Notes under the pieces: generated by a model
Database searches by the model: none
The model's input: the letters and a program-made list of their open reading frames with translations, nothing else
What the model was told of the DNA's origin: nothing
Shown here: one piece after another, positions 1-64,000 of the stretch
How the letters are laid out: the number at the start of each line of letters is the position of its first letter
Numbering within the stretch: the stretch's first letter is position 1
Source: Actinomycetota bacterium
Lineage (GTDB): Bacteria > Actinomycetota > Geothermincolia > Geothermincolales > RBG-13-55-18
Reading direction: 5' to 3'
Assembly: GCA_040757835.1 (NCBI GenBank)
Contig: JBFLWJ010000002.1
Span: 127,498 to 191,497, forward strand
Length of the DNA: 64,000 bases
Program-made: the position numbers and the translations under genes

Positions 1-36
1 CTTGCGGCGCCAAGACCTGCATGACGTGGCCAGCCC

Positions 37-672
37 TTACAGTAAGTGGAAGAGGCCGTCTCCGACGAAGCGGGCGCCCAGGATGATGAGGAAGGTGCCG
101 CAGGCCAGGATGACGTAGCTGTAGACGCGGTCTGAGAGGAAGCGCTTGCCGGTGACCACCAGGAAGGCCACCAGGAAGTACCACAGCAGGTCGGCCATGA
201 TGTGCCCGGTATAGAAGGCGAGCACCCCGGCCACCCCGCTCTCCATGGAGCGCAGCAGCCAGCTCAGGCCGAAGGTGGCCCACCACAGGAACCAGTAGGG
301 GTTGGAAACGCTGGTGGTGAGCCCGGCCACGAAGGGGCCGGTGCGCTTTCCGCTGTGGGCCTGCAGGTCGAGGTGGAGCCGGTCGTCGCGTACGTCCAGG
401 GCCATGCCCAGCCCCATCCAGACCAGGAAGGCACCCCCGGCCACCCCCACCACCCCGAAGAAGATGTCGTTCCCCACCACCTGGTCCAGTCCCAGCACCA
501 GAAGGACGATGAGCGCCCCCTCCAGGACAGCGTGGCCCGCCACCAGGAGCGGTGCCGCCATGAACCCCCTGCGGTAGGACTCGTTGATGGTCACGGTGAG
601 CAGGGGCCCGGGCATGAGCGCCCCGGACAGCCCCACGCCCAGTGAGACGAAGAAGATACTGATGAGTTCCAT
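37..672 (-). CDS. LysE/RhtB-family amino-acid exporter (membrane protein)
   Basis: 211 aa, about six hydrophobic segments. N-terminal 'MPGPLL' motif and overall pattern are typical of LysE/RhtB translocators. Confidence 0.55.
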   Translation of the reverse strand: MELISIFFVSLGVGLSGALMPGPLLTVTINESYRRGFMAAPLLVAGHAVLEGALIVLLVLGLDQVVGNDIFFGVVGVAGGAFLVWMGLGMALDVRDDRLHLDLQAHSGKRTGPFVAGLTTSVSNPYWFLWWATFGLSWLLRSMESGVAGVLAFYTGHIMADLLWYFLVAFLVVTGKRFLSDRVYSYVILACGTFLIILGARFVGDGLFHLL

Positions 673-675
673 CCA

Positions 676-1638
676 TCACCACCCGTAATGCCGCCGCATG
701 CGCTCCATGCCCGCGTCGATCTCGGCGATGAGGGCCCGCAGCAGCTCCGGGGTGACCGCCGCCACGCACGAGAGCTGCCCCGCCCTTCCCGAGGCCAGCA
801 GGGGATAGGCGTCGAGTGGCTCGCCGAAGGCATCGCTCACCGCCAGCCCCGCCTCCGAGGCGATGAGTCCCGCGGCGGCTAGGTCGTAGGACGAGTTGTT
901 GAGGACGTGCCCGTGCCCGGCGCGCAGGAACAACTCCTCCACCTGCGGGGCCTCCCGGATCATGCGGTCGCCGACGTCCACGTAGGCGTCCAGTTGTCCG
1001 GTGAGCAGGCGGCTTATGCAGTAGGTGGCGCTGCCCAGGTCGAAGATTCCGCCGTCCACGCTGGAGCGGTCCACCAGCTCCTCCAGGACCAGGATGGTGG
1101 GGAGCGCCGGCCTCCCCCGGAATCCCAGGGTCCAGAAGAGGGTGGAGATATCACTGTGGGGGCGGATCATTATCTCTCTCTCCTCCCCGTCAATCGCCAT
1201 GCGGCTGCCCTTGCCACGCTGCGCCTCGAACCAGGCCTCGTTCTTTATCTCCCGCAGCAGCCCGTAGACCACGTCCCCGTGGGTGGGATCAGGGTTGTCG
1301 GTGGGATGGTAGGCGGCCACGGCGATGGACACGCAGCATGCCTCGAGGCCGGCCGCGGCCGGGCGGGTGCCGTCGATGGGGTCCACCACCAGGACCCATT
1401 CCGCATCCTCCGCGCCCACCATCCCCCGGTCCTCGGAGAAGTAGGCCACGCCCGGGGCCTCCGCCAGCCTGCTCTCTACCCTGGCCTCGGCCACCTCGTC
1501 GATGGCGAAGGTGGAATCGCCGCTGGCCCCCCGGCCCTGCATCTCCCGCGCCGACTTCTCGCCGAGATGCGGCCTAACCATCTCGCGCACCTCGCCGCAG
1601 AGGTCGCGGCACAACTCTATGACTTCCTCGAGTCTCAT
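676..1638 (-). CDS. inositol monophosphatase family protein (IMPase/SuhB-like)
   Basis: 'VVDPIDGT' metal-binding motif and 'FSED' region of the IMPase/FBPase fold. Sits next to the PIM-lipid genes. Confidence 0.7.
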   Translation of the reverse strand: MRLEEVIELCRDLCGEVREMVRPHLGEKSAREMQGRGASGDSTFAIDEVAEARVESRLAEAPGVAYFSEDRGMVGAEDAEWVLVVDPIDGTRPAAAGLEACCVSIAVAAYHPTDNPDPTHGDVVYGLLREIKNEAWFEAQRGKGSRMAIDGEEREIMIRPHSDISTLFWTLGFRGRPALPTILVLEELVDRSSVDGGIFDLGSATYCISRLLTGQLDAYVDVGDRMIREAPQVEELFLRAGHGHVLNNSSYDLAAAGLIASEAGLAVSDAFGEPLDAYPLLASGRAGQLSCVAAVTPELLRALIAEIDAGMERMRRHYGW

Positions 1639-2744
1639 CGCCGAACCCTCCCGTATATCTCTATCGCCTGCATGTATGCGGCCTCGACGTCCCCCACCAA
1701 ATTGTCCCAGGAGAACCTCTCAGCCCTCGCCGGCGCTGCCGCGGCCATCCTCTCCCTCGCGGCTGCGTCCTCGATGAGGCCCACCAGCACGCGGGCAAGG
1801 GCTGTATGGTCTCCGGGCGGGAAGAGCGCGCCCTGTACTCCGTCCTCCAGCACCGCGCTGTAGCCTGGGATATCCGAGGCCACCACCGGCAACCCGCAGG
1901 CCATGGCCTCGATGAGCACGATGCCGAAGCTCTCCATGCCCAGCGCCGGAGATATCATGATCCTCGCGGAGCGGTAGGCGGCGGGGACGAGCCTGTCCGG
2001 GAGCCTCCCCAGCCATTCTATTCCCTCGCCCACACGTCCCGGCTGATCCACCCCCACCACCAGCAGGCGTACCTCGGGGTGGGCCTCGCGCACCAGGGGG
2101 AGGGCCCGCAGCAGCACCTCCAGCCCCTTGCGCGGCTCCGCTCTGCCCACGAATACCAGGTAGAACGCGCCCGCCTCCAGGCCCTCGAGCACGGGTCCAG
2201 CGGGGCTGAACAGCGCGGTGTCCACGCCGTTGGGGAGGATGCGGTATTCTCCCGGGAAGTAGCGGGAGACCAGGTCCCGGGCGGCGGGGCTGACCACCGC
2301 TCGCACGTTTACCTTCCGGACAAGCGGTGTGAGCAGGGGCCTGGCCAGGCGATATCCCATCGCCCCCCCTTCCCGTGCCGCATGGAAGGTGGCCAGAACG
2401 GCGCAGCGCGAGAAGAACAACGCTAGCATGGAGACGCTGGGAATGAGGGGCTCGTGCAGGTGGAGTAGGTCGAAGGGCGTGATCCGCAGCATCCTGCTTA
2501 TCCTGGCCGCCGTCCATGGACCGAAGGCGATATTGGCCACGGACTGGTTCGCCGACACCCGCATGGAGCCGCCGGTGGATAAGTATCCCGCTCCGCTCTG
2601 CCCTCCCGGCGCGATCACCGTCACCGCGTGCCCGCGCCCCCGCAGGTGGTCCGAGAGCTGCTCGACGTGGCGGTTGACCCCGCCTGGGAAGTCCCACGAG
2701 TAGGGCGAGACCATGCCGATGTTCAACCTGCTATCGCTGTCCAT
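1635..2744 (-). CDS. pimA: GT4 glycosyltransferase, PimA-like (phosphatidylinositol mannosyltransferase)
   Basis: N-terminus 'IGMVSPYSWDFPGGVNRHVEQL' closely mirrors mycobacterial PimA 'IGMVCPYSFDVPGGVQSHV'. GT4 C-terminal 'E…FG' motif present. Conserved pgsA–acyltransferase–pimA arrangement. Confidence 0.6.
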   Translation of the reverse strand: MDSDSRLNIGMVSPYSWDFPGGVNRHVEQLSDHLRGRGHAVTVIAPGGQSGAGYLSTGGSMRVSANQSVANIAFGPWTAARISRMLRITPFDLLHLHEPLIPSVSMLALFFSRCAVLATFHAAREGGAMGYRLARPLLTPLVRKVNVRAVVSPAARDLVSRYFPGEYRILPNGVDTALFSPAGPVLEGLEAGAFYLVFVGRAEPRKGLEVLLRALPLVREAHPEVRLLVVGVDQPGRVGEGIEWLGRLPDRLVPAAYRSARIMISPALGMESFGIVLIEAMACGLPVVASDIPGYSAVLEDGVQGALFPPGDHTALARVLVGLIEDAAARERMAAAAPARAERFSWDNLVGDVEAAYMQAIEIYGRVRR

Positions 2745-2847
2745 GGCGTAATTCTACACCAGAAGGGGGAAGGTGCCGGCCGCAGCTATCCCGGCTGCCT
2801 GCCGGGGGGGTGAGAACGGCGTGGTCTGGCCATTACCGCCTAGTCCA

Positions 2848-3762
2848 TCACCCTCCCGTTTTCTCACCCCTCTTGAAGATGGGCTGGAACATGTGCCACT
2901 GCGTGGGGTCCTCGCGGATGAAGTCCTCGAACACCCGGGCCAGCTTCTGCGTGTTCACCTGCACGTCGCGCCGGGTATCCCCGGTGACCTCGATATCCAG
3001 CGGCGGCCCCACGTAGCCGTGGTACCTACCGTCCTTGCGTATGGTGAGACAAGGCATCACCGCGGTGCCGAGTTTCACCCCCAGCAGGGCGGGGCCGATG
3101 GGCATGAGGATCTTCTCTCCGAAGAACTCCACCTCCACGCCGCTGCCCGCGATGAGGCGGTCGGAGAGCAGGCAGACCATGCCGTTCGCGAGCAGGACCT
3201 CGATGACCTTCTCCACCGTGTTCTCCGCCAGGGGGATGATGCGGATCTTCATGCGCCGCCGCAGCTCGGTGTGGAACTCGTACATGGGCAGGGGCTTGAG
3301 CACCTCCGCCACCGCCCAGAAGGACGGATAGCGGTGACCCACCCATCCCCCGAGCATGTCCCAGCTGCCGTAGTGCGGCAGCGCCAGGACCACCCCGCGG
3401 CCCTTCTCCAGGGACTTGTCGAACCAGTCCGTGCCGTGGGGCACCACCGGCCCTATGAGGTCTTCCTCGGTCAGGTAATAGCAGCGCAAGAAATCCACCC
3501 AGTAGCGGGCGTAATTATGGAAGCTGCGGCGAGCCAATTCGTGCCATTCCCGCGGGCCCCCTTCGGGGCGAACGCGCCGCATGTTCTCGTAGACGGTCTG
3601 GCGCTTCTGCTTCGAAAGGCGGTAGGCGATCTCCGCGATGCCCACCCCTATGCCGTGGGTGACGCGCACCGGCAGTAACCCCACCAGCGCGCAGGAGCCA
3701 CGGAAAAAGTAATACTTGAGGTATCCAGGGATATCGCTGAGGAAGGTCTCTCTTTCGGGCAT
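2848..3762 (-). CDS. LpxL/HtrB-family lysophospholipid (PIM) acyltransferase
   Basis: HX4D acyltransferase motif 'HYGSWD'. About 300 aa. Lies between the pgsA-like and pimA-like genes as in actinobacterial PIM operons. Confidence 0.6.
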   Translation of the reverse strand: MPERETFLSDIPGYLKYYFFRGSCALVGLLPVRVTHGIGVGIAEIAYRLSKQKRQTVYENMRRVRPEGGPREWHELARRSFHNYARYWVDFLRCYYLTEEDLIGPVVPHGTDWFDKSLEKGRGVVLALPHYGSWDMLGGWVGHRYPSFWAVAEVLKPLPMYEFHTELRRRMKIRIIPLAENTVEKVIEVLLANGMVCLLSDRLIAGSGVEVEFFGEKILMPIGPALLGVKLGTAVMPCLTIRKDGRYHGYVGPPLDIEVTGDTRRDVQVNTQKLARVFEDFIREDPTQWHMFQPIFKRGEKTGG

Positions 3763-3774
3763 GGCCGCTCCCGC

Positions 3775-4500
3775 TCAATCCTCTTTCGCCGCGGCCGAGG
3801 CGTCCTTCTGCGCGGCCCCCCTGTATACGACGATCATACGGTGGGTCAGCGTCTCCACCCCCAGCACCAGCAGGACGTAGAGCGAACTCCTGAACACCCA
3901 GATGTTCTCCGTAAGGCCGTAGATGAACAGGGGTAGGGCGAAGAGTAGCAACCGCAGGGGGCGCGCCAGCAGCCCCACGTTGCAGGCGATGCCCAGGCCT
4001 TCGGCTCGCGCCTTGACGTAGCTGATCAGCGAGGAGAGAACCATGTATCCCGCTACCATGAAGGCCACGTCGTAGACCTCCTGCACGGTGAAGAAGTAGA
4101 GCGTCCCTAGGGAGAAGCAGAAGTCCGCCACGCGGTCTGCGGTGGAGTCGTAGAAGGACCCGTAAGTGGTCACGCGTCCGGTCATCTTGGCCACCTGTCC
4201 GTCCCAGATGTCGAAGAGCCCGGCCAGGAAGAGGATCCAGGGGCCAAGGACGAAACGCCCCACCGCAAAGCAGTAGCCGGCACCGGCGGCCGCGATGATG
4301 GACAGGGTGGTGATGAAGTTGGGGGACATGGTGCGGCCCAGCACCCAACCCAGGGGATGGAAGACGGCGCTGGAGAACCGGCGCAATCCCTCGTTCACGT
4401 TCCACGCTCTCTCCACCGTGCCACCCTCCCTTTCACTGGGTGTTGGCCGCGTTACCGCCCTCCATGCGCCACGCGGGCTCGCTTTTTCGGCCGGTCCCAC
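3775..4500 (-). CDS. pgsA: CDP-alcohol phosphatidyltransferase (phosphatidylinositol-phosphate synthase-like)
   Basis: 'DIWDGQVAK…G…D…DR' CDP-alcohol transferase signature and multi-TM protein. True start may be the internal Met ('MSPNFITTL', near 4330). Confidence 0.6.
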   Translation of the reverse strand: MGPAEKASPRGAWRAVTRPTPSEREGGTVERAWNVNEGLRRFSSAVFHPLGWVLGRTMSPNFITTLSIIAAAGAGYCFAVGRFVLGPWILFLAGLFDIWDGQVAKMTGRVTTYGSFYDSTADRVADFCFSLGTLYFFTVQEVYDVAFMVAGYMVLSSLISYVKARAEGLGIACNVGLLARPLRLLLFALPLFIYGLTENIWVFRSSLYVLLVLGVETLTHRMIVVYRGAAQKDASAAAKED

Positions 4501-4842
4501 TCAGGCCAGCGGACCGTAAAAGACGCTGATGATGGTGCATCCCTCTTCGCCCGTGGTGAAAGGCCCATGCTGAGCCCCCGCGGGGAAGAAGGCGAAGTGG
4601 CCGGCGCGGAAGACCTCGTCCTCGCCGTCCTCTCCGGGTTGCGCAAGCTCGCCCTCCAGCACGTAGGCCGCTTCGTCCGACGATATATGGGTATGCCCCG
4701 GCATCTCGCAATACGCCTCGAAACGCAGGAGCAGGATCTGGCCCCCGCCGCGCGGGTCCATGTACAGGACCTTCATCTGGGCGCGCGGGAAGTCGGCCGG
4801 TACCCATTCCAGGCTGTCCTCGTGCACCACGAACCTGTCCAT
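4501..4842 (-). CDS. cupin-domain protein
   Basis: 113 aa with His-containing cupin motifs ('GHTHISSDEAAYVLEGE', 'PAGAQHG'). Confidence 0.45.
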   Translation of the reverse strand: MDRFVVHEDSLEWVPADFPRAQMKVLYMDPRGGGQILLLRFEAYCEMPGHTHISSDEAAYVLEGELAQPGEDGEDEVFRAGHFAFFPAGAQHGPFTTGEEGCTIISVFYGPLA

Positions 4843-4945
4843 CTCTCTTCACTTCCTTCAACGTCTTGAGCGTTCGATGGTAACGTCTTTCTCCCGCCAA
4901 TATCCGTGACTGATCTGCGCCCGCGGGAACCAACCCTGTCTTTGC

Positions 4946-6670
4946 TCAGGCGCCGCCGTCTGCCTTCCGCAGCGCCACCACCGTCTCCTCCAGGAGAGCG
5001 ATCATCTCGTCCGCGTCTATCCTTCTCTTCTCGCCCGTGGCGCGGAACTGAAGCTCGATGGTGCCGTCATCATCGTAACCCTTGCCGATGACGGCGCGAT
5101 AGGGGAGGCCGATGAGGTCGGCCTCGGCGAACTTGACCCCGGCGCTCTCCTCACGGTCGTCCAGCAGCACCTCGAGGCCGCGTTCCGCGCATCTCTCGTA
5201 GAGGTACTCGGCGGCCGCCCTCCGGTCCTCGCGCTCGTAGTTCAAGGGCAGGATGTGCAGGAGGGCCGGGGCCACCGCCGCGGGCCAGATCATTCCCCGC
5301 TCGTCGTGGTTCTGCTCGATCACCGCTGCCATGAGGCGGGTCACCCCGATGCCGTAGGTGCCCATGACCATGGGTCGTGAGTTCCCCTCCTCGTCGTCGA
5401 AGAAGCAGTGCAGGGGCTGTGAATACTTCAAGCCCAACTGGAAGACCTGGCCGACCTCGATGCCCGCCTCCACCTTCATGGCACCACCGCAGCCGGGGCA
5501 GGCGTCCCCGTCCCTGGCGGTGGTCACGTCCGCGAAGAGCGACACCTCGAAATCGCGTCCCTCGTCTACGTCCGTGAGGTGGTAATCCCTCTCGTTGGCG
5601 CCGCAGGCCATGCCCCCGGCCCCCCGCAGCGCCTCGTCGGCCACGATGCGTGAGACCTCCAGCCCCACGGGGCCCACGAAACCCTGCAGGTACTGCGGGA
5701 ACCTCTGCCAGTCCTCCTCGTTAAAGAGACGGAACTCTCCCGTGCCCAGCGCGCGCTCAAGCTTGACCTCCCCCGCCTCCCGGTCCCCCGGCACCAGCAC
5801 CGCCACCGCCTCGTCATCCACCAGGAACATCAGACACTTGATGAAACGGGCCGGCTCCAGGCCCAGGAAGGAGCTGACCTCGGCAATAGTGCGCTGGCCG
5901 GGGGTGTGCACCTTCTCGGGCGACCTCCCCTTACCCGCGACCGGTGCGGCGCGCCGGTAAGCGGCCAGGGTAACGTTTGCGGCATAGTCGCAGGCCTCGC
6001 AGTAGGCGATATCGTCCTCTCCCACTTCGGCGGGGACCATGAACTCGTGGGAGACGTCGCCTCCGATAAGGCCGGTGTCCGCCTCCACCGCCCGCCAGGC
6101 GCAACCGGCGCGGCTGAAGACGCGCCCGTAGGCGTCGTACATGGCCTGGTAAGAACGGCGCATGCCCTCCTCGTCGCGGTCGAAACTGTACCCGTCCTTC
6201 ATGATGAACTCGCGCCCGCGCAGCAGGCCGAAACGCGGCCTGATCTCGTCCCGGAACTTGTTACCGATCTGGTAGAGATTGAGGGGGAGGTCGCGGTAGG
6301 AGGAGACGTTGGAGCGCACCAGGTCGGTGATGACCTCCTCGGCGGTGGGACCGAGGCCGAAGTCGCGGTCGGCACGGTCCTTGAGGCGCATCATCTCCGG
6401 GCCGTACTTCGCCCAGCGGCCGCTCTCCTCCCACAGCTCGCGGGGCTGTATGATGGGCAGGATGACCTCCTGCGCCCCCGCGGCGTCCATCTCCTCGCGA
6501 ACGATGCGCTCTATCTTGCGCACCACCCGCGCTCCCAGGGGAAGCAGCTCATATATCCCCGATGCCACCCGGCGCAGGAAGCCGGCGCGCACCAGTAGGC
6601 GGTGGCTGGCGACCTCCGCGTCAGCGGGGCTCTCCTTCAGTGTCGGTATGAAGAGCCTGGTCTGCCTCAT
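4946..6670 (-). CDS. proS: prolyl-tRNA synthetase (bacterial type with editing domain)
   Basis: Class II aaRS motifs and ProS N-terminus 'MRQTRLFIPTLKE…'. The track ORF runs to 6754; start trimmed to the ATG immediately after the ispG stop. Confidence 0.9.
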   Translation of the reverse strand: MRQTRLFIPTLKESPADAEVASHRLLVRAGFLRRVASGIYELLPLGARVVRKIERIVREEMDAAGAQEVILPIIQPRELWEESGRWAKYGPEMMRLKDRADRDFGLGPTAEEVITDLVRSNVSSYRDLPLNLYQIGNKFRDEIRPRFGLLRGREFIMKDGYSFDRDEEGMRRSYQAMYDAYGRVFSRAGCAWRAVEADTGLIGGDVSHEFMVPAEVGEDDIAYCEACDYAANVTLAAYRRAAPVAGKGRSPEKVHTPGQRTIAEVSSFLGLEPARFIKCLMFLVDDEAVAVLVPGDREAGEVKLERALGTGEFRLFNEEDWQRFPQYLQGFVGPVGLEVSRIVADEALRGAGGMACGANERDYHLTDVDEGRDFEVSLFADVTTARDGDACPGCGGAMKVEAGIEVGQVFQLGLKYSQPLHCFFDDEEGNSRPMVMGTYGIGVTRLMAAVIEQNHDERGMIWPAAVAPALLHILPLNYEREDRRAAAEYLYERCAERGLEVLLDDREESAGVKFAEADLIGLPYRAVIGKGYDDDGTIELQFRATGEKRRIDADEMIALLEETVVALRKADGGA

Positions 6671-7770
6671 GACCCTTCCTTCTCTCCTTGCTCCGATGCC
6701 ATTTTCTCCACTTCCTCCAGGAGCACCTTCAGGATGTCCCCTTTCGGGTACCATCCCGCCGGCCGTCCGGCGCGGAAGAGCAGGCCGCGGTTCCTGCCCC
6801 CTGCCACCCCCAGGTCGGCCTCGCGTGCTTCGCCCGGCCCGTTTACCGCGCAGCCCATAACCGCGATACGCAGCGGCGCCTTGACGTGGGCCAGCCGCTG
6901 TTCCAGTTCGGTGGCGATGGCCGCCACGTCGATACGCGAGCGGGCACAGGTCGGGCAGGCCACGATGTCCGGGCCGCGGTGCGTCAGCTCCAGCGACTTA
7001 AGTATGGCCAGCCCCGCTCGCACCTCCTCCACCGGGTCGCCAGCAAGGGAGACACGGATGGTGTCGCCGATACCCTCGGCCAGCAGGGCCCCGATGCCCA
7101 CCGCCGAGCGGATGGTGCCGCTCCACTGCGGTCCCGCCTCGCTCACCCCCACGTGCAGGGGGTAGTCCACCGCTTCGGAGAGGAGGCGGTATGCCTCTAT
7201 GGTCAGGGGCACCGAGGAGGCCTTTACGGAGACCTTTATATCATAGAAATCGTGTCTTTCCAGGACCCTTATCTCCTCTAGGGCGCTCTCGACCATGGCT
7301 TCCGCCGTGGGATGGCCATGGCGCTCAAGGATGTCGCGGCGCAGCGAGCCGGCGTTCACCCCCACCCGTATGGGCACGCCGCGCTTCTTGGCCGCCTCCG
7401 CCACCTCCCCCACCTTTTCCTCCCCCCCGATGTTGCCGGGATTGATGCGCAAGCCGGCCACCCCCGCCTCCAGGGCCACCAGGGCCAGGGAATGGTCGAA
7501 GTGTATGTCGGCCACCACCGGCAGCGGGGAACCGGCGACGATGGTGGAGAGGGCGCGCAGGGTGCGCTGCAGCATGTGGTCCTTCTTGAGGTTGGGAACG
7601 GCCACCCGCGCTATCTGGCAGCCGGCCTCGGCCATGTGGTGGATCTGCTCCAGGGTGGCGGCGGCGTCCTCGGTCGAAGTGTTGGTCATGGACTGCACGC
7701 TCACCGGCGCGCCGCCCCCGATGGGGACGTCCCCGATGGTCACGCGGCGGGTCAACTTACGTACCGTCAT
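6667..7770 (-). CDS. ispG: 4-hydroxy-3-methylbut-2-enyl diphosphate synthase
   Basis: Full-length GcpE family match (367 aa) with C-terminal Cys ligands 'CPTCARS…GCAVNG'. Confidence 0.9.
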   Translation of the reverse strand: MTVRKLTRRVTIGDVPIGGGAPVSVQSMTNTSTEDAAATLEQIHHMAEAGCQIARVAVPNLKKDHMLQRTLRALSTIVAGSPLPVVADIHFDHSLALVALEAGVAGLRINPGNIGGEEKVGEVAEAAKKRGVPIRVGVNAGSLRRDILERHGHPTAEAMVESALEEIRVLERHDFYDIKVSVKASSVPLTIEAYRLLSEAVDYPLHVGVSEAGPQWSGTIRSAVGIGALLAEGIGDTIRVSLAGDPVEEVRAGLAILKSLELTHRGPDIVACPTCARSRIDVAAIATELEQRLAHVKAPLRIAVMGCAVNGPGEAREADLGVAGGRNRGLLFRAGRPAGWYPKGDILKVLLEEVEKMASEQGEKEGS

Positions 7771-8903
7771 GGTATGGGGTTGAATAAGTTCATGATGTCC
7801 AGGCGCAGGGTGAGCAGGAACAGGATGCCGAAGAACGCCAGGACCGCCACTGCCACCGGGTAGAGCTTGCGCATGTCAACTTCCCTGCCGGTTATCCTCT
7901 CATACAGCAGCACCGCCAGGTGCCCTCCGTCCAGGGGAGGCAGGGGCAGGAGATTGATGTAGGCCAGGAAGAGGCATACTATCGCCAGGAGATAGAGGAG
8001 GTAGAAGACCCCCGCGTCCAACAGTTGCCCCGCCGAGTAGGTTATGCCCACTACCGTCTGCGGCCTTTCCTGTGTGGGCGGGGACATGCCGAACAACTGC
8101 TTGAAGGTGGACGGGCTGAAGAGCTTGGAGAAGTTCCTGGCCACGTCCGCGGTCGTCTTCAGCCACCACTCCCCCGTCTTGGCGATCGCGCCGAAGAAAG
8201 AGTACTCCTCCATGTAGGGCATGGGAGAAACGCCCAGGTATCCGGTCCCATCGTCCTTCACCGCCAGCACCGCCTGGAGCTCCATCTTCTGGCCGTCCCG
8301 CTCGATGAGGAGGGTCACTTCCTCGCCGGGGTGCTCTTTGATGAACGAAGCGACCTCGTCCCAGTCCGATACCTCCTGCCCGTTCATGGCCAGGATGGTG
8401 TCACCTTCCTGCAGGCCGGCCAGGTAGGCGGGGGTCTCCTGCGTCTCGGTCTCGTCCATGTACTGTCCCACCGAGGACAGGGTCGAGGAGGCCTTTTCCT
8501 CGCTGGGATAGCCGATGAGCCAGATGGCGAAGAACATGATGAGCAGCGCCAGCAGGACGTGGACCAGGGAGCCGGAGAAGATGATCCAGAACCTCTTCAG
8601 GTAGGACACGCCTTTATAGGAGTGGGGGAAGTCCTCGGGGCTGATCTGCTCCTCGGGGTTCATTCCCAGGACCTTCACGTATCCACCCGCCAGGATCCAT
8701 TTTATGCCGAACTCGGTGTCGCCCCGCCTGGTGCTCCAGATGCGCGGCCCGAACCCGATGAAGAACTCGGGACACTTCACTCCGGCCAGTCGGGAGGCAG
8801 TATAATGACCCAGCTCGTGCGTGATGACCAGGAATATCACCACTCCGAGCGCCGAAAAGAAGTAGATAAGGAACACCAGGACCCAGTGTATGACGTCTCC
8901 CAT
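7767..8903 (-). CDS. rseP: RIP metalloprotease RseP (site-2 protease M50 with PDZ domain)
   Basis: 'HELGHY' HExxH in the first TM helix, PDZ segment, and C-terminal 'LLPLPPLDGGH' (LDG) motif. Start set at the Met after the dxr stop. Confidence 0.8.
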   Translation of the reverse strand: MGDVIHWVLVFLIYFFSALGVVIFLVITHELGHYTASRLAGVKCPEFFIGFGPRIWSTRRGDTEFGIKWILAGGYVKVLGMNPEEQISPEDFPHSYKGVSYLKRFWIIFSGSLVHVLLALLIMFFAIWLIGYPSEEKASSTLSSVGQYMDETETQETPAYLAGLQEGDTILAMNGQEVSDWDEVASFIKEHPGEEVTLLIERDGQKMELQAVLAVKDDGTGYLGVSPMPYMEEYSFFGAIAKTGEWWLKTTADVARNFSKLFSPSTFKQLFGMSPPTQERPQTVVGITYSAGQLLDAGVFYLLYLLAIVCLFLAYINLLPLPPLDGGHLAVLLYERITGREVDMRKLYPVAVAVLAFFGILFLLTLRLDIMNLFNPIP

Positions 8904-8904
8904 G

Positions 8905-10074
8905 CTATGCCTCCACCGCTGCCGCTTCAGCCTTCGACCTTGCCCATACCTCGGCCCGCTGCACATCCTCCAGGGTGCGCGCGCCCGCGGGCTCGAAGCC
9001 GTCCAGGGTTTTCTCGATGACCCTCTCGATGCCCATGAAACCTATTCTTCCCGCCAGGAACGCCCCAACCGCCACCTCGTTGGCGGCGTTGAGCACCGCC
9101 GGCGCCAGGCCGCCCTGCCTGCCAGCGCGATACGCCAGGGCAAGGCACCTGAATGTATCGGTGTCTATGGCGCCGAAGCTGAGGCTCTCCACGGAGGCCA
9201 TGTCGGTGCGCTTGAAGGGCGGGCCCCACCTCTCCGGATATGAGAGGGCAAGGGCGATGGGCAACCGCATGTCCGGCACGCTGAGCTGGGCCGAGAGAGA
9301 GCCGTCGCGGAACTCCACCAGGGAGTGGACCACGCTCTGGGGGTGGGCCACCACCTTAATGCGGTCGTAGGGGACCCCGAAGAGGAAGTGGGCCTCGATG
9401 ACCTCCAGCCCCTTGTTCATCAGCGTCGCCGAATCGATGGTTATCTTCCTCCCCATGCTCCAGGTCGGATGGGCCAGGGCGTCGTCCACGCTCACTTGCG
9501 CCAGTTCCCTGCGGCTGCGCCCGAAGAAAGGGCCGCCGGAGGCGGTGAGGACGATGTTCTCCACCTCGGAGATGTTTTCGCCGCGCAGGCAGTGAAAGAC
9601 GGCGCCGTGCTCTGAATCGACGGGAATCAACTCCCCGCCCGCCTGCAACGCCTCCAGCACCAGGTCTCCCCCCGCCACCATGCTCTCCTTGTTGGCCAGG
9701 GCCAGCCGCTTCCCCGCGCCCAGGGCCGCCAAGGTCGGGGGCAGCCCGGCCGACCCAACGATGCCGTTGAGGACAGTGTCGGCCAGGGGGTACGCTGCCG
9801 CCTCCAGCAGGCTCTCCGCGCCAGCGGCCACCTCGATGGCCGTGCCCGCCAGGCGCTCCCTCAGCCGCGCTGCCGCCTCCTCCAGCACTACGCATACCAG
9901 GGCGGGCCGGTACTTGCGGGCCTGCTCCTCCAGGAGTTCGACGTTGGAATGGGCGGTCATGGCCACCACCCGTAAGCGGTCGGGATGGGCGTCAACCACT
10001 TCCAGGGCCTGGGTGCCTATTGATCCCGTCGAGCCCAGGATGGCCAGGCCGCGTGTCTCTATCTTCTTGCTCAT
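8905..10074 (-). CDS. dxr: 1-deoxy-D-xylulose-5-phosphate reductoisomerase
   Basis: N-terminal 'LAILGSTGSIGTQALEV' NADPH-binding motif and full-length DXR similarity. Confidence 0.9.
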   Translation of the reverse strand: MSKKIETRGLAILGSTGSIGTQALEVVDAHPDRLRVVAMTAHSNVELLEEQARKYRPALVCVVLEEAAARLRERLAGTAIEVAAGAESLLEAAAYPLADTVLNGIVGSAGLPPTLAALGAGKRLALANKESMVAGGDLVLEALQAGGELIPVDSEHGAVFHCLRGENISEVENIVLTASGGPFFGRSRRELAQVSVDDALAHPTWSMGRKITIDSATLMNKGLEVIEAHFLFGVPYDRIKVVAHPQSVVHSLVEFRDGSLSAQLSVPDMRLPIALALSYPERWGPPFKRTDMASVESLSFGAIDTDTFRCLALAYRAGRQGGLAPAVLNAANEVAVGAFLAGRIGFMGIERVIEKTLDGFEPAGARTLEDVQRAEVWARSKAEAAAVEA

Positions 10075-10223
10075 AAGGACATTATACGGGTTGTGGCTCC
10101 GCTAGGCGCTAAGGGTGCTCAGGGGATTAATCACATCCTTTGCTTGGTAGATAGTTCACGACCGTTGCAGCACGTTATACCCGCCCGAATCGATATGGCC
10201 ATGTATGACAAGGAGGGTCAGCC

Positions 10224-10667
10224 ATGACAAAGCCCGTTTACTGCGTGCGCAAGCGTTCCGACCTCACAGACGAGGAGTTCCACGACTACTGGCTCAACCA
10301 GCACGGGCCGCTGGTTGTCAGGCTGGCACCCGTGATGCAGCTCAAACGCTACGTGCAGAGCCACACCATGACCCTGGATCTGCACGAGATCGTCAAGGCG
10401 ACGCGCGCACTGAAGGACCACTACGACGGCCTGGCCGAGCTGTGGCGGGAGGACATCGACACTTTCATCGGCGCCTATAGCAGCCCGGAGGGCATGGATG
10501 CCGACGCCGCACTGCGCGAGGACGAGGCCAAGTTCATCGATTTTTCCGACTGGTTCCCCTGCCCCGCCGGAAACGGCAGCCGGGCCTTGCGGGCCTGGAT
10601 CTCCCCCAGGCGGCCGCGGCCGCACGCTCAATTTCAATACAAAAAGAGTCCGGAAGAGCCCCCCTAG
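10224..10667 (+). CDS. EthD-like (dimeric alpha/beta-barrel) protein, low-complexity C-terminal tail
   Basis: First ~100 aa resemble the EthD/stress-responsive ferredoxin-like fold. Pro/Arg-rich tail may be spurious read-through. Only plus-strand gene in this stretch, next to a transposase remnant. Confidence 0.35.
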   Translation: MTKPVYCVRKRSDLTDEEFHDYWLNQHGPLVVRLAPVMQLKRYVQSHTMTLDLHEIVKATRALKDHYDGLAELWREDIDTFIGAYSSPEGMDADAALREDEAKFIDFSDWFPCPAGNGSRALRAWISPRRPRPHAQFQYKKSPEEPP

Positions 10668-10674
10668 TATATAT

Positions 10675-11019
10675 TCATAACTTCCCCTTCTCCTGCCGTC
10701 GCAGGTAAAGGGTGAAAAGGTGAACCGCCCCGCGCTCCCGGTAATACCTTCTCTTTATCCTCAGCACGCCGAGGCGGGTGAGCACGGTGCGCTCCCGCAC
10801 CCCCAGGTGGCGCAGGCTTTCTGCTCTCGACTTCATGAGCTCTGCATCCACGTGTTCCAGTATCCCCCGCAGGACCTTTCTGCCCACCTCGAACAGCTCT
10901 TTTATCAGCCCGTCCTCCAGATCGTTGAAATCATCGTTCTCTTCCACTAACCTTGAGATAAGCTGAGACAGATCTGACATGTGAGAGATCACTCCTTTCT
11001 CCTGTTTGTTTTGCTTCAC
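10675..11019 (-). pseudogene. ISLre2 (UPF0236)-family transposase, N-terminal fragment only
   Basis: 114 aa. 'RERTVLTRLGVLRIKRRYYRERGAVHLF…L' matches the conserved 'RxRTxKTLLGEIxLxRRxYxDxxTGExxFLLDE' N-terminal block of ISLre2 transposases. Catalytic domain is absent. Locally reduced GC. Confidence 0.4.
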
Positions 11020-11177
11020 TCAGGAATAATTGAGTGGTCTCTCCTCTTTTTCCTTCTCAGACCTGCCTACAAAAGAATTACAGCAACTTAAGTAACGGTA
11101 AGGGCTGTGCTCCGCACTATGCCAGATACGGTTTACTTCGCAGTGGCACGGTCCAGGGGTAGACCCCGATAGGGACG

Positions 11178-12065
11178 CTAGATCTTGAAGATGAAGTAGC
11201 GCAGGAAGTAATAGGTGACGGCGGCGGTGAAGAACATGGAGTCGAAGCGGTCCATGATGCCGCCGTGTCCGGGTATGAGCGAGGACATGTCCTTGATGCC
11301 CAGCTCCCGCTTGACCGTGGACTCGGAGAGGTCGCCCAGGGGGGCGAATACGCACACGATCGCCGCCAGCTCCATGGCCACGCCCAGGCTGAGCCAGTCG
11401 CGGTTGACGGTGAGGTAGAGCACGCAGGCCGCTATGAACACCGCTGCCGTCCCCGCGATGAAGCCCTCCCAGCTCTTGCCGGGGCTGATGCGCGGCGCCA
11501 TCTTGTGCCTGCCCAGGGCCGACCCGGCCAGGTAGGCCACGGCGTCGGAGACCCATACCAGGACGATGACCGTGAAGGGCACCGTCCAGGGGATGCCCTG
11601 GTCGAGGCCCAGCATGAGCACGAAATGGGCCAGGCAGAAGCCGACCATGACCACCCCCAGCAGCGACACCGAGATGTCCGTGGTGGGGGATTCCGATCCC
11701 CGGCGGAAGATGCACCAGGCGAAGAGCACCGGTACGTAGAGGGCCAGCGCCAGGGACATGGGTGCCAGGTCCTGGGAATCGCGCAAAAAGAAGGCGATGA
11801 CCGGAAATGCGCTGCCCACGGCCATGGACAGCACCATGGCCGGCTTGTAGTCGTGCTTGGAGAAGGTGGAGTAAAACTCCCACAACCCTCCGAAGGCGAT
11901 GAGGGCGATGCCCACGGTGAAGGGGATCTCGCCCCACCACAACAGGATGACGATGATCAGCACCAGGACGACCGCGCTCACCACGCGTATCGCGAAACCC
12001 GCGAAACGGGAAGCCAGCGAGGACCTGTTGCCGCCGCCGGGTCCGTTCATCTCCTCCGCCGCCAA
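11178..12065 (-). CDS. cdsA: phosphatidate cytidylyltransferase
   Basis: Multi-TM protein with C-terminal CdsA signature 'PGHGGIMDRFDS'. Confidence 0.85.
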   Translation of the reverse strand: MAAEEMNGPGGGNRSSLASRFAGFAIRVVSAVVLVLIIVILLWWGEIPFTVGIALIAFGGLWEFYSTFSKHDYKPAMVLSMAVGSAFPVIAFFLRDSQDLAPMSLALALYVPVLFAWCIFRRGSESPTTDISVSLLGVVMVGFCLAHFVLMLGLDQGIPWTVPFTVIVLVWVSDAVAYLAGSALGRHKMAPRISPGKSWEGFIAGTAAVFIAACVLYLTVNRDWLSLGVAMELAAIVCVFAPLGDLSESTVKRELGIKDMSSLIPGHGGIMDRFDSMFFTAAVTYYFLRYFIFKI

Positions 12066-12066
12066 A

Positions 12067-12624
12067 TCAGACCTCCATCAGTTCCTTCTCCTTGACCTTG
12101 AGCATGTCGTCGGTCTCGGAGATGAAGCGGTCGGTGAGCTTCTGTACCTCCTCCTGGCCGCGGTGGAGGTCGTCCTTGGTTATCTCGTGCTCCTTCTCGA
12201 AGGCCCGTAGGTCCTCGATGACGTCCCGGCGTACGTTGCGGATGGCTACTCTGCCCTCCTCCGCCTTGGCGCGCACCGACTTGGTCATCTCCTTGCGGCG
12301 CTCCTCGGTGAGCTTGGGGATGGGCAAGCGGATGACGTTGCCGTCGCTGACCGGGTTAACGCCCAGGTCCGCCTGGTGGATGGCCTTCTCCACGTCCTCG
12401 ATGACGCTCTTGTCGTAGGGAGAGACCACCAGCAGGGTCGGCTCCGGGACCGCGATGGAAGCGATCTGGTTGAGCGGCGTCGGAGCCCCGTAGTAGTTCA
12501 CCGACACGCGGTTCAGGAGCGAGGCGCTGGCCCTCCCGGTGCGGACCGAGGCGAAGTCGTCGCGCACGTGCTCCACCGCCTTCTTCATGCGCCTTTCCGC
12601 ATCCTGGAGTAGGTCGTCTAGCAC
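12067..12624 (-). CDS. frr: ribosome recycling factor
   Basis: 185 aa, full-length RRF similarity. Confidence 0.9.
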   Translation of the reverse strand: MLDDLLQDAERRMKKAVEHVRDDFASVRTGRASASLLNRVSVNYYGAPTPLNQIASIAVPEPTLLVVSPYDKSVIEDVEKAIHQADLGVNPVSDGNVIRLPIPKLTEERRKEMTKSVRAKAEEGRVAIRNVRRDVIEDLRAFEKEHEITKDDLHRGQEEVQKLTDRFISETDDMLKVKEKELMEV

Positions 12625-12627
12625 CGC

Positions 12628-13377
12628 TTATCCCCCTTCCCTCAAGTCCGACGCCACTATGGTTCCGATCCTCTCCCCGCAAAGCGCCCGGGTGATGTTC
12701 CCGGGAACGGTCATGTTGAAGACGATGATGGGGAGGCAGTTGTCCATGCACAGGGAGACCGCGGTGGCGTCCATCACCCGCAGCCCCTGCTGCAGGACCT
12801 CGATGTAGTCAAGTGATGTATACATGACCGCCTCCGGGTTGAGCAGGGGGTCGGAATCGAAGACGCCGTCCACCCTCGTCGCCTTGAGGATGGCCTCGGC
12901 GCCGATCTCCAGGGCGCGCAGGGCGGCGGTAGTGTCGGTCGTGAAATAGGGGTTCCCGGTGCCCGCCGCGAAGATCACGATGCGCCCCTTCTCCAGATGG
13001 CGGATGGCGCGGCGCCTGATGTACGGCTCTGCGATGGACTGCATCTCGATGGCCGACTGCACCCGCGTGAACACGCCCTTCTTCTCCAGGGCGTCCTGGA
13101 GGGCCAGGGCGTTCATCACCGTGGCCAGCATCCCCACGTAGTCCGCCGCCGCGCGGTCCATGCCCCGGGCGCTCGCGGCCATGCCACGGAAGATATTGCC
13201 TCCCCCCACCACGATGGCCGTCTGCACTCCGAGGTCGTTGACGGCGACGAGTTCGTCTGCTATGACGTTCACCGTCCCGGGGTCGATACCGAAATCGCGT
13301 CCGCCCATGAAAGCCTCGCCGCTGAGCTTTATCAGGGCCCGTTTGAAACGGGGCCGGGCTTCCCGGTGGTCCGCCAT
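12628..13377 (-). CDS. pyrH: UMP kinase
   Basis: '[10 protein letters not shown]…' amino-acid kinase fold. TAA stop codon. Start trimmed to the internal Met (track ORF to 13407). Confidence 0.9.
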
Positions 13378-13501
13378 TCCTATTCCCCCTTTCAGCCCCT
13401 CGAACACGCCGCTGTCTCGCCTTAGAATTCTATTCCCCGCCCGCCGTCACCTTCCAGACCGCGCACTTACACGGTCCGTATGGCCGGCACGCCGACGTGT
13501 T

Positions 13502-14107
13502 CTACTCTCCGGTGGACTCTCCCACCTGGAAGCGCGCGAAACGTTTCACCACCACGTTCTCTCCCACCGCGGCTATGGTACGCTTAACGAGTTCCCCGAT
13601 GGTGATATCGGGATCCTTGACGAAGGGCTGGTCTAGGAGGCAGACCTCCTCGTAGTACTTCTTCATGCGCCCCTCGACTATCTTGTCGACCACATTCTCC
13701 GGCTTGCCCTCCTTGAGGGCGCGGCTGCGGTTGATCTCCCTCTCCTCCGCCAGCACCTCCTCGGGCACTTCATCGGCGGACACGTAGAGCGGCTTGGAGG
13801 CCGCGATATGCATGGCGATATCGTGCACCATGGCCCGGAAGTCCTCGTTACGGGCGACGAAATCGGTCTCGCAGTTCACCTCCAGCAGCACCCCGATGCG
13901 GTTGTTGAGGTGGATATAGGCGTCGATTATGCCGTCGGCCGCTATGCGCCCGGCCTTCTTCTGCGCGCCCGCGAGACCCTTCTCGCGCAGGATGCGCACG
14001 GCCTTTTCCGAGTCGCCGCCGGACTCCTGCAGTGCCTGCTTGCAGTCCATTATACCGGCTCCGGTGGTCTCCCTCAGTTCTTTGACCTGTGCCGCGTTGA
14101 TCTCCAT
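13502..14107 (-). CDS. tsf: elongation factor Ts
   Basis: N-terminal UBA-like '[19 protein letters not shown]' EF-Ts signature. Confidence 0.9.
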
Positions 14108-14149
14108 CTCTCCTCCTTGATAAAAGCTATGGGGAAAGAGTCGTGGGGA

Positions 14150-14983
14150 TCAGTCCCCCACCGGCTCCTCTATCTCTTCCTTGTCCTTGGGCTTCTCTGC
14201 CTTCTCCGCCTTCTCGGCCTTCTCTCTCTCTTTCTCGGCCGCCGCCGCTGCCTTTGCCGCCGCTTCTTCCTCCTTTAGGCGGCGAGCCTGCAGGGCGTCC
14301 CGGATCTGGAACCCTTCCAGGACCGCGTTGGCGATGATCTTGCTGATGAGGTTGGCGGCCCGGATGGCGTCGTCGTTCCCGGGGATGACGAAGTCCACCA
14401 GGTCCGGGTCGCAGTTGGTGTCGACCACGGCGATCACCGGTATCTCTAGCTTGCGGGCCTCCATGAGCGCGATGTTCTCCTTGCGGGGGTCGATGATGAA
14501 GACGGCGCTGGGGAGCCTGTCCATGTTGCGCAGCCCCTCGAGGTTGCGGCGCAGCTTGATCAGGCGGTGGCGCACCCGGCTCTCCTGTTTCTTGGGCATG
14601 TTCTCCAGCTCGCCCGACGCCTCCATCTCCTCCAGCTCCTTGAGCTTCTCGATGCGCTTGCTGATGGTCGCCCAGTTGGTGAGGGTGCCGCCGAGCCAGC
14701 GGTTGGTGACGTAGGGCATGCCGCAGCGCATGGCGTTCTCCTTGATGGCCTCCTGGGACTGCTTCTTCGTCCCCACGAAGAGCAGCGAGCCGCCATTTCC
14801 CACCGTCTCGCGGATGAAGTTGTAGGATACCTCGATGAGTGCCAGGGTCTGCTGCAGGTCGATGATGTAGATGCCGTTGCGCTCGGTGAAGATGTACTTC
14901 TCCATCTTGGGGTTCCATCTCCGGGTCTGGTGTCCGAAGTGGACCCCCGCTTCGAGCAGGTGCTTCATGGATACGACGGTCAT
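14150..14983 (-). CDS. rpsB: 30S ribosomal protein S2
   Basis: '[20 protein letters not shown]' S2 signature. C-terminal EKAEKAEK low-complexity tail. Confidence 0.9.
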
Positions 14984-15315
14984 GTCTCCTCCTTGGTTTT
15001 TCCTCCGCCCGCCTCATCCCCCCTCCCTACCCCCGTGGGGGCACCCGGGGAGAGGGTCCGCGGGCGTGTGTAATACTGGCAACAGCGCCAGTTGAATATA
15101 GTAGCACGTGAGCTTTTACGCGGGCAACCGGCTTCTCGCGCGGCGCGGTTCTCCCCGGCAGGTTGCAGGTGTGCTTAAGCTGCTTGTTGGCACGGGCCGG
15201 GATTGCCCCAAGGACCTGGGAGGGGTGATGTCTGCTGAGCCGATCTTCTGCAGGTCATCTGACCTACATTCCCCACCCTAAATCACGCTCAGAATAGCAT
15301 TTTCCCTTTCAGGAA

Positions 15316-15621
15316 TCAGCCCTTCTTCGACCCGCCGCTGCGCCGCAGCTTCGCCAGTTCGATCTCGAGAGCGACCCACCTCGAGGTGAGCTCCTTGAAT
15401 TTCTGATAGGTCTTGAGCTCACGCTTCACCCGGGCCACGTCAGCCGGCTTTATGTAGTTCGTATGACCTCTCCCTGAATGGCTGTAGCTGAGCTGCCAGT
15501 ATTCCTCTCCACGAGACCGCTTCTGCCTGGACAGGGAACCGGGGTGCATGCGCCCTAGCCCTGACAGGCTCTCCTTAATCCGCGTTATCTCGGCCTCGAT
15601 GTGTGCTTGACTCCTGCTCAT
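15316..15621 (-). CDS. small basic coiled-coil protein of unknown function, possibly mobile-element associated
   Basis: About 100 aa from the second Met (MSRSQAH…). Lower GC than the backbone. Located beside a transposase fragment. Upstream contains two TTGACA -35-like hexamers and an 8-bp inverted repeat GTTGTATC/GATACAAC. Confidence 0.3.
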   Translation of the reverse strand: MSRSQAHIEAEITRIKESLSGLGRMHPGSLSRQKRSRGEEYWQLSYSHSGRGHTNYIKPADVARVKRELKTYQKFKELTSRWVALEIELAKLRRSGGSKKG

Positions 15622-15623
15622 AG

Positions 15624-15845
15624 TTGTATCATTGTCAAGATACAACGGGTTGTCAACATTGTCATGCGAGGGAAGGGAGAGGTCTCTTGGACGACGAGGT
15701 ACGCGAGCTTCTCGCGAGCATCAGCGCGAGCCAGGCGGGGCACCTGCCGGTGGTGGCGGCCTTCCTCCGGAGGATAGGGCTTGCCAGGGCCGTGAACTCG
15801 GCGGTGCCCTCACAGTGTCAAGGGCAACGTAATTTGTCCTCTTAA
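15624..15845 (+). pseudogene. transposase N-terminal remnant (IS1634/IS4-like)
   Basis: 'LDDEVRELLASISASQAGHLPVVAAFLRRIGLARAVN' resembles the N-terminal 'G-L-P-V-V-A…LGL' block of IS1634-family transposases. Stops after about 60 aa. No catalytic domain downstream. Confidence 0.3.
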
Positions 15846-17156
15846 TGGCGAAATAATTTGTCCACTTTTTGGCGAAAACATCCGGCTGGCCAGCATTTCG
15901 TATGGTCCCTGCATGCCCAGGGTCAGTAGATCAAGCGTTACGTCCAGGCTCCCACTGCCGGGGATGTTCTCCACCTCGAGCACCTCTGTTGGCGTGTTGG
16001 GGTCCGCGACTGGATATATCGCGATGCTGCATGGGCCGGAGTCGGATATGCCTTTGTTGCTCACATGGAAGGTCACGGTGAGCGTGGAGCCCTCCGGGGG
16101 CTCGCCGTCCGAGAGTTCCACCCCGTCAATGCGGGGGCGGGGGCGGGCGGCTGTGAGCAGCAGGGCCGTCGCGGCCAGGTCTCCTGCGATGGAGCCGTCC
16201 TCGAGCTGGCGGCTGTATAGCCACGAGAGGGCAGCCGCCGTATCTGCAACCTCCTCCGAACACCATGTGAGAGTCTCCAGGGCAAGGGCCGTCTCATAGG
16301 GGGTAGAGTCCTGCTCTCCGAAGCCTCCATCCTCGTTCTGGTAGGTGGCTAGCTTGAGGGCCGCTTCGCCGCGCGCCGCCTCCAAGACATCGTCTATATC
16401 CATATCGCTGGCCGGAACCACCTGGTTTCGTAAGGATAGAGCCCTTAGGGCAAGGGCAGTGGCTGGAAGATCCGCGATACCTTACCGCCCCGATGAGAAT
16501 CCGCCGTCCTCGAGCTGGGAGGAAATGAGATACGTTATGGCTGCTTCCGCCTTATCCATCTCCTGCAGGGAGAGGAGGGCCGGATATGAGATAGCTGTGT
16601 CCAGGGGATTGCCTCTCTCACCGGGAGCCAGTGAGAGGCTTCCGTCTTCATGTCCACAAGCGGCGAGGAAGTCCCGTTCAACCTGGCTGGGGGTGGCCGG
16701 GTCACCCGCGAGTGCAATGCAGCAAGCTTTACGCGAGATGAAGTCCGAGTTCGCCGCCGTGCTGGAAGTGAGCCAGGCAAGGGCGCTGTTTAAAGCGTCC
16801 GCATCGCCTCCCTGCCACAACAGCCCTTCTGCGCACAGCGCCGTATCCCCCATAGCGAGGCGGCTCCCCCATGAACCGTCTTCGTTCTGCTGTGATTCCA
16901 CGAACTGCCTCGCCCTATCGATCATTGCGGGTACGTCGTCTCCGGAGGCGTTCGCGGCGGAACCGCCGTTGGCTATGAAGATGGAGAATGTGATAAAGGA
17001 GGATAGAAATATCAGTAACATGATAGTCTTCGCGGGTGACGCCTTCGAAACTACGCCCTTTGCCTTGAGCCCCATATGCCCTCCTTGGTACCCTGTAGCA
17101 GCCTCATACCCTGATTCAAAGAACGCCTCGAGGGTTATATCCCCAGATAAGAGCAA
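15810..17156 (-). pseudogene. secreted/surface protein with prenyltransferase/squalene-cyclase-like (alpha-alpha toroid) repeats and C-terminal CARDB-like domain, interrupted by in-frame TAA
   Basis: ORFs 16482..17156 and 15810..16421 are in the same frame. The intervening 60 nt are open; only a TAA at 16482-16484 separates them. N-terminal signal/TM segment, repeats 'QNEDGSWG'/'QNEDGGFG' (QxxDGxWG type), CARDB-like 'TLTVTFHVSNKG' beta domain. Confidence 0.5.
15830..15878. repeat. tandem direct repeat, 2 x ~24 bp (TAATTTGTCC-N6-TGGCGAAA)
   Basis: TAATTTGTCCTCTTAATGGCGAAA / TAATTTGTCCACTTTTTGGCGAAAA, read directly. Located at the junction of the transposase remnant and the 3' end of the surface-protein gene. 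Confidence 0.6.
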
Positions 17157-17269
17157 AGGCTAGTGCCGCAAGCCAAGATAGCGATGCCCTTGCTTTTAAG
17201 CCCTACCATACAATTTCGCATATTTTATCATTATAGGGGGGGGCGTACAACATGAACCAAAGCTATGGG

Positions 17270-17311
17270 AACGAAAAAGCGGGGAGCCGATATCGATCCG
17301 GGCCCCCCGCT
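17270..17311 (-). terminator. intrinsic terminator downstream of the sigma-factor gene
   Basis: Minus strand: AGCGGGG-(loop)-CCCCGCT followed by TTTTCGTT, 13 nt after the TAG stop. Confidence 0.5.
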
Positions 17312-17323
17312 ATCTTGAACCAG

Positions 17324-18145
17324 CTATACTTCGAGCGCTCCTTTTGCGCTGGTGAGCCTGCCCTTCAGGCGCAGGATGGCCTTGGTGTGCATCTGGCACA
17401 CCCGCGATTCGGTCACCCCCAGTACCTCCCCGATCTCCCGCAGGGTCAGTCCCTCGTAATAGTAGAGGCTGATGACGATCTTCTCGCGTTCCGGGAGGCG
17501 GTTGATGGCCTCCGCAAGGATCCTCTTCATCTCCTCTATCTCGTAGGTCTTGGAGGGGTCCTTCACCCGGGTGTCCTCCAGGGTGTCCACCAGGCTGACC
17601 TTGTCTCCCTTGTCTCCTCCCACGTTCCACAGCTCGTCCAGGGCTACCAGTGATATGAAACTCATCTGCTGCAGCAGCTGGTGGAACTCGTCCAGGGAGA
17701 TACACATGTGCTTGGCCACCTCCTCGTCGCTGGGGAGGCGTTTGAGCTCGTTCTCCAGGGCGACGTAGGCCTTCTCCAGCTCCCTGGCCTTGAAGCGGAT
17801 GGAGCGAGGCACCCAGTCGATGGAGCGCAACTCGTCGATGATGGCCCCCTTGATGCGGGCGATGGCGTAGGTCTCGAACTTTATCCCGCGGTCGGGGTCG
17901 TACTTCTCGATGGCGTCAATAAGGCCGAAAATGCCGTAACTGACCAGGTCCGCATATTCGATGTTCGGTGGGAGCCCCGAGGAAACCCTGCCCGCCACGT
18001 ACTTGACCAGCGGAGCGTAGTTGAGGATGAGCTTCTCGCGTGATTCTTGTGACCCATCTTCCTTGAATTGTTTCCAGATGGTGCTGACGTCCTCTATACC
18101 TTCCAACCTCGCTCCTCTTTTATAGAAGTCCGCTGTGCTCAACAT
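17324..18145 (-). CDS. fliA: RNA polymerase sigma factor, FliA/WhiG (sigma-28) family
   Basis: 273 aa. Sigma70 regions 2, 3 and 4 ('LVKYVA…', C-terminal HTH 'LTLREIGEVLGVTESRVCQMH') in sigma-28/WhiG style. WhiG sits near xerC in actinomycetes. Confidence 0.8.
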   Translation of the reverse strand: MLSTADFYKRGARLEGIEDVSTIWKQFKEDGSQESREKLILNYAPLVKYVAGRVSSGLPPNIEYADLVSYGIFGLIDAIEKYDPDRGIKFETYAIARIKGAIIDELRSIDWVPRSIRFKARELEKAYVALENELKRLPSDEEVAKHMCISLDEFHQLLQQMSFISLVALDELWNVGGDKGDKVSLVDTLEDTRVKDPSKTYEIEEMKRILAEAINRLPEREKIVISLYYYEGLTLREIGEVLGVTESRVCQMHTKAILRLKGRLTSAKGALEV

Positions 18146-18187
18146 TCTCCTTATCTCGGTTTAAAGATGCTGCTCTTTTGCCGAGCA

Positions 18188-19114
18188 TTACGCGCGGGGG
18201 TGGGTCCGGAAAAACACCTCTTTGAGCTGACCTTTGCTAAGATGAGTATATATCTGGGTAGTTGATAAATCAACGTGACCCAGCAGCTCCTGAACGGTTC
18301 TGAGGTCCGCTCCCCCCTGCAGCATATGGGTGGCGAAAGTATGGCGCAACGTGTGCGGGCTGATGCGTTTACCCCCTTCCAGACCGCGGAAAAAGCGGTC
18401 CACCACCCGGCGGACCCCACGGTCGCTGAGCCTACCCCCTTTCACGCTCAGGAAAACGGGGTCGCCTGCTTTCTCGCCCACCGTGTTGGAAGCCAGCACC
18501 GGCCTTTCCTTGGAGATGTACGACTCCAGCAGCTGCAGCGCGGTGTCGTGCACAGGCAGGACGCGCTCCTTTCGCCCCTTACCGAGAACCCTCACCTCCC
18601 CTCTCTTCAGATCGATGTCCTGCATATCCAGAGCGGCCAGCTCCCCTACGCGCATCCCCGTGGCGTAGAGCAGCTCGACTAGGGCCATGTCACGCAGCGA
18701 AGTGCGGTAGATGTGCAGACCCTGCCTGGTTTCCGCCTCGTCTATCTCCTCCTGACGCAGCACCCTGGGGAGCCTGCGGTCCCTTTGCGGCGGCGACAGT
18801 GCCGCCGCGGGATCGCTTTCCAGGTCTCCCCGCTGCACCAGGAAGCGGAAATAACCTCGTACCGCCGAGGACCTCCTCGCCACCGTGGAACGCGCATAAC
18901 CCCTGGTCTGAAGGTTGGCGAGGTAGCGCCGCAGCAGGCGGTGGTTAACGTCACCGGGTCTGGTGACCCCGGCGCGGTCGCAGAACTCCTCGAAGAGACG
19001 CAGATCACCCTGGTATGCGCGGAGGGTCTCGGGGGACATGTTTCGCTCCACCGCGAGAGACCTCAGGTACTCATCCATCGTCTCGTGCATTGATTTCCCC
19101 TCGGTACAGAGCAA
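18188..19114 (-). CDS. xerC: tyrosine recombinase XerC
   Basis: Catalytic R…HxxR…Y ('LRHTFATHML…', 'TQIYTH') and N-terminal SAM-like domain. Position upstream of dprA as in Actinobacteria. Start may be the Met at ~19090. Confidence 0.8.
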   Translation of the reverse strand: MLCTEGKSMHETMDEYLRSLAVERNMSPETLRAYQGDLRLFEEFCDRAGVTRPGDVNHRLLRRYLANLQTRGYARSTVARRSSAVRGYFRFLVQRGDLESDPAAALSPPQRDRRLPRVLRQEEIDEAETRQGLHIYRTSLRDMALVELLYATGMRVGELAALDMQDIDLKRGEVRVLGKGRKERVLPVHDTALQLLESYISKERPVLASNTVGEKAGDPVFLSVKGGRLSDRGVRRVVDRFFRGLEGGKRISPHTLRHTFATHMLQGGADLRTVQELLGHVDLSTTQIYTHLSKGQLKEVFFRTHPRA

Positions 19115-19133
19115 GCTGTTGAATTCTTATATA

Positions 19134-19161
19134 ATTTTATATTAAAAGTGCTTATTGTCAA
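19134..19161 (-). promoter_or_regulatory. candidate sigma70-type promoter for xerC (-35 TTGACA, 16-nt spacer, -10 TAAAAT)
   Basis: Read on the minus strand inside the AT-rich 19120-19210 gap. No experimental support. Confidence 0.3.
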
Positions 19162-19230
19162 TAGTTGAATTTATTGTGGTCAATATAATCTATTGTGGTT
19201 AAATTTACTTTTTCGGTAAGTGCGCGATTA

Positions 19231-20301
19231 TCAGCCGCGCAGGCAGGGGTTGACGAGCAGACGGTAGCGGCCTCCCGGCTCCTCGGCCACCCACCCCCGC
19301 AGGAACATCGCGGTCATGCAGGCCAGGATCTCTCCCGGGGGCACCCCGGCAGCTGCCGCCAGACCGTCCAGGCCCCTGGGCCCTCCTTCCAGGACCCCGA
19401 TGCAGAGCGATTCCAGCGGCGCCAGGGACTTGGCCCCCGCGGTCCCGTCGCCGCGAAGCTCCCGGGGCAAGCACGTGAAAGGCAGTTCCTCGCAGATGTC
19501 CTCGACCTCCATGACCAGCTTGGCCCCCTTCTGGATCAGCCGGTTGGCGCCCAGGGAGAGGGCGCTCCCGATGGGTCCCGGCACCGCCATGACCTCCCGG
19601 CCCTCCTCCAGGGCCATGTCCGCGGTGATCAGCGCCCCGCTCTTCTCCGACGCCTCCACCACCACCACGGCATGGGACATGCCGGCGATGATCCGGTTGC
19701 GGTGCGGGAACCTCCATGCCAACGGGCTCTCCCCCGGGGGGTACTCGCTGAGCACACACCCCGCGGCGGCGATGCGGCGCAGCAGTCCGGCGTGCTCCGG
19801 CGGATAGGCCCTGTCGATGCCGCATCCTAGAACGGCTACTGTGAAGCCACCCGCCTTGAGGCATCCCTGGTGGGCATGGCCGTCCACGCCGTAGGCCGCC
19901 CCGGACACCACCACCACGCCCCTGCCCGCCAGTTCTTCCCCCAGGGACTCGGCCGCCCAGCGGCCGTAGCTGGAGGCCTTGCGCGCTCCCACTACGGCGA
20001 CATACGGGGCATCCGGCGGCGGGGACTGGCCCATCATGAACAGCAGCGCCGGCGGGTCGTAGATGGAGCGCAGCAGTTGTGGGAAGGAGCTGTCCTGCGG
20101 TGAGACCACGGCGATCCCCCTCTCCCGCAGGCCGGCCATGATGCGGGATGGGTCGCTGCCGCGGCACCTCTCGCGCCAGGCCGCCGCCTTCTCCGCGCCC
20201 ACCAGGGACGATGCCCGGTTGCCGCCCGCCTTGAGTACCTCCCATAGCTCGCGCGCGCCGCCCGCCAGCCGCAGCAGGTTTGGCAGAGCCATGGGATTCA
20301 T
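19231..20301 (-). CDS. dprA: DNA processing protein DprA (Smf)
   Basis: Rossmann-like DprA core 'VVGARKASSYGRWAAESLGEELAGRGVVVVSGAAYGVDGHAHQG…'. Start set at 'MNPMALPN' just below the comM stop. Confidence 0.85.
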   Translation of the reverse strand: MNPMALPNLLRLAGGARELWEVLKAGGNRASSLVGAEKAAAWRERCRGSDPSRIMAGLRERGIAVVSPQDSSFPQLLRSIYDPPALLFMMGQSPPPDAPYVAVVGARKASSYGRWAAESLGEELAGRGVVVVSGAAYGVDGHAHQGCLKAGGFTVAVLGCGIDRAYPPEHAGLLRRIAAAGCVLSEYPPGESPLAWRFPHRNRIIAGMSHAVVVVEASEKSGALITADMALEEGREVMAVPGPIGSALSLGANRLIQKGAKLVMEVEDICEELPFTCLPRELRGDGTAGAKSLAPLESLCIGVLEGGPRGLDGLAAAAGVPPGEILACMTAMFLRGWVAEEPGGRYRLLVNPCLRG

Positions 20302-20326
20302 CTGCGGCAGGCAGGCCAGTGCTGCC

Positions 20327-21883
20327 CTATACACCCCGTCCACTGCGCACCTCCCCCACCACCGCCGAACCCCACAGCCTCTCAAGGGAGCGGTACTGTA
20401 CCGCCTCCGCCAGGTCGGCCACGCTTATGTTCTCCCGCCCGGCGAGGTCGGCGATGGTCCTGGCCACGCGCAGGCAGCGGTCGAAGCCGCGCGCGGTAAG
20501 CCCCAAGCGGTCAGCGGCGGTATACATGAACCTCTTTTCCTCCTCGCCCAGGCGGCAGACGGCACGCATCCTCACCAGGTCTACGTGGGCGTTGGTCACC
20601 GTCTTTCCCTGCCACCTCTGCCGCTGACGGTCTCGTGCCCCCATCACCCGCTCGCGCACGCGCTGCGAGGCTTCCCCCGCCGGCAGCTCCACCAGTTCCC
20701 GGGGAGGCAACCGCGGCACCTCCACCTGGAGGTCGATGCGGTCCAGCAGGGGGCCGGAGACGCGGTTGTAATAACGCCTCACCTCGCTGGGCGAGCAGCT
20801 GCACGCACGCTGGTGGTCCCCTAAAAAGCCGCACGGGCAGGGGTTCATCCCCGCCACCAGCAGGAAACGGGCGGGGAAGCCGGTGCAGATGAGGGAGCGC
20901 GAGATGATCACGCGGCCCGTCTCCATGGGCTGTCGCAGAACCTCGAGGGCGTCGCGGCGGAACTCGGGCAGTTCGTCCAGGAAGAGCACGCCGCTGTGGC
21001 TCAGGGTGATCTCCCCCGGCCGCGGGAAGTTGCGCCCCCCTCCCACCAGACCAACGTGGGATATGGAATGGTGGGGCGCCCGGAAGGGCGGGTTCACGCA
21101 CAGCGGCTTCGCGGGGTCGAGGAGCCCCGCCACGCTGTGGATGCTGGAGACCTCGAGGACCTCGTCCGGGTCGAGGGGGGGCAGCACGCCGGGTAGCCTC
21201 TCCGCCAGCATGGATTTGCCGGAGCCGGGAGGGCCGATAAAGAGCAGGTTGTGAAATCCAGCGGCCGCTATCTCCAGGGCCCGCTTCGCCTGCAGCTGCC
21301 CCTTTACCTCCGAGAGGCAGGGCTGGTCCTCTGCGCCGCCCCCGCACGTGACCCGGGGTGGCTGTGGGACCTCTTCCCCTTGCAGGTAATCCAGGGCCTC
21401 CCACAGGGTGCCCACGCCGGTGACCCTTATCCCTTCGATACGGGACGCCTCTCCCAGGTTCTGGCGGGGGACGATGATCTCCTTTCTCCCCTGGCGCCTG
21501 GCCCACAGGGCCATGGCCAGGGACCCCCGCACCCCCCGCACCCTGCCGTCAAGTGCCAGCTCCCCCACCACCATGCGCCCCGCGAGCGACTCCGGCTCGA
21601 CGCTGCCGGAGACCGCCAGGATGGCCAGGGCGATGGGGAGGTCGAAGTTCGACCCCTCCTTGCGCAGGTGCGCCGGGGCCAGGTTGACGGTTATGAGCTG
21701 GCCACAGAACTGCAGGCCGGAATTGGCCACCGCGGCCTTGATGCGGCGGTAGGACTCCCGCACCGCCGCGTCCGGCAGCCCGACCATGTAGATACCGGGG
21801 AGGCTGCCGGAGGTGTTCACCTCCACCTCCACCTTGACGACCTCCATCCCCAGGATGGAGCAGCTGTCCACTCTTGCGAACAC
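20327..21883 (-). CDS. comM: YifB/ComM-family Mg-chelatase-like AAA+ ATPase
   Basis: Lon-like N-domain, Walker A 'IGPPGSGKSML', Walker B 'VLFLDELPEF', C-terminal Mg-chelatase domain. Confidence 0.85.
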   Translation of the reverse strand: MFARVDSCSILGMEVVKVEVEVNTSGSLPGIYMVGLPDAAVRESYRRIKAAVANSGLQFCGQLITVNLAPAHLRKEGSNFDLPIALAILAVSGSVEPESLAGRMVVGELALDGRVRGVRGSLAMALWARRQGRKEIIVPRQNLGEASRIEGIRVTGVGTLWEALDYLQGEEVPQPPRVTCGGGAEDQPCLSEVKGQLQAKRALEIAAAGFHNLLFIGPPGSGKSMLAERLPGVLPPLDPDEVLEVSSIHSVAGLLDPAKPLCVNPPFRAPHHSISHVGLVGGGRNFPRPGEITLSHSGVLFLDELPEFRRDALEVLRQPMETGRVIISRSLICTGFPARFLLVAGMNPCPCGFLGDHQRACSCSPSEVRRYYNRVSGPLLDRIDLQVEVPRLPPRELVELPAGEASQRVRERVMGARDRQRQRWQGKTVTNAHVDLVRMRAVCRLGEEEKRFMYTAADRLGLTARGFDRCLRVARTIADLAGRENISVADLAEAVQYRSLERLWGSAVVGEVRSGRGV

Positions 21884-21978
21884 GCCATCACCTCCTATAC
21901 ATGTTATTCATATTGTATAAGATGGTGATGACAGCCAACGTACTTCGTGGGGAGCGAGGAGAACCTGTCCGGTTGAGG

Positions 21979-22551
21979 CTACGGGTTCGCGGTCTCGGCG
22001 TAGGTGCGGCGCGCGGCCATCCAGGAGACGAACATGGCCAGCACGATGACGGCGAGGAACCCCCACCAGTAGCTGGCCAGGAAGTCCCAGGCCCCCGAGA
22101 TGTAACCCCGGCTGGAGAGGAACCACAGCGCCGGAGGGGTGCAGACCCCCAGGATGATGAGGTTGGATATGAGGGATACCCACATGCCCCTCATGCCCAC
22201 CTTGCGCGAGGTCTTGGCGTCGGGATAGCAGAGGGCGAAGAGGACCGCCAGCCCCAGGAAACCGAGGGCGACCAGGGCCACGGTGGAATTGTCATAACTC
22301 ACCCAGATGGCGATGAGCGCGAAGATGAAGAAGGCCCCCAGCGCCAGCAGCACGAACAGGGCCTTGCGCACCAGGGACGCCAACACCAGCCTGAGCATCG
22401 ACGGGGGCCGGTGCACGCGGATGCGCCTTATCTCCTCCTCGTATTCGAACGCCTCCTCCTCCCCGGGCACGGCGTCGAGGTCCCGCTCGCAGTTGAAGCA
22501 GTATTCGTCGCTGTCGAGGTTGTTCCTCCCGCACCAGGGGCAGGCTTTCAT
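21979..22551 (-). CDS. zinc-ribbon membrane protein, unknown function
   Basis: N-terminal 'CPWCG…CFNCE' zinc ribbon followed by four predicted TM helices. No family recognised. Confidence 0.4.
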   Translation of the reverse strand: MKACPWCGRNNLDSDEYCFNCERDLDAVPGEEEAFEYEEEIRRIRVHRPPSMLRLVLASLVRKALFVLLALGAFFIFALIAIWVSYDNSTVALVALGFLGLAVLFALCYPDAKTSRKVGMRGMWVSLISNLIILGVCTPPALWFLSSRGYISGAWDFLASYWWGFLAVIVLAMFVSWMAARRTYAETANP

Positions 22552-22606
22552 GCTTTCACGCTCTCCGTTCCGTATCTCGTGCGCGCCACCCCTCGCCGGG
22601 ACGGCG

Positions 22607-22972
22607 TTACAGGTCCCCGATCTCGAAGGCGTCTTCCACGTGGACTATTTTCCACGTGGCGCCGCTCTTCAGCAAGGCGATCACGTCGAAGCGGCAGCCT
22701 GTGTTCCCCCCTCCCCGCTCCGCGAGGTAGTGGGAAGCGGCCCGCGCCATGCGCCCTTGCCGTTTCGCGTCCACCGCTCCCAGTACCTCCTCGAAGTCCC
22801 CCAGCGAGCGCGCCTTGACCTCGCAGAAGACCGTCATCCCCCGCCGGCTGGCCACGATGTCCAGCTCACCGAAGCGGCAGCGGTAATTCCTATCAATGAT
22901 ACGATAACCCTTGCGCCGCAGAAAGGCGCAGGCGGCATCCTCTCCCGCCATGCCGAGTTCCCGCTTGGACAT
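22607..22972 (-). CDS. yraN: YraN-family (UPF0102) endonuclease
   Basis: 'GEDAACAFLRRKGYRIIDRNYRCRFGELDIVA…CEVKAR' PD-(D/E)xK-like YraN signature. Start trimmed to internal Met. Confidence 0.7.
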   Translation of the reverse strand: MSKRELGMAGEDAACAFLRRKGYRIIDRNYRCRFGELDIVASRRGMTVFCEVKARSLGDFEEVLGAVDAKRQGRMARAASHYLAERGGGNTGCRFDVIALLKSGATWKIVHVEDAFEIGDL

Positions 22973-23000
22973 GACCGATCCCGTCTTTCTTCCCAGGGGG

Positions 23001-23678
23001 TCACCTTGCGCCGCCGTCCCCGTCCCAGGCCATCTCCATCTGCAGCACGCCGTGGAAGGAGCTGCGGTGGCACGGCGAGGGGCCATGGGCGGCGAGGGCT
23101 TTCAGGTGATGCTCCGTGCCGTAACCCTTGTTGCTGTCGAAACCGTACTGTGGGTAGAGCAGCGACCAGTGCCACATAAGCCCGTCACGTATGACCTTGG
23201 CCAGGATGGACGCGGCGGCGATGCTGCGGCACACCGCGTCTCCGTGGGCCAGGCCCCACTGCGGTATGGGCAATCCCTCGATGCGGTAGTAGTCCACCAT
23301 CACCAGCCCGGGCGCGGGCTCGAGGGCGAGCACCGCCTCGCGCATGGCGGCCATGTTCGCGGCCTGCAGCCCACCGCCATCTATCTGCGAAGGCGGTATG
23401 CAGGCGAAGGACCAGTCGACGGCGACGGCCACGATCTGCCTGAAGAGCCGCCGGCGCACTTCCGCGGAGAGCTGCTTGGAATCGGTGAGACCCTCCAGGC
23501 CTTCCAGTTCACCCCTTGCGGGAAGGATGACCGCCGCCGCCACAAGCGGTCCCGCCAGGGCCCCCCTGCCGGCCTCATCGGTGCCGGCGATATACCGGTA
23601 GCCCAGTCTCCACGCCCATCTTTCGGCGGTGATGCCGGCGGTCGCCAATCCCGCTACCCCGCCTACAGCGTTGACCAT
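23001..23678 (-). CDS. rnhB: ribonuclease HII
   Basis: 'IAGTDEAGRGALAGPLVAAAVIL' RNase HII active-site motif. Start trimmed. Confidence 0.85.
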   Translation of the reverse strand: MVNAVGGVAGLATAGITAERWAWRLGYRYIAGTDEAGRGALAGPLVAAAVILPARGELEGLEGLTDSKQLSAEVRRRLFRQIVAVAVDWSFACIPPSQIDGGGLQAANMAAMREAVLALEPAPGLVMVDYYRIEGLPIPQWGLAHGDAVCRSIAAASILAKVIRDGLMWHWSLLYPQYGFDSNKGYGTEHHLKALAAHGPSPCHRSSFHGVLQMEMAWDGDGGAR

Positions 23679-24376
23679 CTGCTCGGAGGCCACCAGACGA
23701 GTACGCCCCTCCCGATCACCGCCTGCAGTGGAACGAACCCCCAGCGCCGGCTGTCGTTGGAGTTGGGACGGTTGTCTCCCATGACCATGACCGTCCCTTC
23801 CGGTACCTCCCACTTGCCGTTGTCGTTGTCCTTTACGTATTCGTAGCCGGCCTCATAGGGCTCGCCGTTGACGAAAAGGACCCCATCGCGCAGCTCGACG
23901 GTGTCACCTCCCACCCCCACCACCCGCTTGATGAACGGCAGGGACTCCTGGTGGGTGATGTTGAGTATCTCGGCCAAAAGGTCCAGGGAACGGGTGAGGC
24001 CGTTGCTCCCCTGGGTCCAGTTGGCGGTGTCGTTGGGGTCGAATCGGAAGACGATGACCTCGCCGCGGCGGGGTTCGCGGAAGTGGTAGGTCATGCGGTC
24101 CACCAGCACGCGGTCTCCCTCCTGGAGGGTGGGCTCCATGGAGGGCGACGGTATCATGAAAGGTTTGATCGCGAAGGCCTGCAGATAGATGGCGATGACC
24201 AGGGCGATGATGAAGAGCACCGCGAACTCCAGGACGAGTGCTATCAGGTGTTCGCGAGAGCGGTCATCCTTGGGTCTCCGGGGAGGTCCGCCGTCGTCCG
24301 CGGTCCCTGGACGCGGCCAGACGTTCTCGTCTTGCCCTTCCTCCCCGGAAGGTTCCTCTAGCGGGTCTTGGGACAT
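23663..24376 (-). CDS. lepB: signal peptidase I
   Basis: TM anchor, catalytic 'PSPSMEPTL' (Ser) box and 'GDNRPNSNDSRRWG' box. Confidence 0.85.
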   Translation of the reverse strand: MSQDPLEEPSGEEGQDENVWPRPGTADDGGPPRRPKDDRSREHLIALVLEFAVLFIIALVIAIYLQAFAIKPFMIPSPSMEPTLQEGDRVLVDRMTYHFREPRRGEVIVFRFDPNDTANWTQGSNGLTRSLDLLAEILNITHQESLPFIKRVVGVGGDTVELRDGVLFVNGEPYEAGYEYVKDNDNGKWEVPEGTVMVMGDNRPNSNDSRRWGFVPLQAVIGRGVLVWWPPSRWSTL

Positions 24377-24387
24377 GAGGTCTCGAT

Positions 24388-24735
24388 TCAGGTCCTGCGC
24401 TTCTCCTTGACCTTTGCGGCCTTTCCGACCCGGTCCCTGAGATAGTAGAGTTTAGCGCGCCTCACCCTGCCCTGCGTGACCACCTCGATCCTGGAGATGA
24501 TAGGCGAATGGAGGGGGAAGGTGCGCTCCACCCCTATCCCGAAGGACACCTTGCGCACCGTGAAGGTCTCGCGTGCGCCGCCGCCCTTGCGGGCGATGAC
24601 CACGCCCTGGAAGACCTGGATGCGCTCCCGGTTTCCCTCCACTACCCTGACGTGGACCTTTACCGTGTCTCCGGGCCGGAAGTCCGGTATGTCATCCCGT
24701 AGGTATTCACTCTCTATGATGTCCGTCTTCTGCAT
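24388..24735 (-). CDS. rplS: 50S ribosomal protein L19
   Basis: 115 aa, full-length L19 match. Confidence 0.95.
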
Positions 24736-24903
24736 CGTGTTCCTCCTCTCGGCTATTATTACAACCCATCACCATACCGTTCCGCAAGGCCTCAGGTGCG
24801 GGCACAATACGCTATTCTACTCCAAGTCCGGAAAAAAGTACCCCCCGTTCCCCGCTCCTCCCCGCCCACGCCTCCAGACGGGACAGCGCGCATTTCACTC
24901 TCT

Positions 24904-25620
24904 CTACCCCTCACCGGCGGCAAGGCCGGGCATCTCGGGACGCACCTTCCGCGTCCATTCCCTGGCCTGTTCCCGCCGCCAGGCGTCCACGGCGCCGTGG
25001 TCTCCCGACACCAGCACCTCCGGGACCCGCCAGCCGCGAAACTCGGCCGGGCGCGTGTATTGCGGATACTCCAGCAGCCCGCGGGAGAAGGACTCGTCCG
25101 CGAGGGATTCCTCGTTGCCCACCACCCCCGGGACCAGGCGGGAGACCGCATCTATGACCACCAGAGCGGCGAATTCCCCTCCGGAGAGAACGTAGTCCCC
25201 CACGGAGACGGCATCATTGCAGAGGTGCTCCATCACCCTCTCGTCAACCCCCTCGTAGCGTCCGCAGATGAGGGCGAGATGGGGCCGGGAGGCGAACTCG
25301 CGCGCCACCGCCTGGTCGAACCTGCGCCCGCGCGGCGTAAGCATGATCACCCGTACCTGCTCCTGTAGCTCCTCCAGTTCATCCATGCCGTAGCCCAGGG
25401 TAGCGGTCACCGCCGCGAACACCGGCTCGGGTTTTAAAACCATGCCCGGCCCTCCCCCGAAGGGAGCGTCGTCAACCTGGCGGTGGCGGCCCTCGGCGTA
25501 TTCCCTGATATCGTGCACCCTTATGTCCAGGGTGCCGGCGCGCGCCGCCTTGCCCAGAAGGGCCTCCTCCAGGGGGGAGGAGAAGATGGCCGGGAAGATG
25601 GTGTAGACGTCGATGCGCAC
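24904..25620 (-). CDS. trmD: tRNA (guanine37-N1)-methyltransferase
   Basis: 'RIDVYTIFP…' SPOUT fold. GTG start (VRIDV) overlaps the rimM stop. Track ORF over-extended to 25791. Confidence 0.9.
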   Translation of the reverse strand: MRIDVYTIFPAIFSSPLEEALLGKAARAGTLDIRVHDIREYAEGRHRQVDDAPFGGGPGMVLKPEPVFAAVTATLGYGMDELEELQEQVRVIMLTPRGRRFDQAVAREFASRPHLALICGRYEGVDERVMEHLCNDAVSVGDYVLSGGEFAALVVIDAVSRLVPGVVGNEESLADESFSRGLLEYPQYTRPAEFRGWRVPEVLVSGDHGAVDAWRREQAREWTRKVRPEMPGLAAGEG

Positions 25621-25622
25621 TT

Positions 25623-26147
25623 CTACTCCTCCAGCAATCCCGGCAGGGGTTCTATGGTCACGGCCCCCTGCTCGATGTCTATCTCCTTTACCACCTCGCC
25701 GGTCATGGGTATGAGGCACTCCACCTTCCCCCGGACCACCAGGACGTCGTTGGCCCCGGTCTCGAGCACCTCTGCTACCTCTCCCAGGCACCTGCCGTCG
25801 CGCGTGCGGACCTCCAGGCCCAGGAGCTGGTGCTCCCAGAACGACCCCGGCGGCGCTTCGCCCACCTCGGACGGCTCCACCAGGAGCAGGCGCCCCGACA
25901 GCTCGTTTGCCTCCTCGCGGTCCTGCAGCCCGCGGAACTTAACCAGCAGCACGCCGGATCCCTCGCGCACCTCCTCCAGGAGAAGCCTCTCCCCGGCCTC
26001 CTCCCCTTCCAGGATAAAGGAGTTGCCGGGCTGGAAGCGGCGGGGGTTCGCCGAAAGCGGCACGACCTTGACCCAGCCGAGGACGCCGTAGGGCTTGATC
26101 ACCCTGCCGGTGATGACATGAGAGCTATGCTCGCGTCGCTTGGGCAT
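25623..26147 (-). CDS. rimM: 16S rRNA processing protein RimM
   Basis: 'VITGRVIKPYGVLGWVKV' RimM N-domain plus PRC barrel. Confidence 0.85.
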   Translation of the reverse strand: MPKRREHSSHVITGRVIKPYGVLGWVKVVPLSANPRRFQPGNSFILEGEEAGERLLLEEVREGSGVLLVKFRGLQDREEANELSGRLLLVEPSEVGEAPPGSFWEHQLLGLEVRTRDGRCLGEVAEVLETGANDVLVVRGKVECLIPMTGEVVKEIDIEQGAVTIEPLPGLLEE

Positions 26148-26152
26148 GGGGA

Positions 26153-26383
26153 TCAGTCTATGATCTCGACGATGGCGTTGCGTCCCTCTTTGGTCGCCGA
26201 AGCCTTTACCAGGGTGCGCATGGCCTGTGCTATGCGCCCCTTCTTGCCTATGACCTTGCCCACGTCGTCGGGGTCCACGCGCAGCTGGAGGATGATCGAC
26301 CTCTCACCTTCCACCGAGGTGACCTCGACGCCATCCGGGTTGTCGACGAGCGCACGCGCCAGGTACTCGAGAAGGTCTTTCAT
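26153..26383 (-). CDS. KH-domain RNA-binding protein (YlqC/UPF0109-like)
   Basis: 'VGKVIGKKGRIAQAMRTL' KH GXXG motif. Conserved rpsP–KH–rimM–trmD–rplS order. Confidence 0.7.
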   Translation of the reverse strand: MKDLLEYLARALVDNPDGVEVTSVEGERSIILQLRVDPDDVGKVIGKKGRIAQAMRTLVKASATKEGRNAIVEIID

Positions 26384-26408
26384 GTCCGCTTCCTGGCCGG
26401 TCGCCTGC

Positions 26409-26675
26409 TCACTTGCCACTTTTCTCCTCCTGGAACTTCTGCCATATCCCCTTGATCTGCATGAGCTTGCGTACCTGGTCGGTGGGCTGCGCTCCCTCGC
26501 GCAGCCACTTCAGTGCCTTCTCCTCGTCGATCTCGATCATGGATGGTTCCTGGCGGGGGTCGTAGCTGCCGAGGGTCTCGAGGAACCGGCCGTCCCGGGG
26601 GCTGCGCGAGTCCGCGGCGACCACCCGGTAATAGGGCTTCTTCTTGCCCCCCATCCTCCTGAGCCTTAGCTTAAC
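26409..26675 (-). CDS. rpsP: 30S ribosomal protein S16
   Basis: '[19 protein letters not shown]' S16 N-terminus (GTG start). Confidence 0.9.
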
Positions 26676-26730
26676 CAATTTAGACCGCACTCCTTTCGAT
26701 CGTGTACTTCCCGCATATCTCGCGGATCCG

Positions 26731-28059
26731 CTACAACTGGAAGGGAAACGCCTGCCCCATCTTGCGGGGGGACATCTTCCCGAATTGCTTGACCAGCTTC
26801 TGCATCTGCGCGAACTGCTGGAGCAGCCGGTTCACGTCCTGGGTGCTGGTGCCGCTGCCCCGGGCGATCCGCTGCTTGCGGCTGGAGCCGATGATCTGGG
26901 GCTTGCGCCGTTCCTCCGGGGTCATGGACTGGATGATCGCCTCCACCTTCTTTATCTGTCCCTCGTCCACCTGCAGGCCTTTGAGCTTGGAGGACGAGAT
27001 GCCCGGTATCATGCCCAGGATCTGGTCCAGTGGCCCCATCTTCTTGAGCTGCTCCATCTGGTCCAGGAAATCCTCCAGGGTGAACTGCTGTTTGCGCAGT
27101 TTCTTCTCCAGCTCCTGGGCCTTCTGCTCGTCGTAGGTGGACTGTGCTTTCTCGATGAGGGTGAGCATGTCGCCCATGCCCAAGATGCGCGAGGCCATGC
27201 GGTCGGGGTAGAAGGGCTCCAGGTCCCCTATCTTCTCCCCCACGCTGGCGAACTTCACCGGTTTGCCGGTGACGGACTTGATGGACAGGGCGGCCCCGCC
27301 ACGCGCGTCTCCGTCCAGCTTGGTGAGGATGATGCCGTCGAAGCCCACCTCTTCGACGAAGGCCTGCGCCACGTTCACCGCGTCCTGCCCGGTCATGGCG
27401 TCCACCACCAGCAGGGTCTCCGAGGGCGGGAACTCCCGCTTGATGCGCACCAGCTCCTGCATCATCTCCTCGTCTATATGGAGCCGTCCCGCGGTGTCTA
27501 TCAGCACCGTGTCCAGCCCCTCCTTCTCGGCCTTTCTCAAGCCGGCCTCCACGATGGCTTCCGGCCTGGCAGAGCGGTCGGAGTAGACCTCGATCCCCGC
27601 CTGTTCACCGAGCCTCTCGAGCTGGTCGATGGCCGCCGGGCGGTAGACGTCCGCGGCCACCATCATGGGGTGCCTCCCCTGGTTCTTCAGGTGTACCGCC
27701 AGCTTGGCCGTGGCGGTGGTCTTGCCCGACCCCTGCAGGCCGACGAGCATCACCGCCACCGGTACGCGCCCGCCGAAGTTGATCTTCTCGTTGGAACTGC
27801 CCAGCAGCGCTGTCAGCTCCTCGTCCACGATCTTGATGACCTGCTGGGCGGGGGTGAGGGAGCGCAGCACCTCCTCTCCCACCGCGCGCTCCTGTACGCG
27901 GGCCACGAAGTCCTTGACCACCTTGAAGTTTACGTCCGCCTCCAGCAAGGCCAGGCGTATCTCGCGCATCACCTCTGCCACCTGCTTCTCGGACAGCTTG
28001 CCGTGTCCGCGCAGGCGCTTGAAGATGCCCTGGAGCCGGTCGCTCAGGTTATCGAACAT
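26731..28059 (-). CDS. ffh: signal recognition particle protein Ffh
   Basis: N domain, SRP GTPase G domain ('[10 protein letters not shown]'), M domain. Confidence 0.95.
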
Positions 28060-28201
28060 CCGCCATCTCCCTCGTCTCCGCCTTAACCCGGTGGTGCCGG
28101 GAACTTTTTCCCATATTTCCTGGCGGGCTCATTCGACCACTAAATAATTAAACTTATCGGAAAGGTCGGGCATTGTCAAAGATAACCGCAGCTCATGGGG
28201 C

Positions 28202-28588
28202 TTAAGACCAACCGTATTGCTCTACGCATGATGCCGGGACCCACCCCCGTCTGCCGCCGCTGTCCACGCACCACAGCCACCCCCCAACCTCCTCCAGCGC
28301 TTCCAGAACGTCCCCGGTGTCCACGGTAAGCTCGGTGGAGTCGTAGTCGCGCAAGGCGACACAGGAATCGCCACACTTCTCGATGAAGGTGTCCGGAACC
28401 CAGGCCCCCGTCTGCGCGGTGTCGACGCACCAGGTCCAACCGGGCCATAGAGTCTCCCGCTCCTCCCTGCCAAGCGTGTCACCCGCTCTAAAGACCACCG
28501 TATAATCGAAGGAGGCCCGGTGAGCGGCGATGACCCGGCACGTGTGTCCGGCAAGGCTTTCCGTCGTCTCCTTTTCCTCTTCCGACAT
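28202..28588 (-). CDS. tandem SH3-like domain protein
   Basis: Two ~55-aa repeats with bacterial SH3 hallmarks ('GDTL…WTWCVD…GAWVPDTFIE', 'GDVL…WLWCVD…RGWVPASCVE'). Start set after the ftsY stop (MSEEEK…). Confidence 0.5.
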   Translation of the reverse strand: MSEEEKETTESLAGHTCRVIAAHRASFDYTVVFRAGDTLGREERETLWPGWTWCVDTAQTGAWVPDTFIEKCGDSCVALRDYDSTELTVDTGDVLEALEEVGGWLWCVDSGGRRGWVPASCVEQYGWS

Positions 28589-28598
28589 ACGTTCTACC

Positions 28599-29993
28599 TC
28601 ACGAGAACAGGGCCGCGGCGAACTCCTGGGGATCAAAGGCGTGCAGGTCGTCCACCTTCTCGCCGACCCCGATGAACTTGATCGGTATGCCCAGGTCTCC
28701 AGCGATGGCCACCACGATGCCCCCCTTGGCGGTGCCGTCGAGCTTGGTGAGAACAACCCCGGTCACCTCCACCGCCTCCCCGAACTGCTGCGCCTGGATG
28801 AGTCCGTTCTGGCCGGTGGTGGCGTCGATGACCAGCAAGGTCTCGGTGACCTCGGCATTGCGCTCGGCCACGCGTTTGATCTTCTTCAGTTCCTCCATGA
28901 GGTTGGCCTTGGTGTGGAGTCGCCCGGCGGTGTCGGCGATGACCACGTCGATGTCGCGGGCCAGCGCCGATTCCACGGCATCGTGCACCACGGCGGCGGC
29001 GTCGGCCCCCTGTTTGTGCTTGACGGTATGCACGCCTACCCGCTCTCCCCAGGTCTCGAGCTGCTCTACCCCGGCGGCACGGAAAGTATCGCCCGCCGCC
29101 AGCAATACCCGTTTGCCGTCGCGCCGCAGCAGGTAGGCCAGTTTGGCGATGGTGGTCGTCTTTCCCGTGCCGTTCACCCCCACCACCATGAACACGCTGG
29201 GCCCGGAGATTGAGTATCTCAGCTCCCTGTCTCCCAGATCCAGGGCGTCGGCCAGGACCTCGCGGAAGAGGGCCAGCAGGTCGTCGGGCTCCTTGACCTT
29301 CTCCCGGGCCATGCGTTCCTTCACCCGCTCCACCAGGATCATGGTCATCTCCACACCCACGTCCGCGCCCACCAGGATGTCCTCGACCTCCTCCCAGAAC
29401 TCATCGTCGAAGCGGCGCGACGCCATGGCCTTAGAGAGGGGGGCCACGAAGTTCACGCGGCTCTTGGAAAGCCCCTTGCGCAACCGGGAGAACCAGCGCT
29501 CCTTCTCTTCCTCGGGGGGGAGTGCCTCCTCCGGGATCAGCTCTCCGTCAGTCACCGGCTCACCTTCTCCGGCCGCAACGACGCCCGGCGCTTCCTCGAC
29601 GGCAGCCGCAGCATTCTTCTCGTCGGGCTCGATGACCGCCTCCGCCAGGTAATCCTCCTCCATCATCAGCTCACGCACTTCGCGTGTCATCTCGTCACCC
29701 GGGAGTCCCAGTGAGGTATCCTCCAGGAAGGAAGGTGGCTCCTCCGCTTCCCCGACTTCGACACATTCCTCGACCGCGGGGCCACAGTAGAGGGCTTCGC
29801 CTTCCCCTTCCTCGACATCGGGAAGGTCCTGCAGCTCCTCCAGCGCCTGCTGCTTTTCCCGCTTGCGGGCCTCCTTGAGCTCCCTCTTCTCCTCCTTCAG
29901 GCGGGCCTTTTCCTCTTTCTCCAGCTGCTTGCGCTCTTCTTTTTCTCGCTTCTTCTCTTCCCTGTCCTTTTTTCTGTCCTCGTCCATGCTCAC
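28599..29993 (-). CDS. ftsY: signal recognition particle receptor FtsY
   Basis: Acidic/KE-rich N-terminus, NG domain with 'GVNGTGKTTT' P-loop. Confidence 0.9.
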   Translation of the reverse strand: MSMDEDRKKDREEKKREKEERKQLEKEEKARLKEEKRELKEARKREKQQALEELQDLPDVEEGEGEALYCGPAVEECVEVGEAEEPPSFLEDTSLGLPGDEMTREVRELMMEEDYLAEAVIEPDEKNAAAAVEEAPGVVAAGEGEPVTDGELIPEEALPPEEEKERWFSRLRKGLSKSRVNFVAPLSKAMASRRFDDEFWEEVEDILVGADVGVEMTMILVERVKERMAREKVKEPDDLLALFREVLADALDLGDRELRYSISGPSVFMVVGVNGTGKTTTIAKLAYLLRRDGKRVLLAAGDTFRAAGVEQLETWGERVGVHTVKHKQGADAAAVVHDAVESALARDIDVVIADTAGRLHTKANLMEELKKIKRVAERNAEVTETLLVIDATTGQNGLIQAQQFGEAVEVTGVVLTKLDGTAKGGIVVAIAGDLGIPIKFIGVGEKVDDLHAFDPQEFAAALFS

Positions 29994-30298
29994 CAGCCTC
30001 TGCGTCCGTGACGGTTTTCAATAATCTATCATATCTCAACCCTCGAGCGTCGGTCCTGGAAGACCGGATTTGCCATAGCGATTGCGATCCTGCAGATCCA
30101 ACCTCTCGCTAATGTAATGGCGACCGCGGCCAGTATAAATGCTGGCCCCAGCGCTGCGCATCGCTGGCAGCTCTTGTCGGATATGGCTCAGCCTTGACAT
30201 TCCTCGCCTGCGGCTCGGAACGCAACGCCGAGCCAACCTGGCGGGTTTACAGGTCGGGGTGGTAGTGGGCAGATGGGTGCTGGCATGAGGGTCTGACC

Positions 30299-33200
30299 CT
30301 AGGTGCCGGTGCGGGCGAGGCGCTCCGCCTCGTCGAGCTTCTGGCTGACAACGCGCGAGATGCCGGAGGCCTGCATGGATACTCCGTAGAGGATGTCGGC
30401 GATCTCCATGGTGCGTTTCTGGTGGGTGATCACGATGAGCTGGGAATCACCTTTGAACTCCTTGAGCATGCCAAGGAAGCGATGGAGGTTGACGTCGTCC
30501 AGTGCCGCCTCCACCTCGTCCAGGAAATAGAACGGGCTGGGCCTGGTCTTGAAGATGGCGAAAAGGAAGGCCAGCGAGGTGAGGGAGGTCTCGCCGCCCG
30601 AGAGCAGCGAGAGCTTCTTTAGCCTCTTGCCCCGGGGCTGGGCCTCCACCTCCACCCCCGTGTTGAGCAGGTCGGTGGGGTCGGAGAGGGTCAGCTCCGC
30701 GCGCCCCTGCGGGAAGAGCATCTCGAAAAGCTCCTGGAAGTGGCGGTTCACCTCATCGAAGGTCTCCTGGAAGATGCGCACGATCTCCCGGTCGATGGCA
30801 CGCACCACCTTGAGCAGGGAGGTCTTGCTCTCCCGCAGGTCCTCCACCTGCTCCATAAGAAAATCGTAGCGCTCCTTCATGGCCTGGTATTCCTCCACCG
30901 CACGAAGGTTCACTTGTCCCAGCATGTCGCGGCGGCGTTCCTGCCTTTGCAGCCGCTCTCTCATCTCGTCGGTCGTGGCGGTCGGGAGGTAGTCGGTAAG
31001 GGCGGTCTCCACCGGCAGCTTGAACTCGTCTAGAAGGCGCTGCACCAGCATATCCACGCGCATCTTGAGCTGGGCGGCGGCCAGGTCACGGTTGTGTACC
31101 AGCTCCCGCAACCCTCCCTCGTGCGATTCCAGTTCATCGATGCGCCGGCGCATCGCTTCCAGCTGCCCTTCCTTCTCCTCCAGCTCCTCCCGGCTCTCGG
31201 ACTCACGGCTTCCCACGCGCCCCGCCAACCTGGCATGTACCGCTGTCAGGGTCTCCACCACGGCCAGCATCCTCTCCTGGGCCCGCACCATCACCGCCAG
31301 TTCCTCACGGCCGGGCAGCGGCGGCCCGCCCTCCTCGGCTCCTATCTCCCCGATCCTTTCCTCAAGGTGATGGCGCCTCTCGGCCATGGACGCGCTCCTG
31401 GTAAGCACCTCCTGCAGGGCCTCCTCCAGTTCCCTGTCCCGCTGGCGCAGCCCTTCCACCCGCGACTCCCCCTCTCCCAGCGCGGGCTCCATGCCAGCTA
31501 TTTTCGCGGCACACTCCTCCTGCTGCCGCTCCATGGCCGAGGCCTGGGCGAGCAGGCCGGCCTCTTCCTCCGCCAGGGCGGCGATGCGTGACTCGAGTTC
31601 GGAGAGATCCTCTCCGGCCCGCTCCGCCTGCAGTAGGGATTCGCGTACGTCCAGGGATAGCTTTCCCGCTTCCGCCTCCAGCCCGCTCTCCGCGCCGGCC
31701 GCCTCCTCCAGTTTTCTCTCGAGGGCGGAGATGCCCGCCAGTATGTGCCTGCGCTGCTCCTGCAGCGTCGCCGTCTCGTCCGTATGCACTTCCAGCTCGG
31801 ACTGGAGCCGCTCCATCTCCCGCTTGCGGGCAATGAGACGGAAGGGGCTGCGTGGTTGTGAGCCACCTTTTATGGCGCGGCGCGGCGCGATGACGTCGCC
31901 TTCCGTGGTGATGAAGGTCAGTTTGGGATAGAGCTCGGCGTTCCTGCCCGCCTCGTCCAGGGAACCGCAGAAGACCACGTCCGCCAGGAGGAATTCCAGG
32001 GCTGGCCTTATCTCAGCGCCGCAATCGACCACGTCCAGGGCGGGAGTGCCGCCGGCGACGCGCGCCTGCTCCTTCATCTCCTGCATGGGCTCGGACATGA
32101 TCTCCGAGAGGGGGAGGAAGATGCCGTAGCCCTCCCCGTTCCTCTTGAGCATCCTGATGGCATCGAGGGCGCTCTCCAGGTCCCGGGTGACCACGCAGAA
32201 CAGCCACGGTCCCAGGAAGGACTCAAGCGCTTTCTCCCAGGCGCCGTCTATCTTGATATTGTCCAGCAGCGTGCCCAGGATACGGGGGTCGTCTCCGCCT
32301 TCGCCCATCACCCTCGCGGCGGCCGCGGCGTAGTCGATGCGCGATCCGAAGACCTCCTGCAGGGCCTGCAGCCTCGCCACCACCAGGGCTTCGTCCTGGA
32401 ACGACCTCCTCTGCCTCTCCTCGACGGCCGTGAGTTCCCCGCGCAGACGCTCGAGTCCGACGCGGTCCTGACTCATCTCCTCCCGCAGGCGCTCCTGGCG
32501 CGCGCGGACCCCGGCCAGCTCTCTCTCCAGCGCGGTCCCAACCTGCCGGATCGCTCCCAGCTCCTTATCCAGGCCTTCACGCCGTGAAACGAGCCTCCCC
32601 GCCTCCTCACGGCAGGCGGTGGCCCTGGAGAGCACCCGCTCGGACCCGTCCCGCAACCCGCGCTCCTCCTGGCGCAACTCGGACAGGGCACGCCGCAGCG
32701 CGTCGCGCTCCCGCCGCACCTGTGCGAGCTCCCGGCCCAGCTCTTTTCGCTCCCCGCGCAACCTATCCGCCTCTACCTCCAGGGCGGCCAGCTCCACCTC
32801 GGCGTTGGCCTTTTCCTCCTCGAGTTCACCACGCCTGCGCGCCAGCTCCTCGCGGCGCGATCTCCAGCCGTCCCGGTAAGCGATGTCCCCGCTCAAGGCC
32901 GCGTATAGCTTGAGCCTCTCCTCTCCCAGGCTCCCGCACGCGCGCAACCTCTCGCCCAGGGACAGCAGGCGCATCTCCTGCCCCCGGCATCCTTCCAGAA
33001 CGCGGCGCAGTTCCCGCAGCCTCTCCTCCAGTCCTGCCAGGCGCCCCTTTCCCTCCCGGACCTGCGATGAGGTCTCCTCCAGTTCACTGGCCAGCCTCTC
33101 CTCCTCACCGCGCCGGTTCTCCCACTGGCCTTTCAGTCCCTGGAGCTCCGCCACCAGGATACGTATGGACAGCTCTCTTATCTCCGAGGCCAGCTCGCCG

Positions 33201-33844
33201 TACTCGCGCGCCTGCTGGGCCTGCCTTTCCAGGGGACGCAGCTGCTTATTGACCTCGGAGATGATGTCTTTCACCCGCTCCAGGTTGCGCTCCATCCCCT
33301 CCATCTTGCGCAGGGCTTTCTCTTTGCGCCGGCGATGCTTGCGCAGCCCCGCCGCTTCCTCCAGGAAAGCACGGCGGTCCTCGGGCTGGCTGCGCAGGAT
33401 CGCCTCCAGCTTGTTCTGGCCGATCACCGCCGTGAGCTCCCGGCCCACCCCCAGGTCTGAGAGGAGTTCCTGGATATCCACGAGACGGCAGGGCGACTTG
33501 TTCAAGAGGTATTCGCTCTCGCCGGTGCGGAAGATGCGCCGGGTCACCACCACCTCGGGGAAATCGATGGCAAGACCGCCGGCACGGTTGTCGAAGGAGA
33601 GGGAGACCTCCGCCATGTTCAGCGGCTGGCGGGTGGCACTCCCCGCGAAGATCACGTCCTCCATCTTTGTCCCGCGCAGGTTACGCGGGCTCTGCTCGCC
33701 CAGCACCCACAGCACCGCATCGGCCACGTTGCTCTTGCCGCTGCCGTTGGGGCCGACGATCACCGAGATGCCGGGCTCGAAGTCCAGGGTGGCCTTGTCG
33801 GCGAAGGACTTGAAACCTCTCGCGGTCAAAGATTTGAGATACAT
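30299..33844 (-). CDS. smc: chromosome segregation protein SMC
   Basis: 1181 aa. N-terminal Walker A 'GPNGSGKSN', long coiled coils, hinge, C-terminal 'LSGGE' signature and Walker B. Confidence 0.95.
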   Translation of the reverse strand: MYLKSLTARGFKSFADKATLDFEPGISVIVGPNGSGKSNVADAVLWVLGEQSPRNLRGTKMEDVIFAGSATRQPLNMAEVSLSFDNRAGGLAIDFPEVVVTRRIFRTGESEYLLNKSPCRLVDIQELLSDLGVGRELTAVIGQNKLEAILRSQPEDRRAFLEEAAGLRKHRRRKEKALRKMEGMERNLERVKDIISEVNKQLRPLERQAQQAREYGELASEIRELSIRILVAELQGLKGQWENRRGEEERLASELEETSSQVREGKGRLAGLEERLRELRRVLEGCRGQEMRLLSLGERLRACGSLGEERLKLYAALSGDIAYRDGWRSRREELARRRGELEEEKANAEVELAALEVEADRLRGERKELGRELAQVRRERDALRRALSELRQEERGLRDGSERVLSRATACREEAGRLVSRREGLDKELGAIRQVGTALERELAGVRARQERLREEMSQDRVGLERLRGELTAVEERQRRSFQDEALVVARLQALQEVFGSRIDYAAAAARVMGEGGDDPRILGTLLDNIKIDGAWEKALESFLGPWLFCVVTRDLESALDAIRMLKRNGEGYGIFLPLSEIMSEPMQEMKEQARVAGGTPALDVVDCGAEIRPALEFLLADVVFCGSLDEAGRNAELYPKLTFITTEGDVIAPRRAIKGGSQPRSPFRLIARKREMERLQSELEVHTDETATLQEQRRHILAGISALERKLEEAAGAESGLEAEAGKLSLDVRESLLQAERAGEDLSELESRIAALAEEEAGLLAQASAMERQQEECAAKIAGMEPALGEGESRVEGLRQRDRELEEALQEVLTRSASMAERRHHLEERIGEIGAEEGGPPLPGREELAVMVRAQERMLAVVETLTAVHARLAGRVGSRESESREELEEKEGQLEAMRRRIDELESHEGGLRELVHNRDLAAAQLKMRVDMLVQRLLDEFKLPVETALTDYLPTATTDEMRERLQRQERRRDMLGQVNLRAVEEYQAMKERYDFLMEQVEDLRESKTSLLKVVRAIDREIVRIFQETFDEVNRHFQELFEMLFPQGRAELTLSDPTDLLNTGVEVEAQPRGKRLKKLSLLSGGETSLTSLAFLFAIFKTRPSPFYFLDEVEAALDDVNLHRFLGMLKEFKGDSQLIVITHQKRTMEIADILYGVSMQASGISRVVSQKLDEAERLARTGT

Positions 33845-34107
33845 CCCTGCCTTGCTCTCCTCTTTGCTCCTTACGGAAACGGTTTTCCTGATATTTTTCT
33901 CCCTCCGCCTCTCTTTACCCTTTCAAGACGGAGCGAAAGCACGTATGGCCGTGTCCTCCTTAATGGATACAACATCGCGCCGGCAAAGGCCAGATATCCC
34001 CGCCGGCATAGCGCATGGCTGCAGCTGTTGGAGGAGGCGGGGATATGACGATCACAGGCACAGGGAGCGGTATGTCCCGCCCCCTGTCCGATCAGGCTCC
34101 GGTGCGG

Positions 34108-34956
34108 TCAGTCTATCGGACAGAAGCCTATCCCGACTGTCCCGGGACCGACGTGAGAACCGATAACGGGGCCGGTTTCGTTAAAAGTTATGGCCTCCGG
34201 ATCGCAGTTAAGCGCCTTCTCCGCCATCTCCCTGAGCTCGTTCATCCTGGGGACGTCGCGTACGTGGGTCAGGGTCAAGAGCACCTTGCGGTTCGCCGCT
34301 TTCTCCACCGCCAGCTCCACCAGGCGCTCCAGGGCCTTCTTGCTCCCCCTGGCCTTGTCCAGGGCATCGATGGTGCCATCGAGATACAGTATCGGCTTGA
34401 TGCGCAGCATGGAGCCCATGAGTGCCTGGGCACCGCCGATCCTGCCGCCGCGGTGCAGGTACTCCAGGGTGTCAACGCAGAACATCTCCACGCTTCCAGA
34501 GATCATCTTAGCGGCCAGGGATTTCAGCTCTTCCATGCCCATGCCCGCGTCCCGCGCCTTCACCAGCTCGCGCACGAAGAGCATGAGCACAAAACCGGTG
34601 AAGCGGGAATCGATGACCTCTATCGGATAACCTCCCATCTCCGCGGCGGCGGTCATGGCCGACTCGCAGGTGCCGCTGATGCCGGCCGAGATGTGGATGC
34701 TGATCAGCGCATCGTAGCGGGCGGACATCTCCTGGTAGGCCTCCAGGAACTCGCCCGCGGACGGCTGCGACGTGGTGGGAAAGATATCCTGCTCCTCCAT
34801 GCGCCGGTAGAACTCGTCGTTGCTTATGTCTATTCCCTCCCTGTAGGACACATCATCCATGATGACCTTCAGGGGCACCACCTTGATGTCGTTCTTCTGG
34901 ACGTAATCCTCGTCCAGGTAAGCGGTCGAGTCCGTCACGATACCTATGCCAGCCAT
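34108..34956 (-). CDS. DegV-family fatty-acid-binding protein
   Basis: 'IGIVTDSTAYL' DegV N-terminus, 282 aa. Confidence 0.85.
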   Translation of the reverse strand: MAGIGIVTDSTAYLDEDYVQKNDIKVVPLKVIMDDVSYREGIDISNDEFYRRMEEQDIFPTTSQPSAGEFLEAYQEMSARYDALISIHISAGISGTCESAMTAAAEMGGYPIEVIDSRFTGFVLMLFVRELVKARDAGMGMEELKSLAAKMISGSVEMFCVDTLEYLHRGGRIGGAQALMGSMLRIKPILYLDGTIDALDKARGSKKALERLVELAVEKAANRKVLLTLTHVRDVPRMNELREMAEKALNCDPEAITFNETGPVIGSHVGPGTVGIGFCPID

Positions 34957-34996
34957 TGCAATCCCCCCTCTTTCAGGTACGATCGTCCATTACCCT

Positions 34997-35701
34997 CTAG
35001 CCGCACAAGCGGTCCAAAGCTTCCCTGGCCGCCGCCTGCTCTGCTTCCTTTTTTGAGCTCCCGCTCCCCTGCCCCATCTTCTCGCTGGCTATATACACGA
35101 CGGCATGGAAGGTCTTGCGGTGGTCGGGGCCCTCCTCGCGCAGGCGGTAGCGCGGCAAGGTGCCCTTCTCTTTCACCACCATCTCCTGCAGCCGCGATTT
35201 GAAATCATAATCCAGGGTGCCGCTGACCGCGTCCTCGAGCCTCTTCTCGAACAGCCTAAGACACAGACTGCCCGCCTCGTCAAGCCCTCGGTCGAGGTAG
35301 ACCGCGCCGATGAGGGCTTCCAGCGCATCGGCGATTATCGAGGCCTTCTCGCTTCCGCCGTCCGCCTTCTCTTCCTTGCTCAGCAGGATGTACTGCCCGA
35401 TGCCGGCCTCGCGGGCGGTCTCGGCCAGGGAGCTCATGTTCACGAGGTTAGCCCTGATACGCGTCAGGTCCCCCTCGTTCAGTTCGGGGTGCTTGCGGTA
35501 AAGATGGTCGGAGACCACCACGTCGAGGACGGCGTCGCCCAGGAATTCCAGCCTCTCATAGGTCGCATCGGGCGGGAAACAGGCCTCGTGGGCGTAGGAA
35601 CGGTGGGTGAGGGCACGCTGCAGCAGCTCCTTGTCGCGGAAGTCCAATCCCAGCGCCATCTCCACCTCCCCCCTCCTCTCCTTCTTGCGCCTGAAGATCA
35701 T
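34997..35701 (-). CDS. rnc: ribonuclease III
   Basis: 'ALTHRSYAHE…ERLEFLGDAVL' RNase III signature plus C-terminal dsRBD. Confidence 0.9.
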   Translation of the reverse strand: MIFRRKKERRGEVEMALGLDFRDKELLQRALTHRSYAHEACFPPDATYERLEFLGDAVLDVVVSDHLYRKHPELNEGDLTRIRANLVNMSSLAETAREAGIGQYILLSKEEKADGGSEKASIIADALEALIGAVYLDRGLDEAGSLCLRLFEKRLEDAVSGTLDYDFKSRLQEMVVKEKGTLPRYRLREEGPDHRKTFHAVVYIASEKMGQGSGSSKKEAEQAAAREALDRLCG

Positions 35702-36711
35702 GCCCCGCTCCCTTTTTCGGGCGCGAGCAGGGCCGCGGTCTTCTCCACCACGTTCATCTCCACGGCCTCGGCCGCGACGCGGATGGAGTTCTTGACGGCC
35801 TCCGCGTCAGAGCTCCCGTGGGCGATGATGCACACGCCCCTTACCCCCAGCAGGGGAGCGCCGCCGATGGCACGGTAATCGAGTTCCTTCCGCAGCGCCA
35901 GCAAAGCCGGTAGCACCGGCTGCACCTCCTCCTCCCGCAGCGAGCCCAGGTTCTCCAGGAGCTGCCTGGTGATAAGGGAAGCGACACCCTCCACCACCTT
36001 CAGGGTGACGTTGCCGGTGAACCCGTCTGTCACCACCACGTCCGCCATGTCTCCGGCCAGATCCCTGCCCTCCACGTTGCCGACGAAATCTATCCTGTCT
36101 TCGGAGGACAGCAGCGGGAATGCCTCCCGCGCCAGTTCGTTGCCCTTGGATTCCTCGGCCCCGATGTTCAGGAGCCCGACCCTGGGCCTTTCCAGACCGA
36201 AGCGCAGGGATGCGTAGGCGCTGCCCAGGAGCGCGAACTGGTGCAGGTGCTCCGGCCGGCAGTCGGAGTTGGCGCCGGCATCCAGGAGCAGGGTAGGCAT
36301 GCGCCGGGGCGGCAGGACCACCGCCACGGCGGGACGCTTGATACCCTTGATCCTTCCCCAGGAGAAGAAGGCCGCGGCCATGGCCGCGCCGGTGTTTCCC
36401 GCCGACACCATGGCTTCCGCCCTGCCCTCGCGTACCGCCTTGGCCGCGACGACGATGGACGCACCCTCGCGGTTCTTCACCGCGAAGGCCCCTTCCTCTC
36501 CCATGGCCACCGCGTCGGGGGCGTGCACCACCTCCAGGCTTGCGCGGCCGGTGGTGGCCATCTCAGCGTCGAGGACGGCCTCGTCTCCGACCAGAAGCAC
36601 ATCCAGCCCCAGTTCGTCGCGGGCATCCATGGCCCCGAGGATGTTTGACGCCGGGGCGTTATCTCCGCCCATGGCATCCAGCGCCACGGTTATCCCTCTA
36701 CGAACAGCCAT
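35698..36711 (-). CDS. plsX: phosphate acyltransferase PlsX
   Basis: 'ITVALDAMGGDNAP' PlsX N-terminus. Start trimmed (track ORF to 36756). Confidence 0.9.
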   Translation of the reverse strand: MAVRRGITVALDAMGGDNAPASNILGAMDARDELGLDVLLVGDEAVLDAEMATTGRASLEVVHAPDAVAMGEEGAFAVKNREGASIVVAAKAVREGRAEAMVSAGNTGAAMAAAFFSWGRIKGIKRPAVAVVLPPRRMPTLLLDAGANSDCRPEHLHQFALLGSAYASLRFGLERPRVGLLNIGAEESKGNELAREAFPLLSSEDRIDFVGNVEGRDLAGDMADVVVTDGFTGNVTLKVVEGVASLITRQLLENLGSLREEEVQPVLPALLALRKELDYRAIGGAPLLGVRGVCIIAHGSSDAEAVKNSIRVAAEAVEMNVVEKTAALLAPEKGSGA

Positions 36712-36866
36712 AACGTCCTCTCCGCGGGTCGTTCCTCTCCAGGCTCCATACCCCATGAAACAGTGGGATCGGAATTATGGGACCGGATCGCTCAAGGGTA
36801 CATATTGATAAGACCCCTGGAGCCAGAGGCCTCTGCCTGCGCTCGAGAAAGCATGAGTGCCTGGGG

Positions 36867-37043
36867 CTACTCCGTCTCCAGCACTTCCCTGCCGTTATAG
36901 GTGCCACAGTTGGGGCATGCCCTGTGGGGCAGTCTAGGGGAATGACACTGCGGGCATTCCGACTTCGCCGGCACCTGTATGCCCCACCTCGCGCGCCTGG
37001 ATGCGGTGCGCGAACGTGACTTCTTACGCTTGGGGACCGCCAT
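36867..37043 (-). CDS. rpmF: 50S ribosomal protein L32
   Basis: Absent from the ORF track. Hand translation gives 58 aa MAVPKRKKSRSRTASRRARW…CPQCHSPRLPHRACPNCGTYNGREV with a Cys4 zinc ribbon. Canonical plsX–rpmF–yceD order. Confidence 0.85.
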   Translation of the reverse strand: MAVPKRKKSRSRTASRRARWGIQVPAKSECPQCHSPRLPHRACPNCGTYNGREVLETE

Positions 37044-37142
37044 TTCTTCCCTCCGCCAAAACCTTCATCTATCTGCATTTCTCTCTCTGAAAAGCACCAT
37101 AAGAGTATATGCTCGCGTTCGCTCGCGGTCAAGCGAGTCCCG

Positions 37143-37724
37143 CTAAGCCTGGTCATCCCCGCGCTCCATAAGCGTCCTCAGGACCTCCAGGCGGGGGTCC
37201 AGACTCTCGCCCCCGCAATCGCACTCCCCTTCGTTCAGGTTGACGCCGCAGTGCTGGCACAGGCCCTTGCAGTCCTCTTCGCACAGGCGCCTGATGGGGA
37301 GGTTCAGCAGCACCGCGTCATTTACCAGCACGTTCAGATCGATTTCTCCCTCGTCTATTATGTACGCGTCTTCTTCCAGGACTTCCGTTCCCGGCAGCTC
37401 CCTGCCGTTGCTGGAGAGTGCGCCCATACCGGGGCGCCGGTAGAACTCGTCCACCGCGATATCCAGTTCCCGGCGGAACCCCTCCAGGCAGCGGGTACAC
37501 TCCATTGCCACGGAACCCTTGATGACCCCTTTTACCCGTATACCGTCAGGGCTGCTCTCCAGCCATACCTCCAGCCTGAGATCCCCATGGTCGCTCTTCT
37601 CAAGAAGCCCACCCCCCCCCACGGAGATATCCAGGTTGACGCAGAACCTCTCCTTCGAAAACACCCTTCTGAGCAGGTTGGTTACAGGCACTTTGAGCTG
37701 GCGTGAATTGAGTTTTCCCGTCAT
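37143..37724 (-). CDS. yceD: YceD/DUF177-family protein
   Basis: C-terminal Cys-rich 'CEEDCKGLCQHCGVNLNEGECDCG' and DUF177 architecture. Start trimmed to Met-41. Confidence 0.75.
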   Translation of the reverse strand: MTGKLNSRQLKVPVTNLLRRVFSKERFCVNLDISVGGGGLLEKSDHGDLRLEVWLESSPDGIRVKGVIKGSVAMECTRCLEGFRRELDIAVDEFYRRPGMGALSSNGRELPGTEVLEEDAYIIDEGEIDLNVLVNDAVLLNLPIRRLCEEDCKGLCQHCGVNLNEGECDCGGESLDPRLEVLRTLMERGDDQA

Positions 37725-37994
37725 CTTGCACCGCCTTGCCTCAACGGACTCGATGCCTCGGCCCCTCCATACCCCGCCGTTGTGGCTCCGCACCGGTGCT
37801 GCACCGATGTAAACACGGGCCCCTTGCGGGCTCGTGAGTCTCATGCGTATTCCGGTTCGCGAAAATCACAGCGATGAGCTTTAACGTGGGCATGGATTAC
37901 TGCGGGATACTGTCAGTTTACGCCGGGATGGTCTGCTTTCCCAGCATCCCGTCCACGGCCGCCGTGAGTTCCCTGGTGGCCGAGGTCCCGGCCT

Positions 37995-38477
37995 TTATTC
38001 CAGGTCGAACTCCTCTTTCTCTTCCTCCTGCTCGGGAGGGCCCTGCAGCCTCTCCCTGGCCCGCTTGATCACCTCGAGGAGCTTGTAGCACGTGACCTCC
38101 AGGTTGGCCAGGCGCTCATCGGCGTAATCCTCCGCCTCCAGGCGTATCTCCCTCGATTGCGCCTGGGCGTCCTCAATGATCCTCTCCGCTTCAGCCCGGG
38201 CCGTCTTGATGATCTCCGTCTCCTCGATCAGGCGCGCCCTCTCCTCCATGGCCTCCTCATGGATGCGCTCGGACTCTTTGCGCGCCTCGTCCATGAGTTC
38301 CTGCTTCTCCTTGACCATCCAGCGCGCCTGCTTCAATTCCTCCGGCAACGAGCTGCGGAACTCGTCCAGGAGCTCGAATATCTCCGTCTCGTTGACCATC
38401 ACGGAAGAGGAGAACGGCACGTGTTTGCTGGATACGATGAGGTCCTCTATCCTGTCCAGTTGTTGAAAGACGTCCAT
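37995..38477 (-). CDS. acidic coiled-coil protein (ATP-synthase-b-like / DivIVA-like), unknown function
   Basis: 160 aa, predominantly E/R/K-rich heptad-like sequence. Starts 1 codon after the coaD stop in the same frame. Confidence 0.3.
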   Translation of the reverse strand: MDVFQQLDRIEDLIVSSKHVPFSSSVMVNETEIFELLDEFRSSLPEELKQARWMVKEKQELMDEARKESERIHEEAMEERARLIEETEIIKTARAEAERIIEDAQAQSREIRLEAEDYADERLANLEVTCYKLLEVIKRARERLQGPPEQEEEKEEFDLE

Positions 38478-38993
38478 CTAGACCGCCCCTTTCTTCAACA
38501 TGTCGAATTTCTTGTTGAACATCTCGCCAAGCTCCTTCTCCAGGTTCGCAGGTACCAGCCCGGTTATGGAGCCTCCGTATGCTGCTACCTCACGTACCGC
38601 GCTTGAGCTGATAAACGTGTACTCCGGTGCGGCCATGACGAAAAACGTCTCTATCTCTTCGCCCATGGCCTGATTGATCTGTGACATCTGGAACTCATAT
38701 TCGAAATCACTGATGGCCCTCAAGCCCTTGACGATGACCGTAGCGCCGACCTTGCGGGCGAAATCGACCAAGAGGGTATCGAAGGACGTCACCTCGACGC
38801 CATCCAACCCCGCGGTGGCCTTCTCCAGCAAAGAGACCCTCTCCTCCACGTTGAACAGGGGCTGTTTAAAGGGGTTGACCGCTACGGCCACGATAAAGCG
38901 GTCGAAGTGCCTGTACGATCTTGTGATCACGTCCATGTGGCCGCAGGTGATGGGGTCGAAAGTCCCCGGGCAGATCGCGACTTTGGCGTCTAT
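38478..38993 (-). CDS. coaD: phosphopantetheine adenylyltransferase, with proposed non-ATG (ATA) start
   Basis: Track ORF starts at ATG 38936 ('MDVITRS'). The essential nucleotidyltransferase motif 'ICPGTFDPITCGH' is encoded in-frame just upstream of that ATG. The only plausible initiator is ATA at 38991-38993, preceded by SD GGAGGAGGG (6-nt spacer), giving 'MDAKVAICPGTFDPITCGH…' (171 aa). Confidence 0.7.
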   Translation of the reverse strand: MDAKVAICPGTFDPITCGHMDVITRSYRHFDRFIVAVAVNPFKQPLFNVEERVSLLEKATAGLDGVEVTSFDTLLVDFARKVGATVIVKGLRAISDFEYEFQMSQINQAMGEEIETFFVMAAPEYTFISSSAVREVAAYGGSITGLVPANLEKELGEMFNKKFDMLKKGAV

Positions 38994-39020
38994 TGCAGCC
39001 CCTCCTCCACTTACGCTGTT

Positions 39021-39578
39021 TTACTCTCTTACATAAACATCCACCGCGGATTCCCCGTACTTCCGCCTCTCCCGGAAGTTCACTCCTTCAGGCGGACCCG
39101 GGGGCGAGCTCCGCAGTGGAGCCTCTATGATCACCACCGCCGACGGGGCAAGGAACCCGCCTTCGGCTAGACTTTTTAGCATCTTCTGCCGATAGTTCAC
39201 ATCAATTCTAAAGGGTGGGTCTATAAAAATCAAATTGTACGGCGCCGGGGGAGGCGAGGCTTTTCGCAGGTAATCGAGAATCTCGGCCCTCACCACCAGA
39301 CCCCTGTCCGCCATTCCAAGCATATCCAGATTTTCCTGAATAATACGGATGGGCGCACCGCCACGGTCCACGAAAACCGCCTCCTGCGCCCCCCGGCTCA
39401 ATGCCTCCAACCCCAGTGAGCCGCTCCCTGCGAACAGGTCGAGCACCCTTGCGCCCGCTGTCCTGTCAGAGAGCATGCTGAACACGGCCTCGCGCACGAA
39501 GTCCCTCATGGGTCGAGTGGCCCTGCCCCTGGGCGCCTTGATATGTCTCCCTTTTGCCTCTCCCGCTATTATCCTCAT
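39021..39578 (-). CDS. rsmD: 16S rRNA (guanine966-N2)-methyltransferase
   Basis: 'VLDLFAGSGSLGLEAL' SAM motif and 'DPPF' catalytic motif. Confidence 0.85.
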   Translation of the reverse strand: MRIIAGEAKGRHIKAPRGRATRPMRDFVREAVFSMLSDRTAGARVLDLFAGSGSLGLEALSRGAQEAVFVDRGGAPIRIIQENLDMLGMADRGLVVRAEILDYLRKASPPPAPYNLIFIDPPFRIDVNYRQKMLKSLAEGGFLAPSAVVIIEAPLRSSPPGPPEGVNFRERRKYGESAVDVYVRE

Positions 39579-39592
39579 GCCACCATTCTAAG

Positions 39593-39692
39593 GTATGGGG
39601 TCAGGCCCTGACATGTGACGTTTTCTGATAGCCGAAATGCTTAAATATCTGCATTTGCGGAAAATGTCACATGTCAGGGGCTGACCCCATAC
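39593..39692. repeat. ~100-bp near-perfect palindrome: 27-bp inverted-repeat arms (26/27 complementary) flanking a 46-bp AT-rich spacer
   Basis: Left arm GTATGGGGTCAGGCCCTGACATGTGAC (39593-39619). Right arm GTCACATGTCAGGGGCTGACCCCATAC (39666-39692). Spacer holds a nested AAATGC/GCATTT inverted repeat. Right arm overlaps the last codons of the sortase-like ORF. Left arm ends ~15 nt upstream of the rsmD start. Confidence 0.8.
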
Positions 39693-40504
39693 AGGGAGGC
39701 GCGCATGACGTAGCGGTAAGACGGGTGGAAGGTGGGCGAGGGCCTGCCGTTCTCGGCGCAGCAGACGAAGGCGGTCAATACCGCGCTGGCAGTGGGGTCC
39801 AGGATCCACATGGCCGTCTCCTCCACCACCTGGCCCTCGCTCCACCGGTAGCGGTATTCCCTGCCGCCGTAGTTGAGGGTTATCTCGTCGCCCTCCCGCA
39901 GGTCGAAGAGTCCGTTGAAGGGGAAGTCCACCTGTCCACTGGCGTGGGCCATGACCACGTAATTGCCCCTGCCGGGACGCCCGGTACCGGGATAATGCCC
40001 GACCCCGAACCCGATCACGCTGGCCACTCCCTGCGGGTCGTTTCCCTCTATTACCTCCCCCTGGAAAGAGAACGCCGGTATCTCCATGGTCACGCCGTCC
40101 CCTCGCGTAGTAAAGGCGACCACCACCTCGCCATCGAAGGCCGTTCCCCGCATGTCCTCGGCTATGCCTGGACCGAGGCGGAAGGTATAGGCGGTCTTGG
40201 GTGCGAGGAGTGTATCTGGCACGACCAGGCATTCAGACTCGCCGCTGACGGAGAAACCCACCGGCGGCTCGAAAGAGACCGCCCGGGACAGGCTGTCCAG
40301 ATCCATGGGACGGTCGAAGGAGAGTGCGATGGCGGTGTCCCTGCCCAAGCCATCCCCCCCACGGGGGGAATAGCGCATGAGCCGGGGCCCATCGGCGACC
40401 CCGTAGGCCATCGCCGGGGACACGGCGGGAAGCACCAGCGTCAGCATGCACGCCATCACCAGCATCGCCGTTACCCGCCTTAGAGCCTCTACTCCGCTCA
40501 TCAC
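39674..40504 (-). CDS. sortase-family transpeptidase (class E-like) with N-terminal membrane anchor and Ig-like domain
   Basis: C-terminal half aligns by pattern to SrtE: 'GxGH..GT..PG.GGN.V.A.H…F..L..L..GD.I……G..Y.YR…LTAFVCC…R' (His, Cys, Arg triad positions). N-terminal hydrophobic segment plus beta-rich Ig-like region. Confidence 0.5.
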   Translation of the reverse strand: MMSGVEALRRVTAMLVMACMLTLVLPAVSPAMAYGVADGPRLMRYSPRGGDGLGRDTAIALSFDRPMDLDSLSRAVSFEPPVGFSVSGESECLVVPDTLLAPKTAYTFRLGPGIAEDMRGTAFDGEVVVAFTTRGDGVTMEIPAFSFQGEVIEGNDPQGVASVIGFGVGHYPGTGRPGRGNYVVMAHASGQVDFPFNGLFDLREGDEITLNYGGREYRYRWSEGQVVEETAMWILDPTASAVLTAFVCCAENGRPSPTFHPSYRYVMRASLYGVSP

Positions 40505-40595
40505 GTCTCCCTCTGCTCCGCCTGGACGTCTCTATACAGGATACTAGCAGAAACACCGCGTATCCCGGGGGCCGGGGATCAAGGAGCGGATCCCC

Positions 40596-42740
40596 TCAGG
40601 CGTTGAAGAGCCATTCGAGGTTTTCCTGGAAGCGGTGGGCCACCTCCAGGCGCAGCAGCTGATGCTCGGGGCTGCTGAGGCGATGGTCCATTTCCACCAG
40701 CGCGAAGGCGTCCTCGCGCGCCCGCTGCAGCAGGCGGAAGTCGCGCGTGAGCCGGGCTACGCGCAGATCCGGCATGCCCGACTGGCGGGTGCCGAACAGG
40801 GAGCCCTCGCCGCGTATCTCCAGGTCGGCCTCGGCCAGCTTGAAACCGTCGGATATATCCGCGATGGCGCGCATGCGTTGCCTGGACTCTTCGCTGTCCC
40901 CATCGAAGACAAAGATGCTGTGAGAAGGGTGCTCCCCCCTTCCCACCCTGCCGCGCAACTGGTGGAGCTGGGAGAGACCGAAGCGGTCGGCGTTCTCCAC
41001 CAGCATGACCGTGGCATTGGCTATGTCTATCCCCACCTCGATGACGGTGGTCGACACGAGTAGCTCGATCTCGCCGTCCCGGAAAGAGGCCATGGCAGCG
41101 TCCTTGTCGGCTTTGGCCATCTGGCCGTGCAGCAGGCCGATGCAGACGCCGGGAAAGACCCTGGCCAGCTCCCTGGCCTCTTTCTCCGCCGCTTTGGCTT
41201 CGACGGCGGGGGACGCGTCCACCAGCGGACAGACCACGAATCCCTGGCGGCCGGCTGCCAGTTCCGCCCCCATGAGTTCGTAGGCGTCCTTCCTGCCGTC
41301 GGGGCCCACCACCATGGTGCGCGTTCCCGCCCTCCCCGCGGGGACCTCGTCCAGCACCGAGACCTCCAGGTCGCCGTAGAGGGTGAGCGACAGGGTACGG
41401 GGGATCGGCGTCGCGGTCATGATGAGTGTGTCCGGACAGGTGCCCTTCTCCTTGAGGAGCATGCGCTGGCGCAACCCGAAACGGTGCTGCTCGTCCACCA
41501 CCACCAGGCCCAGGCTCCTGAACTCAACGTCCCCGGATATGAGGGCATGGGTGCCTACCAGGATGTCGAGGGCGCCGCTGCGTGCCGACTCCAGTATCTC
41601 ACGGCGCCTGGCGGCGGCGGTGTTGCCGGTGAGCAACTCTACCCGTACCTGCAGCCCGTGGCCGAGCATGGAAGTTATGTTCGCGAAATGCTGTTCCGCC
41701 AGTACCTCGGTGGGGGCCATGATCGCCCCCTGGTGGCCGCTCTCGTGCGTCAGCAGCAACGCCAAGAGCGCCACCACCGTCTTTCCCGATCCCACCTCCC
41801 CCTCGAGCAGGCGGTTCATGGGATAAGGCCTGGCCATGTCCCCGCTTATCTCCTCGAAGGCCCTCTTCTGCGCCGCGGTCAAGGTGAACGGCAGGGAGTC
41901 CATCAACGCCTTCACGCCGCGACCGGGAGGGGCGTGGGTTATCCCGGGGGTGCCCGACTTGAGCCGCTGGCGGCGCAGCGCCAATGCCACCTGCATCACC
42001 AGAAGTTCGTCGTAGGCCATGCGCTGGCGGGCGCGATTGAGGCGGCCGGACGATCCCGGGAAATGCATCTCGCGCAGGGCCTGGGCGCGGTGGGGATACC
42101 CGTAACGGCACCTGAGCCCGTACGGGATGTGGTCGGGAAGGTCCCCGTACTGCTCGAGGGCGCGCATGATGAGACGGCGCAGCATGGCCGCGCTCATCTT
42201 CTGGGTGGCCGGGTGGAGGGGGATTATGCGCCCCGTATGTACCGTCTTCATGCCCACCTCCCCGGAGTCCTCCAGGATGTCGTAGGCGGGGTTCACCATC
42301 TGCAGGCGTCCGTAGCGGTACTGTACCCTCCCCGAGAAAGCCACCTCGGTTTCAGGCCGCAGCCGGTCGGAGTGATAGGGCTGATTGAACCACACGCCGT
42401 AGAGATATGCGGAGCCGTCGTAGATGGCCACGTGCAATATGCTGCGGTTACGGGAGATGCGGTTTAGCTCGGCGCTGCGCACCGTACCCACCACCGTCGT
42501 CTCCTCACCGATGCGCACGTCACCGATCCTGGACAGCTTGCGCCGGTCCAGGTAACGGCGGGGAAAGTGGTAGAGCAGGTCTTCCAGGGTGTGGATCTCC
42601 ATGGCGTGCAGGTGCCGCAGGAAGCTGCTGCCGATCCCGCTGACCACGCTCACTGGCCTTCTCAGCGCCTCCCAGTGGGCCTCCAGCTCCCAGGCGCGCC
42701 GCTCCACGGCTCCCGGCATGGCGTCACCCCGCCCCGACAT
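40596..42740 (-). CDS. recG: ATP-dependent DNA helicase RecG
   Basis: Wedge domain, helicase motifs I ('GEVGSGKT'), II ('VVDEQH') to VI, 714 aa. Confidence 0.9.
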   Translation of the reverse strand: MSGRGDAMPGAVERRAWELEAHWEALRRPVSVVSGIGSSFLRHLHAMEIHTLEDLLYHFPRRYLDRRKLSRIGDVRIGEETTVVGTVRSAELNRISRNRSILHVAIYDGSAYLYGVWFNQPYHSDRLRPETEVAFSGRVQYRYGRLQMVNPAYDILEDSGEVGMKTVHTGRIIPLHPATQKMSAAMLRRLIMRALEQYGDLPDHIPYGLRCRYGYPHRAQALREMHFPGSSGRLNRARQRMAYDELLVMQVALALRRQRLKSGTPGITHAPPGRGVKALMDSLPFTLTAAQKRAFEEISGDMARPYPMNRLLEGEVGSGKTVVALLALLLTHESGHQGAIMAPTEVLAEQHFANITSMLGHGLQVRVELLTGNTAAARRREILESARSGALDILVGTHALISGDVEFRSLGLVVVDEQHRFGLRQRMLLKEKGTCPDTLIMTATPIPRTLSLTLYGDLEVSVLDEVPAGRAGTRTMVVGPDGRKDAYELMGAELAAGRQGFVVCPLVDASPAVEAKAAEKEARELARVFPGVCIGLLHGQMAKADKDAAMASFRDGEIELLVSTTVIEVGIDIANATVMLVENADRFGLSQLHQLRGRVGRGEHPSHSIFVFDGDSEESRQRMRAIADISDGFKLAEADLEIRGEGSLFGTRQSGMPDLRVARLTRDFRLLQRAREDAFALVEMDHRLSSPEHQLLRLEVAHRFQENLEWLFNA

Positions 42741-42744
42741 GGGC

Positions 42745-44331
42745 CTATTCCACCCCGAAGATGTAGTGATAGACGGGCTGACCTCCGTCTATCACTTCCA
42801 CCTCCAGCCCCCTGTCCTCAAGCAACCCCACGAGCTCGGAATGGTCCAGGCCGTACGCTTCGTCGCCGATGACCATGCTCACGATCTCGTCGCCCTCGTC
42901 GAGCATGCTCTCGAGCAGCGTGCCCGCCGCCGCCAGCGGATCCTGCGCGGCCGACACTATATCGCCGCGGAAGAGGCCGATAAAGCTGCCTTTCTTTATC
43001 TTGCCCGGCTTACCCTTGCTGTCGCGCACCGCGACCGTCACCGCTCCGGTCTTCACCTTCTCCATGGCCTGGGTCATGCGCTCGTAGTTGCTCTCCATCT
43101 CGCCGCGGGCGTCATAGGCCACCATGGCGGCGAAGCCCTCCGCGATGGACACAGCCGGTATGACCAGGACTTCCTTCTCGGTGAGTTCCCGGGTCTGCTC
43201 CGCAGCCGGTATGATGTTCTTGTTATTGGGGACGAGCAGGACCTTCTCCTGAGCGATGCCCTCGATGGCGTCCAGCATCTCGGCGGTACTCGGGTTCATG
43301 CTCTGGCCGCCGTCCACGATGTGGTCCACGCCCATGGAGCGCAATATCTCCTTGATGCCGTCACCCACCGCCACCGCGATCACCCCGATAGGTTTCATCT
43401 CCCTGGCGGTGCGGCCGGCATCTAGGTCTTCCACCTGCAGCTTGAGGTCGGTGATCTCCACGTCGCTGAGGCGTCCGATGCTGGACGCCTCCTCGATCAC
43501 CCTGCCCAACTGGTCGGTATGGACGTGAACGCGGTAGAGCTTGTCGCCCCCGACCACCAGCACCGATCCCCCCAGCTCGTGGAGGTTCTCACGGAAACGC
43601 TCCGCCCGTGAGTCCTTGCAGTGCAGGATGAACTGGGCTTCGTAGCGAAAGTCCTCGACCTGGGGGCGCTCCAGGGCGACCGCCTGGCTGACCTCTTCCT
43701 CGATGACCTGCAGTTCCTCACCGGTGAGGTAAGCCAGGATGCCCTCGAAGATGGCCAGCAGGCCGCGCCCGCCGGCGTCCACCACGCCGGCCTCCTTGAG
43801 CACCGGCAGGAGCTCCGGGGTGTGCTCCAGGGTCTCCCTCGCCTTGAGCACCACCCCCGTGAACCACTCTTCCAGGTTCGTCTGGCCGTCCTTGCTTCGC
43901 GCGCCCTCCTCGGAAGCCTCCCTGACCACGGTGAGAATGGTCCCCTCCACCGGCTTCATGACCGCGCGGTATGCTACCTCGGAGCCCCGGATCAGCGCGC
44001 CCGCCATAACCTGCACGTCCACCGCTTCGCTCTCCGCGATGACCTCGGTCATGCCCTTGAGTATCTGGGAGAGCACCACGCCCGAGTTGCCCCGCGCCCC
44101 CATGAGCGAGCCGCGCGAGATGGCCTGGCAGACGGAAGGGATGTCCCGGCCCGGGGATGAGAGTATCGCTTCCTGCACCGCCTGCATGGTCAGGAGCATA
44201 TTTGTGCCGGTATCGCCGTCGGGCACCGGGAACACGTTCATGGCGTTGATCTCTTCCTTGTGGACCTTGAGGGCACCGATGGCCACTTCCATGAGACCGA
44301 CGAGATCCGCCGCCTCTAAACTCTCGACCAA
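42745..44331 (-). CDS. DAK2-domain fusion protein (YloV-like)
   Basis: N-terminal DAK2 domain ('DGDTGTNM') plus C-terminal DegV-like/DAK1-like domain, 528 aa. Conserved next to recG in Gram-positives. Confidence 0.85.
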   Translation of the reverse strand: MVESLEAADLVGLMEVAIGALKVHKEEINAMNVFPVPDGDTGTNMLLTMQAVQEAILSSPGRDIPSVCQAISRGSLMGARGNSGVVLSQILKGMTEVIAESEAVDVQVMAGALIRGSEVAYRAVMKPVEGTILTVVREASEEGARSKDGQTNLEEWFTGVVLKARETLEHTPELLPVLKEAGVVDAGGRGLLAIFEGILAYLTGEELQVIEEEVSQAVALERPQVEDFRYEAQFILHCKDSRAERFRENLHELGGSVLVVGGDKLYRVHVHTDQLGRVIEEASSIGRLSDVEITDLKLQVEDLDAGRTAREMKPIGVIAVAVGDGIKEILRSMGVDHIVDGGQSMNPSTAEMLDAIEGIAQEKVLLVPNNKNIIPAAEQTRELTEKEVLVIPAVSIAEGFAAMVAYDARGEMESNYERMTQAMEKVKTGAVTVAVRDSKGKPGKIKKGSFIGLFRGDIVSAAQDPLAAAGTLLESMLDEGDEIVSMVIGDEAYGLDHSELVGLLEDRGLEVEVIDGGQPVYHYIFGVE

Positions 44332-44348
44332 TTACCGCACCCCCATGT

Positions 44349-44711
44349 TCAGTTGACCCTGACGCCCTGGACGTGTACCTGCACCTCGTCAACTGTAAGC
44401 CCGGTGGAGCTTTCGACCATGTATTTGACCTGTTCGATGAGGTTGTGTGCGACCTCAGCGATGTTGATGCCGGCCTCCACGATAACGTAGAGGTCGAAAC
44501 TGAGAACGTCGTCGGATCGCTTCAGCCGCACGCCCTTCCGCAATGAATCCCTTCCCAGCAGCTCCGCCACACCCTCCTGGAAGCTCTGGCTGGCCATGCC
44601 CACGATGCCGTAACAGCGGGTGCAGGTAAGGCCGGCCAGATCGGCAAGGACATCGTCGCTGATGCTCACTTTTCCAAGGTCACCACGTGCGTTTTCCTTG
44701 TTCACCTTCAC
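44349..44711 (-). CDS. Asp23/Gls24-family envelope stress protein
   Basis: 120 aa Asp23 domain ('ISDDVLADLAGLT…GIVGM'). Confidence 0.8.
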   Translation of the reverse strand: MKVNKENARGDLGKVSISDDVLADLAGLTCTRCYGIVGMASQSFQEGVAELLGRDSLRKGVRLKRSDDVLSFDLYVIVEAGINIAEVAHNLIEQVKYMVESSTGLTVDEVQVHVQGVRVN

Positions 44712-44857
44712 TCCCCAGCTGTATCCGTAGACGCAGGATAGAATGATTATAGCAACCGCCGCCGACCATATACCATAATCCCGCCCCCGGAGAAAGGTAA
44801 CTTGTCTCGGCCTAGGCCTTCTGGTAACATACAGCCGTATGCTTTGAGGAGGTATAA

Positions 44858-45046
44858 ATGTCCAGGATATGCGAGGTATGCGGCAAGAAGCCCGGTTTCG
44901 GGTTCAACGTCAGCCATTCCCACCGCAAGACGAAGCGGCGGTGGAATCCCAACGTCCAGAAGATCCGGGTGATAACGGACGGCAAGCCAGGCCATATGAA
45001 CGTCTGCACCAAGTGCATGAAGGCCGGTAAGGTGGAGCGGCACTGA
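44858..45046 (+). CDS. rpmB: 50S ribosomal protein L28
   Basis: 62 aa, '[35 protein letters not shown]' L28 signature with zinc ribbon. Confidence 0.9.
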
Positions 45047-45061
45047 AATTCTGACTTACAG

Positions 45062-45097
45062 GGAGCGGGGACGAAACCGTCCCCGCTCCTCTTTTTT
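45062..45097 (+). terminator. rho-independent terminator after rpmB
   Basis: GGAGCGGGGACG-AAAC-CGTCCCCGCTCC followed by TCTTTTTT. Confidence 0.75.
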
Positions 45098-45159
45098 CCG
45101 GGCTGCGCGGCCCCCCGGTCAACGCCGGCGACGTGGCGCCCCCCGGGGCTTTGTCCGCC

Positions 45160-45756
45160 TCAGCTCTCCAGTTTCTTGTCCAGCTTCAGCTGCTCGGCTT
45201 CCTCCACCAGATCGTCGCCCTTGGCGCCGAGTTCCTCTATCTTCGTGTATTCCTCGCTCTCCATGAGCCCCATCAGGGCGGTGAGGTCGAAGTTCCCCGA
45301 CGCGGCCATGGCCGACAGGCTCTCGACCAGCATGCCGATGAGCGCACGTGTATAGCCGAGCTGCTCCATGTAGGCGTCTACGGCCTCTAGCATCAGGTTG
45401 GCGTACTCCTTGTAGTCCTCGACGCCGTCGAGCGCGAGGATCTTCTCGTACTCGCCCTGTGCCGCCTTGAGGCTGGCCTCCATGGAATCGAGGATCTCCT
45501 CGACCTGCGCCTGCATGGCCGCGCCGGCCTCGCCGGTGAGGGCGGACGGGTCACCCCCCATGGCCGAAGCCGTGAGGTCTCCCTGCATCGTCTGCAGCTC
45601 CTCCGCGGACAGCTGTACCTCCGACATGTAGTTGTCTCCGGACTTCATCAGGCTCTGCGCTTCTTCCTTGTTGGCGTCGCCCCCACAGCCTCCCAGCACG
45701 GACAGCATCGCCAGGGAGAGAGCGGCGACCAGGAAGACCACCAGACACTTTCTCAT
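45160..45756 (-). CDS. lipoprotein, unknown function
   Basis: Signal peptide with lipobox 'LGGC'. Acidic alpha-helical mature protein. Confidence 0.45.
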   Translation of the reverse strand: MRKCLVVFLVAALSLAMLSVLGGCGGDANKEEAQSLMKSGDNYMSEVQLSAEELQTMQGDLTASAMGGDPSALTGEAGAAMQAQVEEILDSMEASLKAAQGEYEKILALDGVEDYKEYANLMLEAVDAYMEQLGYTRALIGMLVESLSAMAASGNFDLTALMGLMESEEYTKIEELGAKGDDLVEEAEQLKLDKKLES

Positions 45757-45932
45757 TACCCTACCTCCTGTCAGATCGCTCGTCTTCGACTATCCAATTA
45801 CCTATATTCAACTCCTGCCCGGGCTTTTCCTTTACCCCGCCTGAGACGCCTCTCCCCACGCCCGTTCCCCACTACTCTATTACATGTAGGGTCCCGCGTA
45901 AAAGCGACGGCTCGCCCGCTCGCGCGCCGCGA

Positions 45933-46724
45933 TCAGGAAGCGGGGCGCGGGTACACCGGTCCGCTCCCCCCTCCTATATCCAGCGCGTGCTCCAGGGCCC
46001 GCGTGACATCCTTCTTGGCCTTGTCCGCGGCGGCCAGGGGACCGTGCCCCAGGGCCAGGTAGGCGGCGATAGCGGCGGAGAGCATGCAGCCGGTGCCATG
46101 GGTGTCCGCGGTGGCAACGGCGGGCGCGGCTAGGGCCACCATCACGGAGCCGTCGTAGAATATATCTACCGCCTGCGACGACCCCTCCAGGTGCCCGCCC
46201 TTGAGCAGCACGCAGGAGGGCCCCATGTCCATCAAGCTGGCCGCGGCTTCCTTCATCGCCTCCACGTCGGCGATCTCCCCGCCCAGGAGCAGCGAAGCCT
46301 CGGTGAGGTTGGGGGTAATCACCTCGGCGAGGGGGAAGAGCCTCTCCGCGATGGTCTCTATACCCCCGCCGTCCAGCAGGGAATGCCCGCTGGTGGAAAC
46401 GGCAACGGGGTCGACCACCAGCCGCGGGACGCGGCGGCTGCTCACCGCCTTAGCCACGGCATCGATGATGGCCCCGCTGGCGAGCATGCCGGTCTTCGCG
46501 CTCCTCACGTCGAAGTCCTCAAGCACCGCCTCCATCTGGGAGACGACCACCTCCGCGGGCAGGTCGAAGCGCGCGCTGACGCCCCGGGTGTTCTGGGAAG
46601 TGATGCTGGTGATGGCGCAAGTCCCGTGCACGCCCAGGACGTGAAAGGTCTTGATGTCGGCCTGGATGCCAGCCCCTCCCCCGGAATCGGAACCGGCGAT
46701 GGTCAGGGCTACCGGGATGCGCAT
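45933..46724 (-). CDS. thiD: hydroxymethylpyrimidine/phosphomethylpyrimidine kinase
   Basis: '[20 protein letters not shown]' ribokinase-fold ThiD signature. Start trimmed to internal Met. Confidence 0.85.
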
Positions 46725-46725
46725 C

Positions 46726-47706
46726 CTATCCCTCCTTGAAATGCTCGTAGCCCGAACGTCCGATATCGACGGGTCTCCCGGAGGCATCCAGTACCCGCAC
46801 CCCTTCTCCCGGTGTTATCCTGCCGATGGCGCTGAGGCCCAGTTCCGCCCGCAGGGCGTCCACCCTGCCTGGGTCCGCCACCAGGATGAGCTCGTAATCC
46901 TCTCCCCCGTAGAGAGCCGCGCCGGCAGCGTCCTCGCCCAGCTGCCGGGCTACATTGGTGGCGGGATCCGAGATGGGTATCTTCTCTAACATGACCTCTG
47001 CGCCCACCCCGCTCTCCTCGCAGATATGGCCAAGGTCCCGCAGGAGCCCGTCGCTTATATCGATGGCCGCCGTGGCGCCCAGTTCCCCCGCCCTCCTCCC
47101 CTCCTCCAGCCGGGGCCGGGGATAGAGGTGGCGCCGCGCGCACTCGTTGTCGCCGCCGTGCCCGTCCATCAGCCACCGCAATCCCAGGAAGGAGTCCCCC
47201 AGGGTGCCGGTGACCATGACCGTCTGCCCTTCCCTCGCGCCACCGCGGGTGAGAAAGGTCTCACCCGGGATGCGGCCCACTAGGGAGACGGAGATGAACA
47301 TGCCCGATGGCGAACGCACTATGTCCCCTCCCACCACACCGCACCCGAACTCATCGCCACAGTCACGGAGGCCGCGGTATAGCTCCTCCACCGCCTCCAC
47401 CTCTGTCTCCGCCGCCAGCCCCAGGACGACCAGGGCAAAGGCGGGGGGGCATCCCCCCATGGAGGCCAGATCCGAGACGTTTACCGCCAGGGCCTTATAG
47501 CCCAGGGAGTGCCAGGAGGTGTAAGAGGGGTCAAAATGCACCCCCTCCACCACCGCGTCTGCGGTATAGGCCCACAGACCGCCCGCCGGGGAGCGGAAGA
47601 CGGCGGTATCGTCACCGATGCCGCGCACCAAGCCATCGCGCCCGCCCTCGAGCATGCCGCGCAGGCGGGCGATGATCCCGAACTCTCCCTCATCGGCTAC
47701 GCGCAC
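46726..47706 (-). CDS. thiL: thiamine-monophosphate kinase
   Basis: 'GEFGIIARL…GIGDDTAV…[11 protein letters not shown]' AIR-synthase-related ThiL signature. Confidence 0.8.
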
Positions 47707-47724
47707 GACCGCCTCCTGGATTCC

Positions 47725-49038
47725 TCAATCGCAGGCCGCGAGGTCCTCGCGCCCCAGGTACTCCGAGATGAAGCGCATGGCGCAGAAATCGCCGCACATG
47801 GTGCAGGCCTCCTCCCCCTCCACCTGCCGCTCGCCGAAGAGGCGCCGCGCCTTCACCGGGTCAAGGGCCAGCCGCAGCTGTTCCTCCCACCGCAGCCCTT
47901 TCCTGGCCATGCTCATGTACAGGTCCCACTCCCTCGCGCCCGGTACGCCACGAGCTATATCCGCGGCATGGGCGGCGATACGCGTGACGACGACCCCCTC
48001 GCGCACGTCCTCCGCGGTGGGCAGCCCCAGGTGCTCGCGCGGGGTCACGTAACAGAGGAAGTCCGCGCCGGCCATGGCGGCGACGGCCCCCCCGATGGCG
48101 GCCGCGATATGGTCGTAACCGGCGGCCACGTCAGTGACCAACGGCCCCAGCACGTAGAAAGGGGCGCCGCGGGTTATGCTCTTGGCCATGCGGATGTTCG
48201 CCTCCACCTGGTGCAGGGGGATATGCCCCGGTCCTTCCACCATGCACTGCACGCCGGCATCGCGGCAGCGCTTTACCAGCTCGCCCAGGACCACCAGCTC
48301 CGCCACCTGGGCGGCGTCGGTGGCGTCCTCGATGCAGCCCGGTCTCAGGCCGTCACCCAGGGACAGGGTGACCTCGTACCTGCGGGCGATCTCCAGCAGG
48401 CGCTCGAAATCGGAGTAGAGCGGGTTCTCCTCGCCGTGGTGCAGGATCCACCCCGCCAGGAAGGCGCCGCCGCGGCTGACGATGTCGGCGATGCGCGGGT
48501 TGGCCCTGAGGGCCTCGAGTACCCTCGCGGTCACCCCGCAGTGCACGGTGATGAAGTCCACGCCGGAGGCGCAGTGGTCCTCGATGGCGCGGAACATGTC
48601 GTCCGGGGTCATCCTGACTACGCTCCCTTTTTCGTCCAGGGCACGCACCGCCGCCTGGTAGATGGGGACGGAGCCCACGGGTATGGGGGAGTTCGCGACG
48701 ACGGCGTCCCTGACCTTGTCTATGGGGCCGCCCGTGGAGAGGTCCATCACCGCGTCGGCGCCGGCTTCCACCGCGGCCCGCAGCTTCACCAGCTCGTCCT
48801 CGATGCCGGTGTAGTCGCTGGAGGTGCCGATGTTGGCGTTGACCTTGGTACGCGAGCCTCCCCCGACTATGCAGGGACGCCCCATCTCGCGGGTGGCGTT
48901 GCAGGGGACCACCGCGGTTCCCTCCAGCATCGCCTCCACCAAAGCGCCGCGGTCCAGTCCCTCGGCGGCTGCCAGCTCGTCCAGGAAGGGCGGCACGTTC
49001 CCCCGCCGTAATTCCTCCAGTAAAGTGTTCCTGCTCAT
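47725..49038 (-). CDS. thiC: phosphomethylpyrimidine synthase
   Basis: 437 aa with C-terminal 'CTMCGDFCAMR' radical-SAM-type ThiC motif. Confidence 0.95.
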   Translation of the reverse strand: MSRNTLLEELRRGNVPPFLDELAAAEGLDRGALVEAMLEGTAVVPCNATREMGRPCIVGGGSRTKVNANIGTSSDYTGIEDELVKLRAAVEAGADAVMDLSTGGPIDKVRDAVVANSPIPVGSVPIYQAAVRALDEKGSVVRMTPDDMFRAIEDHCASGVDFITVHCGVTARVLEALRANPRIADIVSRGGAFLAGWILHHGEENPLYSDFERLLEIARRYEVTLSLGDGLRPGCIEDATDAAQVAELVVLGELVKRCRDAGVQCMVEGPGHIPLHQVEANIRMAKSITRGAPFYVLGPLVTDVAAGYDHIAAAIGGAVAAMAGADFLCYVTPREHLGLPTAEDVREGVVVTRIAAHAADIARGVPGAREWDLYMSMARKGLRWEEQLRLALDPVKARRLFGERQVEGEEACTMCGDFCAMRFISEYLGREDLAACD

Positions 49039-49041
49039 CCG

Positions 49042-49719
49042 TTACCTCCCTCGCAAGCAGCCGTCGACCAGCCGGCGCAATGCCCGGACCGCCCCAGCCA
49101 TGTCCGCGGTCCCGGTAACCGCGGAGATCACCGCGATGCCGTCCGCGCCCGCATCGAAGACCTGCCTCGCATTTGCCTCGCTGACGCCGCCGATGGCCAC
49201 TATGGGCAGCGCGACCGCGCCACGTATCTCCTCCAGTCCCTCCAGTCCCATGGGTAAGACCGCGTCCGGTTTGCTCGGTGTGGCGAACACCGGGCCCACC
49301 CCCAGGTAGTCGGCGCCGCCCGCTTCGGCTCGTTTCGCCTCCTCCACCGTGGTGGCTGAAATGCCTACGATCATATCCTCGCCGACCAGGGAGCGCGCCG
49401 CTTCCAGCTCCAGGTCCTCCTGGCCCAGGTGCACCCCGTCAGCCCCTGACGCCATGGCCACGTCCACGCGGTCGTTTACGAAGAAGATGCAGTCCCCCCG
49501 CTGCCTGGCCATAGCGCAGATGCGGGAAGCCAGTTCGTGCATCTCTCTCCCGCCGAGTTCCTTGGCACGCAACTGGATGGCGTCCGCGCCGCCCTCCAGG
49601 GCCGCCGCGGCCACGTCCAGGTGGCCACCGCCCGCCGACGTATCCGCGTAGGTGATGACGTATAGCCCGAGTCTGTGCCTCAGCATATTTTGCTCCGCAT
49701 CTCCTATCGCAACGTACAC
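49042..49719 (-). CDS. thiE: thiamine-phosphate synthase
   Basis: TIM-barrel ThiE motifs ('LYVIT', 'VQLRAKE', 'GADGVHLGQED', 'IGGV'). Confidence 0.85.
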   Translation of the reverse strand: MYVAIGDAEQNMLRHRLGLYVITYADTSAGGGHLDVAAAALEGGADAIQLRAKELGGREMHELASRICAMARQRGDCIFFVNDRVDVAMASGADGVHLGQEDLELEAARSLVGEDMIVGISATTVEEAKRAEAGGADYLGVGPVFATPSKPDAVLPMGLEGLEEIRGAVALPIVAIGGVSEANARQVFDAGADGIAVISAVTGTADMAGAVRALRRLVDGCLRGR

Positions 49720-49813
49720 GTCCAGGCCGTGACACTCGGAAGCGTCACGGCGCTGGACTCCGCTGCGCCACCCTCCTGGTGGCGCAATCGCTTACGCGAT
49801 GCATCCTCTCGAG

Positions 49814-49945
49814 CGTTAGAAAAGCCGCTGCCTGAACGGGTAAGCGGCTCATCATCACCATCGTGACCCACGTTTCCTCCGCTGGCATTACCCAGATCAG
49901 GTTCAGGAGTATGCTCTCAGCTCCCGCCGGGGAGCACCCCCACAT
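49814..49945 (-). promoter_or_regulatory. TPP (THI-box) riboswitch with terminator-type expression platform, upstream of thiE-thiC-thiL-thiD
   Basis: Minus-strand sequence 'GGGGUGCUCCCCGGCGGGAGCUGAGAGCAUACUCCUGAACCUGAUCUGGGUAAUGCCAGCGGAGGAAAC' matches the THI element core (CUGAGA; GAACCUGAUCUGGGUAAUGCCAGCG). A hairpin AGCCGCU…AGCGGCUUUUCU follows before thiE. Confidence 0.8.
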
Positions 49946-50115
49946 GGCGTTTATACGGTTTTCAATCCATTTCTATAATAGCTCAGGTCGTGGCCGTCAC
50001 CAAGGGCAACGGGCATCTGCCGCTTTGAAGGACCCCCGTCCCTGGTCCATAATAGCATCAGGTGGCGGAGGCCTCCCGGGCGGCCGCCAGCCGCGCTACG
50101 CATATGGGGGTTCAT

Positions 50116-51159
50116 ATGCTTGACGATGCCATCAGGATGCACAGGAGAAGGAGGTATGTCCGGTTCCTCTTTCCCTCCCTTGCCGCGCTCCCCATACCTT
50201 TCTTCGTCTATGCCCTGATCGCGTCCGCGCCGGACGGCTTTCCGCTGGCTCTCCCTGTTGCCATGCTGGCCTATATCTGCGTGCTGGTCGCGGTCATGGC
50301 CATCATCAGCGAGCGTGACCGCATCCTCGATCATCTCCTGAGGGCGTCCGCCGTTCCCCAGCCCTACCAGCGGAGATTGCAAGAGATTTGCGAGGAGGTC
50401 TTTCTCGCCTCCGGGCTCCAACCACCCCGCCTCATGTATGTAGATCGCGACGGCATGAACGCTTTCGCCTCCGGGTGGAGGGAGAAGGGCACCATATACC
50501 TGACCAGGGGGCTGCTCGAGGGGCTGAGCCACGGCGAGACACTCGCCGTTATCGCGCACGAGACAGCCAGGCTCAATGCGGGGTACAGCTACGCCGCCGA
50601 GATCAGGACCTCCCTGGGGGCCTTTACGAGATCGCTCGACCTGACCGGGGGGTCCCTGAAGGGGCTGCTCCTTTCCGGCCTGGGCATCCTCCTGGTCGTG
50701 CTGCTTCTCTTCGCTCTTCTCCCCCATTTCCTCCTCAACACCACCGGTAACAACGGGATGGTGACGGCCTTATACTTCGTGGTGATGCTCCCCCTGGTAC
50801 TGATGGTCATCAGGGCCCTTGACTCCGGCCTGGGCGGCTGCCGGGACAAGTTCTTCCTGGCGGATGACCTGGCCGTCAAGTGGACCATGGATCCCGAGGC
50901 GCTGGTCTCCGCCATGCGCAAGATGCAGCCCCTCTACGCCGAAAGGGCTTACGGCTTCCTGCAGCGGCTGGCCTTCGTCCCCCATATCCCGCACCGGACC
51001 CGGCCGGCCCGCGATCCGGACACCCCGGTCATCGTCTCTGGCGCGCGGGAGACCAACATGCCCCTGCCTGGGCGCGTGTTCGCCGAACGGAGGCCCGACC
51101 TTCCCAGCGTGGCAGAGCGGGAGAGAGCGCTGCAAGAGTCCGTTGGCCATCCCATTTGA
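50116..51159 (+). CDS. M48 (HtpX-like) peptidase homologue with degenerate zinc motif (HExxR)
   Basis: TM helices plus 'GMNAFASG…GLLEGLSHGETLAVIAHETARLNAG', which aligns to the HtpX 'ELEAVLAHELGHI' block but has Arg in place of the second His. Start set at an internal Met. Confidence 0.5.
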   Translation: MLDDAIRMHRRRRYVRFLFPSLAALPIPFFVYALIASAPDGFPLALPVAMLAYICVLVAVMAIISERDRILDHLLRASAVPQPYQRRLQEICEEVFLASGLQPPRLMYVDRDGMNAFASGWREKGTIYLTRGLLEGLSHGETLAVIAHETARLNAGYSYAAEIRTSLGAFTRSLDLTGGSLKGLLLSGLGILLVVLLLFALLPHFLLNTTGNNGMVTALYFVVMLPLVLMVIRALDSGLGGCRDKFFLADDLAVKWTMDPEALVSAMRKMQPLYAERAYGFLQRLAFVPHIPHRTRPARDPDTPVIVSGARETNMPLPGRVFAERRPDLPSVAERERALQESVGHPI

Positions 51160-51261
51160 CCACTGCCTGGGTTCTGCCCCGACCTGTTCCGCCCCGGCTC
51201 GGGAGTCGGTCGAGGGAGGCAAACACGGCCGCGTTATCGGGTATAATCTCTTTCGAAAGGA

Positions 51262-51827
51262 GGGCTTGGGAAATGGCAGAGAAGAAGGAAGATAAGAAGA
51301 CGGCAAAGGGCGGGGCGGGCAAGCCGGCACCCGGCAAGACCACGGCTAAGAAGCCCGCGGCGAAGAAGGCGGCCGCGAAGAAAGCCGCGGAGGACAAGCC
51401 ACGTAAAGAGGCAAAGCCTGAGGAGAAGCCGCCCAGGGAAGAGTTCGAGGCCCTGCTCGATGCGGAGGCCGAAGTGGCCGCGCAAGAGGAAGACAGGAAC
51501 GCCACTATTGCCGAGGAGAAAGAGGAACTCAGCGAGGAGGAGTTCCGCCGCCTGGTGGAGGAGAGCCTGGAGACGGTGACCGTCGCGGACATCGTCCTCA
51601 CCATGATGAACCAGCTCGCCAGCGTCGGATACATGAAGATGGGGCTGCCCGAGAACGTCAACCTGAAATACCGCGACTTCTCCCAGGCCCGGCTGGCCAT
51701 CGATACCCTGGAGGCCATGATCAAGGCGGCGGAAGAGAAAGTACCCCCCGAGCTGCTGCAGCCCTTCAGGGGGACCCTTGCCAACATGCAGATGAATTTC
51801 GTGCAGTTGATGCGCGGTCAGCCCTGA
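51262..51827 (+). CDS. DUF1844-like protein with Lys/Ala/Pro-rich histone-H1-like N-terminal tail
   Basis: SD AAGGAGG 10 nt upstream of ATG. N-terminal 'KKTAKGGAGKPAPGKTTAKKPAAKKAAAKKAAEDKPRKEAKPEEKPP'. C-terminal 'VADIVLTMMNQLASVGYMKMGL' block typical of DUF1844. Confidence 0.45.
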
Positions 51828-51840
51828 GAGCGGTGCGGGT

Positions 51841-52068
51841 TCAGGAGATGGCGTCGATGGAGGGTATGCTCACGTAGACCATTTCCCGCTCGTGCCTCTC
51901 GCCGGCCAGGGTGCAGCTCACGTTCTTGAGGGCCAGGAAGCCGTCGGCGGTGATCTCCTGCAGGTCGCCCCGGAAATAGTGTCCCCCCGAGGTCCAGATC
52001 ATCAGTTCGCTGCCGACCTGGTCACCGAAGATGCGCCGGAATCCCTCGATCTCGGCCATGGCGCTCAC
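51841..52068 (-). CDS. small Sm-like (Hfq/LSm-fold-like) protein, hypothetical
   Basis: 75 aa. Pattern 'MIWTSGGHYFRGDLQEITADGFLALKNVSC…EREMVYVSIPSIDAI' parallels the Hfq Sm1/Sm2 layout. Weak, by eye only. Confidence 0.3.
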   Translation of the reverse strand: MSAMAEIEGFRRIFGDQVGSELMIWTSGGHYFRGDLQEITADGFLALKNVSCTLAGERHEREMVYVSIPSIDAIS

Positions 52069-52634
52069 GCTCCTTCCTTGAGCTTCTCCAGACGCCTGCG
52101 CGCACGGGCGTCGTGGGGCTTGTAGAACAGGTAGTCTTCCAGGTCTTGCCGGGCCTCATAGTCGCAGTCCTTCCCTATCCAGGCCAGGGCGCGCTTATAG
52201 TACGCCTGGGCGTAATCGGGATACAACTCGATGGCCATGGAATAATCGCTGACGGCCGAGTCGTAATCCCCCACCCCCGCGTCGATGTCTCCGCGAGCCG
52301 CGTAGGCGGCGGCGAAATCGGGCTTGAGCCTGATGGCGTTGCCCAAGGCCTCCTTGGCCTCCTCGAACCTGTTGACCTTGCCAAGGGCAATGCCCAGGTT
52401 GTACTGGGCGACGACGAACTCCGGGTAGAGCTCCACGGCGCGGGTGTACATGGGTATGGACTGCTCCCACTCCCCCTTGGAATCGTGGAGTTGCGCGCGG
52501 GAGTTCAGCTCGGCCGCCTCCTTGATGGCCTCGATGCGCCCCCCGGACAGCGCGAAACCGCACACGGGGCAGTTATCGACGCCCACGGGTATCTCCCTGG
52601 TGCAATTGAAGCAGCGCGTGGTCCCTGGCACCAT
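52065..52634 (-). CDS. zinc-ribbon + TPR-repeat protein
   Basis: 'CFNCTREIPVGVDNCPVCG' zinc ribbon then at least four TPR repeats ('AVELYPEFVVAQYNLGIAL', 'AIRLKPDFAAAYAARGD', 'AIELYPDYAQAYYKRALAW'). Start trimmed because the extended ORF overlaps a tRNA gene. Confidence 0.55.
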   Translation of the reverse strand: MVPGTTRCFNCTREIPVGVDNCPVCGFALSGGRIEAIKEAAELNSRAQLHDSKGEWEQSIPMYTRAVELYPEFVVAQYNLGIALGKVNRFEEAKEALGNAIRLKPDFAAAYAARGDIDAGVGDYDSAVSDYSMAIELYPDYAQAYYKRALAWIGKDCDYEARQDLEDYLFYKPHDARARRRLEKLKEGA

Positions 52635-52651
52635 GATTCCCTTTGAAAAAG

Positions 52652-52728
52652 TGGCGCCCTTGGGGAGATTCGAACTCCCGCACGTGGCTCCGGAGGCCAC
52701 TGCTCTATCCACTGAGCTACAAGGGCAC
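52652..52728 (-). tRNA. tRNA-Arg (anticodon CCG), CCA encoded
   Basis: Hand-folded: GUGCCCUUGUAGCUCAGUGGAUAGAGCAGUGGCCUCCGGAGCCACGUGCGGGAGUUCGAAUCUCCCCAAGGGCGCCA. Acceptor, D, anticodon (loop CUCCGGA) and T-arm (GUUCGAAUC) all canonical. Confidence 0.85.
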
Positions 52729-52825
52729 TGATGACCCCAAAAAACATAACCATATTAACAAGCGCCTAGGGGCTTTTCAATGCAGGCTCACGGTGATTTC
52801 CCGCCATCATGATGCATTCCCGGGC

Positions 52826-53833
52826 TCAGGCGGGCAGGTAGACCCACAGTTCTCCCTCGTCGGCCCGCCTTACCGCTCCTTGCTCTTCGAGGATGAGCAG
52901 GTGTCCCAGTGCCTCCTTCAGGGCCAGGAAATGATCGACGCCGGGCGGGCCCTTCCTCACCTGCGGAAAGAGCTGCAGGGCCACTTCCCACACCGTGCGG
53001 CAACCCCTGCCCACCGCGTCACGGGTCTTCTCCAGGCGCTGCTCGTGGTGGAGGAGGTTTATCTCTATCCTTTTCCTCACCTTGCGGATGGACCTGCCGT
53101 GGCCGGGATACGCGGCGTGGATGTCGTAGGACTCCAGCAGCCGTAGTGAAACGAGGAACTGCGGCAGTCCGGTGATGTATCCCCGCCAGGGCGGGCAGTA
53201 GAGTTCCGGGTTGGGGGTGATGGTGCGCATGAGGTGGTCACCCGAGAAGAGCAGTTTCTCCCCGCGCAGGAAATAACATAGGTGCCCTGCGGTGTGTCCG
53301 GGGGTATGGATAACCTCCAGTTCACGGTCCCCCGCTTTCACCGTTTCTCCGCCGCCCAGCCGCACTTCGACGCGGCACGGCTCCGAGAGCTTGTTCCATA
53401 CCGACGCAAGATCGAACACCAGTTGGGCCATATCGGAGGGGAACCCCATGGAGGAGGACATGGACGAATAACAGCCGTATTCCTTTCGCAGGCGGTCTCC
53501 GGCTCCCTCGATGCGCGGCCGCTCGTAGCGGTGGGCCGCCACCCGGGCCCCGGTCGCGGCGCTCAGCCGCGCCGCCAGCCCGCAGTGGTCGATATGGGAA
53601 TGGGTGAGGTAGATATAGGCCATCTCATCTATGCCCGCGTAGCGCAGCGCCGCGGTCACGAGTTCCTGGAGAAGCGGGTGGTAGGGCCCGGCGTCTATGA
53701 GCGCGGGATACTCGCCCTTGAAGAGGTACAGGCTGATGTTCTTCAGCTCGTGCTCTATGGGTATATCGATGTGCAGGATGTCCTCGCGAATGGGCTTGAC
53801 CATTCCCGACAGGTCTATCCCCGCTGGTATCAT
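52826..53833 (-). CDS. MBL-fold metallo-hydrolase
   Basis: 'THSHIDHCG' HxHxDH motif and downstream His/Asp ligands, 335 aa. Confidence 0.75.
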   Translation of the reverse strand: MIPAGIDLSGMVKPIREDILHIDIPIEHELKNISLYLFKGEYPALIDAGPYHPLLQELVTAALRYAGIDEMAYIYLTHSHIDHCGLAARLSAATGARVAAHRYERPRIEGAGDRLRKEYGCYSSMSSSMGFPSDMAQLVFDLASVWNKLSEPCRVEVRLGGGETVKAGDRELEVIHTPGHTAGHLCYFLRGEKLLFSGDHLMRTITPNPELYCPPWRGYITGLPQFLVSLRLLESYDIHAAYPGHGRSIRKVRKRIEINLLHHEQRLEKTRDAVGRGCRTVWEVALQLFPQVRKGPPGVDHFLALKEALGHLLILEEQGAVRRADEGELWVYLPA

Positions 53834-54330
53834 CCCACCAGCGCCGTTTCCAGGTAGGGTTCCCAGGTGGGATGGATGTCCGTAGCCAGGCTGAAGATCC
53901 AGATGTGGTCATGGGGCGGGACCGGCTTGTGCGAGAGCTTGAGCCCGGCCTCGGAGGGCAGCCGGTTCATCTTGCGGGTGTTGCAGCGGCGGCAGGCGGC
54001 GACGACGTTGTCCCATGCGTGCTGCCCGCCCCGGCTGCGCGGTATGACGTGGTCGATACTCTCCGCCTTATCCCCGCAGTACTGGCAGGTGTGCCTGTCC
54101 CTCAGAAAAACGGCGCGGCGGCTGAGGGAGACGCCGCGATAGGGAACGCTGACGTAATACGCGAGCCGGATCACGGTGGGAAAAGGCATGATCAGGCGCT
54201 CGGAGTGGAGGTATTCGCCACGCTCCTCGATGATCTCCGCCTTGTTCTTGAGCACGAGGACCACGGCTCGCTTGACGTTTACCAGGTTCAGTGGCTCATA
54301 GGAAGCGTTGAGGACCAATACCCTGCGCAT
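53830..54330 (-). CDS. HNH endonuclease
   Basis: 'CQYCGDKAESIDHVIPRSRGGQHAWDNVVAACRRCNTRK' HNH/zinc-finger motif. SD AAGGAG before 'MRRVLVL'. Confidence 0.75.
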   Translation of the reverse strand: MRRVLVLNASYEPLNLVNVKRAVVLVLKNKAEIIEERGEYLHSERLIMPFPTVIRLAYYVSVPYRGVSLSRRAVFLRDRHTCQYCGDKAESIDHVIPRSRGGQHAWDNVVAACRRCNTRKMNRLPSEAGLKLSHKPVPPHDHIWIFSLATDIHPTWEPYLETALVG

Positions 54331-54471
54331 CGTCTCCTTATTACCCGGCGGCACACCGCTTCAAGATGATAGATACCTGTCGCCGCGCGCCCTCGGCCTC
54401 CTTTTCTATTACCTTGACACGGACACTTCGCCCTTATGATAAACCATCTGCATCTCACGGGTCGACCCCGC

Positions 54472-55089
54472 TCAGACCACGGCCAGCAGACGGTCCACCG
54501 CGATCTCCGCCAGCACCGAGAGGTCTTCCGTAGGCAGGTAGCCGGGTGCCGAGATATCGAAGAGGACCCGGGCCGAGGCCCCGAACTCCTCGTCCGCCTC
54601 GTTGAAGATGATGAGCAGGGGCACGCGGGGCAGCACCTCCCAGGCGACGGCCACGTCTCCCGGGAGGTCGAGGTGGCGCGCGTTGTGCCGCGCCCAGTCG
54701 CGCAGGGAATCCAGGCGTCCCGCGAGACCGCGCGACAGCGGTCCCTCCACCTCGGCCACGAAAGCGGGCTCGTGGTAACGGGCCCCGGGGAGGTCGCGGT
54801 AGGAGACCCACTGCTCCGCCGTAGGGGTGCCGTCCGCACCCACAAGATAGTGGAGGATGATGATCTCCGCCATGCCGCTGGCGGGGACGCCGTCCGCCAG
54901 CGTGACCTCCCCGTCCGGATAAGACACGCGGTGATCCTCGCCGAAAAACGGCACGGTGAACCAGCCACCGGCGTACGAATACAACGTGCCAGAACGTGAC
55001 GATACCCAGGACGGGTCCAGTGCTGCCAGCTCGCGGCGCGCTTTCTCCCTGGCCTCCCGCAACTGGTCCGGTCCGTATTCCTGTGTCAT
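54472..55089 (-). CDS. hypothetical protein (DUF3786-like by recollection)
   Basis: About 205 aa from 'MTQEYGPDQL…'. ATGA overlap with the upstream MBL gene. No motifs I can name with certainty. Confidence 0.3.
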   Translation of the reverse strand: MTQEYGPDQLREAREKARRELAALDPSWVSSRSGTLYSYAGGWFTVPFFGEDHRVSYPDGEVTLADGVPASGMAEIIILHYLVGADGTPTAEQWVSYRDLPGARYHEPAFVAEVEGPLSRGLAGRLDSLRDWARHNARHLDLPGDVAVAWEVLPRVPLLIIFNEADEEFGASARVLFDISAPGYLPTEDLSVLAEIAVDRLLAVV

Positions 55090-55979
55090 CTCTCCCTCCC
55101 TAGGCAGCGCGATATGCCGTGTACGTTGAGCAGGCTCACGCCTCCGAACATGAAAATACCATAGGGGGAACTCACGTCCATGATGCGCATTAGCCGCCCG
55201 GCGGTCCGCTTGGGATCGCCGTCCGGACCCATGGCGCTCACCGCCTCCACCATCAGCTCCAGGTTGTGCGATGACAGCCGGGCCAGTTCGGTGCTGGCGC
55301 CACCGCAGCCGAAATGGGTGAAGCATGTGCGGCCGCAGCCAAGGGCCGCAAGGCGCTCCAGGGTGTGGCGCTGTTGTTCCAGGTCGAAATCGGGGGGCGG
55401 CGTCACCGGGATCACCTTTCCCTCGGGGGCGAGGTAGAGGCCGAGGGAGTCGCCGCTGAACAGGGTCCCGGAGGTCTCGTCGACCACGCAGATGTGGGAG
55501 GAGGCGTGGCCGGGAGCCGGGACCATACGCAATGTCCTGTTTCCCAGGGAGACGCTCTCCATGTCCTCGGCGCCCACGAGCCTCTCCCTGGCGATGGGCT
55601 CCATGTCGCCGTACATGTCGGCGATCCTGCCCAGGGAGCGGCGCGCGCTCGCCACCAGCCGCGCCGGGTCGGCCAGGATATCCAGGCCTTTGCGCGCAAC
55701 CACCACGCTGGCGTTGGGAAGCTCGCGCATCAGGTGACCGGCGCCGCCGGCATGATCGAGATGGATATGGGTGACGATGATATACTGTACCTCTTCCCGG
55801 AGTATGCCCGCCTCGTCGAGGCCTTCAAGGACCGTCCCGTAACTGACCGATATCCCGGCGTCCACCAGCGCCGCGCCTGCGTCTCCCCGCAGCGCATAGA
55901 CGGCGGTGAACCCGGGCACATCCGCCATGGCCGTGTCTATCAGCCAGATGCCTTCCGCGACCGCCCGCACTTCGGTCAT
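55086..55979 (-). CDS. MBL-fold metallo-hydrolase
   Basis: 'THIHLDHAGG' HxHxDH motif, 297 aa. Confidence 0.75.
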   Translation of the reverse strand: MTEVRAVAEGIWLIDTAMADVPGFTAVYALRGDAGAALVDAGISVSYGTVLEGLDEAGILREEVQYIIVTHIHLDHAGGAGHLMRELPNASVVVARKGLDILADPARLVASARRSLGRIADMYGDMEPIARERLVGAEDMESVSLGNRTLRMVPAPGHASSHICVVDETSGTLFSGDSLGLYLAPEGKVIPVTPPPDFDLEQQRHTLERLAALGCGRTCFTHFGCGGASTELARLSSHNLELMVEAVSAMGPDGDPKRTAGRLMRIMDVSSPYGIFMFGGVSLLNVHGISRCLGRER

Positions 55980-56007
55980 CTTTCCCCCCTGCGAACCGTG
56001 GGCTCGA

Positions 56008-56748
56008 TCATCTTATGCCCCAGGCGCGGTGGGCCTGGGGGACAACACGCACGTCCGCGAAGAACTGTCTCGTGATGAGGTACAGCTCCCAAGCCTGGCG
56101 CGGGTTCATCCCCGTTTCGCCCGGCCGGGGCGATACCGGCTGCAGAACCAGTGTTCTTCCGGGTGCCGCGCTGCCCACTGCGCGGCAGGCCTCTTCGACC
56201 TCGGCGCCACAGCTCTCCCTTGTGATGACCATCTTTAAGAAGAGCTCCGCCCCCGCCGCCTGCCGCAGGAAAGCACGGTGGCGGCCGCTGAGGTCTTCTC
56301 CCCCCTGGGAGGATGGGAGCTTGATATCCATGGCGATCCAGTCCGTCCAGGGCATTACCGCCGCAAGCTCCTCCGCCAGGGTCCCGTTGGTCTCAAGATA
56401 TACGCGCATCCCCGCCCGTTTGAGAAGGGGGAGCAACTCCTCCAGCGCCGCCGCCTGCAGCAGCGGCTCGCCGCCGGTTACGCTGACGGAATGCATGGCG
56501 GGGTGCCAGAAGGAAGCGATCCGGTCGAACGCGCCGGCGGTTTCCAGGGGGTTCCGGACCTCATCGGGCTGTCCGTCCCACGGGAACAGCATGCACTTCT
56601 CCGCCCGCTCCCACGCCGCCGGGGTGTCGCAGTAGCTGCAGCGCAGGTTGCAGCCCGACAGCCTGACGAAGACCTGGGGGACGCCGACCAGGACCCCTTC
56701 GCCTTGAAAGGAGAGGAAGATCTCGTGGATAAACAGTTCCCGGCTCAT
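56008..56748 (-). CDS. queE: 7-carboxy-7-deazaguanine synthase (radical SAM)
   Basis: 'VFVRLSGCNLRCSYCDT' CX3CX2C-type cluster motif and QueE length (246 aa). Confidence 0.85.
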   Translation of the reverse strand: MSRELFIHEIFLSFQGEGVLVGVPQVFVRLSGCNLRCSYCDTPAAWERAEKCMLFPWDGQPDEVRNPLETAGAFDRIASFWHPAMHSVSVTGGEPLLQAAALEELLPLLKRAGMRVYLETNGTLAEELAAVMPWTDWIAMDIKLPSSQGGEDLSGRHRAFLRQAAGAELFLKMVITRESCGAEVEEACRAVGSAAPGRTLVLQPVSPRPGETGMNPRQAWELYLITRQFFADVRVVPQAHRAWGIR

Positions 56749-56777
56749 CTGCGGGCCCGGTCCATCTTCGGGCCTTA

Positions 56778-57365
56778 TCAGGAAACGCCTCTGACCTTGC
56801 AGCGCGCCTCCTCGATGCCCTTGACCTCTCCGATGAATCCCTGCAGCACCTTGAGGATGAAGTCGTCCACCGGCACGTCCAGGTCTTCGAGGCCCAGGGT
56901 GGGCACCGGGGTGTTGTCGCTGGAGACGTTGATGCCCAGGTGGATGAGGGTGGATACCGGGCTCACGGTGGCCACGGAGACGGTGAGCTTGCGGTTCTCC
57001 TCCTCTCCCTCTTCCACCTCCACCTCGATGTAGAGGTCATCGCCCTTCCTGACGATGAACAGTTCCGGCTTCAGCTCCTCGATGACGTCCTTGACCACGC
57101 AGAGGAACAGTCTCTGCATGACCACGGCGCGGTCCAGGTCAGTATCGAACATCTCGATCAGGAAATGAGCCATCTCCTCGCTGCCGATCTCGGCGCGGTT
57201 CTTGCGGTCTTCCATGTCCACTAGGTCCTCGACCCCCACCCTACACGGACCGCGGAAGGCCAGGATGGAGTCCCCCTGCACGTCGTACTCGGAATAAGCA
57301 TACAGAGACCGCAGCTGGCTGCCGTCGTAGGTGATCTTCTTGCCCTTGATGTACTTGCCTTTCAT
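56778..57365 (-). CDS. uncharacterised acidic protein embedded in the que operon (DUF366-like by recollection)
   Basis: 195 aa with no catalytic motif recognised. Not QueF (lacks the E(S/L)K(S/A)hK motif and Cys context). Tightly packed between queE and queC. Confidence 0.3.
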   Translation of the reverse strand: MKGKYIKGKKITYDGSQLRSLYAYSEYDVQGDSILAFRGPCRVGVEDLVDMEDRKNRAEIGSEEMAHFLIEMFDTDLDRAVVMQRLFLCVVKDVIEELKPELFIVRKGDDLYIEVEVEEGEEENRKLTVSVATVSPVSTLIHLGINVSSDNTPVPTLGLEDLDVPVDDFILKVLQGFIGEVKGIEEARCKVRGVS

Positions 57366-57400
57366 GGCCCCTCCATATCTCTACCCTCCGACAACCCTGT

Positions 57401-58102
57401 TCATGGCATGCGCGAAAAAAGCCTTTCGAGCCTCCCCGTGACCCGCAGGAGCGAAGCTGCCGCGAGGAGGCGGACACAGGATTCACACGAACCGCACATC
57501 TTTTCTTCCCCATTATAGCATGACCAAACATAGCGAAAGTCCAGCTCACGCCGTATTGCCTCGCGCATGATTGCCAGTTTATCCCATCCAACGGTGAAGC
57601 TGCGCACCCTGACCCGGGACAGCGTGGAGTAGCCCAGGGCGCGGTTGGTCTCTCGCACGAACGCCGCGGTGTTATCGGGAAAGGCGGCCCCCTCCTCGGC
57701 ATTGAGGCCCATGATCACCCACCTAAGTCCCCTGGACTCGGCTACACAGGCCCCCATGTTGACCAGCAGGCCGTTGCGGTTGGGCACCCAGACCGCTTTC
57801 ATATTCTCATGAGCCTGGACCGGGTCGGCGAGCTGTTCCGGCTCCACCCCGGGCAGGTCGGCCTGCGGGCTGGTCAAGGCGCCTCCCCCCACCTCCGCCA
57901 GCCAGGTCGCGTCCAGGACCAGGTTGTCGACGCCATACGTTTCGCACAGGGCGCGCGACCTCTCCACCTCGCGGCGCGCCGCACGCTGCCCGTAATCCAC
58001 CGTCACCGCCACATCCACCCCACCGTGTTCCATCGCCATGAGCAGGTTTACGGCGGAGTCCAGTCCAGCGGAGAGGAGGACCAGGTTGCGCCCCCCGCTC
58101 AC
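57401..58102 (-). CDS. queC: 7-cyano-7-deazaguanine synthase
   Basis: PP-loop 'VLLSAGLDS' and C-terminal zinc motif 'CGSCESCVRL'. GTG start overlapping the queD stop (GTGA). Confidence 0.85.
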   Translation of the reverse strand: MSGGRNLVLLSAGLDSAVNLLMAMEHGGVDVAVTVDYGQRAARREVERSRALCETYGVDNLVLDATWLAEVGGGALTSPQADLPGVEPEQLADPVQAHENMKAVWVPNRNGLLVNMGACVAESRGLRWVIMGLNAEEGAAFPDNTAAFVRETNRALGYSTLSRVRVRSFTVGWDKLAIMREAIRRELDFRYVWSCYNGEEKMCGSCESCVRLLAAASLLRVTGRLERLFSRMP

Positions 58103-58488
58103 GCTTCCTCCCGGTAGACCACTTCGGTGTCGGGGGATTCGGACACGCTCACCCACGCCAGGCGCACTCCCGCCGGAAGAGCCGCGAGCCGCTCCCGCAG
58201 CGAAAGATAGATGAAACGCGCGATGTTCTCGGAGGTGGGTGAGGTATACGTAAAGGGCTCGACCTCGTTGAGGCAGCGGTGGTCGAAGGGGGCGATGATC
58301 TCCTCCAGGAGCCGCTTCAGGTCGTGGAAGTCTACCAGCAGATGCGAGGGGCCCAGCCGGGATCCTGCCAGTGCCGCCCGCACCCTGAAGTTGTGGCCGT
58401 GCATGCGGGCGCATGGACCGTCGTAGTCCCTGAGCATATGCGCCGCATCGAAGTGGGTACCGGCGCTGATCTCGAAGGTCCCGGCCAT
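58099..58488 (-). CDS. queD: 6-carboxy-5,6,7,8-tetrahydropterin synthase
   Basis: 'CARMHGHNFRV' PTPS/QueD Cys-His-His zinc motif. About 130 aa from the internal Met. Confidence 0.85.
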   Translation of the reverse strand: MAGTFEISAGTHFDAAHMLRDYDGPCARMHGHNFRVRAALAGSRLGPSHLLVDFHDLKRLLEEIIAPFDHRCLNEVEPFTYTSPTSENIARFIYLSLRERLAALPAGVRLAWVSVSESPDTEVVYREEA

Positions 58489-58608
58489 CTCCGCCCCCGT
58501 CCTTTCAAGCACGACCGGTGACATCAACATCAATAGTAAGTATATACGTTTCGCCCGCATGGAGCATCGGCGGTATGGTGAACGCCGGCGCCGCGGCGCA
58601 GAGCCCGT

Positions 58609-59607
58609 TCACTCTTCAAGCATGGAGACGAAGCTCTCGAGACGCGTCGCGGTCCTTGCGTCTATGGCATCGCAGCGGTCCAACTCCAGGGTGAGCACGG
58701 GGACGTCCAGGCGCCTGCGGATGATGATGTCCTCTACCTGGCGGAAACAGAAGCTCTGCACGTAGTGGATCACCCCGTCAAGGTGCCGTCGCTCCACCTC
58801 GCGTTCGATGTCCTCCAGGCGGTAGAAGACGGAGTAGGGATAACTGTAGAGCCGGTACTTCTCCACCAGGTCCGGGGCGCAGGATGGCAGGCTGAACTGG
58901 CGCTGCGTCTCGTTGAATATCACCCGCGCGCCCAGGGCTTCCAGGTGGTCATAGAGCTCCGGCGCTATGGGCGGCACCCCCAGGTATCCCAGTCGCACCA
59001 TATCCGCGGCGCGGCGCCAGGATACGTCCCGCGCCCGTTCCCTCGCCGTCACCAGGAACTCTTCCAGCTTCGCCCCGAAGGCGTCGGGATCACCCTCCAT
59101 GTCACTGCAGCTCACCAGGTAGAGGTGGTTCTCGAAACCGCTCACCAGGCCTTCCTCCCAGGTCAGGCGGTCTATCTCGTGGGCCTTGCAGCGGACTGCA
59201 TCCAACTTCTCCATGGCCGCCCGAACCGCCGTCTCGTCCGTCTCCAGGCGTTGAATGAAAACGTCCATCTGTGCCCGCAACAGCCCGTGGTCGCGCTCGT
59301 AGGGATAGGCGAAGGGTATCACCTCCAGCCCCTCGGACTGCAGCGTCTCCATGAGGGCGTGGGTATTGGAGCAATCCCCCTGGGTCACGGCGACCACGGC
59401 CGCCATGTCCTGCGTCTTCTTCACCACGCCATAGATGCCCTTGGTCCATGCGCAGAAAGAGCGTGGGAACCCGACGGTCTCGGCGTCCTCTATCAGCCCC
59501 TCACGGTCGCCATGGGAGACGAAGGCGTTGTTGAGGTCCACCGGCACATGTCCCGCCGCGTAGATGACCTCTATGGGTACGGTAGTGGTTATTCCTATCT
59601 TTGCCAT
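58609..59607 (-). CDS. 2-hydroxyacyl-CoA dehydratase (HGD-D) family protein
   Basis: 'MAKIGITTTVPIEVIYAAGHVPVDLNN' N-terminus and conserved Cys pattern typical of the HgdB/BcrB-like family. No activase gene in the window. The long N-terminal extension in the track is probably non-coding. Confidence 0.55.
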   Translation of the reverse strand: MAKIGITTTVPIEVIYAAGHVPVDLNNAFVSHGDREGLIEDAETVGFPRSFCAWTKGIYGVVKKTQDMAAVVAVTQGDCSNTHALMETLQSEGLEVIPFAYPYERDHGLLRAQMDVFIQRLETDETAVRAAMEKLDAVRCKAHEIDRLTWEEGLVSGFENHLYLVSCSDMEGDPDAFGAKLEEFLVTARERARDVSWRRAADMVRLGYLGVPPIAPELYDHLEALGARVIFNETQRQFSLPSCAPDLVEKYRLYSYPYSVFYRLEDIEREVERRHLDGVIHYVQSFCFRQVEDIIIRRRLDVPVLTLELDRCDAIDARTATRLESFVSMLEE

Positions 59608-59850
59608 GCAAGCTCCCGCTACGTGTCCGTGCCAGGCCCGGACAAAACGTCTATCAACCAATAAAAACAACACGGTCTGCTGTTTTGTCCAGGCGCTGGA
59701 CGCCGTCGTGATAATGACGCGATTGTCGAAACGTGGCACACAATCGAGCTTGCCACGTCGGCTGCCTCCTCGCAAAAAAATCTTTCCGTGTCGTAAAAAG
59801 ACCGGCTCGCGCGATGCAAACAATCGTAGCTTGGCCTGATGGCATGAAAA

Positions 59851-59880
59851 AGGGGCGCCCGCAGGCGCCCCTTTTCGTTC
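59851..59880. terminator. bidirectional intrinsic terminator
   Basis: GGGGCGCC-CGCA-GGCGCCCC flanked by A-run (5') and TTTTCG (3'), immediately downstream of the acyl-CoA dehydrogenase stop. Confidence 0.6.
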
Positions 59881-59884
59881 GTGG

Positions 59885-61054
59885 CTACCCCCAGGGGTAG
59901 GTGTCGGTGACACCCATGAGGTTGGCGCCGATGACCAGGCGCTGGATCTGGGCCGTGCCCTCGTAGATCTGCATGATCTTCGCGTCGCGCATCAGCTTCT
60001 CCACCAGGTATTCCTTCATGTAGCCGTAGCCGCCGTGCACCTGCACCGCGTTCACGGTCACTTCCATGCACATGTCGCCGCAGAAGGCCTTGGCGTAGGA
60101 TGACTCGAGCGAGCACGGCAGGCCTTTGTAAGCCTTCCAGGCCGCTAGCTGGTAGAGGCGCCTTCCCGCCTCGACCTTCATGGCCATCTCGGCCAGCATG
60201 AAGTTGATGGACTGCTGGGCGATGATGGGACGCCCGAACTGGACCCTCTCCTTCGAGTACTTGAGGGCTTCCTCGAAGGCGGCGCGCGCCACGCCGGTGG
60301 CCAGGGCGGCCACGCTGGCACGGGTCAGGTCCAGGGTGGTCATGACGTTGTAGAAACCCTGCCCCATGGGCACGAAGAGGTTCTCCTTAGGCACCTTGAC
60401 GTTGTCGAAGATGACCTCGGAGGTGTCCGAGGCCCGGATGCCCATCTTGTCCTCGTGCTTGCCCACGGAGACGCCGTCGTATGAGCGCTCCACTATCACC
60501 GCGCCGATACCACCGTACTTCTTCTCCTTGTCGAAGGTGCAGAAGACGGAATAGAAGTCGGCGATGCCGCCGTTGGTTATGAAGCACTTCTGCCCGTTGA
60601 GCAGGTAATGGTCACCCTCCTCCTTGATGACGGTGGAGAGGGCCGCCGCGTCCGATCCCGCTCCCGGCTCGGTGAGGCAGAAAGCCGCGAACTTGGGGTC
60701 ATCGGGGTCGCAGAGGCGCGGGAAGTATTCCTTCTTCTGCTCCTCGTTTGCGGCGATGACCATGGGCGTCGTGGCCAGACTGTTAGCACCCAGGGTGGTG
60801 GCGATACCGGCGCATCCCCAGGCGAGCTCCTCGCTGACCATAGAGGCCGTGATCTGGTCCAGCCCGCCTCCGCCGTACTCCTCCGGGATGGCCATGGCCG
60901 TAAGGCCGGCCGCAGCGGCCTTCTTCACCAGGCTGTCGGGAACTTTGCCTTCCTTGTCGCAATCCAGGGCGACGGGCCGCATCTCGTTGAGCGCGAAATC
61001 GTGCGCCATCTTGACGGCTGCTTTTTGCTCCTCGGTGAGTTCGAAATCTACCAT
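59885..61054 (-). CDS. acyl-CoA dehydrogenase
   Basis: 389 aa with ACAD N, middle and C domains and C-terminal catalytic 'YEGTAQIQRLVI' motif. Confidence 0.9.
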   Translation of the reverse strand: MVDFELTEEQKAAVKMAHDFALNEMRPVALDCDKEGKVPDSLVKKAAAAGLTAMAIPEEYGGGGLDQITASMVSEELAWGCAGIATTLGANSLATTPMVIAANEEQKKEYFPRLCDPDDPKFAAFCLTEPGAGSDAAALSTVIKEEGDHYLLNGQKCFITNGGIADFYSVFCTFDKEKKYGGIGAVIVERSYDGVSVGKHEDKMGIRASDTSEVIFDNVKVPKENLFVPMGQGFYNVMTTLDLTRASVAALATGVARAAFEEALKYSKERVQFGRPIIAQQSINFMLAEMAMKVEAGRRLYQLAAWKAYKGLPCSLESSYAKAFCGDMCMEVTVNAVQVHGGYGYMKEYLVEKLMRDAKIMQIYEGTAQIQRLVIGANLMGVTDTYPWG

Positions 61055-61153
61055 AAAAGAACCTCCTTACCTCTTCGAACTCCAGCGGAATCTGGGTCTC
61101 CGATTCCCTTCGGTCTGAACTGTCCCGACCATCTATATCATCGAGTATGCCTC

Positions 61154-61945
61154 TTACTTCCCTACGAACTTGGCCTTGCCCGGGCCCTCCTCCAGGAAAG
61201 TGCGCATACCTATTTTCTGGTCCTCGGAGGCGAAGCAGAGGGTGATGCCGTGCCCCTCGATGATCAGCCCCTCCTCGATGGAGCATTCCATTCCCTTGTT
61301 GATGGCCTTCTTGGCCATGGCCAAGGCCACCGCCGGACCGTTGGCGTACTTTGAGGCCACTTTCTGGGCTTCGGCGATGACCGAATCCTCTCCCGTTACC
61401 ACCTTCTGCACCAGCCCCATCTCCAGGCACTCCTGGGCGCTGTAGATGCGGCCGCTGTAGATCATCTCCTTGGCCTTGGCGGGTCCGATGAGCCGCGGCA
61501 GCCTCTGGGTCCCCCCGGCGCCGGGGATGATGCCCAGGAGTATCTCGGGCTGGCCGATCTTCGCGTTTTCGTGGGCGAAGCGCCAGTCCGCGCAGATGAT
61601 CATCTCGCAACCGCCCCCCAGGGCGAACCCGTTGACGGCCGCGATGACCGGTTTGGGGATGTTCTCGACCTTGGTGAAGCTCTCCTGCAGTCTGCCCACG
61701 TACTTGCCCACGACCACCGGGTTCATCTCCACCATCATCTTGATGTCCGCCCCAGCCGCGAAATGTTTCTCTCCGCCCGTGATCACCACGGCCCTCACGC
61801 CGTCGTCCATGGCCAGCTCATCGGCGCACTGACCTATCTCCAGGGCCACCTCGGCATCGATGGGGTTTACGGGAGGGTTGTTGAGGGTCATCGTGGCCAC
61901 CCCGTCCACGACATCTACCTTTACCAGCTTATAGTCGTACGCCAT
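61154..61945 (-). CDS. enoyl-CoA hydratase/isomerase (crotonase family)
   Basis: Oxyanion-hole 'AAVNGFALGGGCE' motif, 263 aa. Confidence 0.9.
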   Translation of the reverse strand: MAYDYKLVKVDVVDGVATMTLNNPPVNPIDAEVALEIGQCADELAMDDGVRAVVITGGEKHFAAGADIKMMVEMNPVVVGKYVGRLQESFTKVENIPKPVIAAVNGFALGGGCEMIICADWRFAHENAKIGQPEILLGIIPGAGGTQRLPRLIGPAKAKEMIYSGRIYSAQECLEMGLVQKVVTGEDSVIAEAQKVASKYANGPAVALAMAKKAINKGMECSIEEGLIIEGHGITLCFASEDQKIGMRTFLEEGPGKAKFVGK

Positions 61946-62256
61946 ACGCCACCTCTCTTTTCCGTGAGTTATCGGCCTTCAGGATAAGAACCTGGGTTTA
62001 CGGTTCTCACCTCCTCCTTTAAATCCGGGGCTTCCCGGCGTCTGCGTCCTAGGGTGAGAATCCCATCCCTCGGAGTCAAGATGCGGGTGGGGGGCCGCTT
62101 TTCAATACCGGCCCCTACCTGCAGGCGAACCTTAACCAGATTATCACCAACCCCATGGACAGTCAACAAAGCCGCGCTCCCGGAAATACATATAGACCCA
62201 GCTCATCAGGGGGTTCCGGTGCCCCGAAAAGCTATGAACACGGTACCGGGACCTTC

Positions 62257-62285
62257 TTGAGGGAAGGCCTCTTTACATATATAAT
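62257..62285 (+). promoter_or_regulatory. candidate sigma70 promoter (TTGAGG-17 nt-TATAAT) for the Na/Pi transporter gene
   Basis: Spacing and hexamers read from sequence, about 60 nt upstream of the ATG at 62344. Confidence 0.4.
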
Positions 62286-62343
62286 CTCGCCTCGGAAAGG
62301 AGCATAACGCGGGGAGTCGAAGTAAGGACCATGGTGATATCCC

Positions 62344-64000
62344 ATGACTCTTGAGGCCACCTCCATCTGGTTCGGGATAATCGTGCTCTTCGGGGGTCTG
62401 GGCCTCTTCCTTTACGGCATGATCCTCATGAACGAGGGGCTGCAGCTGGCGGCGGGAGACCGTCTGCGCCGGCTTCTGGAGACCGTCACCAGGAACCGCT
62501 TCCGTGGCCTGGCCACGGGCACGGCGGTCACCGCCATCATCCAGAGCTCCTCGGCGACCACGGTCATGCTGGTAGGGTTCGTCAACGCCGGCCTCATGAC
62601 CTTCACCTCGACCCTGGGGGTCATCCTGGGGGCGGATATCGGCACCACCATCACCGCCCAGATCGTCGCCTTCAACATGATCCTCTACCTCTCATTCCCC
62701 TGCATCGGCGTCGGCCTCTTGATGTTCATGGTGGGAAGCCGCCGGGTGGTCAAATACAGCGGCGAGGTCGTCCTCGGTTTCGGCCTGCTCTTCCTGGGCA
62801 TGGAGGTGATGAAGGGCGCCATGGCCCCGCTGAAGAACTCAGGCACCTTCGAGAGCTGGATCACCACCCTGGGCAGCAACTGGTTCCTGGGATTGCTGCT
62901 GGGCATCATCATAACCAGTATCGTACAGAGCTCCTCGGCGACCACCTCGCTGGTGGTGGCCATGGGCGCAACAGGCGTGCTCAGCCTGGGCGGCGCCGAC
63001 CCTCTGCGTATCGCCATACCCATCATCCTGGGCTGCAACATCGGCACCTGCATCACCGCCTGGATCGCCAGCATCGGCACCAGCCTCCCCGCCAAGCGGG
63101 TAGCCTGGGCGCACTACCTCTTCAAGATCGTAGCGGTCATCATAGTCCTGCCCTTCCTGGGCTGGTACCCGACCCTGGTGCGCTGGGTCAGCGAGGGACT
63201 GGGCGCCAGCCCGGACAACATCGGGCGCCAGATCGCCTGGGCCCACACCATCTTCAACGTCATCCTGGCCCTGGCCTGGCTGCCGTGGCTGACCCCCTTC
63301 GCGGGCTTGATCAAGAAGATCAAGCGCGGCGCCGAGCCGGAGATAGAGCGCGACCCCCTCTTCCTCGACCCGCGTATCTTCCACAGCCCCTCCATGGCCC
63401 TGGAGATGGCCCGCAAGGAGATCACCCGCATGGGCCGCATCACCCTGGACATGCTCCGCACCAGCATGGGCTATCTGAAGAAACTGGACCGCGGAGGCAA
63501 GAAGCAACTGCTGGAGATGGAGTCCATCGTGGACGGGCTGGCCAACTCCATCACCGAGTACCTCTCCAAGCTGTCACAGGAGTTGTTGACCGACGAACAA
63601 TCGGAGCAGCTGGTGGGGTTCATGCACGCCGTCAACGATATCGAGCGCATCGGAGACCATGCCGAGAACATCATGTACCTGGCGGTGAACAGGTCGGAGA
63701 GCGGCGAGGGCTTCACGGAATCAGCCACCGTGGAGCTGGACGAGCTGGCCACCACCACCCTGGAGATGTACGGCGGCATCGTCGATGCCTTCGAGGTCCA
63801 GGACCAGGAAGCGGCGCGACATTTCCAGAACCTCGAGCACCAGGTCGACGAGATGGCCTCGAGGTTCCGCGGCAACCACCTCAAACGCCTCAACCGCGGG
63901 GAATGCAACGGGACCGTGGGGGTCATCTACCTGGACGCCCTGAGCAACCTGGAGCGTGTAGGCGACCTGGCCAACAACGTGGGGCACGTCACCACCGGGG
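62344..64000 (+). CDS. Na+/phosphate cotransporter (NptA/YjbB family) with C-terminal PhoU-like domain, 3'-partial (runs off window)
   Basis: Hand translation: 'MTLEATSIWFGIIVLFGGLGLFLYGMILMNEGL…IIQSSSATTVMLVGF…' with duplicated QSSSATT Na/Pi signature and PhoU-like helices. No stop before position 64000, so it is absent from the ORF track. Confidence 0.8.
   Translation, partial: MTLEATSIWFGIIVLFGGLGLFLYGMILMNEGLQLAAGDRLRRLLETVTRNRFRGLATGTAVTAIIQSSSATTVMLVGFVNAGLMTFTSTLGVILGADIGTTITAQIVAFNMILYLSFPCIGVGLLMFMVGSRRVVKYSGEVVLGFGLLFLGMEVMKGAMAPLKNSGTFESWITTLGSNWFLGLLLGIIITSIVQSSSATTSLVVAMGATGVLSLGGADPLRIAIPIILGCNIGTCITAWIASIGTSLPAKRVAWAHYLFKIVAVIIVLPFLGWYPTLVRWVSEGLGASPDNIGRQIAWAHTIFNVILALAWLPWLTPFAGLIKKIKRGAEPEIERDPLFLDPRIFHSPSMALEMARKEITRMGRITLDMLRTSMGYLKKLDRGGKKQLLEMESIVDGLANSITEYLSKLSQELLTDEQSEQLVGFMHAVNDIERIGDHAENIMYLAVNRSESGEGFTESATVELDELATTTLEMYGGIVDAFEVQDQEAARHFQNLEHQVDEMASRFRGNHLKRLNRGECNGTVGVIYLDALSNLERVGDLANNVGHVTTG

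Follow-up and report, generated by a model that had tools for sequence, protein, structure and literature searches.

The window analysed here is the whole stretch of 64,000 nucleotides from an Actinomycetota contig. On its minus strand lies rsmD, followed in the same operon by coaD, a gene of coenzyme-A biosynthesis that is normally essential. The rsmD product scores 144.8 bits against the TIGR00095 RsmD profile (cut-off 117.5). At the other end, the coaD stop codon TAG is directly adjoined by the ATG of a gene for a coiled-coil protein, which occupies this place after coaD in every related locus and is itself followed by a YceD-family gene. The features discussed below are collected in Table 1.

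Table 1. Coordinates of the coaD translation initiation region, its neighbouring genes and the other features found in the window.
Feature	Position	Strand	Basis or remark
rsmD (16S rRNA m2G966 methyltransferase), 185 aa	39021..39578	-	ORF list; TIGR00095 match
rsmD stop codon TAA	39023-39021	-	sequence reading
Mini-ORF GTG GAG GAG GGG CTG CAA TAG, out of frame	38990..39010	-	sequence read directly
Shine-Dalgarno sequence GGAGGAGGGG, two overlapping GGAGG cores	38999..39008	-	invariant in 8/8 clade members
5-nt spacer CTGCA between Shine-Dalgarno and ATA	38994..38998	-	CNGCN in the clade, 2/5 positions variable
ATA, putative coaD initiation codon	38991..38993	-	8/8 clade members, G always next; start of MEW6553256.1
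coaD read from ATA, 171 codons and TAG stop	38478..38993	-	TIGR01510; PDB PPATs
GCC, coaD codon 3, position of the ATG start in sister lineages	38985..38987	-	L004 alignment
ATC, coaD codon 7 (Ile7)	38975-38973	-	conserved as ATC/ATT
Codons for PGTFDPITCGH (nucleotidyltransferase T/HxGH motif)	38937..38969	-	all 5' of the first ATG
First canonical ATG of the coaD ORF (Met20)	38934..38936	-	false start of the 152-aa IMG/JGI calls
coaD as 152-aa ORF	38478..38936	-	mechanical ORF list
160-aa coiled-coil protein	37995-38477	-	weak DivIVA/Wag31-like and ATP-synthase-b-like matches
Inverted repeat, arms of 33 nt	39593-39625 and 39660-39692		94% complementary, 34-nt loop
Sortase-like ORF	39674..40504	-	
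TPP riboswitch RF00059	49857-49951	-	61.5 bits vs gathering score 54.3
tRNA-Arg (CCG), sole tRNA gene in the window	52652-52726	-	

The mechanical list of open reading frames gives coaD only as a 152-aa ORF beginning MDVITRS. An earlier note on this DNA had pointed out that the first ATG of that ORF lies downstream of PGTFDPITCGH, the catalytic motif, and that the 28 in-frame codons between the rsmD stop and this ATG contain no ATG, GTG or TTG. Both statements were borne out by direct reading of the sequence. The codons that follow the rsmD TAA are AAC AGC GTA AGT GGA GGA GGG GCT GCA ATA GAC GCC AAA GTC GCG, continued by ATC TGC CCG GGG ACT TTC GAC CCC ATC ACC TGC GGC CAC and then by the ATG. 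CTG and ATT are likewise missing from these 28 sense codons, and the only near-cognate codons among them are the ATA and two ATC. The ATA lies 6 nt past GGAGGAGGG, as the earlier note had stated, which is 5 nt past the whole G-run and 7 nt past the second GGAGG core of the Shine-Dalgarno (SD) sequence. As a rough reference range for this spacing, we used the convincing canonical starts of the window, taken from an ORF-tiling survey; these follow their GGAGG core by 4–10 nt, a range that includes the 7 nt of the ATA. The internal ATG, by comparison, has no SD sequence before it in the window. Two further searches gave nothing distinctive. Scanning the window simply for GGAGG combined with a near-cognate codon was uninformative, GGAGG being common within GC-rich coding sequence, and the predicted RNA structure around the translation initiation region was nothing unusual (minimum free energy of −28.8 kcal/mol versus a shuffle mean of −30.7, z = +0.6).

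Reading coaD from the ATA gives the protein of normal length that the earlier note had anticipated. The 171-aa product scores 192 bits against the coaD profile TIGR01510 (cut-off 103.3), with residues 5–158 covering profile positions 1–154 of 155, and aligns over residues 4–155 with phosphopantetheine adenylyltransferases (PPATs) in the PDB at E = 1e-46, residue 4 falling on residue 3 of the E. coli enzyme (1B6T). The codons upstream of the first ATG encode ...VAICPGTFDPITCGH, i.e., strand beta-1 and the T/HxGH nucleotidyltransferase motif, a stretch that aligns residue for residue with solved PPAT structures. PGTFDPITCGH matches PGTFDPITNGH of E. coli PPAT and is part of the product only if translation starts 5' of the first ATG. 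The C-terminal ISSTxxR-type motif is present as well, with ISSSAVRE aligned to ISSSLVKE of the E. coli enzyme. Judged by profile and alignment, the window protein is an ordinary CoaD, or phosphopantetheine adenylyltransferase (TIGR01510, PF01467), which has the family membership, length, motifs and rsmD–coaD operon context of canonical bacterial PPATs (TIGR01510; 1B6T; the sister-lineage proteins P0002–P0015).

The public databases contain this protein in two forms. A protein search returned GenBank MEW6553256.1 (171 aa, 100% identical, 'MAG: pantetheine-phosphate adenylyltransferase [Actinomycetota bacterium]'), whose deposited annotation already begins at the ATA. The other closest proteins fall into two groups, one of 169 aa beginning MT(V/T/I)AICPGTFDP, and one of 152-aa IMG/JGI calls beginning MDVITR, which have the same truncation as the ORF list of the window; at least 10 such truncated calls are deposited. 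No 171-aa homologue with a canonical Met at the ATA position was found among the 120 matches listed, and the nearest named relatives among them were Candidatus Solincola sediminis (72% identity) and a Geothermincolia bacterium (61%). No publication on a non-canonical start of coaD turned up in a literature search. Gene callers limited to ATG, GTG and TTG cut this essential CoaD down to a catalytically dead 152-aa product, and such truncated calls can mislead pathway-completeness or essential-gene analyses of these MAGs.

The comparison of orthologous coaD 5' ends that the earlier note proposed was carried out. Related loci were found through exact-protein look-ups of the truncated calls and their cluster members, and the resulting set, referred to below as the ATA clade, comprises the window and seven further contigs (L001, L002, L003, L090, L091, L092 and L093; n = 8), drawn from at least seven samples or assemblies. 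Two broader scans added ATG-bearing relatives: a metagenome contig scan with a back-translated VAICPGTFDPITCGHMDV pattern returned a single contig, L084, and a genome contig scan with the CoaD protein returned L004 as one close relative among the matches listed. In all seven further contigs, which come from other samples or assemblies and have diverged flanks, GGAGGAGGGG-CNGCN-ATA-GAN stands at the homologous place. A neighbour-joining tree groups the eight ATA sequences as monophyletic, apart from the ATG-bearing L004, L084, L087 and L089. A canonical in-frame start 5' of the N-terminal motif is missing from six of the seven contigs (L001, L002, L003, L091, L092 and L093), the exception being L090, discussed below.

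The clade is deeply diverged. Between the window and the other members, dS is 0.64–0.85 and dN/dS is 0.07–0.10 over the whole gene, and the coaD ORF is intact in every member. Across the 14 codons AICPGTFDPITCGH leading up to the first ATG, nine sites differ among clade members; each of the nine is a third codon position, and none of the changes alters the amino acid. This pattern shows purifying selection, in the coaD frame, on the stretch from the ATA to the first ATG. No clade member departs from the others in the SD sequence or the ATA, compared with 18 of 59 four-fold degenerate sites (0.305, ~30%) that are invariant. Invariance by chance has a probability of ~0.03 if the ATA is taken by itself and of ~2e-7 if the ten SD bases are included.

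Two members narrow down the start further. In L003 and L091, a TAA in the coaD frame lies six codons before the ATA, which confines the start to AGT GGA GGA GGG GCC GCA ATA GAx GTT AAy (G/A)TC GCG ATy. The near-cognate codons in this stretch are the ATA and the conserved ATC/ATT, to which L091 adds an unconserved ATC two codons earlier, and the ATA is the sole one correctly spaced from the SD sequence.

In summary, the window has no canonical start for coaD, selection acts on the N-terminal stretch as coding sequence, SD sequence and ATA are both conserved, and sequencing error, readthrough and frameshifting are excluded on the evidence given below. From this pattern, we put at roughly 80% the probability that coaD is functional and that its translation starts at the near-cognate ATA behind a very strong SD sequence. 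The AUA would be decoded by the initiator fMet-tRNA, with GGAGGAGGGG placed 5 nt upstream and the GGAGG core 7 nt away, and the product would be a normal-length PPAT of 171 aa beginning M-DAKVAICPGTFDPITCGH, with (f)MDAKVAICPGTFDPITCGHMDVITR as the predicted N-terminal peptide. Initiation of ribosomes at the ATA is the step that we infer. The strong SD sequence, possibly together with coupling to termination on rsmD 27 nt upstream, would partly offset the weakness of the codon. Genuine ATA initiation, one of the options listed in the earlier note, is supported by the presence of ATA and SD sequence in 8/8 members, by purifying selection and by the 171-aa annotation in GenBank. Two observations weigh against it: AUA is a weak start in model bacteria and coaD a gene that is normally essential, and L090 carries an in-frame ATG, so that at least the L090 lineage may use another start.

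The ATG-bearing relatives suggest how this arrangement came about. Sister-lineage CoaD proteins (P0002–P0015) begin MT(V/T/I)AICPGTFDP and are 79–86% identical to the window protein, and their coaD starts at an ATG two codons downstream of the ATA-homologous position, whereas the ATA clade has lost that ATG and gained two N-terminal residues. For instance, L004, with identical spacing, reads GGAGGAGGGG CCGCG AGA GAC ATG ACG GTA GCT ATC TGC where the window reads GGAGGAGGGG CTGCA ATA GAC GCC AAA GTC GCG ATC TGC. The codon homologous to the ATA is AGA, GGG, GAG or ATT in the ATG-bearing relatives and never ATG. Because the ATG of these relatives is two codons further downstream, at the GCC of the window, the ATA is not a mutated ATG; the alignment indicates an upstream shift of the start by two codons, which brings it nearer to the SD sequence. 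The change would have occurred once, in the ancestor of an uncultured Actinomycetota clade near Candidatus Solincola / Geothermincolia. The ancestral ATG, 11 nt past the G-run and hence at an unusually long spacing, has been replaced by GCC, GCA or GTT. Two codons before it, at the better spacing of 5 nt past the G-run, a codon resembling AGA has turned into ATA. This shift toward the SD sequence would have added the two N-terminal residues to CoaD.

Among the alternatives, translational coupling survives best. It holds that initiation at the ATA is driven mainly by ribosomes that terminate on rsmD, remain on the mRNA, are captured by the SD sequence and re-initiate, with little de novo initiation by 30S subunits, and it is a variant of ATA initiation with the same start site. 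The genes of the operon are closely spaced, 27–28 nt separate the rsmD stop from the ATA in all clade members, the coaD stop directly adjoins the next start codon, and rsmD–coaD synteny is kept in every locus fetched, all of which suit coupling. Against it, the gap is 27 nt, whereas one survey of termination-reinitiation (PMC10666635) reportedly ties coupling to overlaps or very short intergenic distances, and a very strong, invariant SD sequence is what one would expect for independent recruitment of 30S subunits. We regard dominant coupling as possible but clearly the less likely form of ATA initiation.

A second alternative places the start at another non-canonical or newly acquired codon, either the conserved ATC/ATT of Ile7 or an upstream codon such as the ATG of L090 or the CTG of L092 and L093. 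The ATC/ATT is near-cognate and conserved, and the ATG of L090 is used by gene callers. The ATC is 25 nt from the SD core, far outside workable spacing, and it encodes the beta-1 Ile, which is equally conserved in ATG-bearing relatives that have their Met three codons upstream. The window, L001 and L002 have no such upstream ATG or CTG, and in L003 and L091 the in-frame TAA separates that position from coaD. A start at any of these codons is therefore improbable for the clade as a whole.

The L090 start region is an observation in its own right. In this contig (ENA ERZ25039461 contig_15762), an in-frame ATG at 2001–2003 has been gained eight codons upstream of the ATA (TAAAATAATG), 4 nt past the rsmD stop, and gene callers used it to predict P0127, a protein of 179 aa. 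In its sisters L092 and L093, the corresponding codon is CTG, and L090 itself keeps both the ATA and the SD sequence. The upstream ATG of L090 may be a canonical start that is being re-acquired through coupling.

A further alternative is readthrough of the rsmD stop, giving an RsmD–CoaD fusion, or a programmed frameshift from the out-of-frame mini-ORF over the SD sequence. The earlier note had observed that rsmD and coaD are in the same frame; this holds for the window, L001 and L002 only, and the relation is not conserved in the other relatives. In L003, L090, L091, L092 and L093, the interval from the rsmD stop to the SD sequence is one base longer, a 1-nt indel that breaks the frame in 5/8 members, and in L003 and L091, an in-frame TAA follows the rsmD stop. 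Readthrough is excluded because the shared frame is not conserved and because of this TAA. Of the earlier note's option of coupling or readthrough, only the coupling part stands, and coupling still amounts to initiation at the ATA. For frameshifting speaks a mini-ORF with a (G/T)TG start and an ATAG end in 8/8 members. Against it, CAA-TAG offers no slippery heptamer, and the ribosome would have to shift by −1 (or +2) onto non-cognate codons to enter the coaD frame; the mini-ORF has no SD sequence of its own, and no RNA structure stands out around it (z = +0.6). DTG precedes GAGGAGG in ATG-bearing relatives too, where in three of four lineages (L084/L085, L087/L088 and L089), the resulting frame does not end at the start codon. 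A prfB-type frameshift or a readthrough is marked by a conserved frame relation combined with a slippery or leaky site, a combination that this locus does not have. Both forms of this explanation are very hard to credit.

The idea that coaD is a decaying gene, or that a 152-aa protein is made from the internal ATG, has the IMG/JGI calls of 152 aa on its side, and is just as hard to sustain. The low dN/dS, the intact ORF in all members and the purely synonymous changes in the upstream codons contradict decay, and the 152-aa start is implausible because its product would lack beta-1 and the catalytic motif and because no SD sequence precedes the internal ATG. Finally, a sequencing or assembly error with a true codon of ATG, an option of the earlier note that has some prior plausibility only in that the sequence is a MAG, is refuted and of negligible probability: the same ATA is found in seven other contigs (at least seven separate samples or assemblies with diverged flanks), no 171-aa homologue in the protein search has a Met there, and the relatives' ATG is at a different codon, two positions downstream.

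Initiation at near-cognate codons is an established, if uncommon, property of bacterial translation. In E. coli, infC and pcnB both start at AUU, and these non-canonical starts are discriminated by IF3. AUA also supports initiation in E. coli (10.1101/063800; PMC5499595). Annotations of model genomes include ATA starts, and in E. coli reporters, AUA, AUC, AUU and CUG give 1–2% of the AUG signal (10.1101/063800). In vitro, an AUA mRNA with an optimised translation initiation region behaved like the AUG mRNA at 20–40 degrees C, but nutrient limitation and ppGpp had strong effects on every non-AUG start (PMC5499595). For infC, ccpN and citZ of S. aureus, AUA starts were mapped by retapamulin ribosome profiling (Ribo-Ret) and validated with reporters; they have extended SD sequences, reach ~10–30% of the output of AUG and are responsive to the growth medium (PMC13009471). 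By analogy with both sets of reporters, i.e., 1–2% of AUG in E. coli and 10–30% behind the extended SD sequences of S. aureus, the yield from the coaD ATA would be expected to stay below that of an ATG.

The S. aureus genes are the closest parallel to coaD. They share with it an AUA codon, the lack of a usable canonical start, a strong or extended and well-spaced SD sequence, and conservation of the codon among relatives. The gene and the phylum are different, coaD being from Actinomycetota, and the S. aureus cases were validated by Ribo-Ret and luciferase reporters, whereas that of coaD is built on comparative genomics. The likeness to E. coli infC and pcnB lies in a conserved AUN near-cognate start in a housekeeping gene. 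In infC, whose codon is AUU and whose product is IF3, the start serves autoregulation (PMC5499595). An infC-type loop, in which the gene encodes IF3 or is otherwise coupled back to the fidelity of initiation, does not fit this locus, whose gene is coaD and whose codon is AUA. We know of no link between CoaD and initiation fidelity. With no canonical start upstream, an SD sequence at workable spacing and conservation beyond the neutral expectation, the coaD ATA appears from its sequence context to be a further case of the known class of near-cognate (AUA) bacterial starts. It adds a clade-conserved AUA start in a housekeeping gene outside Firmicutes and Proteobacteria, with a visible evolutionary path, namely a two-codon shift of the start toward the SD sequence with loss of the ancestral ATG, and it leaves general knowledge of bacterial initiation unchanged.

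PPAT is the secondary control point of CoA biosynthesis. A more ambitious proposal, which we consider doubtful, is that the ATA was selected as a translational throttle and not just tolerated. A start sensitive to IF3, ppGpp and nutrients, combined with a maximal SD sequence, would tie PPAT synthesis to the initiation capacity and growth state of the cell. Sensitivity to IF3 proofreading, and with it a built-in throttle, would be expected for coaD by analogy with infC and pcnB. If this were true, the upstream shift from a poorly spaced ATG would represent adaptive rewiring and not drift.

A 157-aa relative, P0065, was considered as a second case of a non-canonical coaD start and rejected, since an in-frame TTG upstream identifies it as a gene-caller mis-start. 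It is encoded by a low-GC distant relative (L094 1441–1467; GCA_900174595.1, FWPV01027362.1; 68% identity), in which coaD was called from an internal GTG within the DPxTxGH motif. L094 also has an in-frame ATC 6 nt past AAGGAGAGG, with the canonical TTG three codons on, which makes its true start ambiguous.

The mini-ORF over the SD sequence is six codons long and reads (G/T)TG GAG GAG GGG CNG CNA TAG in 8/8 clade members. It spans the SD sequence, and its TAG overlaps the ATA as ATAG; in L004, an analogous mini-ORF ends in ATGA over the ATG of that contig. We examined this overlap as a possible coupling device and set it aside, since the mini-ORF lacks its own SD sequence, DTG is also present in the ATG relatives, and the frame varies. 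We take the mini-ORF to be a probable by-product of how the SD sequence is composed and spaced.

Upstream of rsmD, the window contains an inverted repeat of two 33-nt arms, located between the 3' end of the sortase-like ORF and the rsmD ATG. It is the only such pair in the window. The native 3' end of the upstream gene, with its TGA stop, makes up one arm, of which the second arm is an inverted copy. In L091, L001 and L085, ~70 nt are missing at this site, and the repeat is therefore a lineage-specific insertion. It may form a strong hairpin or terminator, or be what is left of a MITE-like element.

Follow-up and report, generated by a model that had tools for sequence, protein, structure and literature searches.

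What is the 100-nt palindrome that lies between a sortase gene and rsmD in this actinobacterial contig? A sequence-only reading had offered several candidates, from a mobile remnant to an RNA leader. The window, meaning the whole stretch of DNA that was analysed, is 64,000 nt long, and the gene order around the palindrome (recG-sortase-rsmD-coaD) is kept in relatives. We consider that the palindrome is probably one copy of an undescribed family of non-autonomous, REPIN/BIME- or MITE-like hairpin repeats. Its parts are as follows.

39593 to 39692, no strand assigned: the whole palindromic element, 100 nt, the sole long inverted repeat of the window, with folding z-scores of -9 to -12.
39660 to 39692, minus strand: the sortase-side arm (5' arm in gene sense), GTATGGGGTCAGCCCCTGACATGTGACATTTTC, which codes for the final sortase codons Y-G-V-S-P-stop.
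39593 to 39625, minus strand: the rsmD-side arm (3' arm in gene sense), which includes the -35-like hexamer ATGTCA (39614-39609).
39626 to 39659, no strand assigned: the AT-rich centre, 34 nt between the repeat-finder arms, with a nested 6-bp inverted repeat inside.
39597 to 39604, no strand assigned: the terminus GGGGTCAG, exact in six of the seven palindromes of the orthologous site and in most copies of the MAG CAYPZH01.
39681 to 39688, no strand assigned: the terminus CTGACCCC, which pairs with GGGGTCAG.

A repeat finder resolved the palindrome into two 33-nt arms (39593-39625 and 39660-39692) that are complementary at 31 of 33 positions and separated by 34 nt. The 27-nt arms and 46-nt spacer of the sequence-only reading describe the same 100-nt object in a shorter form. 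No other inverted repeat of 20 nt or more was detected in the 64 kb scanned (12-nt seed, arms no more than 200 nt apart), and the window holds one copy. The 23-nt arm core had 0 matches in 100 shuffles. The RNA folding suggested earlier as a check gave predicted energies of -76 kcal/mol for the minus-strand RNA (z = -9.2) and -82 kcal/mol for the plus-strand RNA (z = -11.5). The single-stranded DNA folded at -36 (z = -12), and no shuffle matched any of the three values. The plus-strand (antisense) RNA thus folds better than the sense RNA. The internal palindrome claimed for each arm is present as 13 nt in both (GTCAGGCCCTGAC, 39600-39612; GTCAGGGGCTGAC, 39673-39685), but it is not kept in related elements (missing in the L024, L038 and L042 variants), and an isolated arm folds at only -2.8 to -3.8 kcal/mol (z about -0.6), a value equalled by 48 to 57 of 200 shuffles. 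The centre has a G+C content of 39%, compared to 63.9% window-wide. It contains the nested AAATGC/GCATTT repeat that had been noted from the letters (39635-39640 and 39651-39656) and, on the minus strand beside one arm, a GCTATCA-GAAAA motif that is also found in some CAYPZH01 copies. Apart from the end of the sortase gene, only mechanical ORFs cross the palindrome. A 13-nt match at 49438-49450 apparently lies in coding sequence, has no partner and is most likely due to chance.

The terminator scan was empty at the palindrome, and no T/U tract follows either arm on either strand, in agreement with the earlier reading. An intrinsic (Rho-independent) terminator was rejected on these grounds: the stem is present and the U tract is absent. 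At Rfam gathering thresholds the palindrome had no match, and the only matches in the window lie elsewhere (a tRNA and a TPP riboswitch). In E-value mode its only matches were to microRNA precursor models below threshold, as expected for long hairpins in general.

The palindrome touches both of its neighbours, and four host features define the contact.

39674 to 40504, minus strand: the upstream neighbour, a gene with Big_5 and Sortase domains (ORF and Pfam).
39674 to 39676, minus strand: the TGA stop codon of the sortase gene, 17 nt into the arm.
39585 to 39590, minus strand: a -10-like box TAGAAT, a host feature outside the element, 2 nt past the arm and 6 nt before the rsmD ATG.
39021 to 39578, minus strand: the downstream neighbour, rsmD (ORF and Pfam Cons_hypoth95).

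The sortase ORF encodes 276 aa; the deposited protein (P0001) begins one codon further on. As had been read from the letters, one arm overlaps the 3' end of this ORF. Since both the sortase tail and its stop codon overlap the arm, the present stop lies inside the repeat. The other arm, expected to end about 15 nt before rsmD, stops 14 nt ahead of its ATG (39578). A promoter-like site, ATGTCA-18-TAGAAT, is found here, and the rsmD-side arm spans about -13 to -45 of this site. The arrangement TAnAAT-N6/7-ATG precedes rsmD in 12 of 12 orthologous loci, with or without the palindrome. The rsmD -10 box is therefore independent of the palindrome; rsmD has its own promoter, and rsmD-coaD transcription probably starts there without a leader. 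A transcript from this box would be leaderless, and the hairpin would therefore not be part of it.

Multiple copies, which the sequence-only reading had suggested looking for, were found in a related genome. In one further Actinomycetota MAG, CAYPZH01, the pattern GGTCAGNNCCTGACATGTGAC was matched on 15 or more contigs, and most matches form inverted pairs whose starts are 63 to 72 nt apart. BlastN comparison of the window to the CAYPZH01 loci indicated that the shared part is the roughly 100-nt unit only, and all-against-all comparison of these loci gave a shared unit of 95 to 125 nt. The sortase-side arm is identical at 29 of 29 bases to arms of the CAYPZH01 copies. Arm identity between loci is 97.6% and centre identity 58.6%, with some centre subfamilies at 74 to 88%. 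The centre length (between 27-nt arm cores) is 33 to 38 nt, with one of 43 nt, and is 38 nt in the window copy. Near-identical arms with almost unrelated centres are odd for recent copy-and-paste and could just as well reflect selection on the arms or their homogenisation. Two loci (L010 and L017) have flanking paralogous genes with 74% identity, below the conservation of the arms. Thirteen element ends in CAYPZH01 overlap the stop codon of a high-GC3 ORF or are no more than 20 nt away from one, compared to a single end at such a distance from a start codon. Between the stop codons of convergent genes there are five copies. Solo or relic arms are found in L004, L013, L023, L037, L038 and L041, and three-arm clusters in L020, L021, L037 and L042. 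The copy number in the CAYPZH01 stretches compared is about 15 to 20, which is low for REPINs. At the level of sequence comparison, then, membership in a family, dispersal in another genome and preference for gene 3' ends are established.

The orthologous sortase-rsmD site carries a palindrome in 7 of 12 loci (the window, L022, L024, L037, L038, L041 and L042). These palindromes have GGGGTCAG and CTGACCCC as their sole conserved parts; the inner arms are unlike each other and self-complementary. In the arm constructs of this site 93% of cells are paired and 16 of 28 pairs are changed on both sides, a result reached by 0 of 500 shuffles. The other five loci carry relics or nothing. Metagenomes in which filled and relic sites occur include JGI 3300037501, 3300043177 and 3300027897. 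The closest relative is among them (L043/L044, 86 to 89% nucleotide identity), with 31 nt where the window has 103. In L037, L038 and L042 the RecG proteins are 90 to 95% identical yet the inner arms are unrelated, and one arm type is shared by lineages that are far apart (L022, L037, L041 and P0030). Both observations point to replacement rather than slow drift. The insertion point follows the first tail codon in the window, L022 and L024; in L041 it lies 3 nt past a native-like stop, and in P0055, which reads WGQP, three codons further 3'. Because insertion points vary by lineage, the site must have been hit repeatedly. Relic arms adjoin complete elements in L037, L038, L041 and L042, and L041 and P0055 combine a native-like tail with a complete element terminus that is separate from it. 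Judging from these alignments, the site was occupied repeatedly and independently in some lineages, and the element was lost or decayed in others.

Sortase homologs down to 50% identity have a 5-residue tail with Pro as the last residue. In L023 the tail GASP is encoded by GGGGCCAGCCCC, one base off the element terminus, and no palindrome is present. It may therefore be that some of the "arm" is native, and that the element looks like this sequence or targets it. L040, in which the sortase ends in KGVE-stop across the -10 box, was considered as an ancestral empty site; this is weakened by the Pro-ending tail, which is ancestral to the sortase family, and L040 may be a secondary deletion. Under this possibility, excision of "GGGG...CCCCAT" would bring back the empty site in frame, which fits L022, L024, L037, L038, L039 and L041.

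Beyond the phylum, the same 23-mer is found in Nitrospirota, Myxococcota, Desulfobacterota and low-GC metagenome contigs (about 0.07 matches expected by chance in the genome collection). These out-of-phylum copies lie in toxin-antitoxin and restriction islands. Viral contigs and plasmid and phage collections gave no real match to the element, and a full-text literature search with the arm sequences returned nothing relevant. A crude HUH/Y motif search (H.H.., 30 to 130 residues, Y..NP) in six frames of the window and L001-L039 found no candidate. No IS-sized repeat was found among the CAYPZH01 loci, and no parent IS with matching ends among these loci, plasmids and phages. A DDE_Tnp_1 gene 850 nt from the L036 copy was rejected as the mobiliser; it is in the wrong orientation and is not bounded by the element. 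The target-site duplication that had been proposed as a check did not appear: none of the copies is flanked by direct repeats of at least 3 nt, and neither the TA nor the 5-bp type was seen. Most flanks read (G)AT...AT(C); being palindromic, they may just as well belong to the inverted repeat.

REPIN/BIME elements are inverted REP doublets mobilised by RAYT transposases (Bertels & Rainey 2011, PMC3116915). They have a less conserved, length-constrained spacer and compensatory changes; singlets are decayed remnants, and tandem clusters occur (PMC3116915). The element described here resembles them in that two inverted conserved units form one long hairpin around a less conserved spacer of constrained length, with compensatory stem changes, decayed solo units and occasional tandem clusters. 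It is also extragenic, near gene ends and without target duplication. It differs in that single arms are not palindromic hairpins themselves, as classical REPs are. It has no GTAG-type head, no RAYT was found in the motif search of the window and L001-L039, and the copies number tens, not hundreds. REPIN-RAYT systems are described as vertically inherited, whereas the termini of the element occur in several phyla.

Correia elements of Neisseria and ERIC/IRU of enterobacteria are bacterial MITEs of about 100 to 150 nt, non-coding, with terminal inverted repeats and folding of the whole element; Correia elements duplicate TA at the target. The palindrome is likewise short and non-coding with terminal inverted repeats (100 nt, 33-nt arms). 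Its family shares with these MITEs gene-proximal insertion, presence or absence among relatives, and the ability to alter ORF ends and to adjoin promoters. It differs in having no clear target-site duplication, no parent IS with its ends in the loci, plasmids or phages, and a hypervariable centre, whereas MITE copies are usually alike over the full length. The MITE-like mobile origin proposed in the sequence-only reading is broadly supported by the CAYPZH01 copies and by the filled, decayed and empty sites, and not by a target-site duplication or a parent transposase. The window has a single copy, and this copy is intact, not a solo-IR remnant. Tn3-derived TIMEs have 38-bp inverted repeats starting with GGGG and a 5-bp target duplication. 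The arms of the element do start with GGGG, but 5-bp direct repeats are absent and there is no match to a plasmid-borne transposon, and a TIME was rejected.

Under the preferred reading, the family would consist of non-coding, hairpin-forming elements of about 90 to 140 nt, with inverted arms of ~30 nt, fixed ends (AT)GGGGTCAG...CTGACCCC(AT) and a centre free in sequence and constrained in length. Members would settle at gene 3' ends, often touching or replacing the stop codon. The window copy would have landed in the last sortase codons, with its other end 2 nt from the rsmD -10 box, and for this reason the sortase protein would now end in the element-encoded G-V-S-P-stop. Presumably, movement proceeds via a single-stranded hairpin intermediate, with the enzyme encoded elsewhere in the genome. 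At the tail of the sortase mRNA, a hairpin of such high stability would act as a barrier to read-through or to 3' exonucleases, and it would keep sortase transcription apart from the leaderless rsmD-coaD promoter. More tentatively, the copies could belong to an undescribed multi-phylum superfamily with ends GGGGTCAG...CTGACCCC that re-homes to stop-proximal sites and rewrites C-termini. The enzyme that moves or maintains them would be no RAYT recognisable as such and no DDE transposase encoded next to them, and the targeting would be of a new kind; for instance, the element might recognise sequences that mimic its own end, such as the sortase tail GGGGCCAGCCCC.

Among the other explanations, a hairpin module selected by the host (a terminator without U-tract, an insulator or an mRNA 3'-end stabiliser, with selection on the stem and spread secondary) is regarded as unlikely. 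The stem is very stable on both strands, and the copies lie at or just past stop codons, including the five between convergent stops. Arm pairing is kept while arm sequence changes, and the arms are much better conserved than the centres and than the flanking paralogous genes of L010/L017. E. coli REPs stabilise upstream mRNA. Hairpins without U-tracts ("I-shaped") have been proposed as actinobacterial terminators, although their activity is disputed. The element resembles these in its long G+C-rich stem directly 3' of a stop codon without a T tract, but "I-shaped" terminators are unique per gene and the element is a repeated family with fixed termini. Apart from the missing U-tract, such a module is at odds with the closest relative and four other orthologues, which do without the palindrome. 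Arm mismatches are few and show no G-U bias on the sense strand that would separate RNA-level from DNA-level selection, and it is the antisense RNA that folds better. Selection on the stem also leaves unexplained the near-identical 30-nt arms at 15 unrelated loci and the fixed 8-nt termini across phyla.

By analogy to the architecture of attC sites, the palindrome might instead be a site for a conserved protein, e.g., a site-specific recombinase or HUH nuclease acting at the GGGGTCAG ends, which we consider improbable. This would account for termini that alone are conserved across variants while the stems co-vary, for the 23-mer in several phyla against its low chance expectation, for the out-of-phylum copies in toxin-antitoxin and restriction islands, and for new copies that adjoin relics of old ones. 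The element shares with attC its approximate size, an imperfectly palindromic structure and the position right at stop codons or just past them, as well as short conserved ends with a variable complementary stem. It is homogeneous within a genome and different between genomes, and the out-of-phylum copies lie beside toxin-antitoxin genes. An integron attC itself was rejected: the ends read ATGGGGTCAG...CTGACCCCAT without R'' (RYYYAAC) or R' (GTTRRRY) boxes, no cassette array or integrase is found nearby, and the flanks show conserved housekeeping synteny. No candidate protein was identified. A recombination or protein-binding role, as raised in the sequence-only reading, may still apply to the conserved termini.

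A cis-regulatory element of rsmD-coaD, either an operator over the -35 region or a structured RNA leader, is very improbable. The position of the rsmD-side arm over the promoter-like site and the element end 14 nt ahead of the ATG would suit it. The -10 box, however, is kept between hairpin and ATG at 6 to 7 nt from the start codon in all 12 loci, and a leaderless transcript would exclude the hairpin. Five of the 12 orthologues, the closest one included, lack the palindrome or carry it in decayed form, and Rfam gave nothing above threshold; the leader proposed earlier is not supported. An rsmD-specific operator is at variance with arm sequences that differ wholly between close relatives and with the same element at the 3' ends of unrelated genes elsewhere. 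The palindrome would appear to be dispensable for rsmD expression. The least credible explanation is a palindrome without family or function that arose by chance or locally, e.g., when the 3' end of the sortase gene was duplicated in inverted orientation. In its favour, the 12 outermost nt of one arm coincide with sortase tail codons, and the similar GASP tail of L023 exists without a palindrome. Against it, these arms recur in another genome at 15 or more unrelated loci, L041 and P0055 keep a native-like tail apart from the complete terminus, and shuffles never reproduced the structure.

REPs, REPINs and MITEs have been much studied in Proteobacteria and are barely described in uncultured Actinomycetota. 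If the palindrome is a copy of a mobile hairpin repeat, this single locus offers a natural series of intact, replaced, decayed and lost copies, in which elements would rewrite a protein C-terminus and wedge themselves against a housekeeping promoter while leaving its -10 box undisturbed. In annotation, the palindrome should not be labelled a riboswitch or leader. The 23-mer found across phyla, often beside toxin-antitoxin or restriction genes, hints at horizontal spread or at a conserved recognition protein.

The sequence-only reading had described a long palindrome between a sortase gene and rsmD, and this was confirmed at 39593-39692 of the window together with its smaller features (nested repeat, inner palindromes and lack of a T tract). 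The features discussed here are as follows.

Features in the window
40596-42740, minus strand: recG
39674-40504, minus strand: gene with Big_5 and Sortase domains
39593-39692: palindrome, whole (100 nt)
39593-39625 and 39660-39692: its arms, 33 nt each, 31/33 complementary
39635-39640 and 39651-39656: nested repeat AAATGC/GCATTT
39590-39585, minus strand: -10-like box, 2 nt outside the arm (box-to-ATG stretch 39576-39590)
39021-39578, minus strand: rsmD
38478-38936, minus strand: coaD
49857-49951, minus strand: TPP riboswitch (Rfam, 61.5 bits, above gathering score)
52655-52726, minus strand: tRNA gene (Rfam)

The 33-nt arms enclose a centre of 34 nt, and each contains a 13-nt palindrome. G+C is 39% in the stretch separating the 27-nt arm cores and 63.9% in the window as a whole. 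A terminator scan gave no match at the site, and the riboswitch and the tRNA are the only Rfam matches in the window. The palindrome far exceeds what chance would give: no other inverted repeat of 20 nt or more occurs in the 64 kb (12-nt seed, arms at most 200 nt apart), its 23-nt arm core never occurred in shuffles, and its folding z-scores are -9.2 (sense RNA), -11.5 (antisense RNA) and -12 (ssDNA). One arm alone folded no better than shuffles. A lone GTCAGCCCCTGAC 13-mer at 49438-49450, identical to the inner palindrome of the arm, is most likely a chance occurrence as its partner arm is absent and it apparently lies within coding sequence. Past coaD, a gene of 160 aa (37995-38477, minus strand) encodes a Glu/Arg-rich, probably coiled-coil protein with a weak ATP-synt_B match; its orthologs are annotated as Scy (PF28068) and its position is kept in all relatives.

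A scan for GGTCAGNNCCTGACATGTGAC in one genome per species found 21 loci, 15 of which are contigs of CAYPZH01, another uncultured Actinomycetota MAG. Multiple copies, the sign of a MITE according to the sequence-only reading, were thus found in another genome. The CAYPZH01 arms are mostly inverted pairs, 63-72 nt from start to start. The unit common to these contigs is 95-125 nt, the sequence they have in common with the window is limited to a unit of about 100 nt, and no IS-sized repeat was found among them. Comparison across the loci gives 97.6% identity for the 27-nt arm cores and 58.6% (near random) for the centers, with center lengths of 33-38 nt (single exception, 43) and a few center subfamilies at 74-88% identity. 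Solo arms and three-arm clusters were also seen (loci L004, L013, L020, and L021). The placement of copies is non-random: of the CAYPZH01 element ends, 13 overlap the stop codon of a high-GC3 ORF or are within 20 nt of it, compared to only one that close to a start codon, and five copies separate the stops of two convergent genes. Several copies lie at the 3' end of a gene that has paralogs, is internally repetitive and looks like a surface protein gene (L010/L017, L013, L020/L007, and L004). Element plus flank in L010 (7450-8000) and L017 (569-1113) show about 74% overall identity with near-identical arms, so the arms have been conserved, homogenized or re-inserted. Arms within one copy change together, as in L020 (2043-2122), where one internal deletion variant, GGGGTCAGGGACATGTGAC, is present in both; the right arm of L019 has it as well.

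With the sortase protein as query, we found 61 homologs (source protein included) and read the spacers of 12 distinct orthologous loci with the recG-sortase-rsmD-coaD order. Seven loci carry a palindrome at the equivalent place (the window, L022, L024, L037, L038, L041, and L042), all with the ends GGGGTCAG...CTGACCCC (L041 is one base off on one side). The inner arms differ.

Inner arms at the orthologous site
Window: CCCCTGACATGTGAC
L022: CCCCGGACATTGGACAAAA
L037: CCCCGGACATGGGACAT
L024: CCCTTAACATTCGT, arms separated by about 1 kb with two small ORFs
L038: GTCTTTCATCTTGCATACC
L042: CCCTCCAAATTCAAC
L041: decaying, about 80% complementarity

Pairing was counted on arm constructs with a GAAA linker in place of each center: 93% of the cells were paired (79% in shuffles, 28-45% in slid partners) and 16/28 pairs were altered on both sides (matched by 0/500 shuffles), in sequences selected for being palindromes; the informative point is therefore the presence of different palindromes at one orthologous site. 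The other five orthologs (L023, L026, L039, L040, and L043/L044) carry relics or nothing, including the closest relative, L043/L044 (86-89% nucleotide identity across 3.9 kb), with 31 nt compared to 103 in the window. In L024 (3380-4290; L025 too) the palindrome loop is invaded by an insertion; the ORFs between the arms, of 49 and 111 aa, are on the opposite strand, the latter with a weak DUF5719 match. The arm end with the -10 box also recurs in L024 as a partial second copy (GTGACCCCATGGTTTAGACTAGCG). In L037 (3388-4500), L039 (3354-4466) and L042 (3471-4574), rsmD and coaD are called as a single fused gene of 367-370 aa; they are separate genes in the window and the other relatives.

The history of the site points to replacement rather than slow drift. 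In the RecG tree, L037, L038, L039, and L042 are 90-95% identical among themselves with unrelated inner arms. The GGACAT-GGACA arm type is found in three separate clades (L022, L037, and L041) and in the tail of P0030, a distant homolog only 60% identical to the sortase of the window. Insertion points vary as well: in the window, L022 and L024 the element has entered behind the first tail codon, in L041 3 nt past a native-like stop, and in P0055, another distant homolog, three codons further 3'; the P0055 tail WGQP is TGGGGTCAGCCC read in another frame. In L037, L038, and L041 a complete element comes after a relic arm, and L042 has tandem arms. The simplest account is that different members of one superfamily independently and repeatedly occupied one stretch of about 20 nt, followed by decay or deletion. 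Sortase homologs down to 50% identity have a five-residue tail ending in Pro, and the tail GASP of L023 is encoded by GGGGCCAGCCCC, which differs from the terminus of the element by one base. The tail may be a relic of great age, or the element may target a sequence that resembles its own end.

The extended 23-mer GGGGTCAGNCCCTGACATGTGAC is also found in MAGs of Nitrospirota, Myxococcota and Desulfobacterota, in unclassified MAGs, and in nine contigs from metagenomes, a few or more of them with a G+C of only 43-44%; about 0.07 chance matches are expected in the genome collection, as calculated from its size. The Nitrospirota-type element, about 110 nt long, shares this 23-nt end and has a well-conserved center of its own, AGGCCGCCGCGCTTCGCCGTCTTTCAGGTATCCGGCCTGAGCATGAGG, a possible sign of a small RNA or a separate subfamily; its flanks differ between loci (L003/L030, L015, L028, L032/L034, L033, and L036). 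The out-of-phylum surroundings are accessory, defense-type regions or islands: the neighbors include a ParE-like toxin pair, Zeta_toxin, HTH_3 plus PIN, the restriction-modification genes Mrr_cat and Eco57I methylase, and DUF4062 (toxin/restriction neighbors at L003 4686-5245, L029 693-1163, L031 339-2352, L033 11101-11760, L008 2539-3993, and L028 1397-2632). In Myxococcota L006/L035, two arm copies 62 nt apart are direct, not inverted (GGGGTCAGACCCTGACATGTGAC ... GGGGTCAGACCGTGACA; L006 ~531-615), directly upstream of a PhaR-like regulator gene.

Anatomy and population behavior agree with those of non-autonomous palindromic mobile elements, and REPINs/BIMEs come closest. As described in PMC3116915, these are inverted doublets with a spacer that is poorly conserved but limited in length, and they show compensatory changes in the stem, singlets that are decayed, and clusters. 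This family parallels each of these features. Unlike in the REPIN-RAYT system, single arms here are not hairpins, and a search for RAYT-like motifs in six frames of the window and loci L001-L039 found none, so membership is not established. The MITE-like option of the sequence-only reading was broadly right, given the arms on 15 CAYPZH01 contigs, but no clear target duplication, as in classical MITEs, flanks the copies, and no parent IS was seen in the CAYPZH01 loci or in plasmid and phage collections. Integron attC sites, Tn3-derived elements and intrinsic terminators (T tract) were rejected, each for want of a defining feature. With these memberships failing or not established, the palindrome is filed as a member of a new family within a known kind of palindromic mobile element. 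It likely moves as a folded single strand via an enzyme encoded elsewhere. The current TGA stop codon of the sortase gene (39674-39676) lies within the arm of the element, 17 nt in, and the second arm stops 14 nt ahead of the rsmD ATG. The sortase transcript would end in a very stable hairpin, which may limit read-through into rsmD-coaD while these genes would retain their own promoter. The main rival is a terminator or insulator role selected by the host, which is compatible with mobility.

A locus-specific operator at rsmD is argued against by the different arms of close relatives. An RNA leader for rsmD-coaD, also suggested from the sequence, is not supported. All 12 orthologs, with a palindrome or none, keep a -10-like hexamer TAnAAT (TAGAAT, TACAAT or TAAAAT) 6-7 nt ahead of the rsmD ATG; in L040 the final sortase codons GTA GAA TAG overlap this box. 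Leaderless mRNAs are established in actinobacteria, and the spacing appears compatible with a leaderless transcript beginning at the A of the ATG, which suggests that rsmD-coaD is transcribed from its own promoter as a leaderless mRNA. The hairpin would thus lie upstream of the likely transcription start and could not be the rsmD leader. This family stands out for its recurrent use of one site, for having rewritten the C-terminus of the sortase, and for termini that are common across phyla.

Follow-up and report, generated by a model that had tools for sequence, protein, structure and literature searches.

The preQ0 gene cluster

On the minus strand of the 64-kb window (the whole stretch of DNA that was analysed), genes are found in the order HGD-D, queD, queC, a 195-aa open reading frame, queE, an MBL-fold hydrolase, DUF3786, an HNH endonuclease gene and a second MBL-fold hydrolase (Table 1). 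All of these are present where an earlier note on this DNA had placed them.

Table 1. Features of the preQ0 gene cluster and its flanks, with positions in the window
Feature	Position	Strand	Domain matches and remarks
HGD-D family Fe-S protein	58609..59607	-	PF06050, E 3e-37
HGD-D/queD spacer with probable queD operon promoter	58489..58608	-	AT-rich patch cgTATATACttacTATtg
queD, 6-carboxy-5,6,7,8-tetrahydropterin synthase	58099..58488	-	PF01242, E 8e-35; TIGR03367
queC, 7-cyano-7-deazaguanine synthase	57401..58102	-	PF06508, E 1e-42; TIGR00364
DUF366 protein, 195 aa, predicted biotin/lipoate protein-ligase fold	56778..57365	-	PF04017, E 3e-61
queE, 7-carboxy-7-deazaguanine synthase (radical SAM), divergent subtype	56008..56748	-	PF04055 and PF13353
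MBLa, MBL-fold hydrolase	55086..55979	-	PF00753, E 5e-30
DUF3786 protein	54472..55089	-	PF12654, E 4e-42
HNH endonuclease-domain protein	53830..54354	-	PF01844, E 1e-14; also PF14279
MBLb, second MBL-fold hydrolase	52826..53833	-	PF00753, E 4e-22

The core of the cluster is a self-contained queD-queC-DUF366-queE operon with a probable promoter of its own, and very probably an ordinary operon for the supply of preQ0. QueD scores above the cut-off of the TIGR03367 QueD equivalog (93.2 bits; cut-off 89.25) and QueC scores below that of TIGR00364 (145.2 bits; cut-off 150.3). The queC gene starts with GTG, overlapping the queD stop codon by 4 nt (GTGA), and its product possesses the PP-loop LLSAGLDS and the C-terminal motif WSCY..CGSCESC, both of which are kept across 64 orthologues. 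The best NCBIfam matches of QueE are five QueE models, every one below its cut-off (at most 88 bits, where 300 are required), and the sequence motifs EIFLSFQGEG and CNLRCSYCDT are present. Behind the core operon, MBLa and DUF3786 possibly belong to the same transcript.

The spacer between HGD-D and queD probably carries the promoter of the queD operon, to judge from a conserved extended -10-like element (TGCTATAAT, TACAAT, TATACT) in the corresponding spacers of 20 related actinobacterial loci. In several of these loci the element lies only 7-10 nt before the ATG, implying leaderless mRNAs. An Rfam search matched the spacer to no family and found no preQ1 riboswitch. A weak promoter-like site is located between DUF3786 and the HNH gene (54465-54436).

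The queCDEF operon of Bacillus subtilis (ykvJKLM) likewise unites QueD, QueE and QueC in one preQ0 operon, with tgt located elsewhere as in most bacteria. In contrast, the operon of the window lacks queF, has DUF366 as an extra gene between queC and queE, and encodes the divergent subtype of QueE; the relatives in Bacillota that possess DUF366 have folE inside the operon.

Linkage of DUF366 to que genes

No description of DUF366 was found in the accessible literature or among NCBIfam models. Its neighbourhoods were compared in 80 species-representative genomes that possess it, sampled from 526 relatives found, in at least seven phyla (Actinomycetota, Bacillota, Nitrospirota, Gemmatimonadota, Armatimonadota, Chloroflexota and Proteobacteria/Desulfobacterota). 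In these genomes queE lies directly downstream of DUF366 in 77 of the 80 loci, queC upstream in 65 and queD upstream in 70, the commonest order being queD-queC-DUF366-queE. In 35 of the 80 loci the arrangement is queD-queC-DUF366-queE-folE, which combines all four known enzymes with DUF366.

Linkage extends to gene fusion and to phages. Three contigs from three independent metagenomes encode a 438-aa QueC::DUF366 fusion protein, within loci that read queD-fusion-queE and have tgt 5 kb upstream. On phage contigs, DUF366 is found between queC and folE within a 7-deazaguanine DNA-modification cluster that also encodes DNA polymerase A, a sliding clamp, QueD, QueE, QueF, a DpdA-like protein and UvsX; FolE or FolE2 adjoins DUF366 on phage contigs, and queC does so in some phage 7-deazaguanine clusters (L091, L092, L094 and L097). 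Many bacteria and some phages thus possess DUF366 as a conserved but uncharacterised partner of que genes, which supports the idea of a new accessory enzyme that had been raised for this locus.

The partner gene is not always queC. DUF366 adjoins queD or queE without queC in several loci (e.g. L030, L065, L071, L072, L079 and L108), stands alone in some T4-like phages and one Planctomycetota contig, and in Pyrococcus is located away from que genes, next to DUF2139 and class I LysRS. Due to such loci, adjacency cannot tell which intermediate DUF366 touches. The Pyrococcus location would also suit an unrelated gene placed among que genes by chance, but this explanation is refuted by the neighbourhood statistics and can hardly be credited: DUF366 adjoins queE almost throughout the sample in several phyla, its adjacency to queC is kept in phages despite a different gene order, and in one lineage the two are fused. 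DUF366 is probably a dedicated pathway component that works with QueC and QueE.

Predicted fold and candidate active site of DUF366

The DUF366 protein of the window, described earlier as acidic, has a pI of 4.6, but its acidity derives largely from a lineage-specific insert (E114-E121), where more than 90% of family members have a gap. HMM searches and structure prediction, both proposed for this protein beforehand, assign it to PF04017 and to a predicted biotin/lipoate protein-ligase fold. The family includes PH0223 of Pyrococcus horikoshii (PDB 2DDZ), a structural-genomics "protein of unknown function" that matches the window protein with E 2e-32 and a TM-score of 0.88; unlike the window protein it is encoded apart from que genes and has no acidic insert. 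PH0223 associates with itself, and the 2DDZ structure comprises six chains.

Apart from 2DDZ, the AlphaFold2 model (pLDDT 91.4) is matched best in Foldseek by biotin and lipoate-protein ligases (probability 1.0, E 5e-7 to 1e-5; query-normalised TM-scores 0.45-0.61), which belong with the octanoyltransferases to the BirA, LplA and LipB superfamily, PF03099. Among 151 representatives of DUF366, K126 is invariant (151/151), and D110 (95%), H142 and N146 are each at least 95% conserved. In a PDB profile search and in hhalign, the ligase motifs KWPND, KK-SG and GIGIN pair with R-x-G-D-D-L-Y, K-L-S-V-S and I-H-x-G-x-N of DUF366. The conserved Asp and invariant Lys of D-x6-K and the G-x-N of DUF366 are thereby in register with KWPND, K-x-x-G and GIGIN, the Asp and Lys aligning with catalytic residues of the ligases. 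The D-x6-K spacing, which the A1 consensus shares with typical members (P0092, for example), equals that of D104 and K111 in the biotin protein ligase of Pyrococcus horikoshii, the two residues mutated in ligase structures among the Foldseek matches.

Homology at the sequence level is weak: a search with PF03099 gave no match even at E up to 10, the profile match to ligases in the PDB has E 0.4, and hhalign gave a probability of 1.8% and a pairwise E of 0.028 with a poor ligase alignment of six sequences. It is thus the predicted fold and the register of the motifs that carry the case for a ligase, and DUF366 is predicted to be an enzyme of biotin/lipoate protein-ligase fold. It differs from the ligases of PF03099 in being a single domain of 185-195 aa with neither a DNA-binding nor a C-terminal domain, in having no biotinyl or lipoyl acceptor domain encoded nearby, and in its presumed substrate, which in place of biotin or lipoate would be the carboxylate of a deazapurine or pterin.

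The same structural evidence bears on whether DUF366 might be a non-orthologous replacement of FolE or QueF. Neither folE nor queF is present in the window, and in the Bacillus queCDEF operon queF holds the slot that DUF366 occupies here. However, such a replacement is very improbable and is largely refuted by the co-occurrence of DUF366 with both genes, since it shares an operon with folE in 35 loci, adjoins FolE or FolE2 on phage contigs, and accompanies QueF in one phage cluster. Furthermore, the ligase fold is unlike the T-fold of FolE and QueF, the redox cofactor site is absent, and DUF366 is carried by archaea that make no preQ1.

Missing genes, flanking genes and the destination of preQ0

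No tgt, queF, folE or dpdA was found within the 64-kb window. Its tblastn search with Tgt (two queries), FolE, FolE2, QueF, DpdA and DpdA4-like sequences gave a best E of 0.008, for a spurious antisense match that was dismissed; a FolE HMM had zero matches, and a Pfam scan of ten ORFs of the window that had no identity evident on inspection found none related to queuosine. The absence of folE, queF and tgt noted earlier is upheld by the tblastn and FolE HMM results. It is not unusual, and for tgt and queF it is the rule in such clusters: Tgt is encoded within 10 kb in only one of the 80 DUF366 loci, and QueF was detected in none of them when a single phage QueF (by BLAST) and a sequence motif served as queries.

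The window shares the preQ0 synthesis module with Dpd-type and phage clusters (FolE, QueD, QueE and QueC with DpdA, and with or without QueF, DpdB/C or DpdL-N), but its cluster is surrounded by housekeeping genes and bears no mark of a Dpd-type DNA-modification system. QueC is the sole defence component matched by PADLOC; a DpdA/TGT-like gene, DpdB and DpdC are all absent from the window.

Conservation of HGD-D, DUF3786 and one MBL as neighbours of the operon is confined to Actinomycetota. HGD-D is the only PF06050-like ORF of the window and is distantly related to the double-cubane cluster protein (6ENO/7YYL, E 2e-7); it is found directly upstream of queD in 30 loci, every one of them actinobacterial. 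It probably forms a separate transcription unit, since the conserved promoter element separates it from queD, and, in agreement with the earlier note, no activase is evident nearby, nor is a second subunit. MBLa starts 28 nt after queE and is probably co-transcribed with it, as an optional neighbour that only some actinobacterial loci have and many close relatives lack; the solved structures closest to it are those of ST1585 (E 1e-19) and the PqsE thioesterase (E 1e-11). DUF3786, whose start overlaps the MBLa stop by 4 nt, is found in 25 of the 80 loci, every one in Actinomycetota; the proposed HMM search identified its family, but the structure prediction proposed with it yielded a single-sequence model with a pLDDT of 40, and a PDB search returned no relative. 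The HNH gene, 117 nt after DUF3786, matches only a generic HNH domain in NCBIfam and PADLOC, and its distance from the cluster ranges from 1.5 to 6.8 kb across loci. MBLb, whose start overlaps the HNH stop, is found only in close relatives. Neither the HNH gene nor MBLb is considered part of the system.

Together with the preQ0 genes, HGD-D, the MBL hydrolase(s), DUF3786 and perhaps HNH might serve an unconventional use of 7-deazaguanine in these Actinomycetota, as the earlier note had ventured; the product would be a tailored deazapurine metabolite or a DNA modification, and DUF366 would be a ligase coupling CDG to another moiety. The recurrence of HGD-D and DUF3786 around the operon and the tight spacing of queE, MBLa and DUF3786 speak for this, as does a second actinobacterial group (L030, L033, L041, L051, L054, L065 and L075) in which the association holds despite about 48% identity of DUF366 to that of the window and a rearranged order, MBLa-HGD-D-queD-DUF366-queE-DUF3786, with no queC within 9 kb. 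However, conservation confined to one phylum may reflect shared ancestry, and the flanking genes were not found with the cluster in Bacillota, other phyla or phages among the 80 loci and the phage contigs. With the promoter between HGD-D and queD, the patchy presence of MBLa, the generic HNH domain, the lack of a DpdA/TGT-like gene and an HGD-D protein without its usual partners also against it, this use of preQ0 is improbable. The HGD-D, MBL, HNH and acyl-CoA genes are conserved as neighbours within the lineage but stand outside the preQ0 machinery, and preQ0 most likely goes into tRNA (queuosine).

Proposed role of DUF366 in preQ0 synthesis

The explanation favoured overall, a blend of three parts that is held to be rather probable as a whole, is an ordinary preQ0 operon with DUF366 as a pathway enzyme. 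QueD converts the GTP-derived pterin H2NTP to CPH4, QueE converts CPH4 to CDG, and QueC converts CDG to preQ0, while FolE and the users of preQ0 (Tgt, QueF and others) would be encoded elsewhere, as usual. DUF366 would bind ATP and one carboxylic acid of the pathway, most likely 7-carboxy-7-deazaguanine, the product of QueE, would turn it into an acyl-adenylate or amide, and would cooperate with QueC, physically or sequentially, in the conversion of carboxylate to amide to nitrile. Adenylation of CDG in particular is put forward tentatively. The QueC::DUF366 fusion appears analogous to Gat-QueC of Crenarchaeota and phages, in which a glutamine amidotransferase is fused to QueC, a precedent for an auxiliary domain on QueC that changes or assists chemistry at C7 of the deazapurine; in QueC::DUF366 the partner has a ligase fold instead.

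QueC of Bacillus subtilis alone reportedly turns CDG into preQ0 in vitro, so an extra enzyme is chemically not required, and the canonical motifs retained by QueC of DUF366 clusters count against the need for a helper. DUF366 might instead be a dedicated non-catalytic partner that keeps the ligase fold merely as a ligand-binding module, whether as a scaffold, as a chaperone or carrier for labile or toxic CPH4, CDG or preQ0, or as a modulatory sensor for QueC or QueE. The linkage evidence fits such a partner equally, the four known enzymes already account for the whole chemistry, different que genes accompany it in different genomes, and the self-association of PH0223 would suit it; yet the invariant Lys and near-invariant Asp, His and Asn in register with the catalytic motifs of ligases are the pattern of an active enzyme, and a non-catalytic role is rather unlikely. 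With DUF366 as a conserved partner, the four enzymes credited with preQ0 synthesis may be joined by a fifth component that has gone unrecognised.

The preQ0 gene cluster

PreQ0 is the starting point of queuosine, archaeosine and 7-deazaguanine DNA modifications, the route to it is treated as solved, and its biosynthesis is regarded as complete with four enzymes: FolE, QueD, QueE and QueC. This picture is broken by a small protein family, DUF366, which is encoded almost always among queD, queC and queE. In the window, which belongs to an uncultured member of the Actinomycetota with affinity to Candidatus Solincola (Geothermincolia), the 195-aa DUF366 protein is encoded between queC and queE, within a run of minus-strand genes that extends from an HGD-D gene to a second MBL hydrolase. 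The G+C content of the window is 60-68%, and nearly all of its genes are on the minus strand.

Coordinates of the preQ0 gene cluster and its neighbours in the window, and of comparison features on other contigs
Feature	Sequence	Position	Strand	Remarks
Enoyl-CoA hydratase	window	61154-61945		
Acyl-CoA dehydrogenase	window	59885-61054		
HGD-D	window	58609-59607	-	
HGD-D/queD spacer	window	58489-58608		120 nt
queD	window	58099-58488	-	
queC	window	57401-58102	-	GTG start overlapping queD stop
DUF366 (195-aa ORF)	window	56778-57365	-	
queE	window	56008-56748	-	
MBL hydrolase behind queE (MBLa)	window	55086-55979	-	28-nt gap after queE
DUF3786	window	54472-55089	-	overlaps MBLa by 4 nt
DUF3786/HNH spacer	window			117 nt
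HNH	window	53830-54354	-	
MBL hydrolase behind HNH (MBLb)	window	52826-53833	-	overlaps HNH by 4 nt
tRNA-Arg(CCG)	window	52652-52726		
QueC::DUF366 fusion gene (P0303)	L084	6524-7840		between queD and queE
QueC::DUF366 fusion gene (P0303)	L085	1406-2722		between queD and queE
QueC::DUF366 fusion gene (P0303)	L086	3465-4781		between queD and queE
Phage preQ0 cluster	L092	392-15500		beside replication genes; QueF of 412 aa

The translations of the remainder of the window read as a housekeeping run (proS, ispG, dxr, frr, pyrH, tsf, rpsB, ffh, ftsY, smc, recG and thiC/D/E/L). In the whole window, Rfam matches only the tRNA and a TPP riboswitch. The riboswitch (61.5 bits; 49857-49951, minus strand) lies directly upstream of a probable thiE (49042-49719) and thiC (47725-49038), with thiD and thiL further downstream. 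Third-position G+C falls to 0.64-0.72 at 15316-17156, compared with about 0.85 elsewhere; this segment may have been horizontally acquired. The ORFs at 15810-16421 and 16482-17156 encode acidic proteins that have no Pfam match and read as terpene-cyclase-like or prenyltransferase-like repeats.

The preQ0 enzymes differ in how closely they fit family models. QueD, of the PTPS family, matches PF01242 (E 8e-35) and the equivalog model TIGR03367 (93.2 bits, above the cut-off of 89.25). QueC, a PP-loop ATPase with a C-terminal cysteine cluster, matches PF06508 (E 1e-42) and scores slightly below the cut-off of TIGR00364 (145.2 versus 150.3 bits); its motifs LLS(A/G)GLDS, VWVPNRNG and WSCY..CG.CESC are kept in 64 orthologues. 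The putative QueE has a radical SAM domain and the motifs CNLRCSYCDT and EIFLSFQGEG, and its top five NCBIfam matches are all QueE models, all far below their cut-offs (88 versus 300 bits); this gene is assigned by its motifs and conserved operon position only.

The earlier note had described the gene set, its coordinates and the lack of folE, queF and tgt; Pfam and NCBIfam matches, tblastn and HMM searches bore out each of these observations. When the 64-kb window was searched by tblastn with Tgt, FolE, FolE2, QueF, DpdA and DpdA4-like sequences of related loci, nothing was found, and a FolE HMM was equally without a match. Neither queA nor queG/queH was seen in the window when its translations were read and partly scanned against Pfam, and none of ten unnamed window ORFs searched against Pfam is queuosine-related. 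Rfam showed no preQ1 riboswitch in the window and no family of any kind in the queD leader. FolE or FolE2 must be encoded elsewhere in the source genome. The absence of tgt, queF and folE from the window is ordinary, because among the 80 best of 526 related loci Tgt is encoded within 10 kb in only one, and neither a BLAST query with a single phage QueF nor a motif search detected QueF in any of them. The locus is a common variant of a known operon and is classed with the canonical queuosine pathway, whose preQ0 part it resembles in its working; it is an ordinary source of preQ0, neither a defence locus nor a natural-product locus. Dpd-type systems are defined by a transglycosylase; tblastn with phage DpdA-like, DpdA4-like and two Tgt queries revealed no DpdA-type (TGT-like) transglycosylase beside the preQ0 genes, and therefore the locus is not of the Dpd type. 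PADLOC reported QueC as its sole match in the window.

Association of DUF366 with preQ0 genes

The ORF inside the operon, which the earlier note had left as an acidic 195-aa protein, is a full-length match to PF04017 (E 2.7e-61; positions 6-184 of the 184 in the profile) and also matches PH0223, a structural-genomics protein (PDB 2DDZ; E 2e-32). No NCBIfam model matches it, and source databases still label it "DUF366 family protein". The family is small: at 50% identity it forms 752 clusters within a set of 1.84 billion representative proteins. In the literature searched, the family is mentioned only for the self-interaction of PH0223 in a two-hybrid screen (PMC1414084).

With one genome taken per GTDB species, 526 relatives were found, and the neighbourhoods of the best 80 were analysed by BLAST and by HMMs built from the window proteins. 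Co-occurrence with queCDE, which the earlier note had proposed as a check, extends across several phyla: in these best 80 of 526, queE is immediately downstream of DUF366 in 77 loci (two of the other three are cut by contig ends), and QueC and QueD are encoded upstream in 65 and 70, respectively. The order queD-queC-DUF366-queE-folE-surE is found in 35 of the same 80, mostly in Desulfotomaculia and other Bacillota, so that such loci possess the full known pathway plus DUF366. The core is also present in single loci labelled Nitrospiraceae, Gemmatimonadota, Armatimonadota, Chloroflexia and Proteobacteria/Desulfobacteria, and on further metagenome contigs. Some genomes have DUF366 adjoining queD or queE without queC; the extra neighbours in these loci (TPR, Fur, DUF2225, RecG, PspC and FGGY kinase) include none of relevance. 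In Thermococcales, DUF366 is encoded away from the que genes. PH0223 of Pyrococcus horikoshii lies between a DUF2139 gene and a class I lysyl-tRNA synthetase gene (L082 4089-8169; L083 2042-6122).

A natural QueC::DUF366 fusion of 438 aa (P0303) was found among the family representatives. It is not an assembly accident, since three contigs, each from a different metagenome sample, encode the identical protein. The gene order on one of these (L084) is tgt-yajC-secD-secF-recJ-queD-[queC::DUF366]-queE; bacterial tgt can thus coexist with this type of cluster.

In IMG/VR, relatives of DUF366 are found on 18 contigs. Four of them (L091, L092, L094 and L097, from source contigs of 24, 40, 179 and 236 kb, the last two sizes being those of L097 and L092, respectively) possess a typical phage 7-deazaguanine DNA-modification cluster. 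Pfam and PHROGs annotation was applied to L092 only; the other three have the same que-gene order by HMM. The L092 cluster encodes DNA polymerase A (containing an intein in L092), a sliding clamp, QueD, a phosphoribosyltransferase, QueE, two unannotated ORFs, QueC, DUF366, FolE, two unannotated ORFs, QueF, a DpdA-like transglycosylase (phrog_887), an unannotated ORF, UvsX, another unannotated ORF and a DnaC-like loader. This gene order is unlike the bacterial one, yet DUF366 still adjoins queC; therefore DUF366 belongs to preQ0 synthesis itself, whatever the later use of the product. Elsewhere among the phage contigs, DUF366 is paired with FolE2 (L088), accompanies QueE and a weak DUF6610/DpdA4-like gene (L095), or stands alone on T4-like contigs. 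A 2023 survey of phage deazaguanine genes discussed neither DUF366 nor the phosphoribosyltransferase of this cluster (PMC10516641). The GenBank phage collection gave a single match, "Microcystis phage MaAM05", which was set aside for its bacterial housekeeping genes and lack of que genes: secF, glyS, mtgA, engB, fabI and fliM surround the DUF366 homologue (L081; MW495066.1, 108408-124932), and the region looks like bacterial rather than phage DNA.

Co-occurrence in the same operons also disposes of two other roles. Replacement of FolE by DUF366 is rejected, as 35 of the best 80 of 526 loci have folE behind queE within the one operon, and so is replacement of QueF, as one phage cluster encodes both proteins.

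Predicted fold and conserved residues of DUF366

An AlphaFold2 model built from a 20-sequence alignment is confident (pLDDT 91.4, pTM 0.88) and predicts the alpha/beta fold of the biotin/lipoate protein ligase superfamily (BPL_LplA_LipB). The Foldseek matches that rank after 2DDZ are all biotin protein ligases or lipoate-protein ligases, with a probability of 1.0, E values between 5e-7 and 1e-5 and query-normalised TM-scores of 0.45-0.61. DUF366 shares the fold but fails the sequence models of the superfamily: PF03099 and PF16917 were not matched by 20 DUF366 members even at E values up to 10. It is accordingly described as working like these ligases, not as one of them. The neighbouring genes encode no biotinyl or lipoyl carrier domain.

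Two independent but weak alignments relate DUF366 to the ligases at the residue level: its profile reached Aquifex biotin protein ligase among PDB sequences at E 0.4, and hhalign against a poor ligase alignment of five fragmentary database matches gave P 0.028. In both, R-x-G-D-D-L-Y, K-L-S-V-S and I-H-x-G-x-N of DUF366 fall on KWPND, KK-SG and GIGIN of the ligases. At this weak level (E 0.4, P 0.028), K126 aligns with the catalytic lysine (BirA K183, PhBPL K111, LplA K133) and D110 with the WPND-type aspartate. K126, G39 and D50 do not vary among 151 representatives whose identity to the window protein is 30-86%; D110, H67, E71, H142, N146 and K190 are at least 95% conserved. The DUF366 alignment consensus, and typical members such as P0092, have the same Asp-x6-Lys spacing as D104 and K111 in the biotin protein ligase of Pyrococcus horikoshii; these two residues are the ones mutated in the ligase structures found by Foldseek. 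The window protein departs from this spacing by an eight-residue acidic insert, EVEVEEGE (E114-E121; window 57003-57026), in the hairpin between the conserved aspartate and the invariant lysine. More than 90% of the family has a gap here, and the insert is present only in Geothermincolia-type proteins; much of the acidity of the window protein (pI 4.6) is due to it.

Flanking genes and transcription

The earlier note had suggested that this neighbourhood might represent an unconventional use of preQ0. The best argument for this is that HGD-D and DUF3786 are conserved across two actinobacterial groups, which is more than expected. In the best 80 of 526 relatives, 30 loci have HGD-D directly before queD and 25 have DUF3786 downstream of queE; every one of these loci is from Actinomycetota. 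The second group (L030, L033, L041, L051, L054, L065 and L075, with labels such as Anoxymicrobiaceae and Acidimicrobiales) has DUF366 proteins about 48% identical to that of the window and the order MBLa-HGD-D-queD-DUF366-queE-DUF3786 (for example, L065 7338-12531). No queC was found within 9 kb in these loci; if their genomes have none, DUF366 might assume part of the role of QueC.

Against such a system, MBLa is missing from many close relatives, and in the loci compared none of HGD-D, MBLa and DUF3786 accompanies the cluster outside Actinomycetota or in phages. A conserved, probable promoter before queD argues against it as well. The spacer between HGD-D and queD, and its equivalents in loci L002-L075, contain a conserved extended -10-like element (TGCTATAAT, TACAAT, TATACT) in essentially all loci, so that queD probably heads a transcription unit of its own. 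Scans for terminator and promoter consensus sequences in this region were near background and gave weak hints only. In several relatives the element is 7-10 nt from the queD ATG, which suggests that their queD mRNAs are leaderless. With a gap of 28 nt between queE and MBLa and a 4-nt overlap between MBLa and DUF3786, the operon transcript may include both of these genes.

The flanking proteins resemble diverse families. HGD-D, a PF06050 protein, is distantly related to the double-cubane cluster protein (E 2e-7). The 2-hydroxyacyl-CoA dehydratase, benzoyl-CoA reductase and double-cubane systems require HGD-D together with a second subunit and an ATP-dependent activase, whereas the window has a single HGD-D-like ORF without a second subunit, and no activase-like ORF was noticed when its translations were read. 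In Geothermincolia, the genes for enoyl-CoA hydratase, acyl-CoA dehydrogenase and the single-subunit HGD-D protein follow one another in a conserved order (17-18 of the best 80 of 526 loci). MBLa is closest to ST1585 and the PqsE thioesterase, and HNH has generic HNH domain matches only. For DUF3786, no relative of solved structure was found, and a single-sequence model (pLDDT 40) was too low in confidence for a fold search. HGD-D, MBLa, HNH and DUF3786 are treated as conserved lineage-specific neighbours. Their functional coupling to deazapurine chemistry is improbable, and we give little credence to an unconventional system made up of them and the que genes. Of the two ideas that the earlier note had put forward, unconventional use of preQ0 thus loses ground to an ordinary supply operon with no transglycosylase, whereas a new accessory enzyme gains from the conserved partnership of DUF366 with que genes, the fusion with QueC and the phage copies.

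Proposed role of DUF366

Enzymes of the ligase fold use ATP to activate a carboxylic acid as an acyl-adenylate, which is then passed to an amine. Two intermediates of the preQ0 pathway are carboxylic acids: CPH4, which QueD makes, and 7-carboxy-7-deazaguanine (CDG), which QueE makes and QueC uses. QueC converts the carboxylate to an amide and then to a nitrile, consuming ATP. From the combination of fold, conserved residues, fusion to QueC and gene adjacency, we infer that DUF366 would be an ATP-dependent enzyme that activates or amidates CDG and that it would work with QueC. Three cautions apply to this reading: the QueC proteins of these clusters look canonical, the Bacillus enzyme is not known to need a helper in vitro, and DUF366 sometimes adjoins queD or queE without queC. 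The main rival explanation is a non-catalytic role, in which DUF366 would bind or scaffold. We put forward only tentatively, as less likely than not, that in many anaerobic bacteria, as in Thermococcales and some phages, DUF366 is a previously unrecognised fifth preQ0 enzyme, a minimal ligase-fold protein that would adenylate or amidate CDG as a subunit or partner of QueC.

What is new here is a conserved fifth gene of the preQ0 cluster and a specific, testable hypothesis for the protein that it encodes. If the hypothesis is true, the 752 clusters of the DUF366 family would gain an annotation, and the known chemistry of the biotin/lipoate-ligase fold would be extended to a new class of substrate. 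It could also explain how QueC chemistry is assisted in the organisms that possess DUF366, and the step would be one that phages carry to make modified DNA.
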